This document shows, one piece after another, positions 1 through 64,000 of a DNA stretch of 64,000 nucleotides; position 1 is the first letter of the stretch, and each line of letters starts with the position of its first letter. The stretch is taken from positions 16,997-80,996 of the forward strand of contig CAZJKC010000001.1 in assembly GCA_964546565.1 (NCBI GenBank). Direction: 5' to 3'. The notes under the pieces were generated by a model, which saw only the letters and a list, made by a program, of their open reading frames with translations, searched no databases and was not told the origin of the DNA. The position numbers and the translations under genes were made by a program. This stretch comes from an uncultured Staphylococcaceae bacterium (GTDB lineage Bacteria > Bacillota_I > Bacilli_A > RFN20 > CAG-826).

Positions 1-8
1 GAAATAAA

Positions 9-392
9 TTAGACCACCTTTATAGATATTCTTTTGCATCCATTTTTTAGTGCATTATCTAACCAAGAACACAGTAAATCATATACTTCTTTGGTATCGT
101 CATAATCAAAATGACGATTTTCGTATAATTTTAGATCGGCGAGGTATTCACTTATATCCGTTATGCATGCTTCGGAATCGTCTCCGAACGCACCCTCGCA
201 TTGATGATAATCTCTTGTAAACCCTAGCCAACCATTACCATCGAGAGTGGGTTCTCTCAAAATATCATCAAAGTATCCATCCCATATGTGCAAGATTTGC
301 ATATTCGAGTTTTCAGCTTTGATTATAATTTCGGGTTCGCCTTCAAAGCCCTCAAAAAATTTGAAGTTATCTATTGTCTTTCCAGTGTCCAT
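9..392 (-). CDS. hypothetical acidic small protein (127 aa), last gene of HTH/ImmA-led operon; candidate immunity/antitoxin partner of upstream basic protein
   Basis: Complete ORF. Start overlaps the upstream gene's stop by 26 nt. Asp/Glu-rich. Local GC (~40%) is higher than the window average. No family recognised. Confidence 0.5.
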   Translation of the reverse strand: MDTGKTIDNFKFFEGFEGEPEIIIKAENSNMQILHIWDGYFDDILREPTLDGNGWLGFTRDYHQCEGAFGDDSEACITDISEYLADLKLYENRHFDYDDTKEVYDLLCSWLDNALKNGCKRISIKVV

Positions 393-807
393 TATCCAAC
401 CACTCCTTTTGTTGTTTTGTTAATGTGCCATTTTTACGAGCCATTATTGCATTTTTCCAATCTTTTTTTGATATCCACTTGTTTTTTCCTACCAAAACTT
501 CTTCTTGCTTTGGTCGTGCATTTTTGCCGTAACCTACACCTATTTTTTTACGTTCAACAACCCACGTATTTCCCTGTTCCTTTGGTGCATTAGGGGTGCG
601 GGTGTGCCAACGGCTCGTATAGGAATAATCCCCTCTTTTCCAAATATATTTTACTTGGTCATATCCATTTTTTTGTTCTTCTTTTACTATGGCAGAAGAA
701 GGTATTTTGATAGGTGAACCTTTAGGAAGCGTATTTTTAATGTAATCTTTATGGCTTTTGGTCGCACCATGAGTGCGACCAAAACCACCGTGGAAGCCTG
801 CACCCAT
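367..807 (-). CDS. hypothetical basic protein (146 aa), Gly-rich N-terminus, Lys/Arg-rich; candidate toxin/effector
   Basis: The start ATG overlaps the stop of the upstream 221-aa gene as TAATG (translational coupling). Strongly basic composition, followed by an acidic partner. No family recognised. Confidence 0.5.
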   Translation of the reverse strand: MGAGFHGGFGRTHGATKSHKDYIKNTLPKGSPIKIPSSAIVKEEQKNGYDQVKYIWKRGDYSYTSRWHTRTPNAPKEQGNTWVVERKKIGVGYGKNARPKQEEVLVGKNKWISKKDWKNAIMARKNGTLTKQQKEWLDNGHWKDNR

Positions 808-1472
808 TAAGCATCCACCGCCTTTCGACTTTGCATAAAGTCGCTGTCAAATTGCAGTATTTCAATTCCCATTTTCTTGTATTGCTTGAACACCTCGTCC
901 GGTGTAGTACCATAGACAACAATTGTGGCCGGCTCTAATGTGTTAACCACATAATTTAAGCCGTTTTTGAAATATTTTCGTTCGGTCAGCAGCTTTATAC
1001 AACCGTGAGAACCAACTGCGATTACCCCATGCTTATTGATACCAGCACAAGATAATTCAAATGTACGATCATCACCAAAGCGTATGTTTGGTATGACCGG
1101 TATGCCGTTATCCTGTAACCAGAAACCAATTGCTCGGCTTCGATAAATATTCCATTGTTGCATTACCAACGGCATATCTCGATAGACGCTGAAATCGGGA
1201 GAAATAACGCCTTTGAATTTTTTTAGGATAGGGAGATATATGTTTGGTCTATTCCATAATCTTTCAAATGCGGTATCGTCCTCGTAAAAATGTACCCAAG
1301 CATCAAAATCGGTACTATGTATCGCTTTTGAAAATGCAATTAGCTTATGCGGCTTTTGCATCTCTGTCTTTAAGCAAGGTATTTCAAACGAACTATCATA
1401 GGTCGCATTTTTTACTAAAAATGCGTGAAAAACATCTTTGCACCCACTTCGAGTGCTGTTTTTTCTCGACAT
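807..1472 (-). CDS. hypothetical protein (221 aa); possibly the DUF4417-like family often seen next to HTH/ImmA pairs (unverified)
   Basis: Long ORF with elevated GC, in an operon downstream of the ImmA-like gene. The family assignment is from memory only and was not checked. Confidence 0.45.
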   Translation of the reverse strand: MSRKNSTRSGCKDVFHAFLVKNATYDSSFEIPCLKTEMQKPHKLIAFSKAIHSTDFDAWVHFYEDDTAFERLWNRPNIYLPILKKFKGVISPDFSVYRDMPLVMQQWNIYRSRAIGFWLQDNGIPVIPNIRFGDDRTFELSCAGINKHGVIAVGSHGCIKLLTERKYFKNGLNYVVNTLEPATIVVYGTTPDEVFKQYKKMGIEILQFDSDFMQSRKAVDA

Positions 1473-1486
1473 ATACTATGCCCTCC

Positions 1487-1672
1487 TTATCTGTCTTTTG
1501 TAGAAAATCGCATTTTTTTGTAAAAACACCAATACTTTTTGCAATTTTTCTTAAGATGTGGCATAATATTCATGCGAAATATCGGATGCTCGCATCCAAA
1601 GAGAACGCACTTTGTAAGTTGTTGCCGCAATTTACTGAGTGCTTTTTCTATTTGTACGAACTTTACAATCAT
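1487..1672 (-). CDS. small basic ORF (61 aa), uncertain
   Basis: Start overlaps the ImmA-like stop (ATGA). Cys/Lys-rich. Could be a real coupled small protein or a spurious call. Confidence 0.25.
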   Translation of the reverse strand: MIVKFVQIEKALSKLRQQLTKCVLFGCEHPIFRMNIMPHLKKNCKKYWCFYKKMRFSTKDR

Positions 1673-2253
1673 ATAAAATCACCATCCTTTCTCTTGATTT
1701 TATATTGCACAGCTTCTTTGAAAAGTAGGAGTAATCGTCTTTCATAATTGGTATAATCCTTATTGCCGTAAGTCAACCATTTGTGATAGTAAGAGAAAGC
1801 GTAGATTGCTGCTTCAAAGCTGATGTCAAAAACCTCGTAAACCTCGTAGACGTCCTTTAACCCAAATTTGTGAATAAAGACAGGCGGCGCTAGAGCATAC
1901 TTTGCAAAAAAATTCGCTTCGGCTTCTGCCAATTCACTTTCTTCCGTGTGGTCTAACACTATATGCCCACACTCGTGGGTAATAGTATTTTTAATACGTC
2001 TGTGGCCCTTTGCATCGTTATAAAAAATGTACCACACGCCACTTTTTTTGATGGTAAATCCATCCTCACTTATTTTCATCATAAGTTGCTGTTTTTCTTC
2101 GTTTTTTGAGGAATAAGGGACAAGCACCGCACCGAGTTTAGTTGCTATTTCAAATCCACTTATAGGAATACATCGGATAGTAAGTTTCTCGAATGTTTTA
2201 ACTATACTCTCTTTAATTTCCTCAAATCGCTTGTCTGATAATCTAAATGCCAA
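1669..2253 (-). CDS. ImmA/IrrE-family zinc metallo-endopeptidase (anti-repressor protease)
   Basis: HEXXH motif (ITHECGHIVLDH) in a ~190-aa protein immediately downstream of an XRE HTH gene. This is the classic ImmR/ImmA (CapH/CapP-like) arrangement. Confidence 0.8.
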   Translation of the reverse strand: MAFRLSDKRFEEIKESIVKTFEKLTIRCIPISGFEIATKLGAVLVPYSSKNEEKQQLMMKISEDGFTIKKSGVWYIFYNDAKGHRRIKNTITHECGHIVLDHTEESELAEAEANFFAKYALAPPVFIHKFGLKDVYEVYEVFDISFEAAIYAFSYYHKWLTYGNKDYTNYERRLLLLFKEAVQYKIKRKDGDFI

Positions 2254-2255
2254 TA

Positions 2256-2567
2256 TTAGTCCTCCTCGAATAGAGCAGTAATAAGTGCTCGTTTTTGCTT
2301 TTCCGACATTGTTGCGGAATTTCTTGCTAATAAGCGTTCAACCTTTGGAAAATCAAACTCGTCTTGTTCGATACCGAGCAAAAAGTCCGAAGTAGTGTGT
2401 AGGGCAGTTGCAATATTTGCAAGCATGTCCGCTTTAGGCTCTCTGTCACCGGAAACATAACGAGAGAGCGTGGCTTCAGTCGTGTTAATTCTATCAGCAA
2501 GCTCCTTTTGTGTTATACCTTGTTTTTGTAATAGGTTTAATAACCTCTGGCCAAGTGCCTTACTCAT
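2256..2567 (-). CDS. XRE-family helix-turn-helix transcriptional repressor
   Basis: N-terminal HTH_3 signature (ITQKELADRINTTEATLSRYVSGDREP). RBS AAGGAGG at 2573-2579. First gene of the operon. Confidence 0.85.
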   Translation of the reverse strand: MSKALGQRLLNLLQKQGITQKELADRINTTEATLSRYVSGDREPKADMLANIATALHTTSDFLLGIEQDEFDFPKVERLLARNSATMSEKQKRALITALFEED

Positions 2568-2942
2568 TGTATTTCCTCCTTAGGCGGAGTAACCTCTACC
2601 CCGACTTACCAAAAGTATAATTCATCTTACCAAAACAGTCAAGTGCGTTTTGCAAATCAACAAATATGTTATATCTTGTTTCAAAATTCCATTTCAAATA
2701 CTAAAAAAGCAAGGAAATTGATCCTCCCATTGTCGCTTATATCTTATATACTCGACTTTCTTTGATTTCAATTAACACAAAGCATTTGACAATTTTTAAC
2801 GTTTTTTTATAATCTATCGATAATATTTATTATACATGTTTTTTTAAGAGGACATTTTTTAAAAAAATAATAAAAATTGTCCTTTTAAATCAAACTTTTA
2901 ATATGAAAATGATATAATTGTTTTGTGAATTGGAGTGATTTT

Positions 2943-4175
2943 ATGAACTTATATAAAAGAGAAGAATACTTAAAAAGAATAAGAGGATTTTATCATGATA
3001 CAGACATTATAAAAGTAATCACTGGTGTTAGAAGATGCGGAAAGTCATCTATAATGCTTATGATAATTGAAGAAATATTAAAAAGTGGAATAAGTAAGGA
3101 GAATTGTATTTTCATTGACTTAGATAGTAGAAAATACAGCAAAGTGAAAACTGATAAAGCTCTAGAAGAACTATTAGATTCATTTTCAAATATTAATGGA
3201 ACTAAATATGTTTTTATCGATGAAATACAAAATATTAAAAATTATGAAGAAGTTATTAATGCTTTTAGGAATGATGGAGATTATTCAATATTTATTACAG
3301 GATCTAATTCATATTTATTAAGTGGGGAATTAATAACAAAACTTACGGGAAGATATATTGAATTTGAAATATTTACATTATCATTTTATGAATATTTAGA
3401 GATGAAGAAGTTTTTTAATAAACCAGTTGATTCTAATATATTAAATGAATTAAACAATTATATTATTGAAGGTGGATTCCCCAAAGCTATACAATATGAT
3501 TCAATTATAGACAAAAGATCTTATACTAAAGCTACTGTTACTGAAATTATTGAAAAAGATATAAAAAAAAGAGTCAAAATTAGAACTATAGAAGCATTTA
3601 ATTTAGTTATGAATTTTATAATTAATAATTATGGACAAACAATGAGTGTTTTGAGCATTCAAAAAGGACTAGAAAATGCCGGTATTAAAGTAAAACGAGA
3701 AACTATATCTAAATATATTGAAATCTTAGTAAATGCTAAAATAATTTATCAATGTGATAGATTTGATATGAAAAGTAAACGTTCATTAAAAGGTGAGAAA
3801 AAATATTATTTAGCAGATTCGTCATTTTATTATTCCATGAACACTGATAATAGAATAAATTATGGTCCTGCCTTAGAAAATGTAATATACACATATGCAA
3901 GAAGTAAAAGATACACTGTAAGTGTTGGAAGAATTGGATTACTCGAATGTGATTTTATATTAAGAGATAATTATTTAAACTATTCATATTTACAAGTTGC
4001 ATATACAATCTTAGAAAGTAAAAAAACTGAAGATAGAGAATATATTCCTTTAGAATTAATTAAAGATAATTATCCTAAATATGTGCTAACAACTGATCTT
4101 TTAATTCAAAAACGTAATGGTATTATTCACGCTAATATTGCAGAATTTACAAGAAACAATCTTAATTTTAATTAG
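2943..4175 (+). CDS. COG1373-type AAA ATPase (AAA_14 + C-terminal DUF4143 domain)
   Basis: Walker A GVRRCGKS and Walker B VFIDEIQ. Very AT-rich gene (~22% GC). The start is probably the ATG at 2943 (SD GGAGTGA at 2932-2938) rather than the GTG at 2925. Confidence 0.75.
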   Translation: MNLYKREEYLKRIRGFYHDTDIIKVITGVRRCGKSSIMLMIIEEILKSGISKENCIFIDLDSRKYSKVKTDKALEELLDSFSNINGTKYVFIDEIQNIKNYEEVINAFRNDGDYSIFITGSNSYLLSGELITKLTGRYIEFEIFTLSFYEYLEMKKFFNKPVDSNILNELNNYIIEGGFPKAIQYDSIIDKRSYTKATVTEIIEKDIKKRVKIRTIEAFNLVMNFIINNYGQTMSVLSIQKGLENAGIKVKRETISKYIEILVNAKIIYQCDRFDMKSKRSLKGEKKYYLADSSFYYSMNTDNRINYGPALENVIYTYARSKRYTVSVGRIGLLECDFILRDNYLNYSYLQVAYTILESKKTEDREYIPLELIKDNYPKYVLTTDLLIQKRNGIIHANIAEFTRNNLNFN

Positions 4176-4524
4176 ACATAATATAAAATTGCAAATTAAA
4201 TGAGAACAATAATTGCAAAATAACTAAGAAAAAAAGTAAGAAACAATTAATAATTTGCAAATTAAATTACAAAAAGAAAAATAATTAGTGACACAAGATT
4301 AATAGTAGAGCCAACTATTTTAATAATAAAGATTTTTTTAATTTCAAATTCAAATTGCATAATGATTAGATGTAATTGTTATGTCATTGTCATCAAAAAC
4401 ATGTTTATTTTACGATGCTTTTTTAATACAATATTTATATAATTTGTTTAAGAAGACATTATATATTAATTTTTGAACTTTAAATAAAGTCTTTCTACCT
4501 AATTATTTTGTGAGGTGTTTTTTA

Positions 4525-6855
4525 ATGATTAAACTAGTTTCTGTTAGTAAAAAATATAAAACGACATCCCATCCTTGTTATGCTCTTAAAAAAATATCAT
4601 TAACATTACAAAGTCATGGTCTAATAGCTATTCTTGGTCCTTCCGGATGTGGAAAAACAACTTTATTAAATATTCTTGGTGGTCTTGATCAGCCAACACA
4701 AGGCTCTATTATTATCGATGGGAAAAACACTAAAAATTTCACTGAACAAGATTTTGATAGTTACCGCAATCAAACCGTTGGCTTTGTTTTTCAAAATTAT
4801 TATCTTATTCCTCATCTCACCATCTATGATAATGTTGCTTTAGCTCTGGAAATGACAGGAGAAAAACAAAACATCAAAAATAGAGTATTAGATGCTTTAA
4901 AAGAAGTTGGCCTTTTAGATATTAAAAATGCTAAACCCAGTTCTTTATCAGGGGGGCAAATGCAACGAGTCGCTATTGCGCGAGCCTTGATAAATAATCC
5001 ATCTATCATTTTAGCGGATGAGCCTACTGGCGCTTTAGATTCTAAAAATGCTTCACAAGTGATGTCTATTTTAAAGAAAATATCCAAAAAACATCTTGTG
5101 GTAATGGTAACTCACAATCAAGATATCGCTGAAAAATATGCTGACCGAATTATCGAATTACTTGATGGTAGAATAGTTCATGATTCTAATCCCATAACAC
5201 GCAGTGTAACAACATCTTTTAAGAAAACAAGCAAGGTTAGAATATCTTTTAAACATTGTATAAAATGGAGTTTAAACAACTTATGGAATAAAAAACTACG
5301 TAGTGCCTTGACTATTTTTGCTGGAAGTATTGGCATCATGGGAATGGGTGTTATTTTATCAATGACTAGCGGTGTTAATGAATATATCGATAACGCTCAA
5401 AGTCAATCACTAGGAAAATACCCTGTTATGATTACATCATATCTTAAAAATTCATCAGAAAGTCACAAAGATGAATTAACAGAATACCCCGATACTGATT
5501 ATATTATCATTGAGAAAGGTGATATCGCACAACAAGAGCATGTTAATCAAATGCCTGATGATTTTTATCAATATATGCAAGATATGAATTCTTCCTATTA
5601 TACTGTCTCGGACTCTAATTCCTATCTTCAATTTCCTATTATTACTAAATGTAATGACCAATATAAATTAATATCCTCTCGTTATTTCACAAAAAATGTT
5701 GATAATATTTCTTTTGCCAAAGAACAATATGATGTTTTAGAAGGAAAAATGCCCGAAGCTATTAATGAATTAGCGATTATTGTTGACAATTATAATCGAA
5801 TAGATGTTTCCTTATTAGATAGTCTCGGTTTCGATATCCAAGATGAAACTATTTCTTTTAATTTCTTATTAAACCAAAAAGAATTTCATGTTATTCCCAA
5901 TGATTTATATTATATAATTCCCGAAGGAGAAAACCATTATTACGCAAAGGGTAGTTCATATTACGATGATTTATATAATTCTACAAGCGGATTAACATTA
6001 AAAATCGTTGGCATTTTGCGTGAAAACAAATCAATTAAAACACCTTTATTTGAACCAGGAATACTCTATACACCAGCCTTAAGTAAGTATATTCAAGAGC
6101 AAGCAAATAATAGCGATATTGTCCAAGAACAATTATCTTATGGGCTTAAGAAAGATGTTTTTACCGGTGAGCCCTTTGAAGATATTGTTAATTATAGTTA
6201 CGCATATTCAAAGCAATATCAATATGAAAGAAGATTGTTCTCATTAGGGGTTAAGGAACAAATTACGCAACTATATTATTACACATCTTCTTTTGAACAA
6301 CGTCTTATGATTAATGACTATTTTTCATCTTTTTCCTTTTCAGAAGATGCGTCAATCATTGTCCGATCATACGACTATATTGAACTTGTTACAAATGAAT
6401 TCTCAACACTTGTCACTTTATTTAGCAATATATTATTAGTTTTTAGCGGTATAAGCATTTTCGTCAGCGTACTATTAATCAGTATCTTAATGTACATTTC
6501 TGTTTTAGAAAGAAGTAAAGAGATTGGACTTTTACGTAGTCTAGGTGCTCGAAAGAAAGATGTCGCCCGTATTTTCCTATCAGAAGCCTTTACAATTGGA
6601 GTTTTATCCGGAGTTCTTGGCATTATTTTAGCTATTATATTTAATCGTCCATTAAGTAATGTCACAAAGTCATTATTAGCCCAATATACTTCTAGTATGC
6701 TTAATAACGCCGCGATTAATCTTGATCATTTCCGTTTTTGGGTTGCTCCTATTATGCTTATAACAAGTATTATTGTGACCTTGATTGCAGGAATTATTCC
6801 CGCAATCAAAGCCTCAAGGAAAAAGCCGGCCGAAGCCTTAAAAGATGACATTTAG
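4525..6855 (+). CDS. ABC transporter, fused ATP-binding domain + FtsX/MacB-type permease with large extracytoplasmic domain
   Basis: Walker A GPSGCGKTT, signature LSGGQMQRVAIARAL, Walker B ILADEPTGALD. C-terminal 4-TM FtsX-like region. Probable start is ATG 4525 after SD GTGAGGTG. Confidence 0.85.
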   Translation: MIKLVSVSKKYKTTSHPCYALKKISLTLQSHGLIAILGPSGCGKTTLLNILGGLDQPTQGSIIIDGKNTKNFTEQDFDSYRNQTVGFVFQNYYLIPHLTIYDNVALALEMTGEKQNIKNRVLDALKEVGLLDIKNAKPSSLSGGQMQRVAIARALINNPSIILADEPTGALDSKNASQVMSILKKISKKHLVVMVTHNQDIAEKYADRIIELLDGRIVHDSNPITRSVTTSFKKTSKVRISFKHCIKWSLNNLWNKKLRSALTIFAGSIGIMGMGVILSMTSGVNEYIDNAQSQSLGKYPVMITSYLKNSSESHKDELTEYPDTDYIIIEKGDIAQQEHVNQMPDDFYQYMQDMNSSYYTVSDSNSYLQFPIITKCNDQYKLISSRYFTKNVDNISFAKEQYDVLEGKMPEAINELAIIVDNYNRIDVSLLDSLGFDIQDETISFNFLLNQKEFHVIPNDLYYIIPEGENHYYAKGSSYYDDLYNSTSGLTLKIVGILRENKSIKTPLFEPGILYTPALSKYIQEQANNSDIVQEQLSYGLKKDVFTGEPFEDIVNYSYAYSKQYQYERRLFSLGVKEQITQLYYYTSSFEQRLMINDYFSSFSFSEDASIIVRSYDYIELVTNEFSTLVTLFSNILLVFSGISIFVSVLLISILMYISVLERSKEIGLLRSLGARKKDVARIFLSEAFTIGVLSGVLGIILAIIFNRPLSNVTKSLLAQYTSSMLNNAAINLDHFRFWVAPIMLITSIIVTLIAGIIPAIKASRKKPAEALKDDI

Positions 6856-6868
6856 AATATTATGAAAT

Positions 6869-7873
6869 TCAAAAAACAATATTTGGTATTTCCACGGTAA
6901 TGGAACTCACTGGAATAACTAAATAATCATTAATTACCGCTGTCGCTAACATATTATAAAGATTAAATGTATATGTATAGTTTTCACCATAGTAATCAAA
7001 ATTAACTTTAATCACGCTTTTAAAAGTCAAGTAGGTAAAATCATTAATAAAATCTCTATCTTGAATAGTGGTGGTTACCAAATGATTTTCAAATTCGGAG
7101 TTTTTAAACACTTGTTGGAAAGTTGAATTAGGTGCTGTAGCTAATTTTTCCATAAATTGTGGGGTGTTAACGGCTCCTTTAAACATTAAATAATCCATAT
7201 TTTCTTCAATATTTGTATTATCATTTAGATACGATTCATTTTCTTCATTACTTTGAATAATAAAATTTTGCATGTCTTGTGAGTGCTTATATCTTGTTCC
7301 AGCACCAAAACCTTTGTTTTCATTGGCAATCGCTGTTTGAATATCATCAACCGATATGACGTAATCAGTCTCATCATTAATAACATTAACTATTGTATAT
7401 TCGGATTTATTAAATCCTAAAAAATCTTTATTGAAATCGATTAATAATGAAGCTTTTACACTTGTATTGGAACGAGAAGTAATAGTTAGCTTTGCTTGAT
7501 TATTCGCTTTTTTTAAACATGTTAATTTAATACTATTTACTAATGTTACTTCATATTTTAAGTAATCAGAAATATTTTCTTCGACATCGCTACTGACCCA
7601 TTCAAGAGTAACATCAATCAATTGATTATTGGCTTGTTCAGGTAAAACGGTATAATTAAATGTTATTACTTCTTGACCTAAATCATTAGTGGTTTGATTT
7701 AATTGTTTGATAGACAATTTTTTAGTCGTATCAATAGATAAATTCAATTGCTCGCCTTGATAGACTCTGCTATCACCAAAATGATCCGTAGTAGATATTT
7801 TTATCCCTACACAAGAAATCATAAGAGCGAAACTTGACCATAAAACTATTTGCATTTTTTTGTTTCTTTTCAT
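6869..7873 (-). CDS. putative lipoprotein (334 aa), unknown function
   Basis: Signal peptide with lipobox (LMISC). Asn/Thr-rich extracellular protein. Convergent with the ABC gene. Confidence 0.6.
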   Translation of the reverse strand: MKRNKKMQIVLWSSFALMISCVGIKISTTDHFGDSRVYQGEQLNLSIDTTKKLSIKQLNQTTNDLGQEVITFNYTVLPEQANNQLIDVTLEWVSSDVEENISDYLKYEVTLVNSIKLTCLKKANNQAKLTITSRSNTSVKASLLIDFNKDFLGFNKSEYTIVNVINDETDYVISVDDIQTAIANENKGFGAGTRYKHSQDMQNFIIQSNEENESYLNDNTNIEENMDYLMFKGAVNTPQFMEKLATAPNSTFQQVFKNSEFENHLVTTTIQDRDFINDFTYLTFKSVIKVNFDYYGENYTYTFNLYNMLATAVINDYLVIPVSSITVEIPNIVF

Positions 7874-7963
7874 AATTAATCCTCCTTAAACAAAATATTG
7901 CTTAATATTAATTACGAAGAGAAAAAAAATAATCCTTAAAAAAAGCCCATCAAAATGACAGGC

Positions 7964-8821
7964 TTATTTATGTTTTTTATAATCTTTATAAAACTCATGA
8001 TATGGACAAGATAAATCCATACCCGCATGCGTATGCCGAAATACTTGTTTTTCAACAGGAGGAGGCGTCATATAATCACCATATAAATTAGTTAAATATT
8101 CATCATATTTTTCAGGAATGATAACTTCTAGACCTTCAAACATTGCTTTACAACCTTTCCCAAAATATTCTTTTTTCATTATTTCTTTACTGAGCCAACT
8201 TCCCTGCATGATAGCGACATAATAACAATCATCATACTTTTTCTTACGCATTATTTTATCAATACGATGATTTAAATAATGACCAATATTCCAAATATAA
8301 TTTGGATACATAAAAATATCTAATAAAATATCTAATGGCCACCAATGCTTACGCGGTGCTCTTGTCGCACAGCGTGGATAAATAAACCACATTCGCGGCC
8401 AAATACGTAAAACACGCCACTTCATAGGAAAAGTAATTCTTTTGCTTTTCTTCGAAATACCATCGAGAGGAAATATATCAATCCATGCACCATGATTCAT
8501 CCGTGTAAATTTATATGTTCTTTCAATATATGTTGTCCGCGAATCCCGTAATTTTGCAAAATTATATGGATAATTAGGATCTGTTTCATATGTTTGAAGG
8601 AAAATATCACCAGTGAATCTTTCCTTTGCTAAAGCAATAAATCGATCATAATCTTCTCTTGGTAACGCTACATCAACATCATCATCCCATGGGATAAATC
8701 CTTGATGTCTAATAGCCCCTAAAGCCGAGCCGGCCACCAAATAATATTGAAGATTATGTTCTTGACAAAAATCAATAAACTCTTTTAATAAACCCAATTC
8801 AACTTTTTGTAATTCATTCAT
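7964..8821 (-). CDS. LicD-family (phosphocholine/phosphotransferase, nucleotidyltransferase fold) protein
   Basis: LicD-like N-terminus (LQYYLVAGSALGAIRHQGFIPWDDDVDVALPREDYDRF). Start probably the internal ATG (MNELQK...) at 8821. Confidence 0.7.
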   Translation of the reverse strand: MNELQKVELGLLKEFIDFCQEHNLQYYLVAGSALGAIRHQGFIPWDDDVDVALPREDYDRFIALAKERFTGDIFLQTYETDPNYPYNFAKLRDSRTTYIERTYKFTRMNHGAWIDIFPLDGISKKSKRITFPMKWRVLRIWPRMWFIYPRCATRAPRKHWWPLDILLDIFMYPNYIWNIGHYLNHRIDKIMRKKKYDDCYYVAIMQGSWLSKEIMKKEYFGKGCKAMFEGLEVIIPEKYDEYLTNLYGDYMTPPPVEKQVFRHTHAGMDLSCPYHEFYKDYKKHK

Positions 8822-9134
8822 AATACTTACCCCATAACATAATATCAATATTAAGATTTTAAATCAAGTTACAGAAAGCCATGCTTATTATTAAAAAAAA
8901 TAAGTTTACACCTTAAAAAAAACATGTAATTAATTATAAGGGAATGCTCTATAAAACATAAAGCAAGATTGAAATTATCTCTTCGTCATTAATGCAATTA
9001 CCTATTTCAAAGCCCATCGACGAGAGACCGATTTCACATTCATATTATGTGCATGCTTGTTTATTGGACATATTTTTTTTAATTATTATGACTTTTGAAA
9101 ATCTCTTAAAACAAGCCTTCTTTCAACTTTGTAT

Positions 9135-10430
9135 TTAAATACAAAATGCTGCGTATAAAGGAACAATCTTTTTATTATCCTCGAATGCAAAGTTTTTCAT
9201 AGATAATTTGATAGAATAAGCAGGATTATATTTGTCTATATAGACTTTTAAACTCTTTGCTCTTGTGTTGTCTGCAGACTTGACTTCAATTGGAATAAGT
9301 TGACCATTGCGTTGAATAACAAAGTCAATTTCCGCTCCACGTTCAGATTCCCAATAATAGGTATTATAGCCATTAATAGATAATTGCACATTGACATAAT
9401 TCTCAGTCATACCGCCCTTGAAATCATTTAATTCATCAACCATATAAAGAATATCGTTTGCTACCAAATCTTTTTTAGCACAAAGCAAGCCTAAATCCGA
9501 TACATAAATCTTGAATGCATCAATATCACGGTAGTTTTCCAAAGGTTTTTTGATTTGACCCACCTTGTAAACTTGCGATACGATACCAGATAAACAAAGC
9601 CATTCAATAGCATTTTCAAATTCGGAAGCCCGACCACCTTTTTTAATCAGTTTATATTGAAAACGAGTATTCTTCTTTGAGAGTTGAACGATAATATTAT
9701 CATATGTAAGTCTTGTTTTCTTGATTCCGTTTAAATGATTGTACTTACTCATATCGTTAAGATAACTTGCAAGAATGGTATCCTGTATATGACGAATAAG
9801 AATATAATCCTTTGTTTTGACAAACTGCATTACACATTCCGGCATACCACCTACAATGAGATACTGACGGTAAAATCGCATTGCCATATCATGCAAAGCA
9901 GACGGCATTGGATTATTAGTTTCAAAGCATTTTTTAATCTGCTCTACAAGAGCATTTTCACCCATTGCTAACAAGAATTCTTCCATATCCATAGGATAAA
10001 GAGTTTTCATATCTACCTTACCAACAGGAAAAGAATGCTTAGCTCTATTGACAGCCACGCCGAGCAAACTACCTGCTACAATGATGTGATAATCGGGAGC
10101 ATCTTCACAAAAATATTTCAGTGAAGTCAAAGCTCTTTCACAAAGTTGTACTTCATCAAATACAATTAACGTTTTCTTTTTTACGATAGTCTGACCTGCA
10201 ATATGAGATAAAATCGGTATTAGATAATCAGGGCTAATATTTTCCTCAAATGTTTCGTTCAGTTTTGGATTAGTTTCAAAATTAAAATATGCTACATTTT
10301 CATACGCTTTACGCCCAAATTCGAGAATAGAATATGTTTTTCCAACCTGCCTTGCTCCCTGCAAAATAAAGGGCTTGCGGTTTTCACTTTCTTTCCATAC
10401 TTCTAAAAACTTCATAATCTTTCTATACAT
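9135..10430 (-). CDS. COG1373-type AAA ATPase (AAA_14 + DUF4143), second divergent paralog
   Basis: Walker A GARQVGKT and Walker B LIVFDEVQ. RBS GGAGGA. Only distantly similar to the 2943..4175 paralog. Confidence 0.75.
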   Translation of the reverse strand: MYRKIMKFLEVWKESENRKPFILQGARQVGKTYSILEFGRKAYENVAYFNFETNPKLNETFEENISPDYLIPILSHIAGQTIVKKKTLIVFDEVQLCERALTSLKYFCEDAPDYHIIVAGSLLGVAVNRAKHSFPVGKVDMKTLYPMDMEEFLLAMGENALVEQIKKCFETNNPMPSALHDMAMRFYRQYLIVGGMPECVMQFVKTKDYILIRHIQDTILASYLNDMSKYNHLNGIKKTRLTYDNIIVQLSKKNTRFQYKLIKKGGRASEFENAIEWLCLSGIVSQVYKVGQIKKPLENYRDIDAFKIYVSDLGLLCAKKDLVANDILYMVDELNDFKGGMTENYVNVQLSINGYNTYYWESERGAEIDFVIQRNGQLIPIEVKSADNTRAKSLKVYIDKYNPAYSIKLSMKNFAFEDNKKIVPLYAAFCI

Positions 10431-10932
10431 AATCAGTCCTCCATTCTATGTTCTAAAAACATTAGAACGGATTATCGTGTTAAAATTCAATGAATTTTAT
10501 TTGAAAATAACATTATAACGCACGAATATTTTAATTTTTTTTCACATTTCGACACGAATGTCATTTTTATGCACCTTACAAATTACCAAAATATAGTTAT
10601 CATCCTCTATTAGCGCATCCTTTTAGAAACAAAAAAGTCAACTACTATATAATGACGTTTATATTTAATGCTCTGTTTTAATAAATAAACCAACTATAAT
10701 CTCATTATAATTATGATAAATTGCTATTGATAATCATATTACTGCTTTCTTTAATAGTCTCTATAGAAATATCATAACCATATCATGCTCATTTTATAAA
10801 GCAAAGATAACGGACACTAATCTTTATAGGCAAAGTGCACAACAAATAACGCATGTGTAGCATATTTATTTTGTAATTATATTTATTAAGAATTATGATA
10901 TAATAAGTAAGCACAAAAAGGAGTAGCAAAAC

Positions 10933-11181
10933 ATGATTGAACTAACAACCGAAGAAAAAATACAAATTGTTTTAGATAAAATTCGTCCTTTCATTAAAAG
11001 AGATGGTGGCGATGTTCAGTTTGATTCCTTTGAAGATGGTATCGTTTATATCACCATGATTGGAGCTTGTGCTGATTGTATGATGATAGATACTACTATA
11101 TCAGATGGAATTGAAGTGATTCTTATGGAAGAAGTACCTGGTGTTTTAGGAGTCAAATTAACGAGTCAAAAAACTAAGTGA
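10933..11181 (+). CDS. NifU-like (Nfu) Fe-S cluster scaffold domain protein
   Basis: CxxC pair (GACADCMM) in an Nfu C-terminal-domain-like 82-aa protein. Confidence 0.7.
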   Translation: MIELTTEEKIQIVLDKIRPFIKRDGGDVQFDSFEDGIVYITMIGACADCMMIDTTISDGIEVILMEEVPGVLGVKLTSQKTK

Positions 11182-11196
11182 TATGCTTAGTTTTTT

Positions 11197-12096
11197 TTAT
11201 GATTCAATCCATGATATGGGTCTAATTCCATATGTATAAACAAGATATTTTTCCATTTTTTGTAATTCGAACATTAATAATTTCATATTACGATAATAAG
11301 CCAATAATTGAGTTCGTACATCTATTTTTTCGCTATAGTATTTTTCTAATAAATCAAATAATTTTGAAGGATAAAGAAGACGCGCCAAAAGAAGGCTGGC
11401 ATCTTTTATTGTTAAAGAATATTGCGGAAGAATAGATATTAATTCTTCGCTATTAATGACATGCGCCTTCCATAATTCAGCCAAATCGCGTATTGGATTA
11501 TCTAATAAAAAATTTAGTGGATCAAAAACACTTAAGGTGGATAAAGAATCTAAACGTCGATGACATAAGGTTAATGAGTTTATTTCAGGCCCTAAATCTA
11601 TTTCTATTTCCGCTAAATACTGAATAGCGTTTTCGGCTAAGCCTAAAGCGTGAATCGCGGAAACCATTATTTTTTGATAAGCAAAATCATCTACTTTAAG
11701 AGAAGGAAGAGCTTTTTCTTCAATAATTGTTATTTTTTCTTCCCATAAACTAATAAGATGTTGAATGGTGTAAGAAGACATCGGTGCTTCTTTATATTGT
11801 AAATGCATCGTGACAATTTCTTGTAAATTGACGTTCCCTTTTTTGATAGCTATCAGGGCAACCTTTCCATATTCATCTTGACTGATTAATCTACCCTCAC
11901 GATTGGTTATAATTTGTACTCCATATTTTCCAAATTGAGAAGCTACATTATTAGCAAAATCATTTATTTTTAATAATTCTTCTTCCGTTTGATATGTTAA
12001 TTCTTCTAACCGGAAATGCCAATCATCTAAATCAAATTCATGATCATCTTCATGAGGTGGATAATATCCATACTTGTCATACAAAAAAGCTCGCAT
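11197..12096 (-). CDS. hypothetical protein (299 aa); weak, unverified resemblance to YutH/CotS-like proteins
   Basis: Long ORF with host-like composition, convergent with nfu. No clear catalytic motif (no HxDxxxxN). Confidence 0.45.
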   Translation of the reverse strand: MRAFLYDKYGYYPPHEDDHEFDLDDWHFRLEELTYQTEEELLKINDFANNVASQFGKYGVQIITNREGRLISQDEYGKVALIAIKKGNVNLQEIVTMHLQYKEAPMSSYTIQHLISLWEEKITIIEEKALPSLKVDDFAYQKIMVSAIHALGLAENAIQYLAEIEIDLGPEINSLTLCHRRLDSLSTLSVFDPLNFLLDNPIRDLAELWKAHVINSEELISILPQYSLTIKDASLLLARLLYPSKLFDLLEKYYSEKIDVRTQLLAYYRNMKLLMFELQKMEKYLVYTYGIRPISWIES

Positions 12097-12217
12097 TGAT
12101 TTGTTTCTCCTTTTTTAAATGTATGCTTTTTCATTTAAAAAAAGACAAAACCGCAACTACAAATATAAAAGAACTGTCATCAAACCATAAAAGTTATAAC
12201 AGTTCTTATTCTTTAAT

Positions 12218-13006
12218 CTATCTTAAATAGTTATTCAATTTATTAACAACAATAAAGCCTTCATGATTATACACATCCGGCCGATTATATTCCATTACGG
12301 TCCCAGTTGGTGTTATAAAATGACCTCCGGCTTCCTGCACAATGATTTGACTAGCAGCAGTATCCCATTCTTTAGTGCCGGGGCCAAATTTACATTGTAT
12401 TTCGGCTAAACCACGGGCAATGCGGCATGCTTTAATGGCACTTCCATATTTCTCTATTCTTATAATTTTATTGTCTTCTTTTTCTTGATAAGTTATTTCT
12501 TCTGGAGAAACATGAAAACGCGAAGTTAACATAATTAAATCTTTTTCTTTATCATTTACATGAATTTTTTCAATGTTTCCATGGTTATCAATATAATATG
12601 ATCCTTGTCCTTTAGTAGCGTAATATATTTCACCAGTAACAGGTATCATCACCACTCCTAAAACTAATTGATGCTTATATGCTAGAGCAATATTCGTCGT
12701 AAACTCGTTATCACGATTTACAAAATCTTTAGTGCCATCGACAGGGTCGACAATCCAACAATAGTCATTATCTAATCTTTTCTTATCATCTTCTGATTCT
12801 TCCGTTAAAAAAGCATGACTAGGATAATATTGATGAATAATTTCCCGAATAATTCTATCGGCATTTTGATCGGCAATAGTGACAGGAGAATTATCTTGTT
12901 TCATCACGACATCAAAGTCATGATGATACACATCTAAGATCGCCTTTTGGGCTGCTTTAGCTGCTTTTAACGCTACTTCAAGCATTTCATTAATATTATC
13001 TATCAT
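12218..13006 (-). CDS. inositol-monophosphatase-family phosphatase (SuhB/CysQ-like)
   Basis: Motifs DPVDGTKDF and WDTAA typical of the IMPase/FIG superfamily. Confidence 0.8.
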   Translation of the reverse strand: MIDNINEMLEVALKAAKAAQKAILDVYHHDFDVVMKQDNSPVTIADQNADRIIREIIHQYYPSHAFLTEESEDDKKRLDNDYCWIVDPVDGTKDFVNRDNEFTTNIALAYKHQLVLGVVMIPVTGEIYYATKGQGSYYIDNHGNIEKIHVNDKEKDLIMLTSRFHVSPEEITYQEKEDNKIIRIEKYGSAIKACRIARGLAEIQCKFGPGTKEWDTAASQIIVQEAGGHFITPTGTVMEYNRPDVYNHEGFIVVNKLNNYLR

Positions 13007-13958
13007 TAAACTTTTCTCCTTTTTTTATTAATTCATCTAATTCCTTAATGATTATTTTAACTTCATCCCAACTATCAACGGTACAACCTGCCGCTAAAGG
13101 GTGTCCGCCACCGGTATGAGCTACACATGTCGGTTGAATATTGTATCCAGAGCTACGAACTTCAACTTTAATTCGTCCAGTTTCTGGTATTTCTGAAGCA
13201 CAAAGCCATATTGGATAATTCTTTATATTTCCTAATAAATTAACAGAACCTACCGCATATTGTGATGAAATAGTTAGTTTTTCTAATTCTTCTTTTGTAA
13301 ACAATTTATAAATAACGCCTGATTCTGTCTTTTTATATGTTGAATAAAAATATCCTTTAACTATTAAACTTTCTTCATCAGTTTCGTATAAAGGAAGATA
13401 TAAAGCATCAGGATCTGCTCCTTTTTTTATTAAATAAGCTGCTAAAGAAAAAGTTTTTGAAGTTAGTGGTTGATATTGAAAACGTCCGGAATCGGTAACA
13501 AGACCTAAATATAATGCATTCGCAGCTATTTTGGTCATTTCCCATTTTAATTTATAAGCCAAATCGGCAATCATTTCACATGTGGCAACTCTATTTTCAT
13601 CAATCCAATGCCATGAACCAAAAGTGTCCGTCAAGACATGATGATCAATAACTATTTGATCTTTTACCATTAATATGCGTTGGTCTTCGGCTCGACTTAT
13701 CTGTGCAAAGTCTACGGCAATTGCTAGACTATTCTTAATCACTTCATCATCAACAATATCCATTGGAGCAATAAAAGGTAGCATTCTTTTAAACCCGCTT
13801 CCGATAGCGAATACTTTTTTATGTGGATAATGACTTTTAATTAATTCTCTTAGACCAATTTGTGAACCATAGCAATCGCCATCTGGATATACATGTCCAA
13901 AGATGACCACGCTATCAAAATCTTCAATTTTTTCAATAAACTCCGATAATTTAAGCAT
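12996..13958 (-). CDS. nrnA: bifunctional oligoribonuclease / pAp phosphatase NrnA (DHH-DHHA1)
   Basis: DHH motif region (VVIFGHVYPDGDCYGS ... IDHHV) and a DHHA1-like C-terminus (GGGHPLAAG). Confidence 0.8.
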   Translation of the reverse strand: MLKLSEFIEKIEDFDSVVIFGHVYPDGDCYGSQIGLRELIKSHYPHKKVFAIGSGFKRMLPFIAPMDIVDDEVIKNSLAIAVDFAQISRAEDQRILMVKDQIVIDHHVLTDTFGSWHWIDENRVATCEMIADLAYKLKWEMTKIAANALYLGLVTDSGRFQYQPLTSKTFSLAAYLIKKGADPDALYLPLYETDEESLIVKGYFYSTYKKTESGVIYKLFTKEELEKLTISSQYAVGSVNLLGNIKNYPIWLCASEIPETGRIKVEVRSSGYNIQPTCVAHTGGGHPLAAGCTVDSWDEVKIIIKELDELIKKGEKFNDR

Positions 13959-14091
13959 AATTACCTCCTTTTTTTATTATACCATAGACCAAACACAATG
14001 CGTGTTAAAAGGTTTTATTCTTGATTGTCAAAAGGAGAAATCATACAAATCCCAATTAACCTTTTTTACTGCTTTCATAATCAAAATAGAT

Positions 14092-14127
14092 AAAAAAAAG
14101 AAAGACAATCAACATCATCTTTCTTCT
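14092..14127 (-). terminator. rho-independent terminator downstream of fba
   Basis: GAAAGA/TCTTTC hairpin followed by T8 on the minus strand. Confidence 0.5.
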
Positions 14128-14144
14128 TTTAGATTATTTAATTA

Positions 14145-15002
14145 TTAATTAGCCTTACCAATACATCCAAAGATTTCACATTTGGTACGAACTACTTCAC
14201 GAATACCTTCTTTACCTGGACCAATAATCTTACGAGGATCATATACTTTACTATCTTTTGCTAAGACTTCACGAACAATCTTGGCCCAAGCTTGTTGGGA
14301 CTCAGTATTAACATTAATCTTACATGTTCCTCTTTCGATAGCCATTTTAATTTGGAAATCAGGAATTCCTGATCCACCATGAAGCACTAAAGGTAAATCC
14401 ACTAAACCGGCAATTTCTTTCATTTCATCAAATCCTAATTTTGGTTCACCTTGATATGGTCCATGCACAGATCCTAAAGCTGGTGCTAGACAATCTAATT
14501 TTGTTTCTTTTACTAAGCGAACACATTCTTCAGGAATTGCATACATACTTTCCGCTACAACATGGTCTTCTTGACCACCAACACGGCCTAATTCCGCTTC
14601 AACGGAAACGCCACGAGCATGAGCGTAATCGACAACTTCTTTAGTTTGACGGATGTTCTCATCTAATTCAAAATGCGAAGCATCAATCATAACTGATGTA
14701 AATCCCGCGTCGATTGCGGCTTTACAAGTCTCTACAGAATCGCCATGGTCTAAATGTAAAGCAACAGGTACGGTGATTTTATGGTCCATAATTAGACCTT
14801 TAACAATACCAACAACGGTATTCCATCCTCCCATATACTTTGATGCTCCACTGGTACATCCTAAAATAACTGGCGCTTGAAGAGCTTCACATTCATCCAA
14901 TATCGCCGCTGTCCATTCAACATTATTAATATTGAATTGTCCAACAGCATATTTGCCTTCACGAGCTTTTTCAAGCATTTCTTTCATACTAACTAATGCC
15001 AT
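14145..15002 (-). CDS. fba: fructose-bisphosphate aldolase, class II
   Basis: Full-length similarity to class II FBA ([10 protein letters not shown]..., HLDHG motif). Confidence 0.9.
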
Positions 15003-15020
15003 AATAATTCTCTCCTTTTA

Positions 15021-15431
15021 TTAATATTCGGAATCTTCCGAATCTGCATCCATATTATCATTGTTTTCATCATCATTATCAGATGAATCTTCGTCGTCAT
15101 CGGACTCGTCTTCTAATACTTTATTGTATTCAACCTCTTCTTCATCTGTTTCATCAGTTGTATTCGTTTCCACATCCGAATAAACATCATTCATATCAAT
15201 ATGCACTTTATCAAAGGTATGACGTGAACGTAAATCCCATGTATTCTCTCCAAGAGTCACAAAACGACCATCTAAGGATAGGTTGGTATAGAATTGGCCC
15301 ATTAAACGCTTTGCCTGAAATTCATCTAATTGTTGAACACGAGTGACTTCAGACCATAATTCAGCAAAAGTTACAGCATCTTGTTGACTACTAATAAAAT
15401 CATAAGCCACATCTAAATTTGATTTTGTCAT
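15021..15431 (-). CDS. rpoE: DNA-directed RNA polymerase delta subunit
   Basis: N-terminal HARE-HTH-like region similar to B. subtilis RpoE plus a poly-acidic C-terminal tail. SD GGAGGAA at 15441-15447 points to the ATG at 15431. Confidence 0.8.
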   Translation of the reverse strand: MTKSNLDVAYDFISSQQDAVTFAELWSEVTRVQQLDEFQAKRLMGQFYTNLSLDGRFVTLGENTWDLRSRHTFDKVHIDMNDVYSDVETNTTDETDEEEVEYNKVLEDESDDDEDSSDNDDENNDNMDADSEDSEY

Positions 15432-15451
15432 AATATATATTTCCTCCAATA

Positions 15452-17077
15452 TTACATTTCTTCCGGTGCTTCAACACCAATTAATGATAAAGCGTTATGC
15501 AAAACAATCATGGCTGCTTTCGCTAACGCTAAACGTGAAGCAGTAAGATCGATATTATTATAATCCAATAAACGACATTCGGTATAAAAACCATGAATTA
15601 ATCCTGATAATTTTTGAATATAATTAGCCATTTTATACGGTGAACGCGTTGTCGCCGAATCTAATACTTCTTTCGGATAATCACTTAATACTTTTAACAA
15701 GGCAATTTCCTTATCATGAGTTAAGTTATTACCCGTTACTCGAATATCAATATCTTTTGCTAATTCAATAACTTTACGAAGACGGGCATAAGCATATTGC
15801 GCATAATATACCGGATTAGCGCTAGTCTTTTCCAAAGCTAAATCTAAATCAAAATCCAAATGAGCGCTGGCGGCACGACTAATAAAGAAATATCGAACCG
15901 CATCGACACCAACTTCATCACATAATTCCCGCATCGAAAGGGCATTACCGGTTCGCTTGGACATTTTATATTCAGATCCATTTTTAAATAAACGCACCAT
16001 TTGTATCAATTCAATATCAAGAATATCCCGAGGATAACCAAACATCATCAAGGAAGCCTTCATACGATTAATATAGCCATGATGGTCCGCTCCTAGAACA
16101 TCGATAAGTTTGTTGTAGCCTCGTGAAAGTTTATCTAAATGATAAGCAATATCGGGAAGAAGATATGTATAACTGCCATCACTTTTCACCAAAACACGAT
16201 CTTTATCGTCATCGTAATCGGTTGTCTTTAAAAATAAGGCGCCCTCATCTTGATAACATTTATCTTTAATTTCTTCCAATACCTTTTCCACTTTTCCTGC
16301 GCTACGAATATTTGTTTCATATGTAAAGCAATCAAAGGAAACACGGAAAGCATTTAAGTCTTTAATAAGCTTTTGTAATTCTAATTCAGATCCACGTCTT
16401 TTAAAATACTTTTCCGCTTCGTCCGAATCAGTTAAGTAACGATCTTGGACTTCGTCTTTCATTATTTTGGCAATTTCTACTAAATCATCTCCATGATATC
16501 CATCTTCAGGGACATCAATATGATCACCAAACAATTGATGATAACGGGCTCTAATAGACTGGCCTAGATTTGTAATTTGATTACCTGCATCGTTAACATA
16601 ATATTCACGAGTGACATCATAACCAACTTTACTATATAAGCGGCAAATGCAATCTCCAATCGCAGCTCCACGAGCATGTCCTAAATGTAAATCACCGGTC
16701 GGATTTGCAGAAACAAATTCGACATTTATTTTTTGATGTTGACCATGATTAGCATCTCCATAATGGTCTTGTTGAGCCAAAATAACATTAATAACATCAC
16801 TAAGCGATTCTGCCTTCATAAAAAAGTTGATAAATCCCGGACGCACTACTTCAATTTTTTCAAAAAGTGTTTTTGCCATTTTGCTAACAATTTGTTCAGC
16901 AATTACTAAGGGATTTTGTCTTAGAGTTCTCGCTAATTGCATAGCAATGTTCGTGGCGTAATCACCATGAGCTTTTTCTTTGGAATGTTCAATAACAATT
17001 TGTTCGAGCGGTAAATCAATGTCTAATTGATTTAATGCATCTTGAATGCATTTTTTTAATTTTATTTCGATTGACAT
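15452..17077 (-). CDS. argS: arginine--tRNA ligase
   Basis: Class I HIGH-like motif (PTGDLHLGHARG) and KMSKR-like motif (KMSKRTGN). Confidence 0.95.
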   Translation of the reverse strand: MSIEIKLKKCIQDALNQLDIDLPLEQIVIEHSKEKAHGDYATNIAMQLARTLRQNPLVIAEQIVSKMAKTLFEKIEVVRPGFINFFMKAESLSDVINVILAQQDHYGDANHGQHQKINVEFVSANPTGDLHLGHARGAAIGDCICRLYSKVGYDVTREYYVNDAGNQITNLGQSIRARYHQLFGDHIDVPEDGYHGDDLVEIAKIMKDEVQDRYLTDSDEAEKYFKRRGSELELQKLIKDLNAFRVSFDCFTYETNIRSAGKVEKVLEEIKDKCYQDEGALFLKTTDYDDDKDRVLVKSDGSYTYLLPDIAYHLDKLSRGYNKLIDVLGADHHGYINRMKASLMMFGYPRDILDIELIQMVRLFKNGSEYKMSKRTGNALSMRELCDEVGVDAVRYFFISRAASAHLDFDLDLALEKTSANPVYYAQYAYARLRKVIELAKDIDIRVTGNNLTHDKEIALLKVLSDYPKEVLDSATTRSPYKMANYIQKLSGLIHGFYTECRLLDYNNIDLTASRLALAKAAMIVLHNALSLIGVEAPEEM

Positions 17078-17470
17078 TTAAATCACCTCTATTTTCCATG
17101 TGTTATTAGAAATAACACTTTGCTTTGAAAATATATCATATTCCATGTAAATTTCAACCCCTTTACGAACAATTTTGCGTAAAATAAACTCTAATGACAT
17201 GGTTTTATCGCCAAAATAATAATGACCTTGAGTCTTTTCATTTATTGCCAAAAGAATTAGGGCGTGATAATCATGAGTTTTAATCTTAATGAGAAATTGT
17301 TCCTCATTAAAAGCAATAGAAAGATCAACCGGTTTATTCTTATTTTGATAAGAATACACTAATAAATTAGGCTCATTGATTAATGTATCCATAAGATAAC
17401 TTTCTTGAGTAGTTTCGCCATCGATAGTTTGTGAATTTATTAACCTAACTTTTTGCCAATTCATTTTCAA
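17078..17470 (-). CDS. DUF1934-family protein (YwiB-like), conserved upstream partner of argS
   Basis: Size, position immediately upstream of argS and beta-barrel-like composition. Confidence 0.55.
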   Translation of the reverse strand: MKMNWQKVRLINSQTIDGETTQESYLMDTLINEPNLLVYSYQNKNKPVDLSIAFNEEQFLIKIKTHDYHALILLAINEKTQGHYYFGDKTMSLEFILRKIVRKGVEIYMEYDIFSKQSVISNNTWKIEVI

Positions 17471-17567
17471 TCACCTTGTTTATTATACTTTATGCAAAGT
17501 ATAATTTAAAGAAAATTTACGTTTAACTTTTCTCTTAAATGACCATATTAAAAAGGGAGAGAAAATT

Positions 17568-19409
17568 ATGAAAAAGAAAAAGAAAGGGATTTTTTTAATC
17601 TTACTAGTCAGTCCTATGATTATAAGTTTTATTATCAATAGTCTTATCTTTTTAGGACCAGGATATTACCCATATCACTATTCCGAAGTTGTTGTTCAAG
17701 ATATAAACGATGAGTATGTTTTTACCCGTCATTTTAATAGTTTTTCTTCTTACGTTGAAATTGAGCAAATTCCCGAACATCTAATCAAAGCTTTAATTGC
17801 TTCAGAAGACAAACGATTTTATAAACACCATGGATTAGATTATGGGCGCATAATCAAAAGCGCTTTTACAAACTTAATAAATCAAGATATATCTCAAGGG
17901 GGATCAACCATTACCCAACAATATGCTAGAACTCTCTATTTATCAAATGAAAAATCAATCTCTAGAAAGGTAAAAGAAGCCTTGATTGCTAAAAAAATCG
18001 AAATGACTTTTAGTAAAGAAGAAATCCTAGAAGGTTACTTAAATTGCCTATATTTTGGACAAAATATCTATGGTATAGGCGGTGCTGCTGATTACTTTTA
18101 TCATAAAAATGTTGAAGAATTGACATTGGGTGAAGCCGCAATATTAATTGGCATGATCAAAGCCCCTTCTTATTACTCTCCTGAAGTAAATATGGTAATA
18201 GCCAAAAAACAACAACAGAAAGTACTTCAACAAATGAAAAATCAACAAATGATAAAAGAAAGTCAATACTTATCCGCTCTTAATGAAGAACTACTTTTTT
18301 ACTATTCTTTTTCTAAAGATTATTCTAAAAATACCCTTTATTATTATGACGCCATGAAAAATCAACTAAATGAATCCCATTTATTGACTAACACACAACA
18401 AGAAAATGGTTATGAAATATCTTCGTGCCTTGATAAAAAAATACAAAAAATAGTTGAAAAAACTATTCAGAATTATCATTTCTCTTCTGAAATTAGTGTT
18501 ATTGTTATGAAACCATATTCCGGCGATGTTTTAGCTTTAGTAGGTGGTAAAGATTATGATACAAGTCCTTTTAATCGTGCGGTTAACGCCAAAAGACAAA
18601 GCGGATCAGCTATCAAACCTCTCTTATACTATTTAGCCCTTGAAAACGGCATGACCCCTCTAACGAAAATGAAAAGTGAACCCACTACTTTTTATATCCA
18701 AGGAGTCGGAGAATATTCTCCAAAGAACGCAAACGAGGAATATGCTTATCGCGATATAACCATGTTAGAAGCCATTGCTTTATCCGATAATATATATGCA
18801 ACTAAAACAAATCTATTCTTAGGTTCTAGTAAACTAAAAAAAATATTAGAGCTATTTGATGTTGAAAATGTTGAAGCTAATCCCACTATCGGTTTAGGAA
18901 CAAATACTATAACACCGCTACAACTAACCGCTATTTATAATACTTTTGCCAGTGAAGGCCAATACTATAAGCCCCGTTTTTTTCGAAGTGTTAAAGTAAA
19001 TAATAATGAATACTTTTATAATCCATCCTTCAAATTTTCTTTAACAAAAGAAAGCGTTATTTTATTGAATTATATGCTTTGCTCACCTTTCGATGAAGCT
19101 TTTAAAAGCTACGCTACCCCTTCTCTTTTAAAATATAAACCCGATTATCGTTTTAGTGCCAAAACAGGCACCACTGACACTGATCGATGGGTCATTGGCT
19201 TTAATCCGCATTACACTATTAGTGTGTGGATGGGAAATGATAAAAATGAGCCTTTTAACGAAGGCTCATTAGCGAAAAATATTTTTCAAGACTTAGCCAA
19301 TTCATTAATGGAACATCATAAAGATGTTTTTTATACCACAATGAACTTAACGCCATTTACATATCAATCTTCCAATGGTAAAAAATCATTTACCTACTAC
19401 ATTTCTTAA
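17568..19409 (+). CDS. class A penicillin-binding protein (glycosyltransferase + transpeptidase)
   Basis: GT51 motifs (EDKRFYKHHG, GGSTITQQ). Transpeptidase motifs SAIKP (SxxK), SDN and KTGTT. Confidence 0.85.
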   Translation: MKKKKKGIFLILLVSPMIISFIINSLIFLGPGYYPYHYSEVVVQDINDEYVFTRHFNSFSSYVEIEQIPEHLIKALIASEDKRFYKHHGLDYGRIIKSAFTNLINQDISQGGSTITQQYARTLYLSNEKSISRKVKEALIAKKIEMTFSKEEILEGYLNCLYFGQNIYGIGGAADYFYHKNVEELTLGEAAILIGMIKAPSYYSPEVNMVIAKKQQQKVLQQMKNQQMIKESQYLSALNEELLFYYSFSKDYSKNTLYYYDAMKNQLNESHLLTNTQQENGYEISSCLDKKIQKIVEKTIQNYHFSSEISVIVMKPYSGDVLALVGGKDYDTSPFNRAVNAKRQSGSAIKPLLYYLALENGMTPLTKMKSEPTTFYIQGVGEYSPKNANEEYAYRDITMLEAIALSDNIYATKTNLFLGSSKLKKILELFDVENVEANPTIGLGTNTITPLQLTAIYNTFASEGQYYKPRFFRSVKVNNNEYFYNPSFKFSLTKESVILLNYMLCSPFDEAFKSYATPSLLKYKPDYRFSAKTGTTDTDRWVIGFNPHYTISVWMGNDKNEPFNEGSLAKNIFQDLANSLMEHHKDVFYTTMNLTPFTYQSSNGKKSFTYYIS

Positions 19410-19894
19410 TCGTTTTCTTCTTTTTTTACTAAAAGCACTATTGCGGTAGCCTCAATTGCTTCATTTCTTCCTAAAGCATCTTGACCTTCATTAGTGCCCG
19501 CTTTTACTGATACATTATCAACACTTGTGTGTAATAAAAGAGCGATATTTTCACGCATTTGTTGAATATATGCAGCAAGTTTTGGTCTTTCGGCAACAAT
19601 TGAAATATCAATATTATTAATCATATATCCCTTTTGGTTCATCAATATAAATGCTTCTTCCATAAAAAAATGGGAAGGGCAATTATGATATCGTTCATCG
19701 GTGTTTGGAAAATGTTGCCCTAAATCACCTAAAGATAGAGCTCCAAAAATTGCTTCCGTTGCGGCATGATACACTACATCAGCATCACTATGACCATCAA
19801 GTCCCAAAGCATAAGGAATAGTAACACCACCCAATATTAAAGAACGATTTTTCACAAGACGATGAATATCTTTTGCAAATCCTATTCGATACAT
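19406..19894 (-). CDS. ispF: 2-C-methyl-D-erythritol 2,4-cyclodiphosphate synthase
   Basis: MRIGFAKDIHRL... and the GHSDADVVYHA motif. Confidence 0.9.
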   Translation of the reverse strand: MYRIGFAKDIHRLVKNRSLILGGVTIPYALGLDGHSDADVVYHAATEAIFGALSLGDLGQHFPNTDERYHNCPSHFFMEEAFILMNQKGYMINNIDISIVAERPKLAAYIQQMRENIALLLHTSVDNVSVKAGTNEGQDALGRNEAIEATAIVLLVKKEEND

Positions 19895-19903
19895 AATTAA
19901 CTC

Positions 19904-21010
19904 CTAAACATTAAAACGGAAATGCATTATATCACCATCTTGGGCGACATAATCTTTTCCTTCAATTCTTAATTTGCCCGCTTCACGAACCGCTTGTTCA
20001 GTTTGATATTGCATAATATCATCATAATGATAAACTTCCGCCTTAATAAAGCCCCGTTCAAAATCACTATGAATAACACCCGCACATTGAGGGGCTAACA
20101 TTCCTTTTTTGAAAGTCCATGCCCGACATTCATCTTCACCAACCGTAAAGAAAGTCGATAAATCGAGCAATGAATAAGCACTTTGAATAACTAAATCTAA
20201 TCCTGATTTGGTAACCCCAATAGCCTCTAAATATTCTAATTTTTCTTCTTTTGATAAAGACGATAATTGATATTCCGTTTCACAAGAAACAGGAATGGCA
20301 ATAGCATGCTCTTGTTTTGCAATATCTTGAACAACCTTAAAATAAGAACAGTTCATAGGATTAGCCAAATCATCTTCCGTAATATTTGCCACATAAATTA
20401 CATCTTTCATTGTTAATAAAAAGAAATTCTGACGAACATATTGTGCATCTTCTTTAGCAAAATCAACAGAACGAGCTGGCAAGCCTTTTTCTAATGCTTC
20501 TTTAATCGGTTTTAATAAAGACACTTCATAACTAGCTTCCTTATCCTTTGTAACGCGTGCTTTATTCTCAACCTTTCCTAATCTTTTATTAACCGATTCT
20601 AAATCAGCTAAAACTAATTCTAAATTAATAATTTCAATATCACGTTTTGGATCAATAGAATTCTCAACATGAATTATTTCATTGTTTTCGAAACAACGAA
20701 CAACATGAACAATCGCATCACATTCACGAATATTAGCTAAGAATTGGTTACCTAATCCTTCACCTTGACTCGCTCCTTTGACTAAACCGGCGATATCATA
20801 AAACTCAAATGTCGTATAGATGGTTTTCCGTGGATGAAATAAACTTGACAATTTATCTAATCGTTGATCAGGAACCGCTACAACACCTGTATTAGGTTTA
20901 ATTGTCGCAAATGGATAATTTGCAGCCTCAACATGTGAATTTGTAATTGCATTAAACAAAGTCGATTTACCAACATTAGGTAAACCAACAATACCAGCTT
21001 TATAAGACAT
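19904..21010 (-). CDS. ychF: redox-regulated ribosome-binding ATPase YchF
   Basis: Obg-family G1 motif (GIVGLPNVGKSTLFNAIT) and C-terminal TGS domain. Confidence 0.9.
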   Translation of the reverse strand: MSYKAGIVGLPNVGKSTLFNAITNSHVEAANYPFATIKPNTGVVAVPDQRLDKLSSLFHPRKTIYTTFEFYDIAGLVKGASQGEGLGNQFLANIRECDAIVHVVRCFENNEIIHVENSIDPKRDIEIINLELVLADLESVNKRLGKVENKARVTKDKEASYEVSLLKPIKEALEKGLPARSVDFAKEDAQYVRQNFFLLTMKDVIYVANITEDDLANPMNCSYFKVVQDIAKQEHAIAIPVSCETEYQLSSLSKEEKLEYLEAIGVTKSGLDLVIQSAYSLLDLSTFFTVGEDECRAWTFKKGMLAPQCAGVIHSDFERGFIKAEVYHYDDIMQYQTEQAVREAGKLRIEGKDYVAQDGDIMHFRFNV

Positions 21011-21127
21011 AAAGACACTCCCTTTTTCGAAAATAAGTATAACTTAATTTATCTAAAAAAACTATACTAGTCAAACATGAAAACATTAAAATATTATCTA
21101 ATATTGAAATTCTTAATTACATACAAA

Positions 21128-21150
21128 TAAAAAAAGTCGCAATGCGACTT
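21128..21150 (-). terminator. rho-independent terminator downstream of cspA
   Basis: AAGTCGCA/TGCGACTT hairpin. On the minus strand it is followed by T7. Confidence 0.75.
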
Positions 21151-21172
21151 CTTAAACACTAATCAGTTAATA

Positions 21173-21370
21173 TTATAACTTATGAATGTTTGTAGCACGT
21201 GGACCACGTTCGGATTCTTCAACATCGAATTCGACTTCTTCGCCTGCTTCTGCAGTCTTGTAGGAGTCCATGACTAAGGATGTGTAATGGAAAAAGACAT
21301 CTTTGCCTTCTTCAGTGCGAATGAATCCATAGCCTTTTTCCGCATTAAACATTTTGACTTTGCCCTTCAT
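21173..21370 (-). CDS. cspA: cold-shock protein (CspA family)
   Basis: RNP1-like motif (KGYGFI). 65 aa. Preceded by a ~140-nt 5' UTR as is usual for csp genes. Confidence 0.9.
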   Translation of the reverse strand: MKGKVKMFNAEKGYGFIRTEEGKDVFFHYTSLVMDSYKTAEAGEEVEFDVEESERGPRATNIHKL

Positions 21371-21510
21371 CTTTACCTAAAAACCTTTCTCAAATTATAG
21401 AGTTACCTCTTCTACTTGTATATATATAATACCACTAGTAAAAACAAATTTCTATAAAAAAATAACGATTTTCACTTAAAAAAAGCCGTTTTTCCACTTA
21501 AAAAACAACA

Positions 21511-24135
21511 CTACTCCGTTTTTTTTGCTTTCCTTTTTGAAAATATAAAAGAAATAGGAAAAGTAAAAAAATAAATAATAATCATAAATCCAATAGAATA
21601 AATTATGGTTTGAGCGTTATAAGATAAAGCAAAAGGCATCATCGAAGATAATAAATCTTGTTTACTTACCAATAAGAATATTAAATAATATCCAAATGAT
21701 AATAGAAAGGCTTTTATAAATAATAGGAAATGTATGATGGAAGAAACTTTAAAAGGACTATTATCTCCTATACCTAAATTAACCATCAATTCCGTATCTT
21801 TCTTTATTTCTAGCATATATAACTGATGAGTTATTTTCATCAGCTGTGATGTAAAAATAATCATCCACATTAATAACACCGCTAAAACAATTTCAATAGA
21901 AGCCATTGATTTATTTATTTGATAATTAAAATCATTAATGGAAGAAGAAAAAGTATATTCGTCATAAACTTTTTGACATTCTTTCATAATCGTATCAATC
22001 TCTTTTTGATTATCGACAAAGAAAGTAACATTCCGCGGTCGTAACTTAGAAGAAGTAATATGTTCTGTTCTTTTGAAAAGATCATTTAACCAATTATTAT
22101 CAACATAAATGTTTTTAATCGATGCCTCGACGATATAATCAACTTGACTTTCAACAACTACCTTTTCATTTTCATTTGAAATATATAAACAATATATCGT
22201 CTTTTTTTCCTCTAGTTGTAATTCTTCTGCCAATAAAGATGAAATACCAAATAAGCCTTGACAATCTTTTTTTGACGATATTTGAAAGGTACTTTCAGTT
22301 GGTTCTAAAATAGAATTAAAAGTTACATGATTATCTTTTTTTGTTCCATCTAGGTTATTTTCTAATTCTTCTTTATTATTAAAGAGATATAAATAACCAG
22401 GCATCCCTTGAACAATCGATTCATTAATAATTTGATACCCATAATCGGAGCCATAAATAACACCGGTAATATGCTTTTCTTTATTCAATATTTGTTGAAT
22501 AACACTTTTTTTGATATAACGTGAATTATTATAACTCAAGCTGTATTTCAAAAAAGAAGAACCATCATTTTTAACTTCATCAACAAGACATGTATGATAA
22601 ATAGGATGCGAAAATAAGAGATTATCTAAATTTTCTTTAGTTAAAGCTAGATATTGTTTGTTTAAAGTCCATGGTAATTCATTTTCTTCATACCAAGATA
22701 AATTGCTGAGCAATTTCATCCGCGTTTCCAAAACATATTCATTAAAAAAATTATTGGTATGATAAATACATGGTAATTCACTTTCAACAATTCCAAAAAA
22801 ATGAAATATTTCTTCATTTTCATAATCCCAATCAATATTTTTTGCATAAAAAACAAGACTAGTATAATGTTCTTTTAAATACTGCCCAATTTTTTCATAT
22901 GTCGGAGTTATTATTCCTAAATAATATCCAATACGTTCCATTAAAAAGGAAGGAACACCAATAATTAACTCATCATTTTCTAAATTATTAGTAAAAGGAT
23001 AGCACGGATTATTTCTTTCTTTTAAAAGTTTGAAATTATTTATTTCCTGCCATCTAATCCCCGCAATCGTTGGCATATTATCAACTAGTAAACGACATTC
23101 GTTACGATCAGGAAAGAAAGAAGACAAATCATTATTATAATAAGTAACAATATCTTCAATATCAGCAATATTTTTTTTTAACCTTGTCGCATATTCCAAA
23201 CTTACGCTATAACGATTGTCATCAAGATTCTCGGGAATATACATCTGAAATTGACTGTTATTTGTTAAAGTCTTAAAACTATTTATTAATTGCTCTTTCA
23301 TACTTTCAATAACGGTCACACTTATGAAACCAAATAACATATTCATTGATAAAAAAAAGATGGAAAAACTGGTTCTTTTCTTTTTAAATTTTAATTTATT
23401 TTGTGCGTATGAAAATAAAAATTGTAGCGGATTTTTTCTTTGATGATTTTTATTAAGACGCGTATGGGATACGATATTTGTTTCATTTTTATAACTAAGA
23501 ATTACTTTACCTTCTTTTATTTCATAATGATAATCAGCATACTGATTAATAAATCGAGTATCATGAGTAACAACGATGACCAAGCTTTTGCATGATATTT
23601 CCTTAAGAAGTTCGATAATATGTTGCGCATTCTCATCATCTAAAGCCGAGGTTGGTTCATCAAGAAGAATAATAGATGGATCAAAAATTAAACTACGAGC
23701 TATATTGACCCGCTGTTTTTCTCCGCCTGATAAAACCGCTACTAAGGTATGGGGATCTTTTCGCAAATGCACTTTATTTAAAAGACTCATATTATCTATC
23801 GATTTAGAAGAACAACATTGCTGTAGCATTGCAAAATTCTCTGCAATCGACAAATCATCAAAAAGCTTATTTTCTTGATATACCATATGACAGTCAAACA
23901 AACGATAATTTTCTTGCTCTTTAACACTCATTTTTTTAAGTGATTTATTATTAAAATAGATATCACCTTGATTAGGAATTAAAGTTCCGCGAATCAAAGA
24001 TAAGATCGTCGTTTTCCCCGTTCCAGAGGCACCAGTTAAAAAGATTAAGCCAGTATCACCTAAAGTCATATTGACGTGCGAAATGAGTGGATGTCCTGAT
24101 TGATATTGAAATGAAACATTATGTATTTTTAACAC
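21511..24135 (-). CDS. ABC transporter, fused ATP-binding domain + FtsX-type permease with ~500-aa extracytoplasmic domain
   Basis: Walker A GASGTGKTT, signature LSGGEKQRVNIARSL, Walker B LLDEPTSALD. C-terminal multi-TM region. Confidence 0.8.
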   Translation of the reverse strand: MLKIHNVSFQYQSGHPLISHVNMTLGDTGLIFLTGASGTGKTTILSLIRGTLIPNQGDIYFNNKSLKKMSVKEQENYRLFDCHMVYQENKLFDDLSIAENFAMLQQCCSSKSIDNMSLLNKVHLRKDPHTLVAVLSGGEKQRVNIARSLIFDPSIILLDEPTSALDDENAQHIIELLKEISCKSLVIVVTHDTRFINQYADYHYEIKEGKVILSYKNETNIVSHTRLNKNHQRKNPLQFLFSYAQNKLKFKKKRTSFSIFFLSMNMLFGFISVTVIESMKEQLINSFKTLTNNSQFQMYIPENLDDNRYSVSLEYATRLKKNIADIEDIVTYYNNDLSSFFPDRNECRLLVDNMPTIAGIRWQEINNFKLLKERNNPCYPFTNNLENDELIIGVPSFLMERIGYYLGIITPTYEKIGQYLKEHYTSLVFYAKNIDWDYENEEIFHFFGIVESELPCIYHTNNFFNEYVLETRMKLLSNLSWYEENELPWTLNKQYLALTKENLDNLLFSHPIYHTCLVDEVKNDGSSFLKYSLSYNNSRYIKKSVIQQILNKEKHITGVIYGSDYGYQIINESIVQGMPGYLYLFNNKEELENNLDGTKKDNHVTFNSILEPTESTFQISSKKDCQGLFGISSLLAEELQLEEKKTIYCLYISNENEKVVVESQVDYIVEASIKNIYVDNNWLNDLFKRTEHITSSKLRPRNVTFFVDNQKEIDTIMKECQKVYDEYTFSSSINDFNYQINKSMASIEIVLAVLLMWMIIFTSQLMKITHQLYMLEIKKDTELMVNLGIGDNSPFKVSSIIHFLLFIKAFLLSFGYYLIFLLVSKQDLLSSMMPFALSYNAQTIIYSIGFMIIIYFFTFPISFIFSKRKAKKTE

Positions 24136-24139
24136 TTTA

Positions 24140-25480
24140 TCACATCTCCTTTATTAAATAATCAATTTCTTTCTTTTGGAAACGATTTATTATTATTTTA
24201 GTCACTACAAATATCAAAAGACTGGTAAATAATCCTAAGAGAATTTCACCGCTAATACGCATATTAATATTTAAAAAAGCTAAACCCATTTTATTTTTCA
24301 TAATAATATTAAGAATGAATCCTATCACTATCGAAATTATTTTTGCACAAACGATAGCTATCAAATTAACAGCCAAATTGCAAATAACATAAATATAACC
24401 TATACTTTTTGATTCACTACCAAGAGCATATAATATTCCTAAATCATTTTCGTCTTGTAATAAATAAATAGATGTCAAATAGCTTATTTCTGCTATCATT
24501 ACAACCAACGTAAATGTTACTAGTAATTCTAAAATCCATGTAATTATTACTTCAATACTAGTAAATAAGGATTCATATTCAACGATACTCGATTCTAAGA
24601 TATATTCACTATTTGCTAAATTATTAAATAAATCTATTAGTCTTTTAATATCTTTTTGATTATCGACAAAAAGCCATAAGCCATAACTACGATAAGCTGA
24701 ATCAAGTGGACTATCTAAAATATATTGATACCATGAGATAACCTCACCACATGCTAAAGAATAATGATATAAATAATGATCTTTTAAATACCCTATCAAA
24801 TAATCATATGATAAATAAATAATCGGACTTGCTTGCCACGAAAATTCTTTAATAACGCCGATAATATGATGGGTATTCTGATACGAAAAAGTATCTTTAA
24901 TATTATGATTATTGTTAAAATTATACACCGTTAACTCATTAGAAATACGGACATTATAAGACATTGTTTTTGGTTCTTGAATATTAAGCTTTTCAAGCAT
25001 TGCTTCATTTATTATAAGTCCGTTTTGATCGCTATAAGACCATGATTGCCCTTCTATAAATAATTTTTCATCAATTTTTTTGACAATTTTAATGTTAGCG
25101 ATAAATGCTTTTTCTTCATATTCAACCGTCATTTGACTTGGAAAAAAATAGGAAATATTAACTCCAACTTCTAATGAAGAAATATCTTTTTTTAAAATCT
25201 CGGCTTCATAAATGGTGGGTGAAATAGTCTTTACAATATTCATTGTAGAATTATCACTGGTAGTTAAACACTTTGAAAAAGAAAAAGTATAGGCATCTCC
25301 TTGATGATATATTTCTTCTTTAATTTTTTCTTGTACCCCTTTTTGAGCCATCGCTAAAAGAAAAATAGATGTATAAGCAAAGCAAAGTGATAATAGTCCC
25401 ATTCGTAATCTTTTACTTTTCTTTTGGAATAACCTTTTAACGTAAAAGAGAATCCAATTATTTTTCATACAATTCACCAT
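24140..25480 (-). CDS. FtsX-family ABC permease with large extracellular domain
   Basis: N-terminal TM, ~250-aa extracellular region, C-terminal 3-4 TM bundle. Overlaps the upstream ATPase gene by 23 nt. Confidence 0.7.
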   Translation of the reverse strand: MVNCMKNNWILFYVKRLFQKKSKRLRMGLLSLCFAYTSIFLLAMAQKGVQEKIKEEIYHQGDAYTFSFSKCLTTSDNSTMNIVKTISPTIYEAEILKKDISSLEVGVNISYFFPSQMTVEYEEKAFIANIKIVKKIDEKLFIEGQSWSYSDQNGLIINEAMLEKLNIQEPKTMSYNVRISNELTVYNFNNNHNIKDTFSYQNTHHIIGVIKEFSWQASPIIYLSYDYLIGYLKDHYLYHYSLACGEVISWYQYILDSPLDSAYRSYGLWLFVDNQKDIKRLIDLFNNLANSEYILESSIVEYESLFTSIEVIITWILELLVTFTLVVMIAEISYLTSIYLLQDENDLGILYALGSESKSIGYIYVICNLAVNLIAIVCAKIISIVIGFILNIIMKNKMGLAFLNINMRISGEILLGLFTSLLIFVVTKIIINRFQKKEIDYLIKEM

Positions 25481-26129
25481 CTTTTAAGACATAAACATAA
25501 TCCGCATATTCTTGTGCCACAACAGGATTATGGGTAACAACAATAACTAACTTCGTTTGAGAAAGAGTTTTTAATTCTTTTAATAAAAGATGAGCGTTTT
25601 CTTCATCAAGCGCTCCTGTAGGTTCATCACATAAATAAAAAGTCGGCTCATTAATAAGTGAACGCAAAAAAGATACTCTTTGTTTTTCTCCACCCGATAA
25701 TTCATTGATAAAGGAATTCATTTTTGACTCAAGATTAATACATTTAAATAATTTATAAGCCTTTAAAGAAGCAACTTTTAATGATTCACCACTAATTAAA
25801 CATGGTAATATGACATTTTCTAAGGAATTTAAATTATCGATCAATTGATAATCTTGAAATAAAAGACCTACTTGTTGATTACGGAAGCAAGATCTTTGGC
25901 GTGAATCAGACGATAAAATATTATTTTGATAGTAATATTTCCCAGATGTCGGTTCAATAATTTGGGCAATTATTTTAATAAGTGTCGATTTCCCCGCTCC
26001 CGATTGACCTTCAATGACATAGAAGCCTTTATCCTGAAAGGAAATATTGATATTAGAGAGTACTATTTGTTTGTGTTTAAACGGATTTTCAAATTCCTTT
26101 TTAATTCTTGATAATCTAATTAATTCCAT
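25458..26129 (-). CDS. ABC transporter ATP-binding protein
   Basis: Walker A GQSGAGKST, signature LSGGEKQRVSFLRSL, Walker B LCDEPTGALD. Confidence 0.85.
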   Translation of the reverse strand: MELIRLSRIKKEFENPFKHKQIVLSNINISFQDKGFYVIEGQSGAGKSTLIKIIAQIIEPTSGKYYYQNNILSSDSRQRSCFRNQQVGLLFQDYQLIDNLNSLENVILPCLISGESLKVASLKAYKLFKCINLESKMNSFINELSGGEKQRVSFLRSLINEPTFYLCDEPTGALDEENAHLLLKELKTLSQTKLVIVVTHNPVVAQEYADYVYVLKDGELYEK

Positions 26130-26177
26130 AAAAAAACTCCCTAATATTAATTAGAGAGTCATAAAAATATTCCTTAA

Positions 26178-26369
26178 TTATTGACGTGAAATAATCTTTT
26201 TAACCTTTTGATTGAATGAATAGCGATCCATCATAATAAGAGCTCCACAGGCACAACATTTAATCTTAATATCAGCTCCAACACGAACTATTTCAAATTG
26301 TTTTGATCTTTGTTGGCAAGGATGGGCCTTTTTCATTTCTACAATATCATGAAGTTGATAATTATCCAT
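26178..26369 (-). CDS. small conserved Cys-containing protein (DUF951-like)
   Basis: 63-aa ORF with a CxxC ... CC pattern directly downstream of fhs. Family assignment from memory. Confidence 0.45.
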   Translation of the reverse strand: MDNYQLHDIVEMKKAHPCQQRSKQFEIVRVGADIKIKCCACGALIMMDRYSFNQKVKKIISRQ

Positions 26370-26373
26370 TATT

Positions 26374-27978
26374 TTACTCGTCCTCCATTTTAATGGCCGC
26401 AGGTACTTTAGGTAATCCCGGCATTGTTAAAATAGTTCCGGTAAGAGGAATAATAAAGCCAGCTCCTGCTGATAAACGTACTTCACGAACAGTGATAGAA
26501 AAGTTTCGCGGGGCCCCTAATACTTTCGGATCATCACTAAATGATTGGGGTGTTTTCGCCATACAAATCGGTAAATTGCCATAACCTAAAGCCGTATATT
26601 GTGCAATTTGTTTTTTCGCAATATCGGTATAAATAACATTCTCGGCATGATATATTTTTTGAGCAATAGCGGCTATTTTGTCTTCAATGGATGATTCTAA
26701 TTTATATAACGGATGATAATCAGAAGTATTTTCTTTTAAAGTTTTAACGACGAGATTTGCTAAATCTTTTGAGCCCTCTCCACCCTTTAGAAATCCATCT
26801 AAAAAGGCTACTTCATAACCTAAATCGTGACACCATTTAGTTAAGGCTATAACTTCTGAATCATAATCAGAAGCAAAATGATTAATGGCAATAACCACTG
26901 GTAATCCATATTGTTTCATATTCTCGACATGCTGTTGAAGATTAACGCATCCTTTTAATAAGCATTCAACATTTTCCTTTTGTAAATCTTCTAATAATTG
27001 TCCGCCATGCATTTTTAAGGCTCTAATAGTTGCAACCATAACCACTAAATCGGGATGCAATTTACCAATTCGACATTTAATATCTAAAAACTTTTCCGCT
27101 CCTAAATCAGCACCAAAACCGGCTTCTGTCACCACAATAGGCGCTAATTTAAGGGCCATTTTTGTTGCGATTAAAGAATTGCATCCATGAGCAATATTCG
27201 CAAATGGGCCCCCATGAATAAGAGCCGGATTACCTTCTAATGTTTGTACTAAATTAGGTTTTAAAGCCTCTTTCATAAGTTTTAATATCGCTTTTGATAT
27301 ATGTAATTGTTCAACACGGACCGGCTTATCATCATAGGTATATGCCACAATAATATTTTTACTACGTCTTATAAAATCTTCTTCATTTTCACTCAAACAC
27401 AAAATGGCCATTAATTCGGATGCCACAGTAATCACAAAATGATCTTGACGAATTATTCCATTCTTTTCACCATGAGCTACTTCAATATCACGCAAAGCAC
27501 GATCATTCATATCCATCGCTCTTGTCCACACTACTTTATTGGGATCAATATTTAATTGATTACCTTGAAAAATGTGATTGTCTATAATCGCCGATATTAA
27601 ATTAATGGATGAAGTTAAAGCATGCATATCACCATTAAAATGAAGATTGATATCTTCACTTGGTACCACACAAACTTTACCTCCGCCAGTTGCTCCCCCT
27701 TTGATTCCAAAAACCGGTCCTAATGATGGTTCACGTAACACTAACATAGCCGGTTGATGAATTTTGGCAAGTCCATCCGCTAAAGCAATGGATGTGGTGG
27801 TTTTGCCTTCTCCCGCTTTCGTTGGCGTAATAGCGGTCACAAGAACCAATTTTCCATCTTCGTTATTTTTTAATTGCTCCATGATTTTTAAATCAATCTT
27901 GGCTTTATATTTTCCATAAGATTCAAGATATTCTTCATCTATTCCTGCTTTTTTGGCAATTAATTCGATTCTTTCCAT
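26374..27978 (-). CDS. fhs: formate--tetrahydrofolate ligase
   Basis: Full-length FTHFS. The TPTKAGEGKTT P-loop region is recognisable. Confidence 0.95.
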   Translation of the reverse strand: MERIELIAKKAGIDEEYLESYGKYKAKIDLKIMEQLKNNEDGKLVLVTAITPTKAGEGKTTTSIALADGLAKIHQPAMLVLREPSLGPVFGIKGGATGGGKVCVVPSEDINLHFNGDMHALTSSINLISAIIDNHIFQGNQLNIDPNKVVWTRAMDMNDRALRDIEVAHGEKNGIIRQDHFVITVASELMAILCLSENEEDFIRRSKNIIVAYTYDDKPVRVEQLHISKAILKLMKEALKPNLVQTLEGNPALIHGGPFANIAHGCNSLIATKMALKLAPIVVTEAGFGADLGAEKFLDIKCRIGKLHPDLVVMVATIRALKMHGGQLLEDLQKENVECLLKGCVNLQQHVENMKQYGLPVVIAINHFASDYDSEVIALTKWCHDLGYEVAFLDGFLKGGEGSKDLANLVVKTLKENTSDYHPLYKLESSIEDKIAAIAQKIYHAENVIYTDIAKKQIAQYTALGYGNLPICMAKTPQSFSDDPKVLGAPRNFSITVREVRLSAGAGFIIPLTGTILTMPGLPKVPAAIKMEDE

Positions 27979-28871
27979 ACTGTTTTTCTCCTATTCAATA
28001 ATATTTTTGAAACATAATTATAAGCGTTGTCTATTTCAGTAAACCAATTAACTGGTAATTGATTAGCAAAATACGTCATTTGTCTTTTAGCGTAATTGCG
28101 CGAATGCTGTTGAATGAGTTTTACCACATCTTCATACGAAAGCTGATGCGTAAAATATTCTTTCCATTCTTTATAGCCGATAGCTTGAAACGCTTGGACA
28201 TCAAAACCATATTTTTCGTATAAATTCTTCACTTCTTCAAACAATCCTTGATCAAGCATTTCTTCAACGCGCTGATCAATTCTTTGATAAAGTTTTTCTC
28301 TTTCGATATTTATACCAATAAGCAACGTTTCATAAACCAATTCATGTTTTTGTTCAGCGTCTAGTTTACTTTTCTTTTGCCCAGTAGCTAAATAAAGGGC
28401 TAACGCTCTTAAAATTCTCTTACGATTATGAGGATGAATTTTTTGAGCTGATTCAGGGTCAACCTTTTGCAACTCGCTATATAACTCATCATCGCTCATT
28501 TTATCATATATCGATAAATCCGGCTCTTCATATTCTTTAAATTGATAATCATACAATAGAGCCTTTTGATAATTGCCAGAACCACCGACAATAATGGGTA
28601 AATGGTGCCGGCTTTCAATTTCCTTAATTACTTGTCGAGCATCTTTTTGATATTGATATGGTGAATAATTATCACGAGGGTCTAAAAAATCAAACAAATG
28701 ATGCGGGACTCTTTTAAAATCTTCTTTTGATGGTTTCGCCGTTCCAATATTAAAATCACGATATATTTGAAAAGCATCACCATTAATGATTTCTCCATTA
28801 AACTTCTCCGCTAATTTTAACGCTAACGCGCTTTTGCCGCTTCCCGTCGGTCCACAAATAACTAGTATCAT
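27960..28871 (-). CDS. miaA: tRNA dimethylallyltransferase
   Basis: P-loop ICGPTGSGKS at the N-terminus. Length ~300 aa. Confidence 0.9.
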   Translation of the reverse strand: MILVICGPTGSGKSALALKLAEKFNGEIINGDAFQIYRDFNIGTAKPSKEDFKRVPHHLFDFLDPRDNYSPYQYQKDARQVIKEIESRHHLPIIVGGSGNYQKALLYDYQFKEYEEPDLSIYDKMSDDELYSELQKVDPESAQKIHPHNRKRILRALALYLATGQKKSKLDAEQKHELVYETLLIGINIEREKLYQRIDQRVEEMLDQGLFEEVKNLYEKYGFDVQAFQAIGYKEWKEYFTHQLSYEDVVKLIQQHSRNYAKRQMTYFANQLPVNWFTEIDNAYNYVSKILLNRRKTVWKESN

Positions 28872-30712
28872 ACACCTGTCCTCTTAAAAAGACGTTCTAA
28901 TTGATATTTATTAAAATGGATAACTGTTGGTCTTCCATGAGGACAACATGTGGGATTTTCACATTTAAATAAAGTATCAATTAAGTATTGCATTTCTTTA
29001 ATATTCAAATAATCGTTAGCTTTAATTGATGCTTTACAACTAATTGTCGCGATAACATGACTTCTTAACTTATGAATATCAATGCGATCACCATGCAAAG
29101 CTTGGTCCATTATAATATCAATGTATTCTTTTTCATCGGATTCATTTAACCAATGTGGTACTTGAACAACTTTCCATGCTTGTATGCCAAAACTTTCAAA
29201 TTCAAGACCGATTTCTTTTAACATATCCCGTTTTTGTTCATTAAATAAAAGAGCATCTGATGGCGAAAGTTGAATGACATGCGGCACTAAAGGCTCATGA
29301 ACACGGATTTCTTGATTAAAAAGACGTTGATACTTTTCATAATTTATACGTTCATACGCTGCATGTTGATCAATCAAATAAAATCCACCCTCTTGGTCTT
29401 CGGCAATAATATATGTCTTATGCATTTGTGCTAAAGCGCGAAGCGATAAAGTATTTTCTTGTTTTTTTTCTTCCTCAACTATTTTTGTCTCATTTTGTGT
29501 GACAGAAATCGTTTCTTTTTCTTCTATATCGCTTAATTTATGGTCAACAACAACAATCGGTTCATCATGTATAATTTTATCTTCAACTATGCTACTTAAA
29601 GGATCGATATCAGAATCATGCAATAATTGAAGTTGCTCAACTACTTGCTTATCAGTATCTTCCTTTTCTATTTGATAAAAAGGTGCGACTTTAGGTGATA
29701 TAATAGCGTCAGCTAATTTTTGCTTTTGTCTTAAAGCCATATCAATTTGCTCTAATAAGGCTAAACGTAGTTCTTCTTCTTTAGAAAAGCGAACTTCTTT
29801 TTTTGATGGATGAACATTAACATCCACTAAAACACAGTCAATATCCAAACATAAAATCACAAAAGGATAGCGACTTGGTGGTATAAAGTCATGATATGCA
29901 TCGTTGATAGCGGTTTGAACTTTGGGCATATAGACATTACGTCCATTCAATAATGTAATCATATAATACCGATTGGATTTAGCAAGTTCGGGTGTTCCTA
30001 AATAACCATTAATCTTAAAATCTTGATGATTGTACGTAAAAGGAATCATATTTTTAGCAACATCTAAGCCATATATTTGGGCTATCGTTTCTAAAAGATT
30101 ACCGCGACCATTAGTTTGAAATTGTAAGCGATCATCGATATAAAAACTAAAGGAAATATATGGATGCGCCAAAGCTAGACGTGTCATAACTTCACTGCTA
30201 TTCGCGTTTTCCGTATAATCTTTCTTCAAATACTTTAAACGAGCCGGGGTGTTATAAAAAAGCTCTTTCACATAAATAATAGTGCCCTTTCGTAAAGGCG
30301 CATCACTGATGTCCATTTGGTCCCCTTCGATTTCAATTTTTGTTCCAACATTATGCCCAGTAGAAGTTATTAAAGATAAGCGACTGACTGAGGCAATCGA
30401 TGGTAAAGCTTCACCACGAAACCCTAATGTTTTAATGCGAAATAAATCAAAAGATGATTTGATTTTACTAGTGGCATGTCTTCGAAACGCGACTTTCGCA
30501 TCGTCGCGATCCATACCGTCTCCATCATCTTCAACCGTAATTAATTCACGACCCGCATCCACAACTTTAACAATTATTTTGCGCGCATGGGCATCAATAC
30601 TATTTTCGACTAATTCTTTAATCACACTGCTCGGTCTTTCAACGACTTCACCAGCCGCAATCATATTTGCTAATTCATTATTTAATACTTGTATTTTGCT
30701 CATAATAGACAC
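28868..30712 (-). CDS. mutL: DNA mismatch repair protein MutL
   Basis: GHKL ATPase motifs (NELANMIAAGEVVERP, DDGDGM). Confidence 0.95.
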   Translation of the reverse strand: MSIMSKIQVLNNELANMIAAGEVVERPSSVIKELVENSIDAHARKIIVKVVDAGRELITVEDDGDGMDRDDAKVAFRRHATSKIKSSFDLFRIKTLGFRGEALPSIASVSRLSLITSTGHNVGTKIEIEGDQMDISDAPLRKGTIIYVKELFYNTPARLKYLKKDYTENANSSEVMTRLALAHPYISFSFYIDDRLQFQTNGRGNLLETIAQIYGLDVAKNMIPFTYNHQDFKINGYLGTPELAKSNRYYMITLLNGRNVYMPKVQTAINDAYHDFIPPSRYPFVILCLDIDCVLVDVNVHPSKKEVRFSKEEELRLALLEQIDMALRQKQKLADAIISPKVAPFYQIEKEDTDKQVVEQLQLLHDSDIDPLSSIVEDKIIHDEPIVVVDHKLSDIEEKETISVTQNETKIVEEEKKQENTLSLRALAQMHKTYIIAEDQEGGFYLIDQHAAYERINYEKYQRLFNQEIRVHEPLVPHVIQLSPSDALLFNEQKRDMLKEIGLEFESFGIQAWKVVQVPHWLNESDEKEYIDIIMDQALHGDRIDIHKLRSHVIATISCKASIKANDYLNIKEMQYLIDTLFKCENPTCCPHGRPTVIHFNKYQLERLFKRTGV

Positions 30713-33229
30713 CTACTTCATTTTCTTTTTTAAATCATAAAGAAAATTTAACGCTTCCAATGGCGTCATCGCTAATGGATCAATGTTACGAACTTCTTGA
30801 ATCCATGCTTCTTCTTTTTCTTCTCGTGGAAGAAGAATATGCGCATCATGAGGTATTTCTTTATTTTCTAAATTAGCTAAAATCTCTTTAGCACGTCTTA
30901 ATAATTCATCAGGAAGATGCGCTAAACGAGCGACATTAATACCATAGGATTTATTCATCGCTCCATCCAATACTTTATACAAAAATGTTATATGGTCATT
31001 TTCCTCTGAAACAGAAACATGAACATTACGAAGAGTCGATATTTCCTTTTCAAGAGTTGTTAATTCATGATAATGCGTACTAAACATTGTTTTAGCATGA
31101 AGACGGGAATTAATATATTCAATAATAGCTTGGGCTAATGCCATACCATCAAAAGTTGCTGTTCCTCGTCCAATTTCATCAAATATCAACAATGAATTTT
31201 CACTAGCGTGGCGTAAGGCATGATTGGCTTCACTCATTTCCACCATAAAAGTTGATTGTCCCGAAACTAAATCATCGGAAGCACCAATTCTTGTAAAAAT
31301 GCGATCAAAAACCATTAAATCAGCTTTCTTAGCCGGAACGTAACATCCGATTTGCGCCATGATAACAATTAACGCTAATTCACGCATATAAGTCGATTTA
31401 CCACCCATATTAGGCCCGGTTATCAATAAAATATCATTATCACCTGGTAAAGATACATCGTTAGGAACAAAGGCACTATTTTTCATTACTTTTTCAATAA
31501 CAGGATGACGTCCTTCTTCAATATAAACATTACGCTTATTATTAAATGTTGGGCAAACATATCCTGCGGATGCACTGACTTCTGCTAAAGAAACGATAAC
31601 ATCAATATAAGCAATTTTGTTAGCTAAACTTTGTATTTTTTGTGTTGATTCTTGCACAATACTACGAATATTTAAGAACAAATCATATTCAAGTTTCATT
31701 CTTTTTTCATCCGCATTCAATATTAATGCTTCTTTTTCTTTTAATTCTTGGGTAATGAAACGTTCCCCATTGACAGTAGTTTGTTTTCTTTCATAACCCC
31801 ATTCGTCTTTTATTAAATCCTTATTTCCTTTTGATACTTCAATATAATAACCAAATACACGATTATATCCAACTCGTAAGTTTTTAATTCCGGTGCGTTC
31901 ACGTTCTTTAGCTTCTAAAGCTGCAACCCACGATTTTCCGCCATGCGAAAGTTCAATCAATTCATCAAGTTCTTGATTGTATCCTTGTTTAAAAATACCG
32001 CCTTCTTTGACCGTTACCGGAGCATCTTCACTAATCGCGTTATCTATTAAAGAAGTTAATGAAGATAAATCATCTAAAGAATCACTTATTTTCTTAAATT
32101 CGTCATTATCTAATTCATTTAGAATTTTTTTAATATTAGGTACCGCTTTTAGCGAGGTACGAAGTTGCAATAAATCCCGTCCGTTAGCGTTACCAAAACT
32201 AATTCGTGCGATTAATCTTTCTAAATCATAAACTTCATTTAATTGATTTTGTAATTCACCACGATACATAAAGTTATCGACTAATGTGGTCACCATTTTT
32301 TGCCGAGATAATATCTCGTTTAAATCACATGAAGGCTTTTGAATGAGGTTTTTTAATAAACGACCGCCCATCGCAGTTTTACTATGATCAAGAAGCCAAT
32401 ACAATGAACCATATTTTTCTTCACTACGAATGGTACGAACTAATTCTAGATTAAGACGTGAATAAGCATCGATTTGTAAGCTCTTCACCGTTTTAATAAC
32501 ATGAACTTTTTGTAAATAATCAAGTTTCCTTTTTTGCGTCCTTTTTAAATATGATATCAATCGAACAACAACACGCATCTGATATAAATCTTGGACTTCT
32601 GATAGGATATCTTCATATTCTAATCCGATTTGTTCTTCATCTTCGTATGATATAAGTATTTTTCTTTTATTAATAATTGATGATAATGTATCTTTATTAA
32701 AAGATGATTTAATAATGATTTCTCGTGTTTGTAAATTATCTAATTCGCTTACTAATGAAGTAAAATCATGTTCAACATTCATTGTATTGATTTCACCAGT
32801 TGATAAATCAGCATAAGCCATTACATAATTTAAATCCGTTTCATCAACCGCTACAATATAGTTGTTATCATCATTAGCGATGTCGATAGCGGCTCCTGGC
32901 GTAATTATTTGTACAACATCTCTTTCTACTATTCCTTTAGCTAATGCCGGGTCTTCTAACTGCTCAACAATGCCAACTTTATATCCTTTCTGCACTAATT
33001 TTGCAATATATGATTTAATAGCGTGATATGGTACACCGCACATTGGGACTCGTTCTTCCGTGCCCGCATTTTTACCAGTTAATGTTAGTTGTAATTCACG
33101 GCTTGCTGTTTTTGCATCATCAAAAAAAAGTTCATAAAAATCACCGAGACGAAACAAAATTAAAGTGTCAGGATACTTTTCTTTAATACCTAAATATTGC
33201 ATCATCATTGGGGTATATTTTGGTTTCAT
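30713..33229 (-). CDS. mutS: DNA mismatch repair protein MutS
   Basis: TPMMQQY N-terminus, Walker A GPNMGGKST and the STF(M)xE motif. Confidence 0.95.
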   Translation of the reverse strand: MKPKYTPMMMQYLGIKEKYPDTLILFRLGDFYELFFDDAKTASRELQLTLTGKNAGTEERVPMCGVPYHAIKSYIAKLVQKGYKVGIVEQLEDPALAKGIVERDVVQIITPGAAIDIANDDNNYIVAVDETDLNYVMAYADLSTGEINTMNVEHDFTSLVSELDNLQTREIIIKSSFNKDTLSSIINKRKILISYEDEEQIGLEYEDILSEVQDLYQMRVVVRLISYLKRTQKRKLDYLQKVHVIKTVKSLQIDAYSRLNLELVRTIRSEEKYGSLYWLLDHSKTAMGGRLLKNLIQKPSCDLNEILSRQKMVTTLVDNFMYRGELQNQLNEVYDLERLIARISFGNANGRDLLQLRTSLKAVPNIKKILNELDNDEFKKISDSLDDLSSLTSLIDNAISEDAPVTVKEGGIFKQGYNQELDELIELSHGGKSWVAALEAKERERTGIKNLRVGYNRVFGYYIEVSKGNKDLIKDEWGYERKQTTVNGERFITQELKEKEALILNADEKRMKLEYDLFLNIRSIVQESTQKIQSLANKIAYIDVIVSLAEVSASAGYVCPTFNNKRNVYIEEGRHPVIEKVMKNSAFVPNDVSLPGDNDILLITGPNMGGKSTYMRELALIVIMAQIGCYVPAKKADLMVFDRIFTRIGASDDLVSGQSTFMVEMSEANHALRHASENSLLIFDEIGRGTATFDGMALAQAIIEYINSRLHAKTMFSTHYHELTTLEKEISTLRNVHVSVSEENDHITFLYKVLDGAMNKSYGINVARLAHLPDELLRRAKEILANLENKEIPHDAHILLPREEKEEAWIQEVRNIDPLAMTPLEALNFLYDLKKKMK

Positions 33230-33342
33230 ACCATCACCTCAAAACTTCATTAAAATAACATAATTATCTTATCATAAAAAAGGAAAAAATTATATTACTT
33301 TCAACTTAGAAAAATAATATAACTTTTTTAACATAGCCATCC

Positions 33343-33876
33343 TTAATCTTTTTTATTTGGTGAGGTTTTATTATCTAAGTAATTAGGATTAACATTCATT
33401 ACTATTTCTTCATCCATATCACTTTCTATTTCATCATCATCTTTGCAATCAACAGTTACTATTGCAGAAGCAAACGCATCAATAATATAATCACTTTCTA
33501 TTTTTATTTCTACCGTATGGTCATCCTTCAAAGCCATTCCGATTGCAGATGGATATTTTATAACGTGAACTTTAAAGAATATATCATCGTCAATCGTTTT
33601 CAATTTTCTCCATGACATTTGGCATTGACCAAAAAAAGGAATAGTTTCATTATAAACATTCGTTTTTTGATCATTATCTGTCGCATACCACAATTGAATA
33701 TCATATTGTCCTTTAATGACAACATTCTTTTTACTTTCTTCTGTTGTATATTGATGATTAATAATCCAACATCCTAATGTCTTACTAGCAGCTTCTGGCA
33801 AGGACAAAGTTTTTGTTTCATAGCCCAAATATTTCCCTTTGCCAATCATTGTTTTAACAATTATATCGCGATACAA
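33343..33876 (-). CDS. cotE: outer spore coat morphogenetic protein CotE
   Basis: Matches B. subtilis CotE motifs (GCWIINHQY vs GGWIINHKY) and has an acidic C-terminal tail. Located next to mutS as in B. subtilis. Start likely TTG at 33876 after SD GAGGTG. Confidence 0.8.
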   Translation of the reverse strand: MYRDIIVKTMIGKGKYLGYETKTLSLPEAASKTLGCWIINHQYTTEESKKNVVIKGQYDIQLWYATDNDQKTNVYNETIPFFGQCQMSWRKLKTIDDDIFFKVHVIKYPSAIGMALKDDHTVEIKIESDYIIDAFASAIVTVDCKDDDEIESDMDEEIVMNVNPNYLDNKTSPNKKD

Positions 33877-34198
33877 ATAAATCACCTCACTATAAATATA
33901 TGAAAGTTTAAAGCATATTATTTATATAATTTATTTATCATAATAACGTTTGAATATTTAATAAGATATTAACAAAAGCGTTTTCATCATAAACATCGAT
34001 TTAATTATGATAAAATATATTATGTGGAGGATAAAAGAAAAAAAGAAACTAAATCAAACTATAAAAATAGTTTAATTAAATAAAGATAACTTTTATCTTT
34101 TAGCAGTTTCTTTTTTAGGTATCTTTATATCATGCGATATAAACATTCTCATAAAATGTTTAAGAGGCTCGGCAAAGCCGTGTCCTATGGAGGAAATT

Positions 34199-36376
34199 AT
34201 GAAAAAAAACATCAGTAAAAAAATATTATTTATCAGTTTTTTAGCGCTTTTATTACCAGTAGGATGCGCAAAGAAAGGTAATAATAATCCTAATGGGGTC
34301 GATATTGCTAAAATACTACTAGCTAATGAAAGATTAAGTGACGATGATTTAAGTGGGAACATTTTTACTTCTGGAAAAAAAGCATTTAATCAAATAAAAA
34401 ATGCGGTAGAAAAATATAATCAAAAAGCAAAAGCCAACAATATAAAATACTCTTTTAATAAGAGCGGCAATAGATATACTTGGAATAATGCGCCAAGTTA
34501 TTCTAATTTCTTATCTTATTTCTATAGTTATTCCGCTAATATCGAGCACAATGCTACACGTGGATCATCATTGATAGATTTCACCAAATCATCAATTCAA
34601 ACTATTGACAAATGGATTAAAATAGATAGCAACAATGAAATGTTATTAACAGTTGATAAAGATAGTGAAACAATCATGTCGCGCTCTAAAAATCAATACG
34701 AAATATGTCGTCGTTATCAAAATGATTTAGGTCAAAACACATTTGAAATGTTTATCGCAAATAGTGAAACTAATTCTCAAAGCAGAATGACTTATATTCC
34801 AAATTTAAGATATGAATACACCTCTATTCAAGATGATGTATTACTTGTAATTATCGCCAATAAAGATAAAGGATATTGGGATATCATGTCCACCGATTAT
34901 AATTCTAGTCTTATCGATAAATCAATGACATTTTCCAACTTTGTCATGAAAGATGAAGCAATATATGAAACATCTTACTCCCTATCACAATACGATGATT
35001 TTATCGATGATTATTATGGACCGATAAAGTTAATTAGTTCAGACGGACAAAATGACTTATTAAGTATAGATAGCAACTACGTTTCTATATATACAACCGG
35101 TATAAACAATTTAGATTGTTTTTATATCGATGTCGAAGATAGCGAAATAGGTAATGCTTCAACTGTTGAAAATAGAGAAGATTACAAAATATTATATATC
35201 GGTGAAGGTGATGAAAAATCATATTTCACTGATGATAATAGTGAAGTTATCGCTAAATTCGCTACCGGAAAAGAACTAAAAAAAGGCGATATATTGTATC
35301 AAAATGACATCACCGTAGAAGGAACGTGCATTAATCCGATAGGTGATATCGACTTCTATGGAGAAATTACTTTGTCATTTGTCAACGATGAAATTGATTT
35401 TATTACTGATAGTCTTAAAAAACTTATGGATGACTATGATTTTACCTTTAAAGATAATTATGAAGTTATCAAAAATGCGTTAAGATTCGCCAAACAAGAT
35501 TCATTGGATTTCAGTGAATATTATCTATGGCAAGGAAGCCACATCAATAACTTTACCGATATCGATAAATCTATACAAATAGAAAAAGATTTGATTGAAA
35601 GCTTCGCTAATTTATATACAAATTACAAAGATAATCCCGTAATTAATAATAGTAATCAATGGAGTATTGACGATTCTTATAACTTTGCTAATTTAAACAT
35701 AATATCAAAAGGAGATATTTCTAATTCGGATTCCGAAATTAATATAAGCAATATTGTCGTCGAAATGGAAAACACATCACTTTTATCAAATAATACCGAC
35801 TATCAAATATGCTTTGCCTTTGCCAAAGAACAAGATAACAAGTATTCTAATTTATATACTTTAGACTTTGATAATCCTATTACCAAAGAATATGTTTACG
35901 ATAGCCTTTCAAATAGCAAAAAATTTGAATTATCGCAAAATGCAACAATAAGAATTCCTTTTTTAGAAGAAGGCTCCTATGTCTTAGTAGCGTATATAGC
36001 CACAGCAGATGATGGCATTAGAGTTTCTAATCCCATTAGCATTGGTGGATCTATTAAAGAAAACACAAAAATGGGCGAAGGATTGATTAATGTTTTAGCA
36101 AACGGAGAAGATAATAAAATATGTTTGACTTCCATTAAAACCGCGACAATAAACATTTATTTAGAGAACACTTATGATTATGAAGAATTATATTTGCTAT
36201 TGGAATCATACGCATATAAATATGGTACAACTTCAGGAGATAATATCGAAAAAGATAATAATTCTAATTGGGAAAGTATTGATAGCAACTCCGTAATTGA
36301 AGAAGGAACATATAGATTAAAATATTATAATAATAGTTTTGAAACCGATTCATACATTATAGCCTCTATTGTATAG
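34199..36376 (+). CDS. large surface lipoprotein (~725 aa), unknown function
   Basis: Signal peptide plus lipobox (LLPVGC). Asn/Asp/Ser-rich extracellular protein. Confidence 0.65.
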   Translation: MKKNISKKILFISFLALLLPVGCAKKGNNNPNGVDIAKILLANERLSDDDLSGNIFTSGKKAFNQIKNAVEKYNQKAKANNIKYSFNKSGNRYTWNNAPSYSNFLSYFYSYSANIEHNATRGSSLIDFTKSSIQTIDKWIKIDSNNEMLLTVDKDSETIMSRSKNQYEICRRYQNDLGQNTFEMFIANSETNSQSRMTYIPNLRYEYTSIQDDVLLVIIANKDKGYWDIMSTDYNSSLIDKSMTFSNFVMKDEAIYETSYSLSQYDDFIDDYYGPIKLISSDGQNDLLSIDSNYVSIYTTGINNLDCFYIDVEDSEIGNASTVENREDYKILYIGEGDEKSYFTDDNSEVIAKFATGKELKKGDILYQNDITVEGTCINPIGDIDFYGEITLSFVNDEIDFITDSLKKLMDDYDFTFKDNYEVIKNALRFAKQDSLDFSEYYLWQGSHINNFTDIDKSIQIEKDLIESFANLYTNYKDNPVINNSNQWSIDDSYNFANLNIISKGDISNSDSEINISNIVVEMENTSLLSNNTDYQICFAFAKEQDNKYSNLYTLDFDNPITKEYVYDSLSNSKKFELSQNATIRIPFLEEGSYVLVAYIATADDGIRVSNPISIGGSIKENTKMGEGLINVLANGEDNKICLTSIKTATINIYLENTYDYEELYLLLESYAYKYGTTSGDNIEKDNNSNWESIDSNSVIEEGTYRLKYYNNSFETDSYIIASIV

Positions 36377-36540
36377 CGTTATTAAGACTTTCAATGTTTT
36401 TATTACATAGTTCCATTTTTCTTATCTAATTTATTTTGCAATTATGAGCTTTATTTAATGCACTATTCTATAAATCACTAACAAAAAAAGATGTTATAAA
36501 TACCATATTTTCCCTTTTTTTGATATTTCTATCAACTAGT

Positions 36541-36568
36541 AAAAAAGCGCGATTTAATGCGCTTTTTT
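36541..36568. terminator. bidirectional rho-independent terminator between convergent surface-protein genes
   Basis: AAGCGC-gatttaat-GCGCTT hairpin flanked by A6 and T6. Confidence 0.75.
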
Positions 36569-36657
36569 CATTATTTTCTTACTCTTCTTTTAAATTATTC
36601 TTCCAAAGATAAAATTTTTTAAAATATCTTAATTCCCCTTTTTAAGTTTTATAAGAT

Positions 36658-38949
36658 TTATTCTTTACTATAGCCCCATACAACTGGAATGCGTTTATAA
36701 TCAGAATAATTTGAATTAATAACTTTTATATTCCATGAGAAATGCCATGTACTAGGTTGTACTTCCATTTCACAATATATCGTTAATGAATAACATAATT
36801 TAAAAGCTCCAAATCCTATATAAAAGACATTTTTATGTATATATACATTTTTTAAATGTGTACATTTTGAAAAAGCATAATCACAAATGATGTAAGTATT
36901 CTCATTTATATCAAATGACTCTATATCTGTATTTTTAATATCTACTAAACATAAATATGGATTATTATCACTTCCTATATAATAAGCATCATTGTCCTCA
37001 TTATATTGAAGATTGTTACAGTTATAAAAGACATTTTGCCCAAATGAAGTTAAGTTATTTGACAAAGTTACGTGTGTTAATGATTCACAAGCATTAAAAG
37101 CTCCATCACCTATATAAGTAACATTGTTAGGAATTGTAATTTCAGTTAATGATTCACATTTATAAAAAGACCTATTATAAATGTATCGTGTATTTTCATT
37201 AATAATACATGAAGTTATTTCTTGATCTTTGGATTCAATTAACCATAAAAATGGATTATCATCATTGCCTAAATAATAAGCATTATCATATTCAGTAAAG
37301 TTCAGTGATACGCAATCTATAAATACTCCATAACCTAAAGATGAAACACTAGAAGGAATAGTAATATTTGTTAAGGAAGTACAACCATCAAACGCTTGCA
37401 TTCCTATAGATATAACGCTATCGGGGATAATAATGCTTGTTAATGAACTACAATCATAAAATGCTCCTGCGAGAATAACGGATGTTTTTGGATTGATATT
37501 ACATGAAGTTATATTAGTACTTGCTTTTACCAAGCACACAAATGGATTATCATCATTGCCTAAATAAGAAGCGTTATCGTATTCATTATATTCAAGATTA
37601 TAACATTTACTAAAAGCATGAAGCCCTATAGAAGTAACATTACTAGAAATACTAATCTTTTTTAATTGTTCACAATCACTAAAAGCATAATCACCAATAG
37701 AAGTTACACTTTCGGGAAGAGAGATAGAAACGATATTTTTAAACCCATAGAATTGATATACACCAATATTTTTAATACCATCAGGAATTACAATTTCACT
37801 TAATTCTTGATATTTACCATCAACATTAAGATAAAAATGAGAAGCATACGCCATAGGATTTGATGTTTCATAAATAAGTCCATTAGGTCCGCTATCATAA
37901 TTACTGGTATAATAATAAGTATCACTAAAGCGAATGTTACACCAATCTTCTATAGTCCCATCATAATATACATTTTCTAAAGAATTACATATTTGAAATG
38001 CACGATCACCAATTGATTTAACGCTACTAGAAAAAGTAATATCAGTCAAATGCATACAACCTGCAAATGCACCAGAACCTAAAGATGAAACACTAGAAGG
38101 AATTTCAACACTTGTTAATGGACACCAATTGAATGCACCGCTACCAATTGAAGTAACACTATTAGGTATTTTAACACTTGCAATATTTGTATGTACAAAA
38201 GACCAATCACCAATAGCTGTTACTTTATATTTCTTTTTAAATGAAATCGTACTTGGAATGACAATATCAGTGTTTATATCTATATCATAGTACTTCATAT
38301 ATTTTGTGAGAACAAAACTATCATCTATCAATGCATAACAACAGCCATTCTTTTCAATTGTTAATAACCTTTCTTTATTAACATCCCAATAAAATGGTAA
38401 TGTTATAGAATTACCCGTGATAGTAATTTCTCCATCAATAATTCCCATTGACATAGATGCATCCCATCCATGTGACAATTCATAAGTATCTTTTCCACCT
38501 TCACAAAAAACGGTTAAAGAATTACAACACATAAAAGCAGATCCACCTATCGAAATATTTTTAGGAATAATTATTGTTTTAAGATTAATACACTTTAAAA
38601 ATGCTCCAGTCATAATTTGTTTAATGTTTGAATCATCCGAAAATGAAACACATTCAAGATTATCACATTCAGCAAATGCTTTTTTTCCAATAGCTTCTAC
38701 TTTTTTATTGTCGTGTATAGCGGGTATTTGAATTTTATTTATTGATTTATCCTTCATACCAGTAACAATATAGCTATCGCCCGTTTCCGATAAAGTGTAT
38801 TCTAATGCATTATCAGTTAAGCTTTCAATATTATTAGGTAGATCACTCATACTATAAATAATATTATTCGATTCATTTGGTGTACACGATGATAAAAAAG
38901 CACCAAAAAGCAAAAAAACAAAAACACCTTTTTTTATTATTTTCTTCAT
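36658..38949 (-). CDS. BspA-type leucine-rich-repeat (LRR_5) surface lipoprotein
   Basis: Lipobox LSSC. Many repeats of the ...SV/IxxIGxxAFxxCxxLxxIxIP... type. Confidence 0.8.
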   Translation of the reverse strand: MKKIIKKGVFVFLLFGAFLSSCTPNESNNIIYSMSDLPNNIESLTDNALEYTLSETGDSYIVTGMKDKSINKIQIPAIHDNKKVEAIGKKAFAECDNLECVSFSDDSNIKQIMTGAFLKCINLKTIIIPKNISIGGSAFMCCNSLTVFCEGGKDTYELSHGWDASMSMGIIDGEITITGNSITLPFYWDVNKERLLTIEKNGCCYALIDDSFVLTKYMKYYDIDINTDIVIPSTISFKKKYKVTAIGDWSFVHTNIASVKIPNSVTSIGSGAFNWCPLTSVEIPSSVSSLGSGAFAGCMHLTDITFSSSVKSIGDRAFQICNSLENVYYDGTIEDWCNIRFSDTYYYTSNYDSGPNGLIYETSNPMAYASHFYLNVDGKYQELSEIVIPDGIKNIGVYQFYGFKNIVSISLPESVTSIGDYAFSDCEQLKKISISSNVTSIGLHAFSKCYNLEYNEYDNASYLGNDDNPFVCLVKASTNITSCNINPKTSVILAGAFYDCSSLTSIIIPDSVISIGMQAFDGCTSLTNITIPSSVSSLGYGVFIDCVSLNFTEYDNAYYLGNDDNPFLWLIESKDQEITSCIINENTRYIYNRSFYKCESLTEITIPNNVTYIGDGAFNACESLTHVTLSNNLTSFGQNVFYNCNNLQYNEDNDAYYIGSDNNPYLCLVDIKNTDIESFDINENTYIICDYAFSKCTHLKNVYIHKNVFYIGFGAFKLCYSLTIYCEMEVQPSTWHFSWNIKVINSNYSDYKRIPVVWGYSKE

Positions 38950-38995
38950 AAAAAAATCCTCTCCTCAAAATTTTTTTAATGTTTTTACAATATAC

Positions 38996-39027
38996 ATTGT
39001 AACCCCCCCCCCCCCATGCTATGTCAA
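38996..39027 (-). promoter_or_regulatory. sigma-A-type promoter of the LRR gene with a G13 tract in the spacer
   Basis: Minus strand reads TTGACA (39027-39022), a 20-nt spacer containing G13 (39015-39003), then TACAAT (39001-38996). SD GGAGAGGA follows before the ATG at 38949. Confidence 0.7.
39003..39015. repeat. homopolymeric C13/G13 tract
   Basis: 13 consecutive C on the plus strand in a ~30% GC genome. Confidence 0.95.
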
Positions 39028-39091
39028 GCAATTTTGTAGTGTGTAGTGCTATTAATAAAGTAGACACTAAGGGGGTAAAAGTAGACACAAA

Positions 39092-39117
39092 AAAGAGGAT
39101 TTGGTAAAGTCCTCTTT
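39092..39117 (-). terminator. rho-independent terminator ending the DUF3990/DUF3791 operon
   Basis: AAAGAGGA/TCCTCTTT 8-bp stem. T-run on the minus strand. Confidence 0.6.
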
Positions 39118-39230
39118 GTTTTAAACTGGCATCATAATCCTGTCATATATATTGCCTTTTTATGATTTTTTTTCATATGTAATAGATTCTAATGCTATTA
39201 GGTTAGTAAAAGCATTATATCTGATTCTTT

Positions 39231-39437
39231 TTATGCGTTTATACGAGCTTCGATATATAAGTCAATATCATTGATAATATATTTATGTCCTGTGGTGTGT
39301 AATACATCGTAAAAAGTATCAAGATAATCAAATACTTTATACTTTTCAAATAGTTCTTGGGTCATAATGCCTGTCATACCTTTTTCGGCTTTATACATTT
39401 CAAAGCAAAAGGTTTTGAATTGTAATGTTTTACTCAT
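39231..39437 (-). CDS. DUF3791-family small protein
   Basis: 68 aa with a YDVLHTTGxxYIxxDIDxYI motif, matching recalled DUF3791 conservation. Last gene of the module. Confidence 0.55.
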   Translation of the reverse strand: MSKTLQFKTFCFEMYKAEKGMTGIMTQELFEKYKVFDYLDTFYDVLHTTGHKYIINDIDLYIEARINA

Positions 39438-39438
39438 A

Positions 39439-39672
39439 TTATACCTCCGGGAATTCTAATTTTCCCTTCATTTCTCTGTCGAATAATTCAACAATCATTT
39501 CCGAACTATATTGCCACACTTTTGTATCTTCTTTTTCAAGTGCCATATAAAGTTCTGATTTATGAAACAAGGACATAGCCTTATCTTCATCTAATCCATA
39601 TTTGTCCATTATCTTGCTGATTATATCAGAAGTCATCATAGCCATTAAAGTTGAAAACCTATCTTTATTCAT
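39439..39672 (-). CDS. DUF3791-like small helical protein
   Basis: 77 aa, 1-nt spacing to neighbours. Helical, typical companion of DUF3990. Confidence 0.5.
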   Translation of the reverse strand: MNKDRFSTLMAMMTSDIISKIMDKYGLDEDKAMSLFHKSELYMALEKEDTKVWQYSSEMIVELFDREMKGKLEFPEV

Positions 39673-40152
39673 TTATTTTTCCTCCACCCCAATAAACTTT
39701 AAATATGTTAAAGACTTTTCAGTATGAAATAACACTTGATTATAAAGTTCCTCAACCTTTAATCTCTTTAATGTTTCTTCCAAATCGTAAATGCCGATTT
39801 CATAAAGTCTAACAACTTCATAAACTCCATCATCGGCAACAGGGCCTATGACAATATCATATGTTTCTTGGCATTGTCCCTTGCGGTTTCCAGAAATAAA
39901 ATCCAACCACTCCTTATCCGCTTTATCAAAAAGAATAATCTTTAATTCAGATTCTGCTTTTTCAATATCGAAGTCATACATTGAAATATATCCGATATTT
40001 GTTTCTTTTCTGTTTTTTTGTTTTTCAGTCCATTTAATGGCTTGTTCTTCATTCATTGTAGTATAAAAGCCATAACCAAAATCTAAATATCTGTCACTAA
40101 CTCTAATTTCTGGCCTTTCCACAACAACAAGACTACCATGATATACTTTCAT
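39673..40152 (-). CDS. DUF3990-family protein; candidate ADP-ribosyltransferase-fold enzyme (H-Y-E type)
   Basis: Motifs VYHGS (H5), FGYGFYTT (Y30) and GVYEVV (E112) parallel the PARP/Tpt1 HGS, GxGxYFA and Y-E motifs. 4-nt overlap (ATGA) with the upstream gene. Confidence 0.55.
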   Translation of the reverse strand: MKVYHGSLVVVERPEIRVSDRYLDFGYGFYTTMNEEQAIKWTEKQKNRKETNIGYISMYDFDIEKAESELKIILFDKADKEWLDFISGNRKGQCQETYDIVIGPVADDGVYEVVRLYEIGIYDLEETLKRLKVEELYNQVLFHTEKSLTYLKFIGVEEK

Positions 40153-40454
40153 ACGATGGCCTCCATTTTCCTAATCTTTACTTGCTCTGCTTTTAATTCT
40201 TTGACAAGCTTCTCAACAACCTTTCGTCTTTCAAGCTGTTCCGCAATAAGAGCTATATTTTCTTCATTCATGCCGATATATTTTGCACAAACCTTTTTTC
40301 CATCTCTATATTTCAAATAATAGTATGTGTTAGCTTTTGTAATTTTAGGCGTTATCTTCCCTTTAGGTAAGAGCGATAATTCCTTTTCGTATCTCTCTAG
40401 CATATATTCATTTCGTTTTCTTTCATCCTCTAAAATAGAATAAATTAACTGCAT
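40149..40454 (-). CDS. hypothetical coiled-coil protein, first gene of the DUF3990 module
   Basis: SD GGTGAGGTG. TATAAT -10 at 40478-40473. Lys/Glu-rich. Confidence 0.45.
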   Translation of the reverse strand: MQLIYSILEDERKRNEYMLERYEKELSLLPKGKITPKITKANTYYYLKYRDGKKVCAKYIGMNEENIALIAEQLERRKVVEKLVKELKAEQVKIRKMEAIV

Positions 40455-40629
40455 TGTCATCACCTCACCATTATTATACTCTACATAAATGATTTTTTAA
40501 CTTTTTTTGTTGAACATTTTTGAAAATATATAGAAGTTTTGAAATCCCTATTAATAAGTTGTGACTCAAAATAAAAAAGGCTCTTTAATTTGCGTTTAAC
40601 ACACAAAAATCAAAGAAACCTTTAGCGTT

Positions 40630-40938
40630 TTATTTTTCAATAATATATTTTATTTGCTCTAATAATTCATATACTTGTTCATGAATTATTTCCATATTTT
40701 TAATTAAAGGATGATTATCATATTGCTTTTTTAAATCTAAATATTCTTGATACAATTCAAGATATTCCTTATCTTCACGATGAATAGTCATTTGTCGTTG
40801 ATAATACTGAATTTGTTTCATCAATGAATGAAGTTCTTGACTGTTCTTTATTTGTTCTTTTAATTGAAAATAACATTTAACTTCTTGACAATTCATTAAC
40901 AATTGTTGACATTCGTTTAAAGTTTCTTCAATTGTCAT
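40630..40938 (-). CDS. ricA: YlbF/YmcA-family regulator (RicA-like)
   Basis: ~100-aa helical protein immediately downstream of miaB, as ymcA is with ymcB in B. subtilis. Confidence 0.6.
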   Translation of the reverse strand: MTIEETLNECQQLLMNCQEVKCYFQLKEQIKNSQELHSLMKQIQYYQRQMTIHREDKEYLELYQEYLDLKKQYDNHPLIKNMEIIHEQVYELLEQIKYIIEK

Positions 40939-42377
40939 TCACATAATTCTCCTAACATTGAATAAAGATGTGATTCAATTATTTTCACTTTAACAATTTT
41001 CCCAATCAATGAAGCATCACCTTTAAAATGAACTAGTTTGTTAGTATCTGTATATCCCGATAATACATCTTTATTCTTTTTCGAATAACCATCAACTAAT
41101 ACATCATAAACATGACCAACCATTTGTTGAGCTTTTTCTATAGCCCCTTTTTCAACTGCTTTTACTAAACGATTAAAACGATCATGTTTTTCTTCCATTG
41201 TCACTTTATCTTCCATTTTACTAGCTGGTGTACCAACACGAGGTGAATAAATAAAAGTGAAGGCACTATCATACTTAACCTGTTCTACTACTTTTAAAGT
41301 ATCAAGGAATTGTTCTTCTGTCTCATTAGGAAAGCCAACAATAATATCTGTGGATAACGCTAAAGAAGGAATAGCCTTTCTCATCTTATTAACTAATTCT
41401 AAATACTGTTCGGAATTATATCTTCTTCCCATCTTTCTTAAGATTTCATCATTGCCCGATTGTAAAGGAAGATGAATAAAAGGCATAATATTATCATATT
41501 TAGCAATAACTTCAATCATTCGATCACTAAAATCCCAAGGATGAGAAGTAGTAAAACGAATACGGGGGACATTTAAAAGAGCCACTTTTTCAAGTAATGT
41601 CGCAAAATCAACATTATTAGGCAAATCTTTACCATAAGCATTAACATTTTGTCCTAAATATGTTATTTCCATATATCCTTTATCAAGCAATTCTTTAGTT
41701 TCTAAAAGGATATCTTCAAGAGTACGACTCCTTTGTTTGCCTCTCGTATATGGGACAATACAATATGTACAAAACTTATCACATCCATACATAATATTGA
41801 TAAAGGCTTTCTTTTCATCTAATCGTGTTGTTGGTAGATTTTCAATTACTTCTCCACTTTTTGATTCCACATCAATTATACGTTTTTGTTTACGATAAAC
41901 TTCTTCAAGTAAAAGTAAAAGATTTTGAATGTTATGTGTACCAAAAAGTAAATCTACATGATGGTATTTTTGCTCAATAGTATCAACAATATGTTCTTCT
42001 TGTATCATACATCCACAACAAGCAATGATAAGATCTTTTTTCTTAGCTTTTAGACCTTTTAATTGACCTATTTCTCCATAAACACGATCTTCAGCATTTT
42101 CACGCACAGCACAAGTATTTAAAATAATTAAATCTGCATCTTGCGGAGTTAAAGCTTTAGTATATCCCGCTTTTTCTAACATTCCTGCCATAGTTTCTTC
42201 GTCACGCACATTAGCTTGACATCCATATGTCCGAATATAGTACTTCTTACCTTTCGCTATATCTTTAATATATGTTGATACCACAAAATCTTCTTTAATG
42301 ATAATTGTACCATCATGAATGGAACGTTGACGTGCCTTTTCTAAAGATGGTTTACTTTTAATAATGCATCCCTTCAT
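40935..42377 (-). CDS. miaB: tRNA-i6A37 methylthiotransferase MiaB
   Basis: MTTase N-terminal domain, radical-SAM CxxxCxxC (CDKFCTYC) and TRAM C-terminus. Confidence 0.9.
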   Translation of the reverse strand: MKGCIIKSKPSLEKARQRSIHDGTIIIKEDFVVSTYIKDIAKGKKYYIRTYGCQANVRDEETMAGMLEKAGYTKALTPQDADLIILNTCAVRENAEDRVYGEIGQLKGLKAKKKDLIIACCGCMIQEEHIVDTIEQKYHHVDLLFGTHNIQNLLLLLEEVYRKQKRIIDVESKSGEVIENLPTTRLDEKKAFINIMYGCDKFCTYCIVPYTRGKQRSRTLEDILLETKELLDKGYMEITYLGQNVNAYGKDLPNNVDFATLLEKVALLNVPRIRFTTSHPWDFSDRMIEVIAKYDNIMPFIHLPLQSGNDEILRKMGRRYNSEQYLELVNKMRKAIPSLALSTDIIVGFPNETEEQFLDTLKVVEQVKYDSAFTFIYSPRVGTPASKMEDKVTMEEKHDRFNRLVKAVEKGAIEKAQQMVGHVYDVLVDGYSKKNKDVLSGYTDTNKLVHFKGDASLIGKIVKVKIIESHLYSMLGELCE

Positions 42378-42419
42378 AACTTTTAAGATAGATTAACCTA
42401 TCTCCCTTTCTACAGCTTT

Positions 42420-42689
42420 TTAAATATTGTGTTTTTCCACTTTTAATTTGATTGCTGTTTTTGTTTCTTTTTCAATAGTAATTTCTTGAAACGATGGAAC
42501 AATTGAAATATCAATGCTCGAAGGTGCTAAAAAGCCCCTTGCAATGATGATGGCCTTTATAGATTGATTTAGTGCTCCTGCACCAACGGTCTGTACATCA
42601 ACACTATTTTGTGAGCGTAAAATATTACTAATTGAACCCGCGACGGCATTTACATTTGAATCTTTACGAACTTTAATTGTTTGAATCAT
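42420..42689 (-). CDS. spoVS: stage V sporulation protein S
   Basis: Close match to B. subtilis SpoVS (IQTVGAGALNQSIKAIIIARGF). Confidence 0.85.
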   Translation of the reverse strand: MIQTIKVRKDSNVNAVAGSISNILRSQNSVDVQTVGAGALNQSIKAIIIARGFLAPSSIDISIVPSFQEITIEKETKTAIKLKVEKHNI

Positions 42690-42726
42690 ATTTTTTCCCT
42701 CTTCATTAACTTATGAAGAAAATTAT

Positions 42727-43521
42727 CTAAATATGTTCATCAAATAATAAAATAGATTTAATCGCGGTAGCGTTTTTAGACTCTTCATCAATCGTTATTA
42801 CGACTGCTGATAAAACACTACCCTTTTCACTTTCAACATCATATCGTAAGACTTCATTTTTCCAGGCACGATTTATCATGACTTCTCTTTTTGCTCCTAA
42901 TATGCCATTGTATGGGCCACACATTCCAACATCACACATAAAAGCTGTCCCTTGAGGAAGAATTCTTTCATCGTGCGTTTGCACATGGGTATGCGTCCCA
43001 ATCAAAGCGGTTATTTTACCGTCAAATGCCCATGCTAGTGATTGCTTTTCTCCAGTTGCTTCGGCATGAAAATCAACGATATGTATTTCATCATGACTAT
43101 CCTCGATAATACTATTTAAAGCCTCAAAAGGATTATCAACTTCTTCAAGCATAAAGGCTTGACCTAAAAGATTAGTCACTCGAACGCGAATATCATCTAA
43201 TTCAAAAACAGCCGTTCCCACACCTGGATAATCTTTTTTAATATTATATGGACGAATAAGATGGTCGGCACCTTCTAAATACTCCAATATTTCATTTTTT
43301 GATTCATAATGATTTCCTAATGTAATACAATCAATTCCGTTATTAACTAATTGATGATAATGATGCTCAATAAGTCCTTTGCCATGAGTAACATTCTCGC
43401 CATTAGCAATAACAAAATCAATTTGATATTTTTTTATTAGTTCTGGTAAGTATTTAATGACTATATTACGACCACTTTTTCCAACAATATCACCGATAAA
43501 TAAAAGACGCATGATTTTCAC
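42727..43521 (-). CDS. ymdB: YmdB-family metallophosphoesterase (2',3'-cNMP phosphodiesterase)
   Basis: TIGR00282-like N-terminus (LFIGDIVGKSGR...ANGEN). Follows rny as in B. subtilis. Confidence 0.85.
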   Translation of the reverse strand: MKIMRLLFIGDIVGKSGRNIVIKYLPELIKKYQIDFVIANGENVTHGKGLIEHHYHQLVNNGIDCITLGNHYESKNEILEYLEGADHLIRPYNIKKDYPGVGTAVFELDDIRVRVTNLLGQAFMLEEVDNPFEALNSIIEDSHDEIHIVDFHAEATGEKQSLAWAFDGKITALIGTHTHVQTHDERILPQGTAFMCDVGMCGPYNGILGAKREVMINRAWKNEVLRYDVESEKGSVLSAVVITIDEESKNATAIKSILLFDEHI

Positions 43522-43564
43522 TCCCTTTATCTATAAAATAATAGGACCGATGGGTCCTATTACA

Positions 43565-45139
43565 TTACTTAGCTAATTCAACAGCGCGCATTTCACGAAT
43601 AACTGAAACTTTTATTTGACCTGGATAAGTCATTTCATTTTCAATTCTTTCGCGAATTTCTCTTGCTAACTTAAAGGCCCCTAAATCATCAATCTTTTCA
43701 GGGACAACCATTATACGAACTTCACGTCCTGATTGCATGGCATAGCATTGATTAACGCCTTCATATGATTTACAAATAGTTTCTAATTTTTCAATTCTTT
43801 GAATATAGTTTTCTAAAGTTTCACTACGAGCACCGGGTCTTGCAGCTGATAAAGTATCAGCCGCCGCAACTAAATTGGAAATGATATACTTTGATGAAAC
43901 ATCACCATGATGCGATTCGATAGCGTTCACAACGACATCTGGCTCACCATATTTTTTAGCTAAACGAACACCAATTTCCACATGGCTACCATCTAATTCA
44001 AAATCAGCGGCTTTTCCTATATCGTGAAGTAACCCGGCCCGTTTAGCAAGATTTTGATCTAAACCAAGTTCCGAAGCCATAATTCCTGACAAATAAGCAA
44101 CTTCAATTGAATGGTCAAGAGCATTTTGTCCATAACTAGTCCGATATTTTAAACGACCAACATAATCTAATAATTCTTTATTAATACGTGGCAATCCTAA
44201 TTTAAACGCAACTTCTTGACCAGTTTTACGAACTGATTCGGCTACTTCATTTTTTGCTTTTTCGACAACTTCTTCAATTCTTCCAGGTTGAATACGACCA
44301 TCTTTGATCAAATTTTCAAGTGAGAGTCTTGCAATTTCACGGCGGATAGGGTCAAAACAAGAAATAGTGATAACTTCCGGAGTATCGTCAATTATTAAAT
44401 CAACACCTAATAATTGTTCAAGCGAACGAATGTTGCGTCCTTCACGGCCAATAATTCGTCCCTTCATTTCATCACTTGGTAAAGCCACAACCGAAACAGT
44501 TCTTTCGGATGTCACATCTTGTGAATACTTTGAAATCGCTAAGGAAATAATCTCTTTAGCCGTTTCATCGGCGGCATCACGTGCTTCCTCTTCTTTATTT
44601 TTAATATAAGCCGCTAGTTCACGTGATATCTTGCTTTCAACACGACGGAATATTTCATCTTTAGCCTCATTAATAGACATATTAGCTACTTTTTCTAATT
44701 CCGCTAAAATAGAATCAATTTTTTCTTGAAGAAGAGCTTCTTTTTTCTCTAACTCCTTCATTTGCTTATTTAAAGTCTCATTTTTTTCTTCCAAAGTTGT
44801 TTCTTTTGCCAGTAAGGCAATATCACGACGGTCAATACCTTGTTCCCGTTGTAACAACTTATTTTCTTGAACGGATAATTCCGCTTTCTTCTCTTTAATT
44901 TCTTTTTCGGCTTCAATTTTCATTTCATAAGCATGTTGCTTAGCATCCAATTGGGCATTTTTAATAATATGGTCAGCCTTTCCTTCAGCTTCTTTAATAA
45001 TCTTTTCGCTTTTTTTCATAGATTTTTTGACCTTAAAAAAAGGTACAAACCATACTGCTGCAGCGCCTGCAATAAGCATGACAAACATCAAAACAATAGC
45101 CAAACCTGTTGACATTGTGGACGAGTTTAAAATAATCAT
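43565..45139 (-). CDS. rny: ribonuclease Y
   Basis: N-terminal TM, coiled-coil, KH domain and HD domain (HDIGK). Confidence 0.95.
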
Positions 45140-45413
45140 TACAAAAAATCTCCTTTCTTTCTCTTTTCATAGTTTTATTTTCAAATCTCGATAAAAATAG
45201 GTCAAATAAATGACCATAATAGTCCCTGTAGGTGTGTTTCTTCGATTCAAGTAATTATATTTTTAAGGATTAAAATCCTTATATTGAATATGGAAATCTA
45301 TATTTACAAGGCATAAGTGCTTGTGCACATTAATAGTATAGCAAATTGTCTTACTTTATAAAAGTAAAAATAAATAAAAATATATAACTATATTCTTTGT
45401 TATTTTCAAAAAA

Positions 45414-45448
45414 AAGAAACAAATTATATCAAAATAACTTGTTTCTGC
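45414..45448 (-). terminator. probable rho-independent terminator downstream of recA
   Basis: GAAACAA/TTGTTTC stem followed by T8 on the minus strand. Confidence 0.5.
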
Positions 45449-45461
45449 TTATGTTTTATAA

Positions 45462-46472
45462 CTATTTTTCTTTATTATTTAACAATACATCACGAACATT
45501 CTGTTGAATTTCGTCAAATATCTCCGGGTTATCTTTTAAAAATTGTTTGGCGTTTTCTCTCCCTTGACCCATTCTATCACCCTTGTATTCATACCATGAG
45601 CCTGATTTTTTTACAATATCAACATCAGCAGCTAAATCAAGGATTTCACCAAATCGCGAAATTCCTTCTCCATAAATTAAATCAATTTTACAACTCTTAA
45701 ATGGTGGGGCAACTTTATTCTTCACAATTTTAATGTTGACCGTATTACCAATGATATCTGTACCATCTTTAATTACTTCGGCACGTCTTATGTCAATACG
45801 TACACTGGCATAGAATTTCAATGCTCTTCCACCTGTTGTCGTTTCGGGATTTCCATACATAACACCAACTTTTTCTCGTAATTGGTTAATAAAGATAACA
45901 GTACAGAGAGATTTATTTAAAACACCCGCTAATTTTCTCATAGCTTTGGACATTAAGCGCGCTTGTAATCCTACTTGATTGTCGCTCATCACACCTTCTA
46001 TTTCCGCTTGCGGCACTAATGCGGCAACCGAGTCAACAACAATAATATCGATGGCATTAGATTTAGCTAATAATTCAACTATTTCCAAAGCCTGCTCACC
46101 ATTATCCGGTTGTGATAATATTAATTCATCGACATCAACGCCAAGATGTTTAGCATATACAGGATCAATCGCATGTTCCGCATCAACAAAGGCGGCACGA
46201 CCTCCCTTTTTTTGACTTTCCGCGATAGCGTGTAACGCTAGCGTTGTTTTACCTGATGATTCCGGTCCAAATATTTCAATAATTCTTCCTTTAGGATATC
46301 CACCTATTCCTAAAGCATTATCCAACAATAACGACCCGGTTGGAATTGAATCAATATCAACATTAGGTCTATCGCCTAAACGCATAACTGATCCTTTACC
46401 ATATATTTTTTCAATACTTTTTAAAGCATCATTCAATGCTTCTTCATTTGTCTTTATTTTTTCTTGTGCCAT
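45462..46472 (-). CDS. recA: recombinase RecA
   Basis: Walker [10 protein letters not shown] and full-length RecA similarity. Confidence 0.97.
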
Positions 46473-46513
46473 CTTTATAATTATCCCCTTTCTAATTAAT
46501 ACGATAACAATCG

Positions 46514-47002
46514 TTATTTACCTAAAAAATCACTATTTTTACGAACAAAGTCTATCACCCATTGCATAATGTTCTCCGACGCTATTTCGCGAACACGTTG
46601 ACGATCATGAGCATCAATTTGAACTTCAAATGTCAATGTTTTATAAGAAGTTGAAATTGCCATACACACTCTACCAACAGGAAGATTATCTAAAGTACCC
46701 GGTCCAGCATTACCGGTAAAAGAAACACAAATGTCCACTCCTAATTTCTCGCGTCCTTTGTCAGCCATGGCCCGCGCAACTTCTTGAGATACTACCCCAT
46801 ATGTTAAGATAAAAACTTTATCAATGCCTAATAAGCTCCGTTTTAACTCAGTAGCGTAAGTTACCATCGACCCCAAATAAACTTGTGAGGCTCCTGGAAC
46901 ACTAGTAATCAATGATGCGAATAATCCCCCTGTAAAAGATTCTACTGAACCAATTGTTAATTTCTTTTCTTTTAACAATTCTACTAACGCTTTTTCAATC
47001 AT
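46514..47002 (-). CDS. pncC: CinA C-terminal-domain protein (NMN deamidase PncC-like)
   Basis: CinA_C signature ([11 protein letters not shown]). In the pgsA-cinA-recA arrangement. Confidence 0.8.
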
Positions 47003-47646
47003 TTTTCTGAATCCTTAAAAACACGACGATTATTTACAAGATATATGATTCCTGATAATAAGGAGGCAAGCCCTGCTAAATAACAAATAATATTTGTAAT
47101 ATTAAACGATAATCCTAAATAAACAAAGGGCCAGTTATTTAACAATACACATGTTAAGGCCACCATTTGTAAAACCGTTTTTACCTTGCCAAATTTATTA
47201 GCAGCTACAACAACATTTTTTTCCATAGCGATGAGCCGCATAGCGTCCACCACTAAATCACGAGCAATCATAATAATACAGGCTACCATGGGAACACCCG
47301 TTTGACCGCTAAAAGCAAATCCATTACTTCCCATTGGAAGAACAAAAAACAATAACACCGTATCGACTAATAGTTTATCCGCTATCGGGTCCATAAACTT
47401 TCCATAAGTGGTGACAAGATGATATTTCCGTGCTAAATAGCCATCTAGGAAATCCGAAAAACTAGCAATAAGGAATAAACCGCAAACAATTAAGTTAATA
47501 ACACTTAATGAAGAAATAACATCACCATTTTGATAAATATTAATCACGGGAACGTTCATTCCAAAAAAAGATGGGACTAACAATAATATAAAAATGACAC
47601 CGACCATAATAATTCTAAATGTTGTAATCTTATTAGGTAAATTCAT
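46999..47646 (-). CDS. pgsA: CDP-diacylglycerol--glycerol-3-phosphate 3-phosphatidyltransferase
   Basis: CDP-alcohol phosphatidyltransferase motif (D-G-x2-A-R-x8-G-x3-D-x3-D). Confidence 0.9.
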   Translation of the reverse strand: MNLPNKITTFRIIMVGVIFILLLVPSFFGMNVPVINIYQNGDVISSLSVINLIVCGLFLIASFSDFLDGYLARKYHLVTTYGKFMDPIADKLLVDTVLLFFVLPMGSNGFAFSGQTGVPMVACIIMIARDLVVDAMRLIAMEKNVVVAANKFGKVKTVLQMVALTCVLLNNWPFVYLGLSFNITNIICYLAGLASLLSGIIYLVNNRRVFKDSEK

Positions 47647-47659
47647 ATATCCTCCATAG

Positions 47660-48010
47660 TGAGTATTCGATCCTATAAGCCATGTTTTGTCTAGGATAAC
47701 TATTTATCTATGCATTAAGCATGTTGTTTTCCATTCTTTTTCTTTCCAACAACTTCCCCTACCAAATTTGGGTTTCTCGCTTGTGGGGTTTACCGCGTTC
47801 CACCCTATTGTTTCCAATAGGCTTCGTCACTGTGGCACCTTAGGAATATCAGCCATATCATACGACTTAGGCTTTTATTCGCCGTTATCTGCTCCCAGAT
47901 ACCTAGCGTTATTTGTTCCGCTAGCGCAAACACTACCATCATCACAGATGGTGCGAGCATGGACTTTCCTCTAATGATTTAACATCAGCAGTTATCTAGA
48001 TCGAATGTTT
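47660..48010 (-). ncRNA. rnpB: RNase P RNA, bacterial type B
   Basis: Minus strand reads GAGGAAAGTCCATGCTCGCAC ... GTGCCACAGTGACGAAGCC ... GGTGGAACGCGGTAAACCCC ... AGCGAGAAACCCAAATTTGGTAGGGGAA ... ACAAAACATGGCTTA, near-identical to B. subtilis rnpB conserved blocks. The P1 arms (ATTCGATC/GATCGAAT) pair. Local GC ~48%. Confidence 0.9.
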
Positions 48011-48036
48011 TTTTTTAAATGTGAAAGGTTACTAGG

Positions 48037-48465
48037 CTATTTATATTTATACATGTTTTTACGACAATCATCAGGATTACCGCCATGTTCCACTAACTCT
48101 TTTTCTAATACATTAATGTAATTAACTAAATCAATTGATGAAGAGAATTCCCTTTTTGATTTAATAGCCCCATCAATCCGGCTTTTTTGAAAATCCAATT
48201 CCGCTTCAACCTGCATGTTGGCATATTTCAAATCATCAATCTGCTTTTTCAATTTAGCAATTTCTTTATGCAAATCATCAATAATAACTTGTTTACTTTG
48301 ATTTTCATTTTGAGCATTCGTTAATTCGTCAACAAGATTATCAATTTGCATGTAATCTTCAGCAATATTATCTAAAAATAAATCCACTTCCAAAGGTTCA
48401 TAACCTTTTTCAACGCCTGTAAATTTATAATTGACTATTTTTTTTGCTGAAAATTTTAAATTCAT
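48037..48465 (-). CDS. gpsB: DivIVA-domain cell-division protein (GpsB-like)
   Basis: N-terminal DivIVA motif (KFTGVEKGYEPLEVDLFLDNIAEDY) and coiled-coil. Adjacent to rnpB as in B. subtilis. SD AAGGAAGGG points to the ATG at 48465. Confidence 0.75.
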   Translation of the reverse strand: MNLKFSAKKIVNYKFTGVEKGYEPLEVDLFLDNIAEDYMQIDNLVDELTNAQNENQSKQVIIDDLHKEIAKLKKQIDDLKYANMQVEAELDFQKSRIDGAIKSKREFSSSIDLVNYINVLEKELVEHGGNPDDCRKNMYKYK

Positions 48466-48709
48466 AGATGCCCTTCCTTTCATTGACAATATTATACTCC
48501 AAATCCCTATATTTAACAACAAAAATACCAGGATAAGAATGTTATAGTTTTATATTTCAATAACCAAAAGAAGATTAAAATCAATTGATAAAAAGAAAAG
48601 AACAAAAAATAAATATGAATTATTGAAATGTAAATACAAATATAAAAAAAGAGGCCAGAAACTTTTATTGTTTCTTAACAGCCCCTATCAAAATGATTAA
48701 GATTATTAA

Positions 48710-49177
48710 TTAATTGTTATTATTGCAATTACAGCCACAGCAACAACATACCTGTACACAATCGATATTACTTACAGTCGTTACACATCGTGATTCCAAG
48801 CAACAACATACCATATAAGTGGCTACAACCTTCGAACGTATATAACGTTTGCACTCCATAACTGTCGCTGTAAAGGTCACGATTGCCGATTCGTTCGCAG
48901 CAATGGTGCCTACATTAATATAGTTAGGATTAGCGTTTTCAACAGTCGTTCCATTTAATGTAATCGTGTCCGGATCAATGCATAAAGCGGGGTTAACGTT
49001 TAAATCGAGGCCCACACAATTAAGTGTCATACTCGTATTATTAACAATTGTCGCTGTGTATTGGATTTTTTCACAAACACGCGTGCAATGAACATTAGAA
49101 TCTAAAACTACATCTACTCCACAATTAGGCATTGAAGGACGAACTTCTTGATAGCAACAACACCTTCTATTTCTCAT
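48710..49177 (-). CDS. cysteine-rich protein (155 aa, ~20 Cys), candidate spore coat/exosporium component
   Basis: Termini RRCCCY... and ...VCCCCGCNCNNNN. Thr/Asn/Val-rich beta-like core. No signal peptide. GC ~40%. Confidence 0.55.
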   Translation of the reverse strand: MRNRRCCCYQEVRPSMPNCGVDVVLDSNVHCTRVCEKIQYTATIVNNTSMTLNCVGLDLNVNPALCIDPDTITLNGTTVENANPNYINVGTIAANESAIVTFTATVMECKRYIRSKVVATYMVCCCLESRCVTTVSNIDCVQVCCCCGCNCNNNN

Positions 49178-49355
49178 AATTACCCTCCTTTAAACTCTCC
49201 ATCAAAGAGTTCATTTATATATATGACAAATAAATAAACAGGTGCTTTAGAAGGATGATACGTAACAAAAAATGTTTCATTATTATCCCATGATAATTAT
49301 TGCAATTATTAATTATTTATGATGCCATTGTGCTATAATAGGTGACGAAAGCAAG

Positions 49356-50090
49356 GTGATTATTTTGAAAAATCTTCAAACAAGAATTGGCGATAAAAGA
49401 ACTCTTATTTTTCTTGATTTAGAAGGAACACAGTTTTCTCATGAAATGATTGCTTTCGGCGCTATAAAAGTGACACTTAATGAAGATTACTCAGTTAAAA
49501 AGGAATATCAAGGTATAAAACGTTACGTGCTAGCGCATCATTCGATTGGACGTATTGTTAGAGAATTAACCGGTCTAAATGAGGAAATGATTGCCGCAAA
49601 CGGTATTTCTTTTTATGACGCTATCGAAGATTTAAAAGAATATTGCTTAAGTGAAAACAAAAAAGTACTCTTTATAACATATGGAACACATGATTTACGC
49701 ATTATCGCTCGTTCGATGGAAGAATCACCAGAAGCTGATAAAGATTTTTGTGAATATATACTCCATAATACAATCGACTTATCGGCCGTTTTAGCACAAT
49801 ATGTACGCGATGAAAATGGCAATCCCTTGTCATTAATACATGCTTTAGAAGCCTTCGATATAACTATGTCCGGAGAGCCCCACGATCCATTAGTAGACGC
49901 CAAACACCTTTTGTTAATTTATCAAGCCTTATTAGAAAAAAAAGAAAAGCTCTTAATTCTTTATGAAAAAACCTTACGCAATTGGAAAGCGTTACCGCTT
50001 CCCATCCATATAATTATTCAACGATTAATCGATGGTAAAGATGTAACACATGAGGAATTTATCGACTTAATTAGTGCATATATCAAATAA
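49356..50090 (+). CDS. DnaQ-like 3'-5' exonuclease (KapD/YprB-like)
   Basis: DEDD exonuclease Exo I motif (LIFLDLEGTQFS) and C-terminal H-x4-D (HDPLVDA). True start may be the TTG at 49365. Confidence 0.7.
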   Translation: MIILKNLQTRIGDKRTLIFLDLEGTQFSHEMIAFGAIKVTLNEDYSVKKEYQGIKRYVLAHHSIGRIVRELTGLNEEMIAANGISFYDAIEDLKEYCLSENKKVLFITYGTHDLRIIARSMEESPEADKDFCEYILHNTIDLSAVLAQYVRDENGNPLSLIHALEAFDITMSGEPHDPLVDAKHLLLIYQALLEKKEKLLILYEKTLRNWKALPLPIHIIIQRLIDGKDVTHEEFIDLISAYIK

Positions 50091-50130
50091 TTCCGCTCAT
50101 AATAAAAGTGGGAAGTAAGGAGGACAAGCA

Positions 50131-50736
50131 ATGATTCGTTACCCTAATGGTATGGCCCCTTCCATAGAAAAAAAAGAGGACTCTGTACCAAAGAAAAGAA
50201 AAAATCGTATTAGTGCTTCAAATCGCGGTATGGATTTTGAAGGGGACATTAATCTCAGTAATATTTTTTATCGTGACAATCATCGTGCCTTAATTACTAA
50301 ACGTCCAACTCCCATAAATATCGTTAAAGTTGATTATTCTCATGGAGCTCATATTATTGATGCTTATTTTGAAACCCAGTCAACGACTGATTATAACGGG
50401 GTCTATCGTGGTAAGTATTTAGACTTTGAAGCGAAAAGTTGTCATAACAAAACCTCTTTTCCTCTTCACAATATTACCACTCATCAAATCGCTCATCTCC
50501 AAGGAGTTATTGAAAATGGTGGTATTGCCTTTTTCTTAATTAATTTTGTCATACAAGATGAAACTTACTTAGTCGATGCACAAGTGATTATTGATCAGTT
50601 TCTTCAAGGCAAAAGAAAATCCATTCCCTATAGTATTTTAAAGAATATTGGACATTTAGTACCTCAAAGTTATGCTCCCCGATTACAATACTTAGATGTT
50701 GTTGATGAGGTATATTTCCATGACAAAAATAATTAG
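50131..50736 (+). CDS. recU: Holliday junction resolvase RecU
   Basis: MIRYPNG... N-terminus and the RecU-specific region (GMDFEGDINLSN...YFETQS). Followed by ponA as in B. subtilis. Confidence 0.9.
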   Translation: MIRYPNGMAPSIEKKEDSVPKKRKNRISASNRGMDFEGDINLSNIFYRDNHRALITKRPTPINIVKVDYSHGAHIIDAYFETQSTTDYNGVYRGKYLDFEAKSCHNKTSFPLHNITTHQIAHLQGVIENGGIAFFLINFVIQDETYLVDAQVIIDQFLQGKRKSIPYSILKNIGHLVPQSYAPRLQYLDVVDEVYFHDKNN

Positions 50737-53035
50737 AAATCTTTCTTTAATTTTTACACTTATGATTATTTTAATAGCCAGTTTTTCTGGCTTTTTTGTT
50801 TACAACTCGTTAAAAGGAGTGCCCGCTATTAGCTTTAAATCCATGAAAAATCGTCCTCATTCAGTTATTTACGATGAAAGTGGTAATATTGTTGAAGTTC
50901 TTGGAGAAACCAAGGAAGAATACATCTCTTATAACGAAATACCTCCTATTCTCATTAATGCCTTACTTAGTATTGAAGATATTAATTTCTTTTCCCATCG
51001 TGGTGTTGATATTTCGCGAACATTCAAGGCTTTTTTAAATAATATTATTTCTTCTACTACCCAAGGAGGCTCAACCATTACTCAACAATTAGTAAAAAAC
51101 ACTATTTTAAATGGAGAACAAACTTATAAAAGAAAAATACAAGAAGCTTTTTTATCGTTGCAAATCGAAAAAGAATTAACCAAAGAAGAAATTCTAACTC
51201 TATATTTTAATTATGTCTATTTTGAACAATCTATTCCTGGCGTTCGTTACGCATCAAAAAGATACTTTAACAAAGATGTCACCCTTATTACTTTACCAGA
51301 AGCCGCTTTATTAGCGGGAATTGTCAAATCGGCAAGCTTTTATAATCCTTTTAAATATCCAGACCGCATTAATGAAAGAAAAAACCTTGTCCTTGATAAA
51401 ATGTACGAATATGGATTTATTTCCCAAAATGAAAAAGTTATTGCTAAAAATACTCATGTGCAGCAATTGATTGTCAATCCTAACGATAATTATCAAGAAC
51501 CCACATATCGTTTTCAAAGCTATCTCGATGTTGTGTATTTAGAAATAGAGAAAATATGTGGATTAAATCCATATAATGTTCCACTAGAAATCCATACATA
51601 TTTGGATTCTTCTTTACAAAATCATTTAGACCAAATACAAGATGGTGAGGTAATTGAATTCACCGATAACAATCAACAAATCGGAGGAAGTGTCATTCGT
51701 AATAGTGACTGCGCTTTAATAGGAGTAATCGGTGGAAAAGATTATAAAGGAGCGCGTATCTTTAATCGCGCATATTCACTAAAAAGACAACCTGCTTCGA
51801 CCATTAAGCCTCTTTTTGGTTATCTTTTAGCCGCCGAATATCTTCATTATAACGAGGCCACAAGTGTTTTAGATGCCCCCTATACATATCCCAATAGCGA
51901 CATTACTGTTCAAAACGCTGATCACACATATAACGGATTTATACCCATGGTGGACGCTCTTGGATATTCTAAAAATACTTCTGCGTTATTTACTTTAGAA
52001 AAAGTAATAAATAAAATAGGACTTAAAAAAACTGAACAACATTTAAAAGATATCGGTCTAATGGATGAGGGGCCCTTTTCTTATTCCTATGGTATTGGGG
52101 GAATGACCTATGGTATTTCACCAACTGCTCTTGCTAATGCTTATGCTTTATTAAACCGCAATGGCGAATATTTACCCACATCAACAATCGCTTATATTAA
52201 GAATATCGAAACGGGAGAAATAATATATCAACGATCCTTAAAAGGAAAACAAGTAGTGAGCAAAGAAAGTGCCTTTCAAATAGCCAACACTCTCATAAAT
52301 GTTGTTAAAAACGATTATTACCATATCGGTGTTGTGCGTGTCGATGGTGTGCAAATTGGGGCTAAAACAGGAACAAATGGCTATGATAAAAAGGCCGCAA
52401 GTGCTTTAAATTATCCTCTTTATGCCGATAAAGATTCATGGATTGCAGGTTTTTCAAAAGACTATACAATGGCCGTTTGGAGTGGATTTGATAATGCCGA
52501 AAAAGGTGATACTAATTACTTTACAAAAAATGATAAAAGACGCTTAATACCCAAAAAGATTTTTCAAAATGTGATGCAATTTATTGCCAATAAAAACAGC
52601 AAAATATCTTCGCCTTCTAGTTTAATACCAATAAACGTTGTTAAAGGCACAGAAAACTATTATTTGCCCAACAAATATATTCCTTCTTATTATCAAGTTA
52701 CTGGTTATTTTTATCCTAATGAAATACCCAATAATATTCTACCCGACCCCATTTTACCTTATATATATAATGCAAAAGTCTATCTTTTCGATGATGAAAT
52801 ACAAGTGGAATGGGAAAGTCAAATAACCGATTCACAAGTCTTTGATTATCGAAAAATATGGGGGGATTACATCTATCAAGTGACATATGAAAATAATGAT
52901 GAAAAAAACATTATATACACCAATAGTAATAAAATAATTATTCCTTATAATTCACCAATTAAGTATTTAGAAATTACGCCATGTTATACACAAAAAAAAG
53001 ATGTCACTGGGACACCTTACTATCTATTTTTATAA
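50720..53035 (+). CDS. ponA: penicillin-binding protein 1A/1B (class A, bifunctional)
   Basis: GT51 motifs (EDINFFSHRG, GGSTITQQ). Transpeptidase motifs STIKP and KTGT. Confidence 0.9.
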   Translation: MTKIIRNLSLIFTLMIILIASFSGFFVYNSLKGVPAISFKSMKNRPHSVIYDESGNIVEVLGETKEEYISYNEIPPILINALLSIEDINFFSHRGVDISRTFKAFLNNIISSTTQGGSTITQQLVKNTILNGEQTYKRKIQEAFLSLQIEKELTKEEILTLYFNYVYFEQSIPGVRYASKRYFNKDVTLITLPEAALLAGIVKSASFYNPFKYPDRINERKNLVLDKMYEYGFISQNEKVIAKNTHVQQLIVNPNDNYQEPTYRFQSYLDVVYLEIEKICGLNPYNVPLEIHTYLDSSLQNHLDQIQDGEVIEFTDNNQQIGGSVIRNSDCALIGVIGGKDYKGARIFNRAYSLKRQPASTIKPLFGYLLAAEYLHYNEATSVLDAPYTYPNSDITVQNADHTYNGFIPMVDALGYSKNTSALFTLEKVINKIGLKKTEQHLKDIGLMDEGPFSYSYGIGGMTYGISPTALANAYALLNRNGEYLPTSTIAYIKNIETGEIIYQRSLKGKQVVSKESAFQIANTLINVVKNDYYHIGVVRVDGVQIGAKTGTNGYDKKAASALNYPLYADKDSWIAGFSKDYTMAVWSGFDNAEKGDTNYFTKNDKRRLIPKKIFQNVMQFIANKNSKISSPSSLIPINVVKGTENYYLPNKYIPSYYQVTGYFYPNEIPNNILPDPILPYIYNAKVYLFDDEIQVEWESQITDSQVFDYRKIWGDYIYQVTYENNDEKNIIYTNSNKIIIPYNSPIKYLEITPCYTQKKDVTGTPYYLFL

Positions 53036-53664
53036 TGACATATATCGGCTATTTTGCAATCAAGACATTTGGGGCTCATAGCTTTACAATAATATCTTCC
53101 AAAATGTATCATTTGATGATGAATCTTAATATATTGACTTTGTTGCAATTGTTGCCGTAATTTCTTTTCAACAGCCCTAACATCGTCACTAGAAGAAGCA
53201 AATCCTAATCTTTTCGAGATTCGCGCAACATGGGTATCAACTGCCATCTCCGGAATACCAAATAATTCCATTCTGACCACGTTTGCTGTTTTATTACCTA
53301 CTCCTGGTAAGGACATTAAATCTTCTTTATCTGAAGGAACGCGTCCATCAAATTTTGATAATAAAATCTGGGCAATTTTAATTAAATTAATAGCTTTCTG
53401 ATGATACATTCCAATCGATTTAATACATTTTTCAACATCATCAATCTTGGCTTTAGCTAAATCATTTAATGAAGGATATAAACCAAACAATTCCTTAGTA
53501 ACTTTATTAACACTTTTATCAGTTGTTTGGGCGCTAAGCATAACGGCCATTAATAATTCATAATCGGTATGATATATTAATTCGCATCCTGCATGAGGAA
53601 ATAGTTCATCAAAATAGTCATAAATACGATTTAATTCATTTTGATTTTTAATCATCATTATCAA
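53020..53664 (-). CDS. nth: endonuclease III
   Basis: HhH-GPD (LPGVGNKTANVV) and a C-terminal 4Cys FeS loop (CKAMSPKCLDCKIADIC). Confidence 0.9.
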   Translation of the reverse strand: MIMMIKNQNELNRIYDYFDELFPHAGCELIYHTDYELLMAVMLSAQTTDKSVNKVTKELFGLYPSLNDLAKAKIDDVEKCIKSIGMYHQKAINLIKIAQILLSKFDGRVPSDKEDLMSLPGVGNKTANVVRMELFGIPEMAVDTHVARISKRLGFASSSDDVRAVEKKLRQQLQQSQYIKIHHQMIHFGRYYCKAMSPKCLDCKIADICHYKNR

Positions 53665-54304
53665 CCCATTTTTGTGAGGCTATGGCAATGGTTTGATCAA
53701 TATCCTTATCCCATTTATCACTAATAGCGGAATAACCTTCTTTTTTGATATCACTACTTGTTGTTCTTTTAATCAGTATCTTATCAATTGCTCGTATGGA
53801 ACGCCTGTTATTTCTTAATGCTTCATGCAAGGCATCAATAATAACATCTTCTGAATATCCAAAACTTATCCATTCCCGTATTTTTTGAAATTCAGCTGGC
53901 GATAAACTTCGCGATAATTCCTTTTCAAAAATACTATATATATTTTGTATTTGATCATCAAGTTCATGATTTAAACTTTCTTCGCGTTGCTTTAAAACAT
54001 CTAATTCAAATTCACGATATAATCGACGCCATAAAGGACTTAATGTGGTTTTCATTTCTTGGGAAGAACAGTCATATTCAATCATTTTCTTCGATAGAAG
54101 ATTGCTTAAAACACAATCTATATTTTGAATTGAAAGGGTCATTTTTAATGATAAAAGTTCTTGCGTAATAAAACTATTCCCTTGCTTAAGTAGATGATTT
54201 ATCATTAAAATCACCGCTAATTCATTTTCCGTAATACCTAGTTTTTTGTATTTTTCTAAAAGTAGATAATCCATATCTATTCCATTATATATATTTCTTT
54301 CCAC
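53648..54304 (-). CDS. dnaD: DnaD-domain replication initiation/membrane attachment protein
   Basis: ~218 aa. Position upstream of nth (dnaD-nth in B. subtilis). C-terminal DnaD/DDBH2-like region. Confidence 0.7.
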   Translation of the reverse strand: MERNIYNGIDMDYLLLEKYKKLGITENELAVILMINHLLKQGNSFITQELLSLKMTLSIQNIDCVLSNLLSKKMIEYDCSSQEMKTTLSPLWRRLYREFELDVLKQREESLNHELDDQIQNIYSIFEKELSRSLSPAEFQKIREWISFGYSEDVIIDALHEALRNNRRSIRAIDKILIKRTTSSDIKKEGYSAISDKWDKDIDQTIAIASQKWVDNDD

Positions 54305-54360
54305 TTTTGACCAACTCCTTATTGCTCTATTCTATCATATTTTTTAGTTATAAAATAAAA

Positions 54361-55026
54361 TCATTTCGAAAATGTAATATGATATTCTGTTAAAATCCTT
54401 TCCGTTTCATCTAAAGAAATCTTTTTCATTTTATTTATTTCCTCTAAAACCTTTTGAGGATTTAAATTATCTAGTAAATAAATCAATTCATGGGCAGCGT
54501 TTTGTGTCTTTTCATCGAGCATAAAATGTGTTTTAAGTGCAAAACGTAAACAACGAAATATTCTTAAAGGATCTTCTTTGAAACGAACATATGGATCACC
54601 TATGGTCTTGATAATACCACTCTTTAAATCATTCAACCCTCCATAAAAATCATATGTATTTAAATCTTTATCAATGTATATAGCGTTTATTGTAAAATCA
54701 CGTCTTTTAGCATCTTCTTGCATTGAGGTTGTAAATTGAATGGTGGCTGGATGGCGATAATCTAAATAATCGCTTTCCTTACGAAAGGTCGCGATATCAA
54801 CATGTAAATTATCATATTTATATTTTACAATACCATATTTTATGAACGTGATATCACCATCATCTAAAATTTCAAGGACCGTTTGCGGAGTGGCATCAGT
54901 CACTAAATCCATGTCAAAACAAGCAATTTTCAAAAGAAAATCACGAGATGACCCTCCAATCAAATATAAATGATATCCATGTTGTGCGAAGCGATTCGCT
55001 AAAGAGATAAATAATTCATAAAACAT
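54361..55026 (-). CDS. cca: tRNA nucleotidyltransferase (CCA-adding) head/neck domains only, possibly truncated
   Basis: GGSSRD, DMD and RRDFTINA motifs of polymerase-beta-type NTase. Only 221 aa against ~400 for full-length Cca. Confidence 0.6.
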   Translation of the reverse strand: MFYELFISLANRFAQHGYHLYLIGGSSRDFLLKIACFDMDLVTDATPQTVLEILDDGDITFIKYGIVKYKYDNLHVDIATFRKESDYLDYRHPATIQFTTSMQEDAKRRDFTINAIYIDKDLNTYDFYGGLNDLKSGIIKTIGDPYVRFKEDPLRIFRCLRFALKTHFMLDEKTQNAAHELIYLLDNLNPQKVLEEINKMKKISLDETERILTEYHITFSK

Positions 55027-55028
55027 TG

Positions 55029-55682
55029 TTATTCTTTCCTTTTTCTAATAATTCCTCGTCTTTTTTCACTTGATATATTTTCAATTATTTGAAAAACACC
55101 TTCCGCATAAGCCTTCCTCGTCAAGCAATGATGTGAAATGGTAATTTCCTCAAATTGATTTTTCAAACATATCTCGTGTTCATATACAAATACTTTAACA
55201 CGATTGGAAATAATCGGTATTTTCTTTTGATCATCAAAGCACCTCTTAAGCATTTTACTTGTCCCACTTGGACAATCCTTTTTAGATTCATGATGCGTTT
55301 CCGAAATAGCAATTGTTTCAAATAATGGGTCTAATTGTTTCAAGAAAGAACACAATATTTCCATAGATGGTAAATAATTCTCTAAAAGATAAACTATCAT
55401 TTTCTCTTTTCGTGCAATTTTATCCCATTCTTTTATCATATCTTCACCAATATCAGTCGTGCCAATTATTAATGGTATATGATGACGACATGCAAAATCA
55501 AAAGCATATGCACTTCCTTGTGAAGAAGAAAAATCAATCAATAAATCAATATCGTGATAACCTTCATATTTCCAAAGGGGGTGATCAATATCAACACCAA
55601 AAATATTATATCCTTTTTCCTTTCCTAGTTGATATATTTCGTTACCTGTTTTACCGCTATAACCTTGTAGAATAATGTTCAT
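55029..55682 (-). CDS. dapB: 4-hydroxy-tetrahydrodipicolinate reductase
   Basis: GYSGKTG NAD loop and E-x-HHxxKxDxPSGT signature (ETHHESKKDCPSGTS). Start at the ATG at 55682 after SD AAGGAG. Confidence 0.8.
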   Translation of the reverse strand: MNIILQGYSGKTGNEIYQLGKEKGYNIFGVDIDHPLWKYEGYHDIDLLIDFSSSQGSAYAFDFACRHHIPLIIGTTDIGEDMIKEWDKIARKEKMIVYLLENYLPSMEILCSFLKQLDPLFETIAISETHHESKKDCPSGTSKMLKRCFDDQKKIPIISNRVKVFVYEHEICLKNQFEEITISHHCLTRKAYAEGVFQIIENISSEKRRGIIRKRKE

Positions 55683-55736
55683 AATATTTAATCTCCTTCT
55701 ACAAGTTATGAATAAAAACGGAAAAAAATAATAAAA

Positions 55737-55762
55737 AAAGATGACTCGCGTCATTCTTTTTT
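55737..55762 (-). terminator. probable terminator downstream of hup
   Basis: Short ATGAC/GTCAT hairpin followed by T7 on the minus strand. Confidence 0.45.
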
Positions 55763-55768
55763 ATTAAA

Positions 55769-56041
55769 TTAATTAACTTTGTCTTTAAGAGCTTTAGCAG
55801 CCTTAAATGAAATTGATTTAGCAGCAGCGATATCAATTGTTTCTCCTGTAGCAGGATTAACACCTTTACGAGCAGCACGTTCCTTAACAGCAAAGTTACC
55901 AAATCCGGCCAATTTAACATCTTCGCCATTAGCAAGTGCTGAAGAAACTGAAGCAAGTACTGCATCAATGGCATTTGCGGCATCTTTTTTTGTTAAATGA
56001 GCAGCATTTGCAACCATATCAACTAATTCAAGTTTGTTCAT
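55769..56041 (-). CDS. hup: DNA-binding protein HU
   Basis: [11 protein letters not shown]... and [22 protein letters not shown], the classic HU signature. Confidence 0.95.
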
Positions 56042-56225
56042 TTTTTTTCCTCCATGAGATTTGTTTTCTTAAAAATAACATAGTTGATAACCTTTATCAA
56101 GATATTAACATCGACTTTTCTCATAACCGTCATAAAATATTTACATTTATATCATTTTGATAATAACTAAAGAAATGCTATACTATAAATAACGAAAAAA
56201 AATATTCATAGCAAGGAGGATTTTT

Positions 56226-57590
56226 ATGAATAAACATTTTATTGAAGAAGTGAAAATGGGATCAGGATATGCAATTTATATGCTTTCACCATCTAATGGT
56301 GGCGGGGCTGGCAAGTATCGTAAAGAAATAGAATATATATTGACCCATGATTTAAAAACAGTAAATAATCTTGATTCTTTTATTCATAGTTTAATTTTAT
56401 GTTCTGGTGATGCCGATTATTATTTGCATTTTTTAGAAGAAACATTAAAGAAAAAGAAGATCCGTTTAAATACTTTTTATAATGTAGCTATACAATTATC
56501 ATTTTTTGCTCAAAAAGATTCATCAATCATTAAGCAAATACTTGTTCCCTATGCCATTAATTTCATTAAAGAAACAACTAATTTTTATAAAAATAGCATT
56601 GATAAACTCGATATAATGCTTTTTGTTATTTATAACAATAGTCCCGAAGCTATTTTACCAATATTAAAGCTTCTTACTGAACATAAATCATTCAAAAAGC
56701 TTAGTAAATTATTATTCAATTTTACTTTCTTACAAGATTATATTGATGAACTTATTGACGCTAAAATAGACGATGAATATATATTTGGGGAAGAACGTGA
56801 AAATGAATTTGCTAAATATAATCACAAATGTACAATGAAAGAAATTGGTATTTACTTTGATAGCATAGATGAAATAATCGAATTAGTTGGAGAAGATGAA
56901 ATAGACTTTGACAAAATAGATCCATTAACTTCTAAAACGAAAAATTATTTATTTGAATATGTCATTAATGAACGTTATTCTTTAAAAGCAAAAAGCGCTA
57001 TTTTAACATTCATTTACTCACAGTTTATGATTAAGGTATTAACCATCAAACAAAAACTACAATTAATTGATTTATTTTATAATCATATTGGCGAAGATGA
57101 AGAATTCGACTATTTACTTTTAAGTATATTTCAATATGTTCGACATCCAAGAATACGGTCTTTAGCAAAATACTTAATTAAAAAGGAACTATATTTAGAA
57201 GAGGCCGCAATACTTCTTGCATATAACATAAAAAATGACAAAGACGCAACTATGTTAGCCAACATATGGAGTAATATTGATTATCGTAACTACTATTACA
57301 ATCAACTTGAAATAATAGAAGCCTCTTTAACAAAACTATATTTCAAATATTATGAAAGAAATAAACTTAAAATGATTGATGATTTCTACCCATATGTATT
57401 ACTTCGTCATATGTTTAATAGTTCCCAAAATGCAAGTTTACGTCATGACATGGCCATCATTTTAGAACAAAAAGATATGTTATCAACAAGAGATTATGGA
57501 GCTTTAGCCTTCGATTCAACTTCATTTGAAAGTAGTTATTTTAAAGAGAGATATGAAAGCATAATCAAAGAAGAGAAAAATAAAGATTAG
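56226..57590 (+). CDS. hypothetical all-alpha protein (454 aa)
   Basis: Long AT-rich ORF between hup and spoIVA. No motif recognised. Confidence 0.5.
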   Translation: MNKHFIEEVKMGSGYAIYMLSPSNGGGAGKYRKEIEYILTHDLKTVNNLDSFIHSLILCSGDADYYLHFLEETLKKKKIRLNTFYNVAIQLSFFAQKDSSIIKQILVPYAINFIKETTNFYKNSIDKLDIMLFVIYNNSPEAILPILKLLTEHKSFKKLSKLLFNFTFLQDYIDELIDAKIDDEYIFGEERENEFAKYNHKCTMKEIGIYFDSIDEIIELVGEDEIDFDKIDPLTSKTKNYLFEYVINERYSLKAKSAILTFIYSQFMIKVLTIKQKLQLIDLFYNHIGEDEEFDYLLLSIFQYVRHPRIRSLAKYLIKKELYLEEAAILLAYNIKNDKDATMLANIWSNIDYRNYYYNQLEIIEASLTKLYFKYYERNKLKMIDDFYPYVLLRHMFNSSQNASLRHDMAIILEQKDMLSTRDYGALAFDSTSFESSYFKERYESIIKEEKNKD

Positions 57591-57664
57591 TAAAAAAACG
57601 ATTGTTTTATTTAAAAAAGTATTATAAAAGCCATACATTTTTAGCTTGTATGGCTTTTTTGTCA

Positions 57665-59140
57665 TTAAAAAACAAACGCTATTAAATTCCCTTTACCTTT
57701 ATTAGTTATTGTTTTTAACAATTGTTGCATCTTGATCTTTACAGGTTCGGGCATGGTTTGCAATTTAGAACTTACTCCTGCTTTTAAAATGTCTTTAAAT
57801 TGTTGACCAAACATTTCACAATCTAAAACTGCTAATGGGCCATTTTCATAGGCTTTTAATAAGTTATCAATAAAGTAATCACTTTGCATTTTTGATCCTA
57901 ATATCGGTTCAAAAGATGTTTCTAAATCCACTTTAATAATGTGGTATGTTGGCGCTGTCGCATGTACTTTTATTCCATATCGATTCCCAATTTTAGTAGT
58001 ACACGGCTTATCAATAGATAATTGGTCAAAACTAACGTTAGTGAATCCATATCCTGTATTTTCCGCCATTTCTAAAGCCGATGATATTAAATCATATTTT
58101 CTTTTTGCTTTTACAAATTCTGTCAGAACTGTCATTAATTCAGCTTTATCAGTTATTTCACATCCTACAATATCGTGTAATACCTTTTCATACAATTCAT
58201 CGGACACTTTAATTTCAACTGTTACCACTCCACTACCTGTATCAACATTAGTAATACTTGATTCTAAGACATTATCATTTTCTTGCAGAACTTTCGTAAT
58301 ATAATCTACGTCACGTACTATATGAGCCTCTTGCATAGCAGAGGATATAGAATCATTTATACTTACTTTTAATGAATGCTCTTCATCTAAAGCGGCTACC
58401 CATTTTGGTAAAGCAACATCAATACTGGTAATAGGGAATTGATATAATGCTTCTTTTAATACTAAAAGTGCATCATTTTCATTCATCAACTCAGCATTTA
58501 ATGGAATAACTGGCACTTGGTATTGTTCTTTTAACTTTTCAACTAATTCTAAAGTCTTGGCATCTTGAGGAATAGTTGAATTTAACACTACTACAAAAGG
58601 ACGTTCTGTCTCTTTCATTTTAATAATGATTTCTTCTTCGGCTTTTTGATAATCTTCATAAGCAAAGTCAGTGACAGTACCATCAGTTAATACCACTATA
58701 CCTAGCGTTGAATGCTCTTTGATAACCTTTTCGGTGCCAATTCTCGCTGCTTCATCAAAAGGAATCGTTTCATTAAACCATGGTGTTTTCACCATTCGCA
58801 TTTGTCCATCTTCAAGATATCCATTAGCGGCCTCAATAACAAAACCAACGCAATCAATCATTCTAATGCGTACACTTAATGAATCGTCTATTTGTAAAGA
58901 TACGCCAGTCGCAGGGACAAATTTAGGCTCGACAGTCATAATCGTCTTGCCATTCCCTGATTGTGGTAATTCATCTCGAGCACGACTCTTTTCTTCTTCA
59001 CTAATATAGGGAAGAACAGCCACTTCCATAAAACGTTTGATAAACGTGGATTTCCCAACTCTAACTGGTCCTACGACTCCTAAATAAACATCGCCATTAT
59101 TTCTTTCTCCGATATCTTTAAAAATGGTGAATGCATCCAT
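57665..59140 (-). CDS. spoIVA: stage IV sporulation protein A (coat basement-layer ATPase)
   Basis: Near-identity to the B. subtilis SpoIVA N-terminus (IFKDIGERNNGDVYLGVVGPVRVGKSTFIKRFME). Confidence 0.95.
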   Translation of the reverse strand: MDAFTIFKDIGERNNGDVYLGVVGPVRVGKSTFIKRFMEVAVLPYISEEEKSRARDELPQSGNGKTIMTVEPKFVPATGVSLQIDDSLSVRIRMIDCVGFVIEAANGYLEDGQMRMVKTPWFNETIPFDEAARIGTEKVIKEHSTLGIVVLTDGTVTDFAYEDYQKAEEEIIIKMKETERPFVVVLNSTIPQDAKTLELVEKLKEQYQVPVIPLNAELMNENDALLVLKEALYQFPITSIDVALPKWVAALDEEHSLKVSINDSISSAMQEAHIVRDVDYITKVLQENDNVLESSITNVDTGSGVVTVEIKVSDELYEKVLHDIVGCEITDKAELMTVLTEFVKAKRKYDLISSALEMAENTGYGFTNVSFDQLSIDKPCTTKIGNRYGIKVHATAPTYHIIKVDLETSFEPILGSKMQSDYFIDNLLKAYENGPLAVLDCEMFGQQFKDILKAGVSSKLQTMPEPVKIKMQQLLKTITNKGKGNLIAFVF

Positions 59141-59263
59141 TCTTATTCCTCCTCATGGCTATAAGCCTTTTCATAAAATATGTATGATGCATTATCTTTT
59201 TTTAGAACAAAATAAAAAGACCATTATCCAAAATGAATTGAAACAATAGTCTTTTTTTCTTTT

Positions 59264-59500
59264 TTATAGCATTTTGCCTAAATCTTTTGGCACTTTATCT
59301 TTTTTAACAGCACTAATAATTTTTTCCGTTTTTTCTTCGCTAACATCTTTACCAGCCATTTCCGCAACTTTCTTTATCAAACTACGGAGATTATCTTCAT
59401 TACTTAAATCCTGACCCGATACCGATTTAGCAAGACTTAGAATGTCTTCTTTTTTTACATGTGCCCGTTTCTCAACTTTATCAAAAATTGAATCACTCAT
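59264..59500 (-). CDS. SpoVIF-like small sporulation protein
   Basis: 78 aa. Pattern F..VEKR..V...D...LAKSV...DL..E...R.LI..VA.MAG..VS similar to the stage VI sporulation protein F family (from memory). Confidence 0.5.
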   Translation of the reverse strand: MSDSIFDKVEKRAHVKKEDILSLAKSVSGQDLSNEDNLRSLIKKVAEMAGKDVSEEKTEKIISAVKKDKVPKDLGKML

Positions 59501-59544
59501 TTATATCACCCATTAAATTATATGAATAAATGGGCGAATGGTTA

Positions 59545-60861
59545 TTACTTTCGTTCTCTTAAAACAAATTTTATTGGGCTTCCTTCTAGTTCAAAAGCAT
59601 TACGAATTCTATTTTCCAAATATCTTTCATATGAAAAATGCATATAATGCGGATCATTTACAAATAATACAAAGGTTGGAGGACATTCTCCTACTTGATT
59701 TGCAAACAATATTTTTAAACGACCGCCATTAAAATGGGGAGGCGGATTCATAATCTGAGCATCTTGCATTATTTCATTCAACACAGAAGTAGATATATGA
59801 CTATGATAAGAATCATACGCTACATCAATGGCTTGAAAAATCGAGTTAATACGCGATTTATTAATTGCAGAAACAAAAACGATAGGAACATAATCAATAA
59901 ATTTGAAATGCTCACGAACTTTTTTAGAAAACTCCGCCATAGTATGTTGATCTTTTTCTACAGCATCCCATTTATTAACAACTATTATCATAGCCTTTTT
60001 GGCATCAATCGCATAACTTGCAACATTTTTATCTTGTTCACGCACGCCATCGATAGCGTCAATAACCAATAAAACAATATCGCTTCTGTCGATAGCGGAA
60101 AGAGCTCTTAAAGCTGCATATTTATCAATAGCCTCATAAATACGCCCTCTCTTTTTTAATCCGGCTGTATCGATAACAACATAATCTCGACCATCTCTTT
60201 TAAAAGAGGTGTCGATAGCGTCACGTGTTGTCCCCTCAATAGGAGAAGCAATAACTCGTGATTGATTTAGAATAGCGTTTACTAAACTTGATTTTCCAAC
60301 ATTTGGACGACCGATAAAAGAAAAGCATATTTGCCCTTCATAATCATTTATATTCTTTTCCGGAAGAGATTGAATAATACAATCAAGAACATCACCTATT
60401 CCAATACCATGCGCTCCTGAAACGGCAATGGGGTCACCAAGTCCTAATGAATAAAACTCATTAATATCACCGGCATGATATCCATCATCTATTTTATTAA
60501 CGGCTAAAATGATTTTTTTATCAACTTTATATAACATTTTAGCTACAATACGATCATCATTTGTTATACCAACTTTACCATCAGTCACAAAAACTATCAC
60601 ATCGGCTTCTTCAATAGCAATCTCTACTTGCGCTCTTATTTGATCTTGAAAAGGACGATTAGCAATTTCCACTCCCCCAGTATCGATTAAACGGAATTCT
60701 TTTCCAAGCCATGATGCTTTCGCATAAATTCGATCACGTGTAACTCCCGGTTGGTCATCAATAATGGATTTTCTTTCGCCAACAATACGATTAAAAATGG
60801 TTGATTTTCCAACATTAGGCGCACCAACAATAGCAACAATACCAACGCTCATTTTATTCAC
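59545..60861 (-). CDS. der: ribosome biogenesis GTPase Der (EngA), tandem GTPase domains + KH-like
   Basis: Two G domains (GAPNVGKST and GRPNVGKSS). Confidence 0.95.
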   Translation of the reverse strand: MNKMSVGIVAIVGAPNVGKSTIFNRIVGERKSIIDDQPGVTRDRIYAKASWLGKEFRLIDTGGVEIANRPFQDQIRAQVEIAIEEADVIVFVTDGKVGITNDDRIVAKMLYKVDKKIILAVNKIDDGYHAGDINEFYSLGLGDPIAVSGAHGIGIGDVLDCIIQSLPEKNINDYEGQICFSFIGRPNVGKSSLVNAILNQSRVIASPIEGTTRDAIDTSFKRDGRDYVVIDTAGLKKRGRIYEAIDKYAALRALSAIDRSDIVLLVIDAIDGVREQDKNVASYAIDAKKAMIIVVNKWDAVEKDQHTMAEFSKKVREHFKFIDYVPIVFVSAINKSRINSIFQAIDVAYDSYHSHISTSVLNEIMQDAQIMNPPPHFNGGRLKILFANQVGECPPTFVLFVNDPHYMHFSYERYLENRIRNAFELEGSPIKFVLRERK

Positions 60862-61519
60862 CTGTTCTTTCTAAAATAAGATGAATGACCGTTTCACTAA
60901 CTTCTTCAATAGACATATTAGATGTATCTAATTGAATAGAATCATCGGCTGGCCTTAAAGGGGCAAACGCTCTTGTTGAATCAATTTCATCTCGTCTAAT
61001 TAAATCTTTTTCAATTTGTTCAAGTTCGCAAGCAATACCTTTTTGAATATTTTCTTTATAACGTCTTTTAGCTCTTTCTTGCACAGAAGCAATTTGATAT
61101 ATTTTAACCTCAGCATTTGGTAACACATATGTTCCGATATCACGACCATCCATAACCACCGAATAGTTTTCTGCCATTTTTCTTTGCTGTTCCACTAAGG
61201 CTAAACGAACTTCTTTATATGAAGCGATATAAGAAACATTTTGGGTGACTTCTAAAGAACGAATTTCTTTAGTTACATCAATATTATTACAAAAAACAGT
61301 TTCATCGGGATTTAAAACAATATTAATTTGGTTTATTAATTCACAGACCGCTTTTTCATTTTGACAATCTATACCTTTAGATAAAGCAAACCAAGTCACA
61401 CAACGATACATTGCCCCCGTATCAATGTATACAAAGCCTAAACGTTTCGCAACTATTTTAGCAATTGTTGATTTGCCAGCTGCTGCTGGTCCATCAATTG
61501 CTACAGCTATTTTTTTCAT
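60854..61519 (-). CDS. cmk: cytidylate kinase
   Basis: P-loop AIDGPAAAGKST. Length 221 aa. Confidence 0.9.
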   Translation of the reverse strand: MKKIAVAIDGPAAAGKSTIAKIVAKRLGFVYIDTGAMYRCVTWFALSKGIDCQNEKAVCELINQINIVLNPDETVFCNNIDVTKEIRSLEVTQNVSYIASYKEVRLALVEQQRKMAENYSVVMDGRDIGTYVLPNAEVKIYQIASVQERAKRRYKENIQKGIACELEQIEKDLIRRDEIDSTRAFAPLRPADDSIQLDTSNMSIEEVSETVIHLILERTGE

Positions 61520-61536
61520 ACAAAATCATCTCCCCA

Positions 61537-61821
61537 TCATTTAAATATCGCCATAATAACACCTAAAATGGCAAATAATATAATTAAAATCATCAACAAA
61601 TAAACAAACACTTTTGATTTAGTCCAAGTATTTTTATTAAAAGAAACAATCTCTTTTTTTTCTTTTTCTATAGAAGATGATTCTCGATAACTAGTTAAAG
61701 GCTGCTCGTCACTTAAATGTTTACCTTTTGACTGAGCAATGGGTAGGTCACCTTCATCACGAGATGCAATGAAAGTTCGATATTTTTGAAATCGATCTTT
61801 GCGCATTTTCATGACTATCAC
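61537..61821 (-). CDS. hypothetical membrane-anchored protein (C-terminal TM)
   Basis: Hydrophilic N-terminus and a hydrophobic C-terminal 25 aa. Confidence 0.4.
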   Translation of the reverse strand: MIVMKMRKDRFQKYRTFIASRDEGDLPIAQSKGKHLSDEQPLTSYRESSSIEKEKKEIVSFNKNTWTKSKVFVYLLMILIILFAILGVIMAIFK

Positions 61822-61962
61822 ACCCTTTTTCTATCACACCACTTATTCTAATAAAAAATCATCTTTTTTGCTAGACTATCTTTCGAAAAGAACAACAATT
61901 ATTGATTTGCTTTTTACTAGCAAACAAATTATAATAAATCTTGTCTAAAGGAGGATATATAA

Positions 61963-62148
61963 ATGGCCAAAAAAGTTACTGTCGATCAAACGTCTTGTGT
62001 TGCTTGCGGTCTTTGCACATCCATCGCTCCAGAAGTGTTCGTTTTGGATGATGAAGGTTTCGCAAAAGTAATCGTAGACAGTGTTGATGACTCCATTGCC
62101 GATGATGCTGTAAATAGTTGTCCTGTTGGCGCCATTAGTGCTGAATAA
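61963..62148 (+). CDS. fer: ferredoxin, single [4Fe-4S] type
   Basis: CxxCxxC...CP pattern (CVACGLC ... CPVGAI). 61 aa. Confidence 0.85.
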   Translation: MAKKVTVDQTSCVACGLCTSIAPEVFVLDDEGFAKVIVDSVDDSIADDAVNSCPVGAISAE

Positions 62149-62151
62149 AAT

Positions 62152-62180
62152 TACTCGGTTTTTAACCGAGTTTTTTTTAT
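62152..62180. terminator. bidirectional rho-independent terminator
   Basis: CTCGGTT-ttta-AACCGAG hairpin followed by T8. Sits between convergent fer and the ECF S-component gene. Confidence 0.85.
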
Positions 62181-62806
62181 ACCTTTTTTAAAAGAGGACT
62201 AATCTTCTTATAAATAATAAAGGTGATTAAAATTACAATGGCATCTTTTAAAATATTAAAGGGAACAATTCCCCAAATAGTAAGAGAAAGATGAATATCG
62301 CTAATATGAGGATTAATAGCCTGCATTGACTTTAAAAGGGTATCGGCAGTTAATCCTTTGTATAAATACAAATAAAAGTCAATCATGACAAAGCAAGTTA
62401 AAAGTCCGCTGACAAGGACTTGAAATAAAAATCCTATTAAAAAACCAATACATACCCCTTTTAAACTGCGATTCCTTTTATATATAGTAGCGGCTGGTAA
62501 TATAAAGGCCACAGAATAAATAAAATCCGCTAATTCACCAACACAAACTGTTGAAGTAAAGGGAAGTTTTATGATTGTTCTAATGACCAACACCCAAAAT
62601 CCCACCATTGGTCCATAAGCAAAAGAAGCAATAAAAACAGGGATTTCGTCAAAATGGAATTCTAAAAATGATGGAAAAACCGAAGGGATTTTAAATTGAA
62701 AAATTGGCACAATATATAAAATAGCCGCTAAAGCGCTAAAAATACCAATGCGAGCTATTTGTTGTGTCGTTATTTTTTTATTTTTAATTTGTTCCATTAA
62801 TGTCAT
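62177..62806 (-). CDS. ribU: ECF-transporter S component, probably riboflavin-specific (RibU-like)
   Basis: ~200-aa, 5-6 TM protein with ECF-S-like composition. Directly downstream of an FMN riboswitch. Confidence 0.65.
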   Translation of the reverse strand: MTLMEQIKNKKITTQQIARIGIFSALAAILYIVPIFQFKIPSVFPSFLEFHFDEIPVFIASFAYGPMVGFWVLVIRTIIKLPFTSTVCVGELADFIYSVAFILPAATIYKRNRSLKGVCIGFLIGFLFQVLVSGLLTCFVMIDFYLYLYKGLTADTLLKSMQAINPHISDIHLSLTIWGIVPFNILKDAIVILITFIIYKKISPLLKKV

Positions 62807-62847
62807 ATCCTTTCAACAAAACACTCAGGAACATAGTAACCAAAAGA

Positions 62848-62956
62848 AAAACTTCTTTCATCCAGACTTTACTGTCGCCACTAGAATTTCACTAGTTCAG
62901 CAATTAAGCTCGCGGGGTTTACCGCCGGTAAGGAATTACACCTTGTCCTGAAGTAA
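62848..62956 (-). promoter_or_regulatory. FMN riboswitch (RFN element)
   Basis: Minus strand reads CTTCAGGACAAGGTGTAATTCCTTACCGGCGGTAAACCCCGCGAGC ... GGCGACAGTAAAGTCTGGATGAAAGAAG, matching RFN conserved blocks (GUGAAAUUCC, ACCGGCGGUA, CCCGCGAGC, GACAGUGAAAGUCUGGAUG, AGAAG). P1 pairs as CUUC/GAAG. Confidence 0.85.
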
Positions 62957-63009
62957 TTTAATTATAAACTTTTTTTTATTATATTTAAACTTTTTATTTA
63001 CACTATACA

Positions 63010-63528
63010 TTAACGAAAAAAAACTAAAGATAAAATAATAGCAACAAGCATACCTGCTACATCTGCGATTAATCCTGATTTTAACGCATGACGCCATTTC
63101 GTAATCCCAACTGAAGAAAAATATAACGCTAAAACATATAATGTCGTATCCGTACTACCTTGAATTGTCGAAGCCATACGGCATGATAAAGAATCAGGAC
63201 CGGCAACACAAATGTTTTGTAAAACAGCAATAGAGGCAGACCCTGATATTGGTCGAAAAATTAACATTGGAATAATATCTTGTAAAATATCTATTTTAAT
63301 AAAATAGTTTGCCAAAAAAGATGATAAATCTTCTAATAGACCTGATGATTTTAAAAGCGATACCGCCAAAAACATCGCTATGACACTCGGAAATACTTCT
63401 TTAAAAAGATTTAATCCTTCTTTACTACCATTAATAAAAGAAGTATATGCATTTTTCCTTTTAATAATAGCGCTTAAAAGGGCAATAACCACTAATAATG
63501 GAACAAAGAAATATGATAATTTAATCAT
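63010..63528 (-). CDS. spmB: spore maturation protein B
   Basis: Nucleoside-recognition (Gate) domain membrane protein. Overlaps upstream spmA by 4 nt. Confidence 0.75.
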   Translation of the reverse strand: MIKLSYFFVPLLVVIALLSAIIKRKNAYTSFINGSKEGLNLFKEVFPSVIAMFLAVSLLKSSGLLEDLSSFLANYFIKIDILQDIIPMLIFRPISGSASIAVLQNICVAGPDSLSCRMASTIQGSTDTTLYVLALYFSSVGITKWRHALKSGLIADVAGMLVAIILSLVFFR

Positions 63529-64000
63529 TTTCTTTTCCCTCTTTTTTGAAAAATACGATCAGATATAAGTCCCACAACACACGCTATAAGAGTAGAAATA
63601 ATGGCTAAAAAGACAAAGTCGGCCGGATTTGATGAATTTGCAGCTTGTCTTATAGCTAAAACACTAGTCGGTATAATCGTTACCCCTCCGGTATTTAAGA
63701 CTAAAAAAGTAATCATTTCATCACTTGCAACACCTTTTTCTTCTTTTGATATCATTTTTAATCTTTTCATTGCTTTAAGTCCACTTGGTGTTGCAGCAAA
63801 TCCTAATCCAAACATATTTGCAGCGATATTTGATGAAATATACTTTTTCGCCTCTTCATCTTTTAGTTTTGGCATCAAAAGGTTCAATAACGGGTCTAAA
63901 GCTTTTGCTACCCAACTAATAATACCCGTATCAAGCATAATATTCATAATTCCCATCCAAAAACATGCAGACATAACCAGCGTTAAACACAATTCAAATC
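63525..64000 (-). CDS. spmA: spore maturation protein A (5' end outside the window)
   Basis: Gate-domain membrane protein. The ORF runs off the window end. Confidence 0.7.
   Translation of the reverse strand, partial: FELCLTLVMSACFWMGIMNIMLDTGIISWVAKALDPLLNLLMPKLKDEEAKKYISSNIAANMFGLGFAATPSGLKAMKRLKMISKEEKGVASDEMITFLVLNTGGVTIIPTSVLAIRQAANSSNPADFVFLAIISTLIACVVGLISDRIFQKRGKRK

Follow-up and report, generated by a model that had tools for sequence, protein, structure and literature searches.

A DUF4417-linked, regulator-led cassette that probably encodes a polymorphic toxin-immunity system with a short tagged toxin

What does a compact operon do when its regulators resemble those of mobile elements and defence systems and its cargo belongs to no recognised defence family? 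This question is raised by the beginning of a 64,000-nucleotide stretch of DNA from an uncultured Staphylococcaceae bacterium (hereafter referred to as the window). An earlier note on the window had described a six-gene operon of horizontal origin, led by an XRE-type helix-turn-helix (HTH) protein and an ImmA-type metalloprotease and closed by a basic and an acidic small protein that looked like a toxin-immunity or toxin-antitoxin pair. We re-derived the open reading frames (ORFs), analyzed their families and composition, and surveyed 80 genomes/loci with close homologs of the DUF4417 protein encoded in the middle of the operon. The positions, junctions and charges of the six minus-strand ORFs were as the note had given them.

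Positions 1-2650 of the window form one self-contained cassette of approximately 2.7 kb with its genes on the minus strand (Table 1). From the HTH gene to the immunity gene, successive ORFs are joined by a 2-nt gap, a 4-nt overlap, a 14-nt gap, a 1-nt overlap (TAATG) and a 26-nt overlap, and a promoter-like site precedes the HTH start codon by about 45 nt. GC content is 0.383 over positions 1-2600 and 0.313 in the remaining window; none of 294 windows of 2.6 kb elsewhere in the stretch reaches the former value (maximum 0.363), and the GC3 of the cassette genes (0.30-0.38) exceeds that of neighboring genes (0.13-0.24). The cassette is compositionally foreign and horizontally acquired, as the earlier note had proposed, and the shift that the note had confined to the last ~1.5 kb covers the whole of positions 1-2600. 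The suggestion that the element might continue beyond position 1 did not hold: on a metagenome contig 100% identical to the window, a terminator (an 11-bp stem followed by T7) lies 9-33 nt past the final stop codon, and GC drops to 0.28-0.30 beyond the cassette end.

Table 1. Features of the cassette, with positions in the window
Feature	Position	Strand	Evidence or remark
Promoter-like site TTGACT-17-TATACT	2614..2642	-	10/12 consensus matches; consensus match only
XRE-family helix-turn-helix repressor candidate, 103 aa	2256..2567	-	HTH_3, 2.2e-13
ImmA/IrrE-type M78 zinc metallopeptidase, 194 aa	1669..2253	-	Peptidase_M78, 3.5e-7; motif HECGH
61-aa ORF, probably no gene	1487..1672	-	weak conservation, no family match; overlies the structured element
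Conserved structured element (leader) between the M78 and DUF4417 genes	1535..1650	-	shared fold, covariation, covariance model
DUF4417 protein, 221 aa	807..1472	-	DUF4417, 4.9e-71; constant partner of the toxin
Predicted toxin, 146 aa, pI 10.1	367..807	-	tag, helix, then polymorphic-toxin C-terminal domain (~residues 30-146)
Codons 1-14 of the toxin gene, conserved N-terminal tag MGAGFHGGFGRTHG	766..807	-	consensus in 75/80 loci
Predicted cognate immunity protein, 127 aa, pI 4.3	9..392	-	first 26 nt lie within the toxin gene

One of the six ORFs is probably not a gene. Searches of Pfam, PHROG, PADLOC and NCBIfam returned no family match for the 61-aa ORF; only about 32 codons are conserved in its relatives, and the remainder shifts frame. 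An ATG-initiated ORF of at least 30 aa is present in only 28 of 63 gaps between the M78 and DUF4417 genes, and such ORFs differ between subfamilies. A structured element with covarying helices occupies the same place.

The M78-DUF4417 gap has a fold z-score of -3.0. The element, or leader, consists of an A-rich lead-in, a 15-bp hairpin (P1), a long-range helix (P2) that encloses P3, and a near-invariant ATTATGCCACAT, and a local hairpin, GGATGC-GA-GCATCC, competes with P2. When folded alone, 36 of 36 diverse leader sequences give this same architecture. In an unbiased MAFFT alignment, 82.5% of cells are paired, versus 35-42% with the partners slid. Changes on both sides are seen in 22 of the 32 pairs, a number that none of 500 shuffles reaches. 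A covariance model scores 108 bits in the window and has a same-sense match just upstream of DUF4417 in 66 of the 80 loci, including two (L007 and L010) that lack the regulators. Rfam yielded no match for the leader. These sequence comparisons point to an uncatalogued candidate regulatory RNA, although the element could be a palindrome acting at the DNA level. The cassette is thus probably composed of five genes, all with intact ORFs, and a structured non-coding element, rather than the six genes of the earlier note.

The family assignments made in that note for the two leading genes (HTH_3, and Peptidase_M78 with its HECGH motif) hold. The HTH protein also matches PADLOC capH (3.5e-11) and, below the cut-off, an NCBIfam RstR-like family (7.6e-15); the M78 protein, translated from a TTG start behind a GAGGAGG Shine-Dalgarno sequence, matches PADLOC capP (9.4e-9) and the metallo-protease family phrog_87 (1.2e-12). 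In 63 of the 80 loci the gene just before DUF4417 encodes an M78 peptidase, and most of these 63 have an HTH homolog immediately upstream of it. Since no upstream M78 gene is detectable in the other 17 loci (a few of these contigs end there) and the cassettes L007-L010 lack the repressor-protease pair, the switch is frequent and not obligatory. An XRE-type HTH gene followed by a gene for an M78 (HEXXH) peptidase, adjacent to each other and directly upstream of the cargo, is the arrangement of ImmR/ImmA (ICEBs1 and phage type) and CapH/CapP. Unlike in those systems, the pair points in the same direction as its cargo, with which it apparently forms one operon; the cargo itself is a DUF4417-toxin-immunity module, and some otherwise complete cassettes do without the pair.

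The nature of the closing gene pair was addressed by homology. A profile of the C-terminal domain of the 146-aa protein, which is absent from Pfam, found 361 representative hits in proteins of 101-2478 aa, and in nearly all of the best 150 of these hits the domain is located at the extreme C-terminus, where it recurs behind diverse N-terminal trafficking regions. Its matches include RHS proteins (5e-51 and 7e-29), and two long hits carry RHS, SpvB and TcdB N-terminal regions. A cassette in a Listeria LXG toxin locus also ends in a sequence that resembles the 146-aa protein (44% identity, E 1e-31), and the ORF after this Listeria cassette is 36% identical (E 1e-11) to our 127-aa protein, which has no Pfam family. 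Homologs of the latter come after the toxin in complete loci with the window's toxin type. Because the domain ends RHS proteins and an LXG-locus cassette, and because the next Listeria ORF is homologous, the basic/acidic pair is best read as toxin and immunity: the 146-aa protein is predicted to carry a genuine polymorphic-toxin C-terminal domain, and the acidic protein to be its cognate immunity partner. For neither protein did Pfam, NCBIfam or PADLOC give a match to a toxin-antitoxin family. The AlphaFold2 model of the toxin has a pLDDT of 84.3. Longer relatives of the toxin contain an insert that resembles, by eye, the pre-toxin TG domain, to which Pfam found no match.

Comparison of the loci separated a constant part of the cassette from a variable one. 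The constant part is the structured leader, DUF4417 and the 14-residue, Gly-rich N-terminus of the toxin, usually preceded by the XRE/M78 pair; the variable part is the toxin C-terminal domain with the immunity gene that follows, and it is swapped between genomes. At least 15 unrelated C-terminal toxin clusters occur behind the tag, each with a different immunity gene. Among them are an LHH nuclease (1.2e-30) paired with a SUKH_5 immunity protein (2.9e-29), Ntox50 (1.2e-27), and DUF6883 (4.5e-15) paired with DUF4926 (4.2e-12), and for 8 of 12 scanned cluster representatives Pfam gave no significant family. In L028, L040, L047, L049, L051, L053, L081 and L098 the cassette is trailed by orphan immunity genes and by truncated toxin stubs that bear the tag. 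The DUF4417-toxin-immunity trio retains the same overlaps across unrelated chromosomal contexts, and the cassette is kept as a unit in 310 genome loci. The toxin-immunity reading of the closing pair survives, by homology; the unit that matters is DUF4417 plus the tag, with exchangeable toxin/immunity cassettes, and not a toxin/antitoxin pair.

The tag follows the consensus MG[AT]G[FIY]HGGFGxTxG, in which M1, G2, G4, G7, F9 and G10 are invariant, and its ATG overlaps the DUF4417 stop codon. The codons of the invariant glycines have zero entropy at positions 1 and 2 and 1.5-1.9 bits at position 3; varying at position 3 only, they show the tag to be under purifying selection at the protein level. 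Variants beginning MGGYGG or MHSSDSGLTNGT accompany DUF4417 proteins that are only 27-31% identical to that of the window. From the gene linkage, the translational coupling and this pairing of tag variants with divergent partners, we infer that DUF4417 and the tag are in physical contact.

The DUF4417 protein itself, which matched the profile named in the earlier note, is TIM-barrel-like and enzyme-like, with invariant residues D93, D99, D134 and D209 and four conserved Cys. Few mentions of DUF4417 were found in the literature, and none of them assigns a function. Its identity to the tRNA/DNA-guanine transglycosylases (TGTs) ArcTGT, QTRT2 and DpdA is 8-11%, and it is about half the size of TGT chains. 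No TGT-type zinc subdomain was identified in DUF4417, no TGT sequence match was found in Pfam or among PDB sequence matches, Foldseek did not confirm a TGT structural match, and no genes for 7-deazaguanine synthesis are located near the cassette. A parallel comes from type IV CBASS, in which the TGT-like protein Cap10 acts on the CD-NTase CdnD at its Gly-rich N-terminus, of which residues 2-15, after Met1, are GGSGGSFGSGFDPR (bioRxiv 10.1101/2025.04.06.647259). As in that system, a gene for a TIM-barrel-like and perhaps TGT-like accessory protein stands beside a partner with an MG-starting, Gly/Phe-rich N-terminus (here MGAGFHGGFGRTHG), and both pairs are genetically inseparable. A type IV CBASS operon combines a CD-NTase, a QueC-like Cap9 and a TGT-like Cap10; neither the window operon nor the related loci contain a CD-NTase or QueC domain.

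The framework of polymorphic toxins (LXG/type VII, RHS and CDI type) was reportedly set out by Zhang, Aravind and colleagues in 2012. The cassette shares with such systems a C-terminal toxin domain that also occurs in RHS proteins and in the LXG-locus cassette, a cognate immunity gene kept immediately downstream, a constant N-terminus that is combined with many unrelated toxin domains and their matching immunity proteins, and orphan immunity genes and displaced toxin stubs downstream. It differs in that the constant portion of the toxin has 14 residues instead of a large trafficking or secretion domain, that the constant part further includes a structured leader and DUF4417, a separate protein coupled to the toxin in translation, and that a type VII, VI or V secretion context is lacking and an XRE/M78 switch is usually present. 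The toxin has no signal peptide and no known trafficking or secretion domain, only the tag and one helix preceding its toxin domain, and no secretion genes were found near the cassette, which counts against a reading based on export. SOS-induced colicin and pyocin operons combine stress-type repressor control, an overlapping immunity gene and exchangeable killing domains. All of these have counterparts here, of which the repressor control is a predicted one; in contrast to colicins and pyocins, the cassette lacks receptor-binding and translocation domains as well as a lysis gene, its hosts are Gram-positive gut or rumen Bacillota, and DUF4417 and the tag have no colicin counterpart.

We consider it probable (roughly 0.6) that the cassette is a polymorphic toxin-immunity system built on a constant module not described before, in which a switch induces expression, DUF4417 handles the toxin and the outcome is antagonism under stress. 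The repressor would keep the operon off until stress, signalled for instance by DNA damage or an infection cue, led the M78 protease to inactivate it, as in ImmR/ImmA and CapH/CapP, and the leader would add a second layer of control. Translational coupling would ensure that DUF4417 and the toxin are made together. The catalytic face of the DUF4417 barrel might then engage the flexible MGxG..GGFG tail and hold, modify or hand over the toxin, while the immunity protein would bind the toxin domain and protect the producer and its kin. The likeliest purpose would be a colicin-like, stress-induced antagonism of non-immune neighbors, because the toxin and immunity families are classic inter-bacterial ones and because orphan immunity genes and toxin stubs accumulate downstream.

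The genomic contexts, which resemble defence islands, fit an intracellular role against phages equally well. In such an abortive-infection-type defence, the XRE/M78 pair, like CapH/CapP, would derepress the operon upon infection or DNA damage, DUF4417 would sense, or be triggered by, a phage cue and activate or release the tagged toxin within the infected cell, and the immunity protein would be an antitoxin that sets the threshold. We regard this as possible, if rather doubtful, as an account of the whole cassette. It gains from the capH and capP matches of the regulators, from the lack of an export signal on the toxin, from the precedent in type IV CBASS of a TGT-like accessory acting on a Gly-rich N-terminus, and from the frequency of DUF4417 in phages (504 records, in addition to gut and rumen Bacillota), which would suit a decoy or sensor relationship. 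The neighborhoods also favor it: a PDC-S01 candidate defence ATPase (PADLOC) adjoins the cassette in the window, and close homologs lie in chromosomal islands beside HinfI and type I restriction-modification, HepT/MNT, Fic, PLD-DEAD-DUF3427 helicase and AAA_14-DUF4143 genes. Of the two kinds of neighborhood named in the earlier note, these look like defence islands and not like ordinary prophage modules. Co-translated cognate immunity proteins from families typical of competition between bacteria (SUKH) and arrays of orphan immunity genes are, however, hard to square with a suicide effector, and no PADLOC model matches DUF4417, the toxin or the immunity protein, consistent with the note's statement that the cargo holds no recognised defence gene.

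Two further explanations fare worse. An ordinary type II toxin-antitoxin or addiction module, placed behind a nucleic-acid-modifying DUF4417 that has no functional link to the toxin, would fit a small basic toxin, an acidic antidote and overlapping genes; many phage DUF4417 proteins are moreover fused to ParB-like domains, in the place that DNA methyltransferase domains take elsewhere, and this points to a DNA-directed enzyme with a role of its own. This is improbable in view of the TAATG coupling and a tag that is kept in 75 of 80 loci whatever the toxin domain and is selected as protein, of tag variants that go with divergent DUF4417 proteins, and of a toxin domain common to RHS proteins and an LXG-locus cassette and not to toxin-antitoxin families. 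A decayed prophage fragment, in which DUF4417 and a downstream nuclease-like gene would be a packaging-associated or late-region phage pair without present function, is more improbable still. DUF4417 does lie just upstream of the terminase genes in Streptococcus phages and takes the first or second gene position at the left end of Mycobacterium phage genomes, and the next phage gene is often a small ORF that starts Gly-rich or a toxin gene (gp3 of phage Power, downstream of DUF4417, matches an ADP-ribosyltransferase at 5.4e-21). Against decay stand the five intact ORFs, the conservation of the unit in genomes and the purifying selection on the tag, and no phage structural, integrase or replication genes were found in or beside the cassette or in related loci. 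Only 14 of 2.9 million viral contigs matched, one of them closely, and phage and plasmid collections gave no nucleotide match.

If the toxin-immunity reading is borne out, the cassette would provide the first functional context for DUF4417 and would define a new toxin class, whose hallmarks are an N-terminal tag of 14 residues and a coupled partner of the TIM-barrel kind instead of a secretion domain; the same rule could be used to mine genomes for new toxin and immunity domains. Being self-contained and only 2.7 kb long, the cassette is directly testable.

A more speculative and rather unlikely extension concerns the chemistry of DUF4417. It may be an enzyme of the transglycosylase fold repurposed for protein, whose barrel pocket accommodates the N-terminus, rich in Gly, Phe and His, of the toxin translated with it, as Cap10 does with that of CdnD, and which then modifies this N-terminus or links it to a nucleobase or nucleic acid, thereby controlling activation or delivery of interchangeable toxins; the leader would then be a new class of cis-regulatory RNA. 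Should the tag be handled in this way, a recently discovered chemistry of protein N-termini would reach beyond CBASS. Phage DUF4417 proteins might be viral counterparts with the same protein-handling chemistry, and some phage DUF4417 genes are followed by ORFs with starts of the MGGRG(A/S)SG type.

The earlier note had described six tightly packed ORFs on the minus strand at one end of the window, closed by a basic and an acidic protein and set apart by base composition, and this description was confirmed. The junctions are exactly as claimed (a 2-nt gap, a 4-nt overlap, a 14-nt gap, a 1-nt TAATG overlap and a 26-nt overlap), and the closing proteins have pI values of 10.1 (146 aa) and 4.3 (127 aa). 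GC content is 0.383 over positions 1-2600 versus 0.313 in the remaining window, a value not attained by any of 294 other 2.6-kb windows; GC3 is 0.30-0.38 in the cassette versus 0.13-0.24 in neighboring genes, and the cassette is of horizontal origin. Profile searches identified an XRE HTH protein (HTH_3, 2e-13), an M78 peptidase whose motif is HECGH (3.5e-7) and, in the 221-aa protein, DUF4417 (4.9e-71), a domain for which the earlier note had proposed such a search. The 61-, 146- and 127-aa products had no family match in these searches.

Features of the cassette region and its surroundings (window positions)
Feature	Position	Strand	Remark
Promoter-like TTGACT-17-TATACT	2642-2614		
Six-ORF cassette	9-2567	-	
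Structured element (candidate leader)	1535-1650		covariance model 108 bits
DUF4417 protein	807-1472	-	invariant residues HFYEDD 61-66, DFS 93-95, R98/D99, N129/R131, G154/H156/G157, Y187/G188, D209/S210
AAA_14 + DUF4143 ATPase	2925-4175	+	abuts cassette; PADLOC candidate defence family PDC-S01, 1e-127
AAA_14 + DUF4143 ATPase	9135-10430	-	

The suspicion that the element continues leftwards beyond position 1 did not hold. A metagenome contig (L001) that shares 1166 bp with the window without a mismatch runs on beyond this point and carries, 9-33 nt past the stop codon of the 127-aa gene, a terminator composed of a hairpin with an 11-bp stem followed by T7; GC content falls to 0.28-0.30 beyond the same gene. 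On the metagenome contigs used for this extension, which are 1.5-2 kb long and show the terminator fully and the next genes only in part, no integrase and nothing more of the island was found to the left. The promoter-like site on one side and the terminator and GC drop on the other thus delimit a predicted island of about 2.7 kb. Nucleotide searches of phage and plasmid collections with window 1-2700 gave zero matches. Past the terminator, L001 has two short convergent ORFs of 75 and 95 aa on the opposite strand (1524-1971 of the contig), which lack a Pfam family and inside which the contig end falls; the 95-aa ORF carries an HEMRH motif.

The flanking genes are ordinary chromosomal genes (ABC transporter, LicD, fructose-bisphosphate aldolase, ArgRS and penicillin-binding protein), and the surroundings also include two AAA_14-DUF4143 ATPase genes; the region with these ATPases may be a variable or defence island. 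The ATPase gene next to the cassette has a very low GC content (about 0.23; GC3 0.13), and the same family occurs near a related cassette in another fetched locus, L014.

By homology, the last two genes encode a polymorphic-toxin domain and its immunity protein. Close homologs of the 146-aa protein number 166; none is annotated, and most come from gut or rumen Bacillota. A profile built from them retrieved 361 relatives from a set of 1.84 billion representative proteins, and in nearly all of the best 150 of these the domain occupies the extreme C-terminus of proteins of 101-2478 aa. Two long relatives are RHS-repeat proteins (5e-51 and 7e-29), one of these two with SpvB and TcdB regions, and one relative shows a sub-threshold LXG match. 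In the nucleotide record OR846743.1, an LXG toxin of 455 aa (9e-35) is followed by immunity-like genes. The record also has a separate toxin cassette, the last 130 residues of which are 44% identical to the window toxin (E = 1e-31); the ORF behind this cassette shares 36% identity with the 127-aa protein (E = 1e-11). A reading of the ~70-aa insert in longer toxin relatives as a pre-toxin TG domain (PT-TG) was discarded, as Pfam gave no match; PT-TG in the Listeria protein reached only E = 0.097 and is not claimed, and Ntox24 matches were sub-threshold and not used.

The unannotated OR846743.1 record is labeled "UNVERIFIED_ORG Listeria phage LM 4-11-1". Between 1420 and 6252 its immunity-like ORFs include DUF1871 and Imm74, and genes for an oligopeptide-binding-type lipoprotein and a metal ABC transporter lie past the toxin-immunity cassette. 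The record looks to be a piece of Listeria chromosome, and its phage label is doubtful.

Comparison of loci further showed that a constant module with exchangeable putative toxin/immunity cassettes is a real unit across genomes. In context look-ups, DUF4417, toxin and immunity genes recurred as a trio in chromosomal settings unrelated to one another, and their overlaps were the same each time. The neighborhood survey proposed in the earlier note found the trio adjoining Fic, HinfI restriction-modification and type I restriction-modification genes, as well as PLD-DEAD-DUF3427 helicase, HepT/MNT and AAA_14-DUF4143 genes. The survey sample comprised 80 genome loci with DUF4417 proteins 60-90% identical to that of the window, from 310 confirmed in 185,579 species genomes. 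The M78 gene is immediately upstream of DUF4417 in 63 of the 80 loci, usually preceded by the HTH gene, and the window-type toxin is present in just 13. In 75 loci, the ORF whose start overlaps the DUF4417 stop codon opens with a 14-residue Gly-rich tag of consensus MG[AT]G[FIY]HGGFGxTxG, in which M1, G2, G4, G7, F9 and G10 are invariant. Positions 1 and 2 of the invariant Gly codons are constant and position 3 has an entropy of 1.5-1.9 bits, a pattern that indicates selection on the peptide, not on DNA.

Past residue 16, the tagged proteins form at least 15 unrelated clusters. Some of their variable domains belong to established polymorphic-toxin families, namely an LHH HNH-type nuclease (1.2e-30), Ntox50 (1.2e-27) and DUF6883 (4.5e-15), and the ORFs behind such domains fall into established partner families, SUKH_5 (2.9e-29) and DUF4926 (4.2e-12). 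Of the best 150 representative proteins related to the window toxin domain, only 3 carry the tag, and the presumed killing domain is therefore common to classical secreted toxins and the tag-plus-DUF4417 format. Behind the first pair, loci L028, L040, L047, L049, L051, L053, L081 and L098 carry additional immunity genes that belong to other cassette types, or a second tagged toxin that is truncated. Debris of this kind is also what remains in Rhs, CDI and LXG loci after a cassette has been replaced.

One Eubacterium-like genome (L011, 1694-8862) has two tandem DUF4417 cassettes that differ in tag variant, toxin and immunity gene, and each comes with an HTH/M78-type regulator. A PLD-like gene stands between them, and a PLD-DEAD-DUF3427 helicase lies behind the second. 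Another contig (L006, 3857 bp), with a 141-nt terminal repeat, had suggested a 3.7-kb circle. This was rejected as evidence for a plasmid or excised form: comparison with contigs L003 and L005 reveals a partial duplication in tandem, from which an assembler working at k=141 would produce a circle. In these three contigs (ERZ272475xx metagenomes), one organism has a truncated DUF4417, toxin, immunity gene and RmlD fragment, then the full operon, and the duplication is flanked by copies of an RmlD-like gene fragment of at least 131 bp.

We infer that DUF4417 and the tag are physically related, because the TAATG coupling is near-universal among surveyed loci, the tag is conserved whatever toxin domain comes after it, and tag variants track divergent DUF4417 proteins. 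A DUF4417 protein 27% identical to that of the window is followed by MGGYGGASDRG..., and one 31% identical by MHSSDSGLTNGT...; behind the DUF4417 homologs of viral contigs (30-42% identity) lie ORFs that begin with MGGRG(A/S)SG or MGSRGASSG, either at the first codon or at an internal Met that could serve as the start. The arrangement recalls Cap10 and the CD-NTase N-terminus of type IV CBASS. In that system, TGT-like Cap10 binds the CD-NTase N-terminus, whose first residues are M(G/S)G(G/S)GG (tail after Met1, GGSGGSFGSGFDPR), and QueC-like Cap9 makes a 7-deazaguanine adduct on Gly2 (bioRxiv 10.1101/2025.04.06.647259). Unlike in type IV CBASS, a QueC-like gene is absent here, so the chemistry at the tag, if any, must differ.

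DUF4417 appears solely as a domain of unknown function in the literature searched. AlphaFold2, suggested in the earlier note for the 221-aa protein, gave a confident model (pLDDT 83.7, pTM 0.83) with an alternating beta/alpha barrel-like fold, and Foldseek returned weak generic TIM-barrel matches only. The TIM-like barrel is a solid prediction; likeness to TGT is a lead, and no sequence method linked the two. The invariant residues directly follow successive strands of the model. Residues in this position form the catalytic face in TIM-barrel enzymes, which argues for DUF4417 being an enzyme or having a ligand pocket. C11, C33, C142 and C158 are invariant or nearly so in the window's subfamily and may form a subfamily-specific metal site. 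A reading by eye of a few distant homologs (phage phiST1, L011) showed that they retain only the C142 equivalent; the N-terminal segment with C11 is a low-confidence part of the model.

The 61-aa ORF proved to be conserved in relatives over its first ~32 codons only, with the rest frame-shifted. An ATG ORF of at least 30 aa occurs in only 28 of 63 gaps between M78 and DUF4417 genes, and these ORFs differ between subfamilies; the gap length is kept at about 193-250 bp in most loci. All 36 diverse gap sequences, each folded alone, gave one shared architecture, in which a long hairpin P1 precedes a long-range helix P2 that surrounds P3 and a near-invariant ATTATGCCACAT; a local alternative hairpin competes with P2. 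With 15 sequences in an unbiased MAFFT alignment, the share of pairing cells is 82.5%, versus 35-42% with slid partners, and two-sided changes were found in 22 of 32 pairs, which none of 500 shuffles reached. RNAalifold predicted nothing on the full gap alignment, in which MAFFT had the helices out of register; the element was resolved by single-sequence folds, a trimmed alignment and a covariance model. In 66 of the 80 loci, this model placed it immediately ahead of DUF4417 and in the sense orientation. It also occurs in loci lacking the repressor-protease pair (L007, L010) and thus belongs to the DUF4417 module. From these patterns, we read it as a candidate leader or attenuator RNA, although it could instead be a DNA-level operator. 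A known riboswitch upstream of DUF4417, preQ1 or other, was rejected, as an Rfam search gave no family. A sigma-70 promoter within the element was also rejected: in the alignment, the TATTAT box there has no -35 element at workable spacing.

By analogy with ImmR/ImmA and CapH/CapP, the M78 protease would cleave the repressor on a stress signal. DUF4417 would engage the tag. We lean towards stress-induced antagonism against non-immune neighbors as the purpose, because the families are classic inter-bacterial toxin/immunity families and orphan immunity arrays are present. An intracellular anti-phage role is a strong rival, given that the contexts are those of defence islands, that the regulators are capH/capP-like and that no export signal was found. 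Both kinds of component, the XRE/M78 switch and the polymorphic toxin domain paired with an immunity protein, are known. A polymorphic toxin system whose constant part consists of a 14-residue tag, a coupled DUF4417 barrel and a conserved leader appears, from the literature searched, not to have been described before.

In phages, DUF4417 is often fused to ParB-CTPase folds (bioRxiv 10.1101/2025.10.10.680097), and in streptococcal phage A25 it lies just upstream of the terminase genes (PMC8066415). Using tblastn, we found DUF4417 in 504 phage records at <40% identity; in Streptococcus phages it adjoins the terminase genes, and Mycobacterium phages carry it as gene 1 or 2 at the left end of the genome. 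An HNH nuclease usually adjoins the terminase genes of cos phages, and a small ORF after phage DUF4417 occupies this place. This ORF (4082-4465 in Streptococcus phage phiST1, L017; also in L102 and L106) has the motifs ...KYGTEY...NIKFV...DLDHEHK..PHTHHGY; by eye, its His-rich C-terminal motif recurs in the tagged toxin of a bacterial locus, L088 (..DIDYTNHG..HPHVPHEHK). In Mycobacterium phage Power (L019, 665-2570), the gene behind DUF4417 (gp2) encodes a VIP2-like ADP-ribosyltransferase toxin (gp3, 5.4e-21), and this layout may be a phage version of DUF4417-toxin(-immunity) that has neither the Gly-rich tag nor the coupling. A small acidic ORF (gp4) follows gp3, and the layout recurs in many cluster-mates.

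Follow-up and report, generated by a model that had tools for sequence, protein, structure and literature searches.

A G13 tract in the candidate promoter spacer of a BspA-like lipoprotein gene: a predicted phase-variable locus in uncultured gut Bacilli

In Treponema pallidum, the gene TP0126, which encodes an OmpW homolog, carries a poly-G tract between its -35 and -10 elements, with the optimum at a 17-nt spacer, according to the account of this work that is given in a later paper (Giacani et al., 2015, via PMC7864442). For another gene of the same species, tprL, tracts of 7 to 11 G have been described within single isolates (PMC7864442). In Neisseria, the length of a poly-C promoter tract sets the transcription of opc, which encodes an outer-surface protein (PMC3960869). 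Surface lipoproteins of mycoplasmas are switched by repeat length as well, the repeat being poly-A for vlp of Mycoplasma hyorhinis and a TA spacer repeat for Vmm of Mycoplasma mycoides (PMC10502178). For the T-tract of Spy1336/R28 in Streptococcus pyogenes M28, 9T is off, 10T is on and 11T gives a higher level (PMC7098570). In addition, the BspA-like genes of Candidatus Mycoplasma girerdii phase-vary via simple repeats, as has been detected in metagenome reads (PMC5476646).

Then, could a spore-forming commensal of the gut control a surface protein in this way? We know of no report of promoter-spacer poly-G switching in this part of the Bacillota. In Neisseria meningitidis, a poly-G tract reportedly occupies the -35/-10 spacer of porA (van der Ende, 1995), and the promoter tracts of opc and porA give graded expression rather than a simple on/off response. 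Here, we analyze a locus of this layout in an uncultured bacterium. The stretch of DNA that was analyzed covers 64 kb of a 110-kb contig, has a G+C content of 31.6% and is termed the window throughout. It contains a run of 13 G placed between two promoter-like hexamers, upstream of a gene for a leucine-rich repeat (LRR) lipoprotein.

The LRR lipoprotein gene and its genomic setting

The gene order recA-rny-ymdB-spoVS-miaB-ylbF-cotE-mutS is Bacillus-like, and the closest named relatives, at 81-84% MutS identity, are recorded as 'uncultured Coprobacillus sp.', 'Bacillales bacterium UBA7581' and 'Coprobacillus sp. CAG:826'. CotE is encoded in the window, and relatives have SpoVS at the same locus; the host is regarded here as an uncultured low-G+C member of the Bacillota that belongs to the spore-forming gut Bacilli. 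The class B RNase P RNA (47671-48003, minus strand; 298.6 bits) and the FMN riboswitch (62846-62959, minus strand; 104.9 bits) are ordinary features, consistent with a Bacillota genome.

The LRR gene is located within a region that separates ylbF from cotE and spans about 6.7 kb (33932-40620). This region is regarded as a strain-specific insertion because ylbF directly adjoins cotE in four relatives, whose identity is about 90% at the nucleotide level or 84% for MutS. Since an IS3-like transposase fragment follows ylbF in another relative, the ylbF-cotE gap seems to be a hotspot for insertions. The island comprises the promoter, the LRR gene, the gene for a second putative lipoprotein, and a truncated DUF6788-DUF3990-DUF3791 module. 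The second product, a putative secreted protein or lipoprotein of 729 aa (34187-36376, plus strand; N-terminus ...LLLPVGC), is encoded convergently with the LRR gene, has no match among the Pfam and NCBIfam families and turned up in run SRR10277277 only.

The truncated module (DUF6788-DUF3990-77aa-DUF3791; 39143-40520, minus strand) shares about 90% identity with a module that is widespread in gut metagenomes. Elsewhere (contigs L082-L091), this module is located between the gene of a helicase-methylase of the Eco57I/SNF2 type, about 1900 aa long, and that of a large serine recombinase of 592 aa, and fragments of LRR_5 genes flank it in two of these contigs (L082 and L086). In the window the module is truncated and the serine recombinase is absent. 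It is probably the cargo of an integrative element. Because the homology to the module stops 116 nt before the -35 hexamer, the LRR gene together with its promoter and tract forms a separate piece of a mosaic island, one that is unique to this genome.

The LRR gene (36658-38949, minus strand) encodes 763 aa. Pfam LRR_5 matches the product in six stretches with E=1.5e-100 (332 bits versus a cut-off of 27.7), and its N-terminus reads MKKIIKKGVFVFLLFGAFLSS followed by C, that is, a signal peptide with the lipobox L-S-S-C at its end. The multiple LRR_5 repeats and the N-terminal lipoprotein signal peptide that define the BspA type are thus both present, in agreement with the original prediction of a BspA-like LRR lipoprotein downstream of the tract, and the product is a putative surface or host-interaction molecule. 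The nearest solved structures in the PDB are those of cell-surface LRR proteins, namely TpLRR of T. pallidum and PcpA of the pneumococcus, while among NCBIfam families there is a sub-threshold resemblance only, to the LRR adhesin HupY/LrrG. A homology search among 5.8 billion sequences returned no ortholog above 36% identity, no paralog is present in the window, and the two nearest LRR homologs whose promoters were inspected have no poly-G there.

A separate observation concerns the closest of the LRR homologs, P0003 (35% identity), whose gene is directly downstream of a gene for a tyrosine recombinase of 304 aa. A perfect palindrome, GTACATTGAATA-gaa-TATTCAATGTAC, is located between a TGTTATAAT promoter-like box and the ribosome-binding site of the P0003 gene (1403-1451 of contig L093), and all of three independent assemblies begin within it, 73 nt upstream of the ATG. 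The arrangement suggests recombinase-driven switching of LRR genes in the organism carrying P0003.

The poly-G tract and the candidate promoter

On the minus strand, the sequence upstream of the LRR gene reads TTGACA (39027-39022), TAGCAT, G13 (39015-39003), T and TACAAT (39001-38996), the tract being C13 on the plus strand, with ACAAAATTGCTTGACATAGCAT and TTACAATGTATATTGTAAAAAC as its flanks. Direct reading therefore confirms both the G13 tract in the minus-strand spacer and the two hexamers 20 nt apart that had been predicted. The -35 hexamer is a perfect consensus, and the -10 hexamer matches TATAAT at five of six positions; GGT precedes the latter, so that a G is found at -14 and the full TGn of an extended -10 is absent. 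The tract makes up 13 of the 20 bases of the spacer (39002-39021). Spacer length computed from the sequence equals the number of G plus 7, and the claim that the loss of three G would restore a spacing of 17 nt is thereby correct.

The tract is exceptional in its context. Among G/C runs of at least 7 nt, it is the only one in the window; the next-longest length is 6 (two runs), and the run-length spectrum falls steadily to 6 and then jumps to the single 13. The number of G/C runs of at least 13 nt expected in 64 kb is 1.1e-5 under a zeroth-order model and 2.4e-5 under a first-order model, which bears out the earlier statement that such a run is improbable by chance at this base composition. 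In sequence around mutS from 72 related genomes, 1.34 Mb in all, G/C runs reach 8 nt at most, and no run of at least 7 was found in about 75 kb from the closest relatives. The G13 tract is an outlier for the lineage as well as for the window. Because the relatives are without comparable tracts, there is no sign of a systematic, lineage-wide use of such switches.

The hexamers on both sides of the tract do not appear to be incidental. With both strands counted, 128 kb of sequence contain 35 copies of TTGACA and 61 of TACAAT, and an estimate from these counts puts the chance that both flank the tract in the orientation of the gene at about 1e-4 or less. Only two perfect TTGACA-N15-21-TAnAAT pairs exist in the window, the G13 locus being one of them. 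The candidate promoter is about 47 nt 5' of the LRR gene, and the tract is 54-66 nt 5' of the ATG (38949). A strong ribosome-binding site, GAGGAGAGGA (38957-38966, minus strand), lies 7-11 nt before the ATG. A standard promoter scan of the 280-nt intergenic region yielded no promoter with 16-18 nt spacing on the strand of the gene, and reading of the sequence gave no alternative -35 at 16-18 nt from the -10 of the G13 allele. Since the scan yields no other promoter between the upstream hairpin described below and the ATG, the split TTGACA/TACAAT pair is left as the sole good candidate promoter, and we infer that the LRR gene is transcribed from it. At the level of sequence consensus only, the homopolymer thus appears to lie in a core-promoter spacer.

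Two other roles of the tract were considered and rejected. A translational frameshift or N-terminal extension is ruled out by the location of the tract outside the open reading frame and by an in-frame TGA (38967-38965, minus strand), which is 18 nt before the ATG and overlaps the 5' end of the ribosome-binding site. A 71-aa open reading frame that spans the tract (38873-39088) was taken as spurious, because it lacks a ribosome-binding site and its start falls within the terminator tail. The region matches no Rfam family, and the fold of the leader RNA is unremarkable (z=-1.18).

A terminator-like hairpin with a T-run (39089-39120, minus strand) is located after the DUF3791 gene, which ends upstream of it at 39231. 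The hairpin was recognized as an inverted repeat (arms 39120-39107 and 39102-39089, 14 nt, 86% complementary, with a loop of 4 nt) and in the centroid fold, where the stem has 8 bp; its fold energy is statistically not distinctive (z=-0.24), and it is absent from the terminators listed by the terminator pattern scan. It is best described as a weak terminator-like element that may separate the upstream operon from the LRR gene. The lack of another promoter, this hairpin and the in-frame TGA together strengthen the promoter assignment.

Two 14-nt direct repeats, TT(T/A)GTGTCTACTTT, are also found in this region (39057-39091, minus strand). They are identical at 13 of 14 positions, have a period of exactly 21 nt and lie 30-69 nt 5' of the -35, the distal copy overlapping the T-tail of the hairpin. 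They may represent a candidate binding site for a regulator, such as an activator of the response-regulator type, or a two-copy family that arose by chance. It should also be noted that 9 nt of the 3' arm of the hairpin (AAATCCTCT on the plus strand; 39094-39102) are perfectly complementary to the region of the ribosome-binding site of the LRR gene at 38954-38962. The arm could mask this site in a read-through transcript, or the complementarity may merely reflect an anti-Shine-Dalgarno-like sequence.

Predicted switching, other alleles and alternative readings

For promoters of the sigma-70/sigma-A type, a spacer of 17 nt is optimal, spacers of 16 and 18 nt are usable, and those of 20 nt or more are nearly inactive. 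In the G13 allele, the tract holds TTGACA and TACAAT 20 nt apart, and because a spacer of this length misaligns the hexamers by about 3 bp, established promoter biology predicts little or no transcription. The allele would thus be OFF or low, and three slippage steps would separate it from the optimum. G10, with 17 nt, would be fully ON, while G9 and G11, with 16 and 18 nt, would be intermediate. G/C tracts of at least 8 nt are known to change length at a high rate via slipped-strand mispairing, and the G13 tract is well within the range, about 8 nt or more, in which the length of a G/C homopolymer is hypermutable. Slipped-strand mispairing in replication would add or remove G at high frequency, and since tracts of this size slip at high rates (tprL is an example), the G13 tract would almost certainly be heterogeneous in any population, each change in its length altering the spacing of the hexamers. 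With such frequent gain and loss of G in the spacer, a clonal population would be expected always to be mixed in its level of the surface protein, and the tract would act as a graded, reversible switch. MutS, which is encoded in this genome, together with MutL, which adjoins it in relatives, would moderate the slippage rates.

How much of this scheme can be accepted? We consider it fairly probable that the G13 run is a real, slippage-prone homopolymer in the spacer of a sigma-A-type core promoter, and that this promoter serves a BspA-like LRR lipoprotein gene gained by horizontal transfer. Phase variation at the locus is a plausible prediction that the structural layout fits, the anatomy of the tract and its non-randomness being observed, while the OFF state of G13, its mutability and its reversibility are what we infer. 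The fuller reading, in which this is a working contingency locus of spore-forming gut Bacilli that gives graded, reversible expression of a BspA-like adhesin from a deep-OFF G13 state needing several slippage steps, is put forward tentatively. One point against a switch is that G13 exceeds the optimum by 3 nt, a larger offset than in most characterized switches, which fits an expanded, dead promoter too.

Other alleles were looked for in public sequence collections. A Logan contig of run SRR10277277, the product of an independent assembly, shows 100% identity across 5314 nt and likewise has G13 with unique flanks, and the two assemblies that give G13 probably derive from this same run. Exact matches to the LRR protein and to the neighboring 725-aa protein were found on one Logan contig of SRR10277277 only, and an exact-protein look-up of the DUF3791 protein and RecA gave no record. 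The pattern TTGACATAGCAT-N2-30-TTACAATGTAT, which admits any tract length, had 0 matches in the genome contig and viral contig collections; its single match, in the metagenome contig collection, lacks a G tract and was rejected as unrelated and due to chance. The tract is G13 in both of the two assemblies, with no length polymorphism between them, and the locus is found in one run only. The Logan contig breaks off 49 nt 5' of the tract; this end was considered as a sign of heterogeneity and dismissed, as it fits neither the tract ± k nor a long repeat.

The same layout could result from decay, if the tract had expanded by mutation on a recent mosaic island, leaving the gene in effect silent and changes in tract length unselected. 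Such an origin agrees with the 20-nt spacer of G13, three steps off the optimum, with the strain-specific insertion site next to a truncated mobile-element module, and with the absence of an ortholog and of further contingency-type tracts in the relatives. However, the 763-aa open reading frame is intact and retains a good ribosome-binding site, a signal peptide and a lipobox, and hexamers at 6/6 and 5/6 of the consensus are unexpected under decay. Moreover, long G tracts tend to contract, and if this one does, ON lengths are still reachable. We regard decay as unlikely. We are more doubtful that the promoter is elsewhere, or that the gene is served by read-through from the DUF3990/DUF3791 operon, the hexamers then being incidental and the tract lying in an upstream or 5'-untranslated region, where its effect would be small or of another kind. 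The weakness of the upstream hairpin, which the terminator scan did not call, and the direct repeats at 21-nt spacing, which hint at activator-dependent control, would favor this; nevertheless, the intergenic region has no other promoter with 16-18 nt spacing, the joint chance of the flanking hexamers is very small, and the region shows no significant RNA fold.

An error of sequencing or assembly, in the tract itself or in its length, seems very improbable, even though short-read platforms are prone to error in homopolymer length, the genome is probably metagenome-assembled and the Logan contig ends close by. The Logan assembly uses a k-mer of 31, and the tract is shorter than this and so is spanned by single reads; the sequence is unique and coherent on both sides of the tract, and two different assemblies are concordant at 13. 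Poly-G errors of two-color chemistry are a feature of read ends and would not fall between a matched pair of promoter hexamers. There is hardly any probability that the promoter is natively of a long-spacer type, 19-20 nt, which a DNA-twisting regulator of the MerR type activates with no change in length. A 20-nt spacer is indeed typical of the target promoters of the MerR family, but dyad symmetry is absent from the spacer TAGCAT-G13-T, runs of G13 are not known to serve as operators, and none of the eight neighboring proteins scanned is encoded by a MerR-family gene. An invertible promoter was also considered and rejected, for the sole flanking inverted repeat is an AT-rich pair of 10 nt with one mismatch and the island has no recombinase.

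Comparison with known systems

If the switch reading is true, a commensal would use the same trick as pathogens, hiding a newly acquired surface protein, and the stochastic control of adhesins by promoter homopolymers would extend beyond Neisseria, Treponema and Mycoplasma to uncultured spore-forming gut commensals. Because the mechanism itself is textbook, the gain would be mainly one of taxonomic and ecological breadth. The locus would also offer a cheap and concrete test case, with one tract and one gene, for which read pile-ups are publicly available. In addition, it would call for caution in the annotation of metagenomes, where the consensus allele is possibly the silent state of a gene that is expressed by a minority of cells.

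Among the systems introduced above, that of Ca. M. girerdii concerns the same class of BspA-type LRR protein, which is under repeat-mediated phase variation there. However, its repeats are dinucleotides within the open reading frame that cause frameshifts, whereas the translational route is excluded here. The vlp and Vmm systems resemble the G13 locus in that surface lipoprotein genes of a low-G+C, Bacillota-affiliated lineage carry a promoter repeat, but the repeats are A or TA there and G here; vlp is moreover a multi-gene family with a tract per gene, while only one gene is concerned here and the window contains no paralog of it. For opc and porA of Neisseria, the likeness lies in a homopolymer in the core promoter of a surface-protein gene. 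These belong to Proteobacteria, and their characterized alleles deviate from the optimum by no more than about 2 nt, whereas the G13 allele exceeds it by 3 nt.

The closest analogue within the Bacillota proper is R28, where an intergenic homopolymer affects the transcript level of a surface adhesin. It differs in that its T-tract lies between divergent genes and alters the spacing of direct repeats, instead of being a G-tract in a -35/-10 spacer, and in having a polymorphism on record from about 2000 strains. TP0126 belongs to a spirochaete pathogen that has many poly-G tracts genome-wide, whereas the tract here is longer (13) and no others were seen; length variation and reporter effects, the latter in E. 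coli, have been shown experimentally for TP0126, while for the G13 locus both are predictions. In layout, however, the two are the same, each having a poly-G tract in the -35/-10 spacer of a surface-protein gene.

Follow-up and report, generated by a model that had tools for sequence, protein, structure and literature searches.

With each toxin of the ADP-ribosyltransferase (ART) fold, such as DarT, ParT, MbcT and CmdT, a new target chemistry has come to light. The H-Y-[EDQ] clade of this fold is defined by motif I (Hx[ST] on β1), motif II (Tyr on β2) and motif III ([EDQ] at the front of β5), which in PARP1 are HGS, YFA and YNE, and Pfam's ART clan already includes the DUF3990 family (PMC7955679). 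In Serratia and Enterobacter, Rhs proteins of the T6SS also carry DUF3990 as their C-terminal toxin domain (PMC4524185, PMC10763514). The three-gene set of DUF3990, a small protein and DUF3791 is the PADLOC candidate PDC-M13, and the PDC systems as a class are predictions drawn from genes that lie inside BREX, DISARM and type I RM loci. In rumen MAGs alone PDC-M13 has been counted 3,324 times (PMC13356809). The literature we searched contains no experiment on any member of a DUF3990/DUF3791 cassette and no phage-defence validation of PDC-M13, in agreement with the preliminary description of the present locus, which had noted that the function of this family pair was not experimentally established. 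With 3,153 clusters at 50% identity DUF3990 is a large family, common in the genomes and plasmids of gut, rumen and clostridial bacteria, and still biochemically blank.

Here we analyse a DUF3990 locus in a window of 64,000 nucleotides (the whole stretch of DNA studied) from an uncultured Staphylococcaceae bacterium. On balance we lean towards reading the locus as a horizontally mobile toxin-antitoxin-type cassette, serving addiction or abortive infection, in which an NAD+-dependent ART-fold toxin is paired with a two-part partner. Its features are as follows.

40528-39143, minus strand: extent of the mobile cassette, by blastn the sole stretch of the window with 83-88% DNA homology to the closest relatives
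40500-40473, minus strand: predicted sigma-70-type promoter, with TATAAT at 40478-40473, a 16-nt spacer and a weak -35 element, TTAAAA, at 40500-40495
40454-40149, minus strand: gene 1, 101 aa from ATG 40454, or 104 aa if read from GTG 40463
40152-39673, minus strand: gene 2, the DUF3990 protein, 159 aa
39672-39439, minus strand: gene 3, a helical partner of 77 aa without a Pfam family, matching PADLOC PDC-M13B
39437-39231, minus strand: gene 4, the DUF3791 partner, 68 aa, matching PADLOC PDC-M13C
39222-39184, minus strand: 3' UTR hairpin directly past the final stop codon, from RNA folding
39117-39089, minus strand: terminator-like hairpin, AAAGAGGA-N10-TCCTCTTT, with an 8-bp stem and a 10-nt loop, then a T run

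The four small open reading frames first described (104, 159, 77 and 68 aa, joined by ATGA, 0-nt and 1-nt junctions) were recovered from the window sequence: genes 1 and 2 share a 4-nt ATGA overlap, genes 2 and 3 abut with 0 nt between them, 1 nt separates genes 3 and 4, and GGAGG or GAGGTG lies 6-8 nt ahead of every start codon. Gene 1 likely starts at ATG 40454 rather than GTG 40463, since this is the start chosen by gene callers in relatives and the one with the best Shine-Dalgarno spacing. The tight arrangement is beyond chance, as the same genes, order and junctions recur in 68-76 of 80 related loci from many phyla. The module was also said to have its own promoter and terminator, and both were located. 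For the promoter, the scan matched 10 of 12 consensus positions, and close relatives have a canonical TTGACA at the same -35 place, bracketed by an inverted repeat (TCTACAA...TTGTAGA) that forms a perfect 12-13-bp palindrome in one of them (L002), the window copy being degenerate. For the terminator, the consensus scanner made no call on the hairpin at 39117-39089 because its loop is 10 nt long; the entire 166-nt 3' region folds with z = -3.05. In the alignment of the 3' UTR hairpin the core ATATAA..TTAACTAACC..AA is kept and changes in the arms preserve pairing. We rejected this motif as a family-wide element, as it is confined to the closest cassette relatives. One promoter would serve all four genes, probably via coupled translation, and a single promoter, overlapping or abutting genes and residence on mobile and plasmid DNA together give the compact operon organization of a type II-like toxin-antitoxin module.

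The closest relatives of the cassette occupy other chromosomal sites, flanked by aspS and P-II-DUF1538 genes, versus ymcA and BspA-LRR in the window. The cassette therefore moves as a unit of about 1.35 kb, a finding that is new here. It is carried on 88 plasmids, likewise a new finding, among them C. botulinum plasmids of 17-23 kb where it adjoins rep, and this plasmid and mobile-cassette distribution, together with the PADLOC candidate status, fits the toxin-antitoxin or defence role proposed in the preliminary description. Around the 80 closest related loci, to which all locus counts below refer, no neighbouring family exceeded 6 of 80, as fits a selfish or defence element, and we found no recombinase and no consistent defence island or known defence-gene partner; an HsdS gene or fragment adjoins the cassette, or is fused, in some relatives.

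What does accompany the DUF3990 gene with great regularity is its two small partners. A gene of the 77-aa type lies directly downstream of it in 68 of the 80 loci and DUF3791 is present in 76, across Bacillota, Bacteroidota, Spirochaetota, Planctomycetota, Thermotogota and one archaeon. The gene order is permuted, with DUF3990-77-aa-DUF3791, DUF3791-DUF3990-77-aa and 77-aa-DUF3791-DUF3990 all seen, and the components are also found fused in each pairwise combination: the 77-aa protein at the C-terminus of DUF3990 (P0160, P0263 and P0244), DUF3791 on the N-terminus of DUF3990 (P0191), and the 77-aa protein with DUF3791 as a 149-aa protein on a B. fragilis plasmid. This co-occurrence, together with the permuted orders and the three pairwise fusions, is new here, and suggests from gene content that the DUF3990 enzyme works with two obligatory partners. 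The window's 68-aa protein matches DUF3791 (PF12668) with E 4.2e-17 and 62 bits (cut-off 25) over the full profile, positions 1-60 of 60. In neither partner did we recognize a DNA-binding or antitoxin fold, a solved relative or a match to HTH_Xre. Compared by hhalign as possible paralogues, the two gave P values of 0.014 and 0.29, and weak DUF3791 matches occur in 3 of 24 members of the 77-aa family.

Gene 1 is less regular. Its type is found upstream of DUF3990, with the same -4 overlap, in 26 of the 80 loci, and it has no PADLOC match. The window protein has no Pfam DUF6788 match; 4 of 6 relatives match this family at sub-cut-off levels (E 7e-4 to 0.07, below 27.2 bits), and most homologues carry precomputed DUF6788 annotations. 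The AF2 model (pLDDT 92) places a helix at 2-28, a three-strand sheet at 33-61 and a helix at 64-100. We regard gene 1 as a probable optional extra beside the three core genes, perhaps with a regulatory or adaptor role.

The 159-aa product of gene 2 matches Pfam DUF3990 (PF13151) with E 2.1e-48 and 164 bits (cut-off 32.2), residues 1-153 aligning to profile positions 1-152, and its exact sequence returned no record on look-up. Most of the 150 best DUF3990 representatives are likewise stand-alone proteins of about 160 aa. The three motifs first noted in it are present as described: MKVYHGS spans residues 1-7, FGYGFYTT residues 25-32 and GVYEVV residues 109-114. From these an H-Y-E triad had been proposed, of which the first two members are supported and the third is not. 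Among 122 diverse relatives, the sample for all motif conservation given here, H5 is conserved in 94%, G6 in 91% and S7 in 77%, and in the predicted model the three sit in strand 1 (residues 2-7). Y30 is conserved in 98%, is invariant in alignment A4 and lies in strand 2 (29-32). E112 is kept in 10% of relatives, with A, R and P commoner, and is located within helix 108-118 rather than at a strand edge, and neither observation supports it as the catalytic glutamate. By strand order the residue that would take its place is Q139 of a 'YNQ' motif, which is 97% conserved and starts the penultimate core strand (137-142) of the predicted model; on strand position and conservation it reads as the motif III residue. 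With E112 unconserved and Q139 conserved at the leading edge of the penultimate strand, we read the DUF3990 family as H-Y-Q within the H-Y-[EDQ] clade, its probable triad being H5-Y30-Q139. The active-site candidates are thus corrected to H5, Y30 and Q139, along with D99, D108 and R90, and away from E112. Profile comparison bears on the first two residues: an hhalign comparison of the family profile with the PARP1 catalytic domain (E 0.05, not significant) could position the H and Y motifs alone, pairing H5-G-S with PARP1 H862-G-S and Y30 with PARP1 Y896 in a weak alignment. Aligning the C-terminal part separately yielded two placements that contradict each other, neither of them significant, and motif III is therefore not fixable from sequence.

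In the explanation we favour, the product of gene 2 would be a minimal H-Y-[EDQ] ART that binds NAD+ and transfers ADP-ribose onto an essential cellular or phage macromolecule, leading to growth arrest, while the products of genes 3 and 4 would act together as a two-part partner, bound directly to the enzyme and holding it inactive until it is freed by a trigger, for instance turnover of the partner, infection by a phage or the loss of the element itself. Direct binding of toxin and partner is indirectly supported by the three types of fusion and the strict co-occurrence, which come from gene comparisons. Weighing against this explanation, neither partner has a recognizable DNA-binding or antitoxin fold, and known defence genes are not consistent neighbours of the cassette. 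In PARP1 and diphtheria toxin, an E-to-Q change strongly lowers transferase activity. With a Gln as the third triad residue the DUF3990 enzyme may therefore be weak, substrate-assisted or directed at a phosphate nucleophile, or it may be an NADase. A bolder form of the same explanation, which we hold only tentatively, is that the cassette, with or without the gene 1 protein, is a distinct tripartite ART system of immunity or addiction, in which the H-Y-Q enzyme modifies nucleic acid and the two small proteins form a heterodimer acting as both inhibitor and infection sensor; with a base or a terminal phosphate as acceptor, the enzyme could do without a catalytic Glu.

The structural evidence brings in a second and rather improbable reading, in which the DUF3990 protein depletes NAD+ (as an NADase or NAD+ phosphorylase, like MbcT and Xre-RES) rather than modifying a macromolecule, with the logic of the cassette unchanged. 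The predicted model shows the split β-sheet of the ART fold, and structural searches, among them the Foldseek search for ART and Tpt1 folds proposed in the preliminary description, returned such neighbours, the nearest being the RES-domain toxins ParT, MbcT, Xre-RES (Foldseek E 2e-3, probability 1.0), NatT and VPA0770, with PARP4 (by Foldseek), Tpt1 and Arr also among the matches. Q139 in the place of a catalytic Glu would likewise disfavour classical transfer. Against this, neither the window protein nor any of 106 relatives gave a RES Pfam match at E <= 1, the RES signature is absent, and the conserved motifs (HGS, GxGFY and YNQ) are of PARP and diphtheria-toxin type. The sequence links lead in the same direction, with weak Pfam ART-PolyVal matches in 48 of 106 diverse DUF3990 members and weak PARP matches in 5 of 106, and ParT is itself a protein ADP-ribosyltransferase (PDB 6d0h title). 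When solved structures were searched by sequence, neither the protein itself nor profiles A1 and A4 returned anything meaningful or a solved close relative, and PHROGs gave no significant matches.

Slightly less probable again is a non-toxin role, with the three proteins forming a stable holo-enzyme or pseudo-enzyme of non-lethal function, such as Tpt1-like phosphate-end processing, Arr-like modification of small molecules or sensing of NAD+ or ADP-ribose, and the small proteins serving as specificity or regulatory subunits. Covalent fusions occur in nature among all three components, and enzyme-partner fusions are as compatible with a permanent holo-enzyme as with a toxin-antitoxin pair. The Gln at motif III and the presence of Tpt1 and Arr among the structural matches also agree with such a role, toxicity being so far inferred only. 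However, a patchy spread over distant phyla, a 1.35-kb unit entering unrelated sites, carriage beside rep on small plasmids, use of the domain as an Rhs C-terminal toxin and recovery by 'guilt by embedding' in RM and BREX loci are all hallmarks of selfish or defence elements rather than of housekeeping enzymes. That the enzyme is instead an offensive or counter-defence factor, which benefits a plasmid or phage by modifying components of the host or a competitor, as ART domains in the polyvalent proteins of phages and conjugative elements do, rather than protecting the host, is very unlikely, given that just 7 of 50,697 phage records carry the DUF3990 cassette, that the 159-aa protein stands alone and lacks a delivery domain, that its ART-PolyVal similarity is confined to the N-terminal 45 or so residues, and that a protein always paired with two small partners shows the pattern of self-protection.

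Were the tripartite nucleic-acid-ART reading true, the cassette would represent a major uncharacterized arm of ADP-ribosylation-based defence, since few candidate systems are as frequent in gut and rumen anaerobes as this family. The corrected active-site residues, the defined set of partners and the minimal unit of about 1.35 kb make the system directly testable.

Compared with known systems, the likeness to the RES-Xre modules (ParST, MbcTA and Xre-RES) is one of fold only, with 8-10% identity to the DUF3990 protein, and whereas those modules use an Xre/COG5642 antitoxin, the DUF3990 protein has two tiny helical partners that are usually downstream. The PARP1 motifs HGS, GKGIYFA and YNE parallel HGS, GxGFY and YNQ in DUF3990, the sequence similarity alone being below significance, but PARP and diphtheria-toxin ARTs have a catalytic Glu where the DUF3990 protein has Gln, and the latter is minimal at 159 aa and without accessory domains. 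In S. marcescens Rhs5 and E. bugandensis RhsA the same Pfam domain occupies the toxin position and is followed by a small immunity gene (PMC4524185; PMC10763514), although in these Rhs toxins a delivery region precedes the domain, while the window protein begins at domain residue 1 and lacks any Rhs or PAAR part. The closest functional analogy is the anti-phage system CmdTAC, which also consists of three proteins, an ART toxin whose release is under the control of two partners that are not enzymes (PMC11618068). CmdTAC employs a SecB-like chaperone, whereas the partners here are helical proteins of 68-77 aa that are sometimes fused to the enzyme; we found no DarTG or CmdTAC homology, macrodomain antitoxin or SecB-like chaperone, and no PADLOC or Pfam match other than to PDC and DUF3990. 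The cassette is not a new kind of system, as its fold assignment and its status as a defence candidate are already in public databases; belonging to a catalogued candidate toxin-antitoxin or anti-phage family, it is a sound lead. The family is that of PADLOC PDC-M13, whose A, B and C models genes 2, 3 and 4 match in order (E 2.2e-61, 6.5e-20 and 4.1e-27), and the window copy differs in lying outside any RM or BREX locus and in having an extra upstream DUF6788-like gene for which PADLOC has no model.

The 159-aa protein is a full-length member of the DUF3990 family (PF13151, E 2.1e-48) and the 68-aa protein a full-length DUF3791 (PF12668, E 4.2e-17), with no Pfam family recovered above threshold for the accompanying 77-aa and 104-aa proteins. 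Genes 2, 3 and 4, which encode the DUF3990, 77-aa and DUF3791 proteins, matched models A, B and C of PDC-M13 in PADLOC-DB (E 2e-61, 6.5e-20 and 4e-27), and gene 1 had no match there. The PDC are 145 candidate systems drawn from genes that lie within BREX, DISARM and type I RM loci (bioRxiv 10.1101/2024.01.29.577857), termed 'unvalidated' in a later study, and DUF3990 sits in Pfam's ART clan (PMC7955679). In the literature searched no activity is reported for DUF3990, DUF3791, DUF6788 or PDC-M13. The locus is a catalogued but uncharacterised DUF3990/DUF3791 (PDC-M13) member, and most of the insight of the preliminary description was already on record in Pfam and PADLOC; what is added here is a corrected active-site hypothesis, evidence that three proteins form an obligatory unit, and a delimited 1.35-kb mobile cassette. 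On balance we lean towards this cassette being a toxin-antitoxin-type module in which an H-Y-Q ART toxin that uses NAD+ is accompanied by a bipartite partner and an optional DUF6788-like component.

The operon anatomy and the three sequence motifs had been described correctly, and the features concerned are as follows.

39231-40463, minus strand: four consecutive ORFs of 104, 159, 77 and 68 aa, read from the sequence
40500-40473, minus strand: promoter-like site (TTAAAA, 16 nt, TATAAT) directly upstream of the ORFs
39117-39089, minus strand: 8-bp hairpin then a T run, ~110 nt past the last stop

Successive junctions of the four ORFs are a 4-nt ATGA overlap, then 0 nt and then 1 nt, and inspection placed a Shine-Dalgarno sequence (GGAGG or GAGGTG) 6-8 nt 5' of all four start codons; one promoter and coupled translation would serve all cassette genes. 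Gene 1 most likely starts at ATG 40454, giving 101 aa, since this is the start called in close relatives. The cassette promoters of four such relatives (loci L001, L002, L081 and L083) have a canonical TTGACA at -35, and there an inverted repeat, TCTACAA...TTGTAGA, brackets the -35 and abuts the -10 (12-13 bp perfect in L002, ~3625-3680); we regard this repeat as a candidate operator. The window copy (40473-40530) has a degenerate repeat and TTAAAA at -35, pointing to decay of both operator and promoter, or to reduced expression. Another hairpin (39184-39222, minus strand) directly follows the stop codon of DUF3791; it has the conserved core ATATAA..TTAACTAACC..AA and arm changes that preserve pairing, and is common to the closest cassette relatives only (L001, L002, L081-83) and absent in more distant loci.

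We compared 80 related loci, taken from one-genome-per-species contigs, out of at least 574 that exist, with hosts in the Bacillota, Bacteroidota, Spirochaetota, Planctomycetota, Fibrobacterota and Thermotogota as well as Victivallis and one methanogenic archaeon. The 77-aa gene lies 3' of DUF3990 in 68 of the 80 and DUF3791 does so in 76, the neighbouring genes overlapping or abutting. Permuted orders occur on the C. botulinum plasmid pCLI (DUF3791, DUF3990, 77-aa) and in some Bacteroidota (77-aa, DUF3791, DUF3990). Every pairwise fusion of the three was found: DUF3990 with the 77-aa protein (P0160, P0263 and P0244), DUF3791 with DUF3990 (P0191), and the 77-aa protein with DUF3791 (a 149-aa protein of a B. 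fragilis plasmid). Linkage, permuted orders and the three fusion types together provide strong comparative evidence that DUF3990, the 77-aa protein and DUF3791 would form one physical unit. No solved relative of either small protein was found, and the two might be distant paralogues of each other. Locus L031 carries two DUF3990 copies (1895-2365 and 3162-3635) either side of the two small genes, and in L048 the small genes are 5' of DUF3990. An HsdS-like gene is directly 5' in L055, and the DUF3990 protein P0154 is fused to an HsdS fragment, arrangements in keeping with a location inside type I RM loci. Gene 1, a sub-threshold DUF6788 relative, is accessory, given that a homologue (with a -4 overlap) is present in 26/80 loci; it is modelled (pLDDT 92) as a long hairpin of helices with a three-stranded sheet at the tip, and we can only guess that it serves as a regulator or adaptor.

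Searching the PDB by sequence alone found nothing for the 159-aa protein or its family. An AlphaFold2 model built with 48 homologues was confident (pLDDT 92.3, pTM 0.86), with strands at 2-7, 29-32, 55-61, 72-74, 100-105, 137-142 and 151-158 and helices between. Its structural relatives, with their scores, are an insecticidal ART (7.9), PARP4 (7.7), exotoxin A (7.5), diphtheria toxin (7.0), Tpt1 (6.5) and DarT (4.9), and among Rhs toxins RhsP2 (6.4) and TreX (6.0). An independent Foldseek comparison put the Xre-RES toxin at the top (E 2e-3, probability 1.0), followed by PARP4 (E 1.3e-2). These structural matches, together with weak Pfam matches to ART-PolyVal in 48/106 and to PARP in 5/106 diverse family members, restricted to the H and Y motifs of the N-terminal part, support the ART fold that had been proposed. 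The protein might instead deplete NAD+ in the manner of the RES toxins, whose fold resembles its own; the locus does not qualify as a RES member, and we consider this reading unlikely.

Conservation was computed over 122 diverse relatives of 35-58% identity.

H5 94%, G6 91%, P14 92%, D24 97%
F25, G26, G28 and F29 93-97%, Y30 98%, T32 92%
Q37 91%, A38 93%, F75 96%, W82 99%, R90 99%
D99 100%, G103 99%, A106 98%, D108 94%, Q139 97%

The H-Y-[EDQ] clade is defined by Hx[ST] on beta-1, Y on beta-2 and [EDQ] at the front edge of beta-5. In the model H5 is on strand 1 and Y30 on strand 2, the positions required of motifs I and II, and a weak profile alignment with the verified PARP1 catalytic domain (E 0.05) pairs them with H862 and Y896. 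The ART-like H and Y motifs of the preliminary description therefore hold, as does its toxin-antitoxin or defence-like architecture, but its catalytic Glu, E112, is wrong: this residue is 10% conserved and lies inside helix 108-118, and we rejected it as motif III. Q139, in 'L-Y-N-Q-V-L-F', is conserved at the front of the penultimate core strand, from which, by strand order and conservation, we infer motif III and read the family as probably H-Y-Q; motif III of PARP1 is 'YNE', and the Q139 region gives no significant sequence alignment with PARP1. Judged by spacing, S904 and Y907 of PARP1 may have their counterparts in Q37 and the aromatic residue (W or F) at position 41. Our caution over classical transferase chemistry stems chiefly from the Gln at motif III, a permitted variant in the clade. 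That the set is a non-toxic holo-enzyme or pseudo-enzyme we consider unlikely.

The window shares DNA homology (83-88%) with its closest relatives over 39143-40528 only, a stretch running from the promoter through the four genes into a short 3' UTR. The cassette has moved as a unit between unlike sites, lying between aspS and a P-II/DUF1538 operon in these relatives and, in the window, with ymcA/ylbF on one side and a BspA-type LRR lipoprotein gene on the other. There the array ymdB-spoVS-miaB-ymcA-//-cotE-mutS(-mutL) is interrupted within 33343-40938 (mutL itself is outside the scan), three unrelated accessory units splitting ymcA from cotE: the cassette, a 763-aa BspA-LRR lipoprotein and a 729-aa plus-strand ORF (34187-36376) that has no Pfam match. 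That the array is conserved is an assumption we make from B. subtilis gene order. Across the 80 loci no neighbour family is held in common and no recombinase accompanies the cassette. Plasmids that carry the family number 88; among them are C. botulinum plasmids of 17-23 kb, on which it adjoins rep, as well as plasmids of C. tetani and conjugative plasmids of Bacteroides. On one of the last (B. fragilis, CP103245.1, locus L087) a zeta-toxin family fragment at 4247-4462 lies ~270 bp 3' of the DUF3990 gene, and the pair looks like a small addiction-type gene cluster. Beside the window cassette, 5' of the lipoprotein gene (36658-38949), a 13-G run (39015-39003, minus strand) sits between a perfect TTGACA (39027-39022) and TACAAT (39001-38996) with a 20-nt spacer; 38996-39027 is laid out like a classic phase-variable promoter, in which slipped-strand changes in a homopolymer do the switching, and would be weak or off at the present tract length. 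DUF3990 also occurs in T6SS Rhs proteins, as the C-terminal domain where the toxin sits (PMC4524185, PMC10763514). That the protein is an offensive factor of mobile elements, related to ART-PolyVal, is highly improbable; the family is present in only 7/50,697 phage records.

The fold, motifs, gene linkage, fusions and mobility are demonstrated by these comparisons. In the toxin-antitoxin-type module that we favour, gene 2 would encode the H-Y-Q ART toxin, its NAD+ use, toxicity and target all presumed. The 77-aa protein and DUF3791 would act as a bipartite inhibitory or sensing partner, with neutralisation and trigger likewise putative, and the DUF6788-like gene 1 product would be an optional component. 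The motifs of the presumed toxin resemble those of PARP and diphtheria toxin-type ARTs. The locus is no more a member of DarTG, CmdTAC or Rhs than of RES, and its nearest architectural analogy is CmdTAC (PMC11618068), in which an ART toxin is joined by two non-enzymatic partners.
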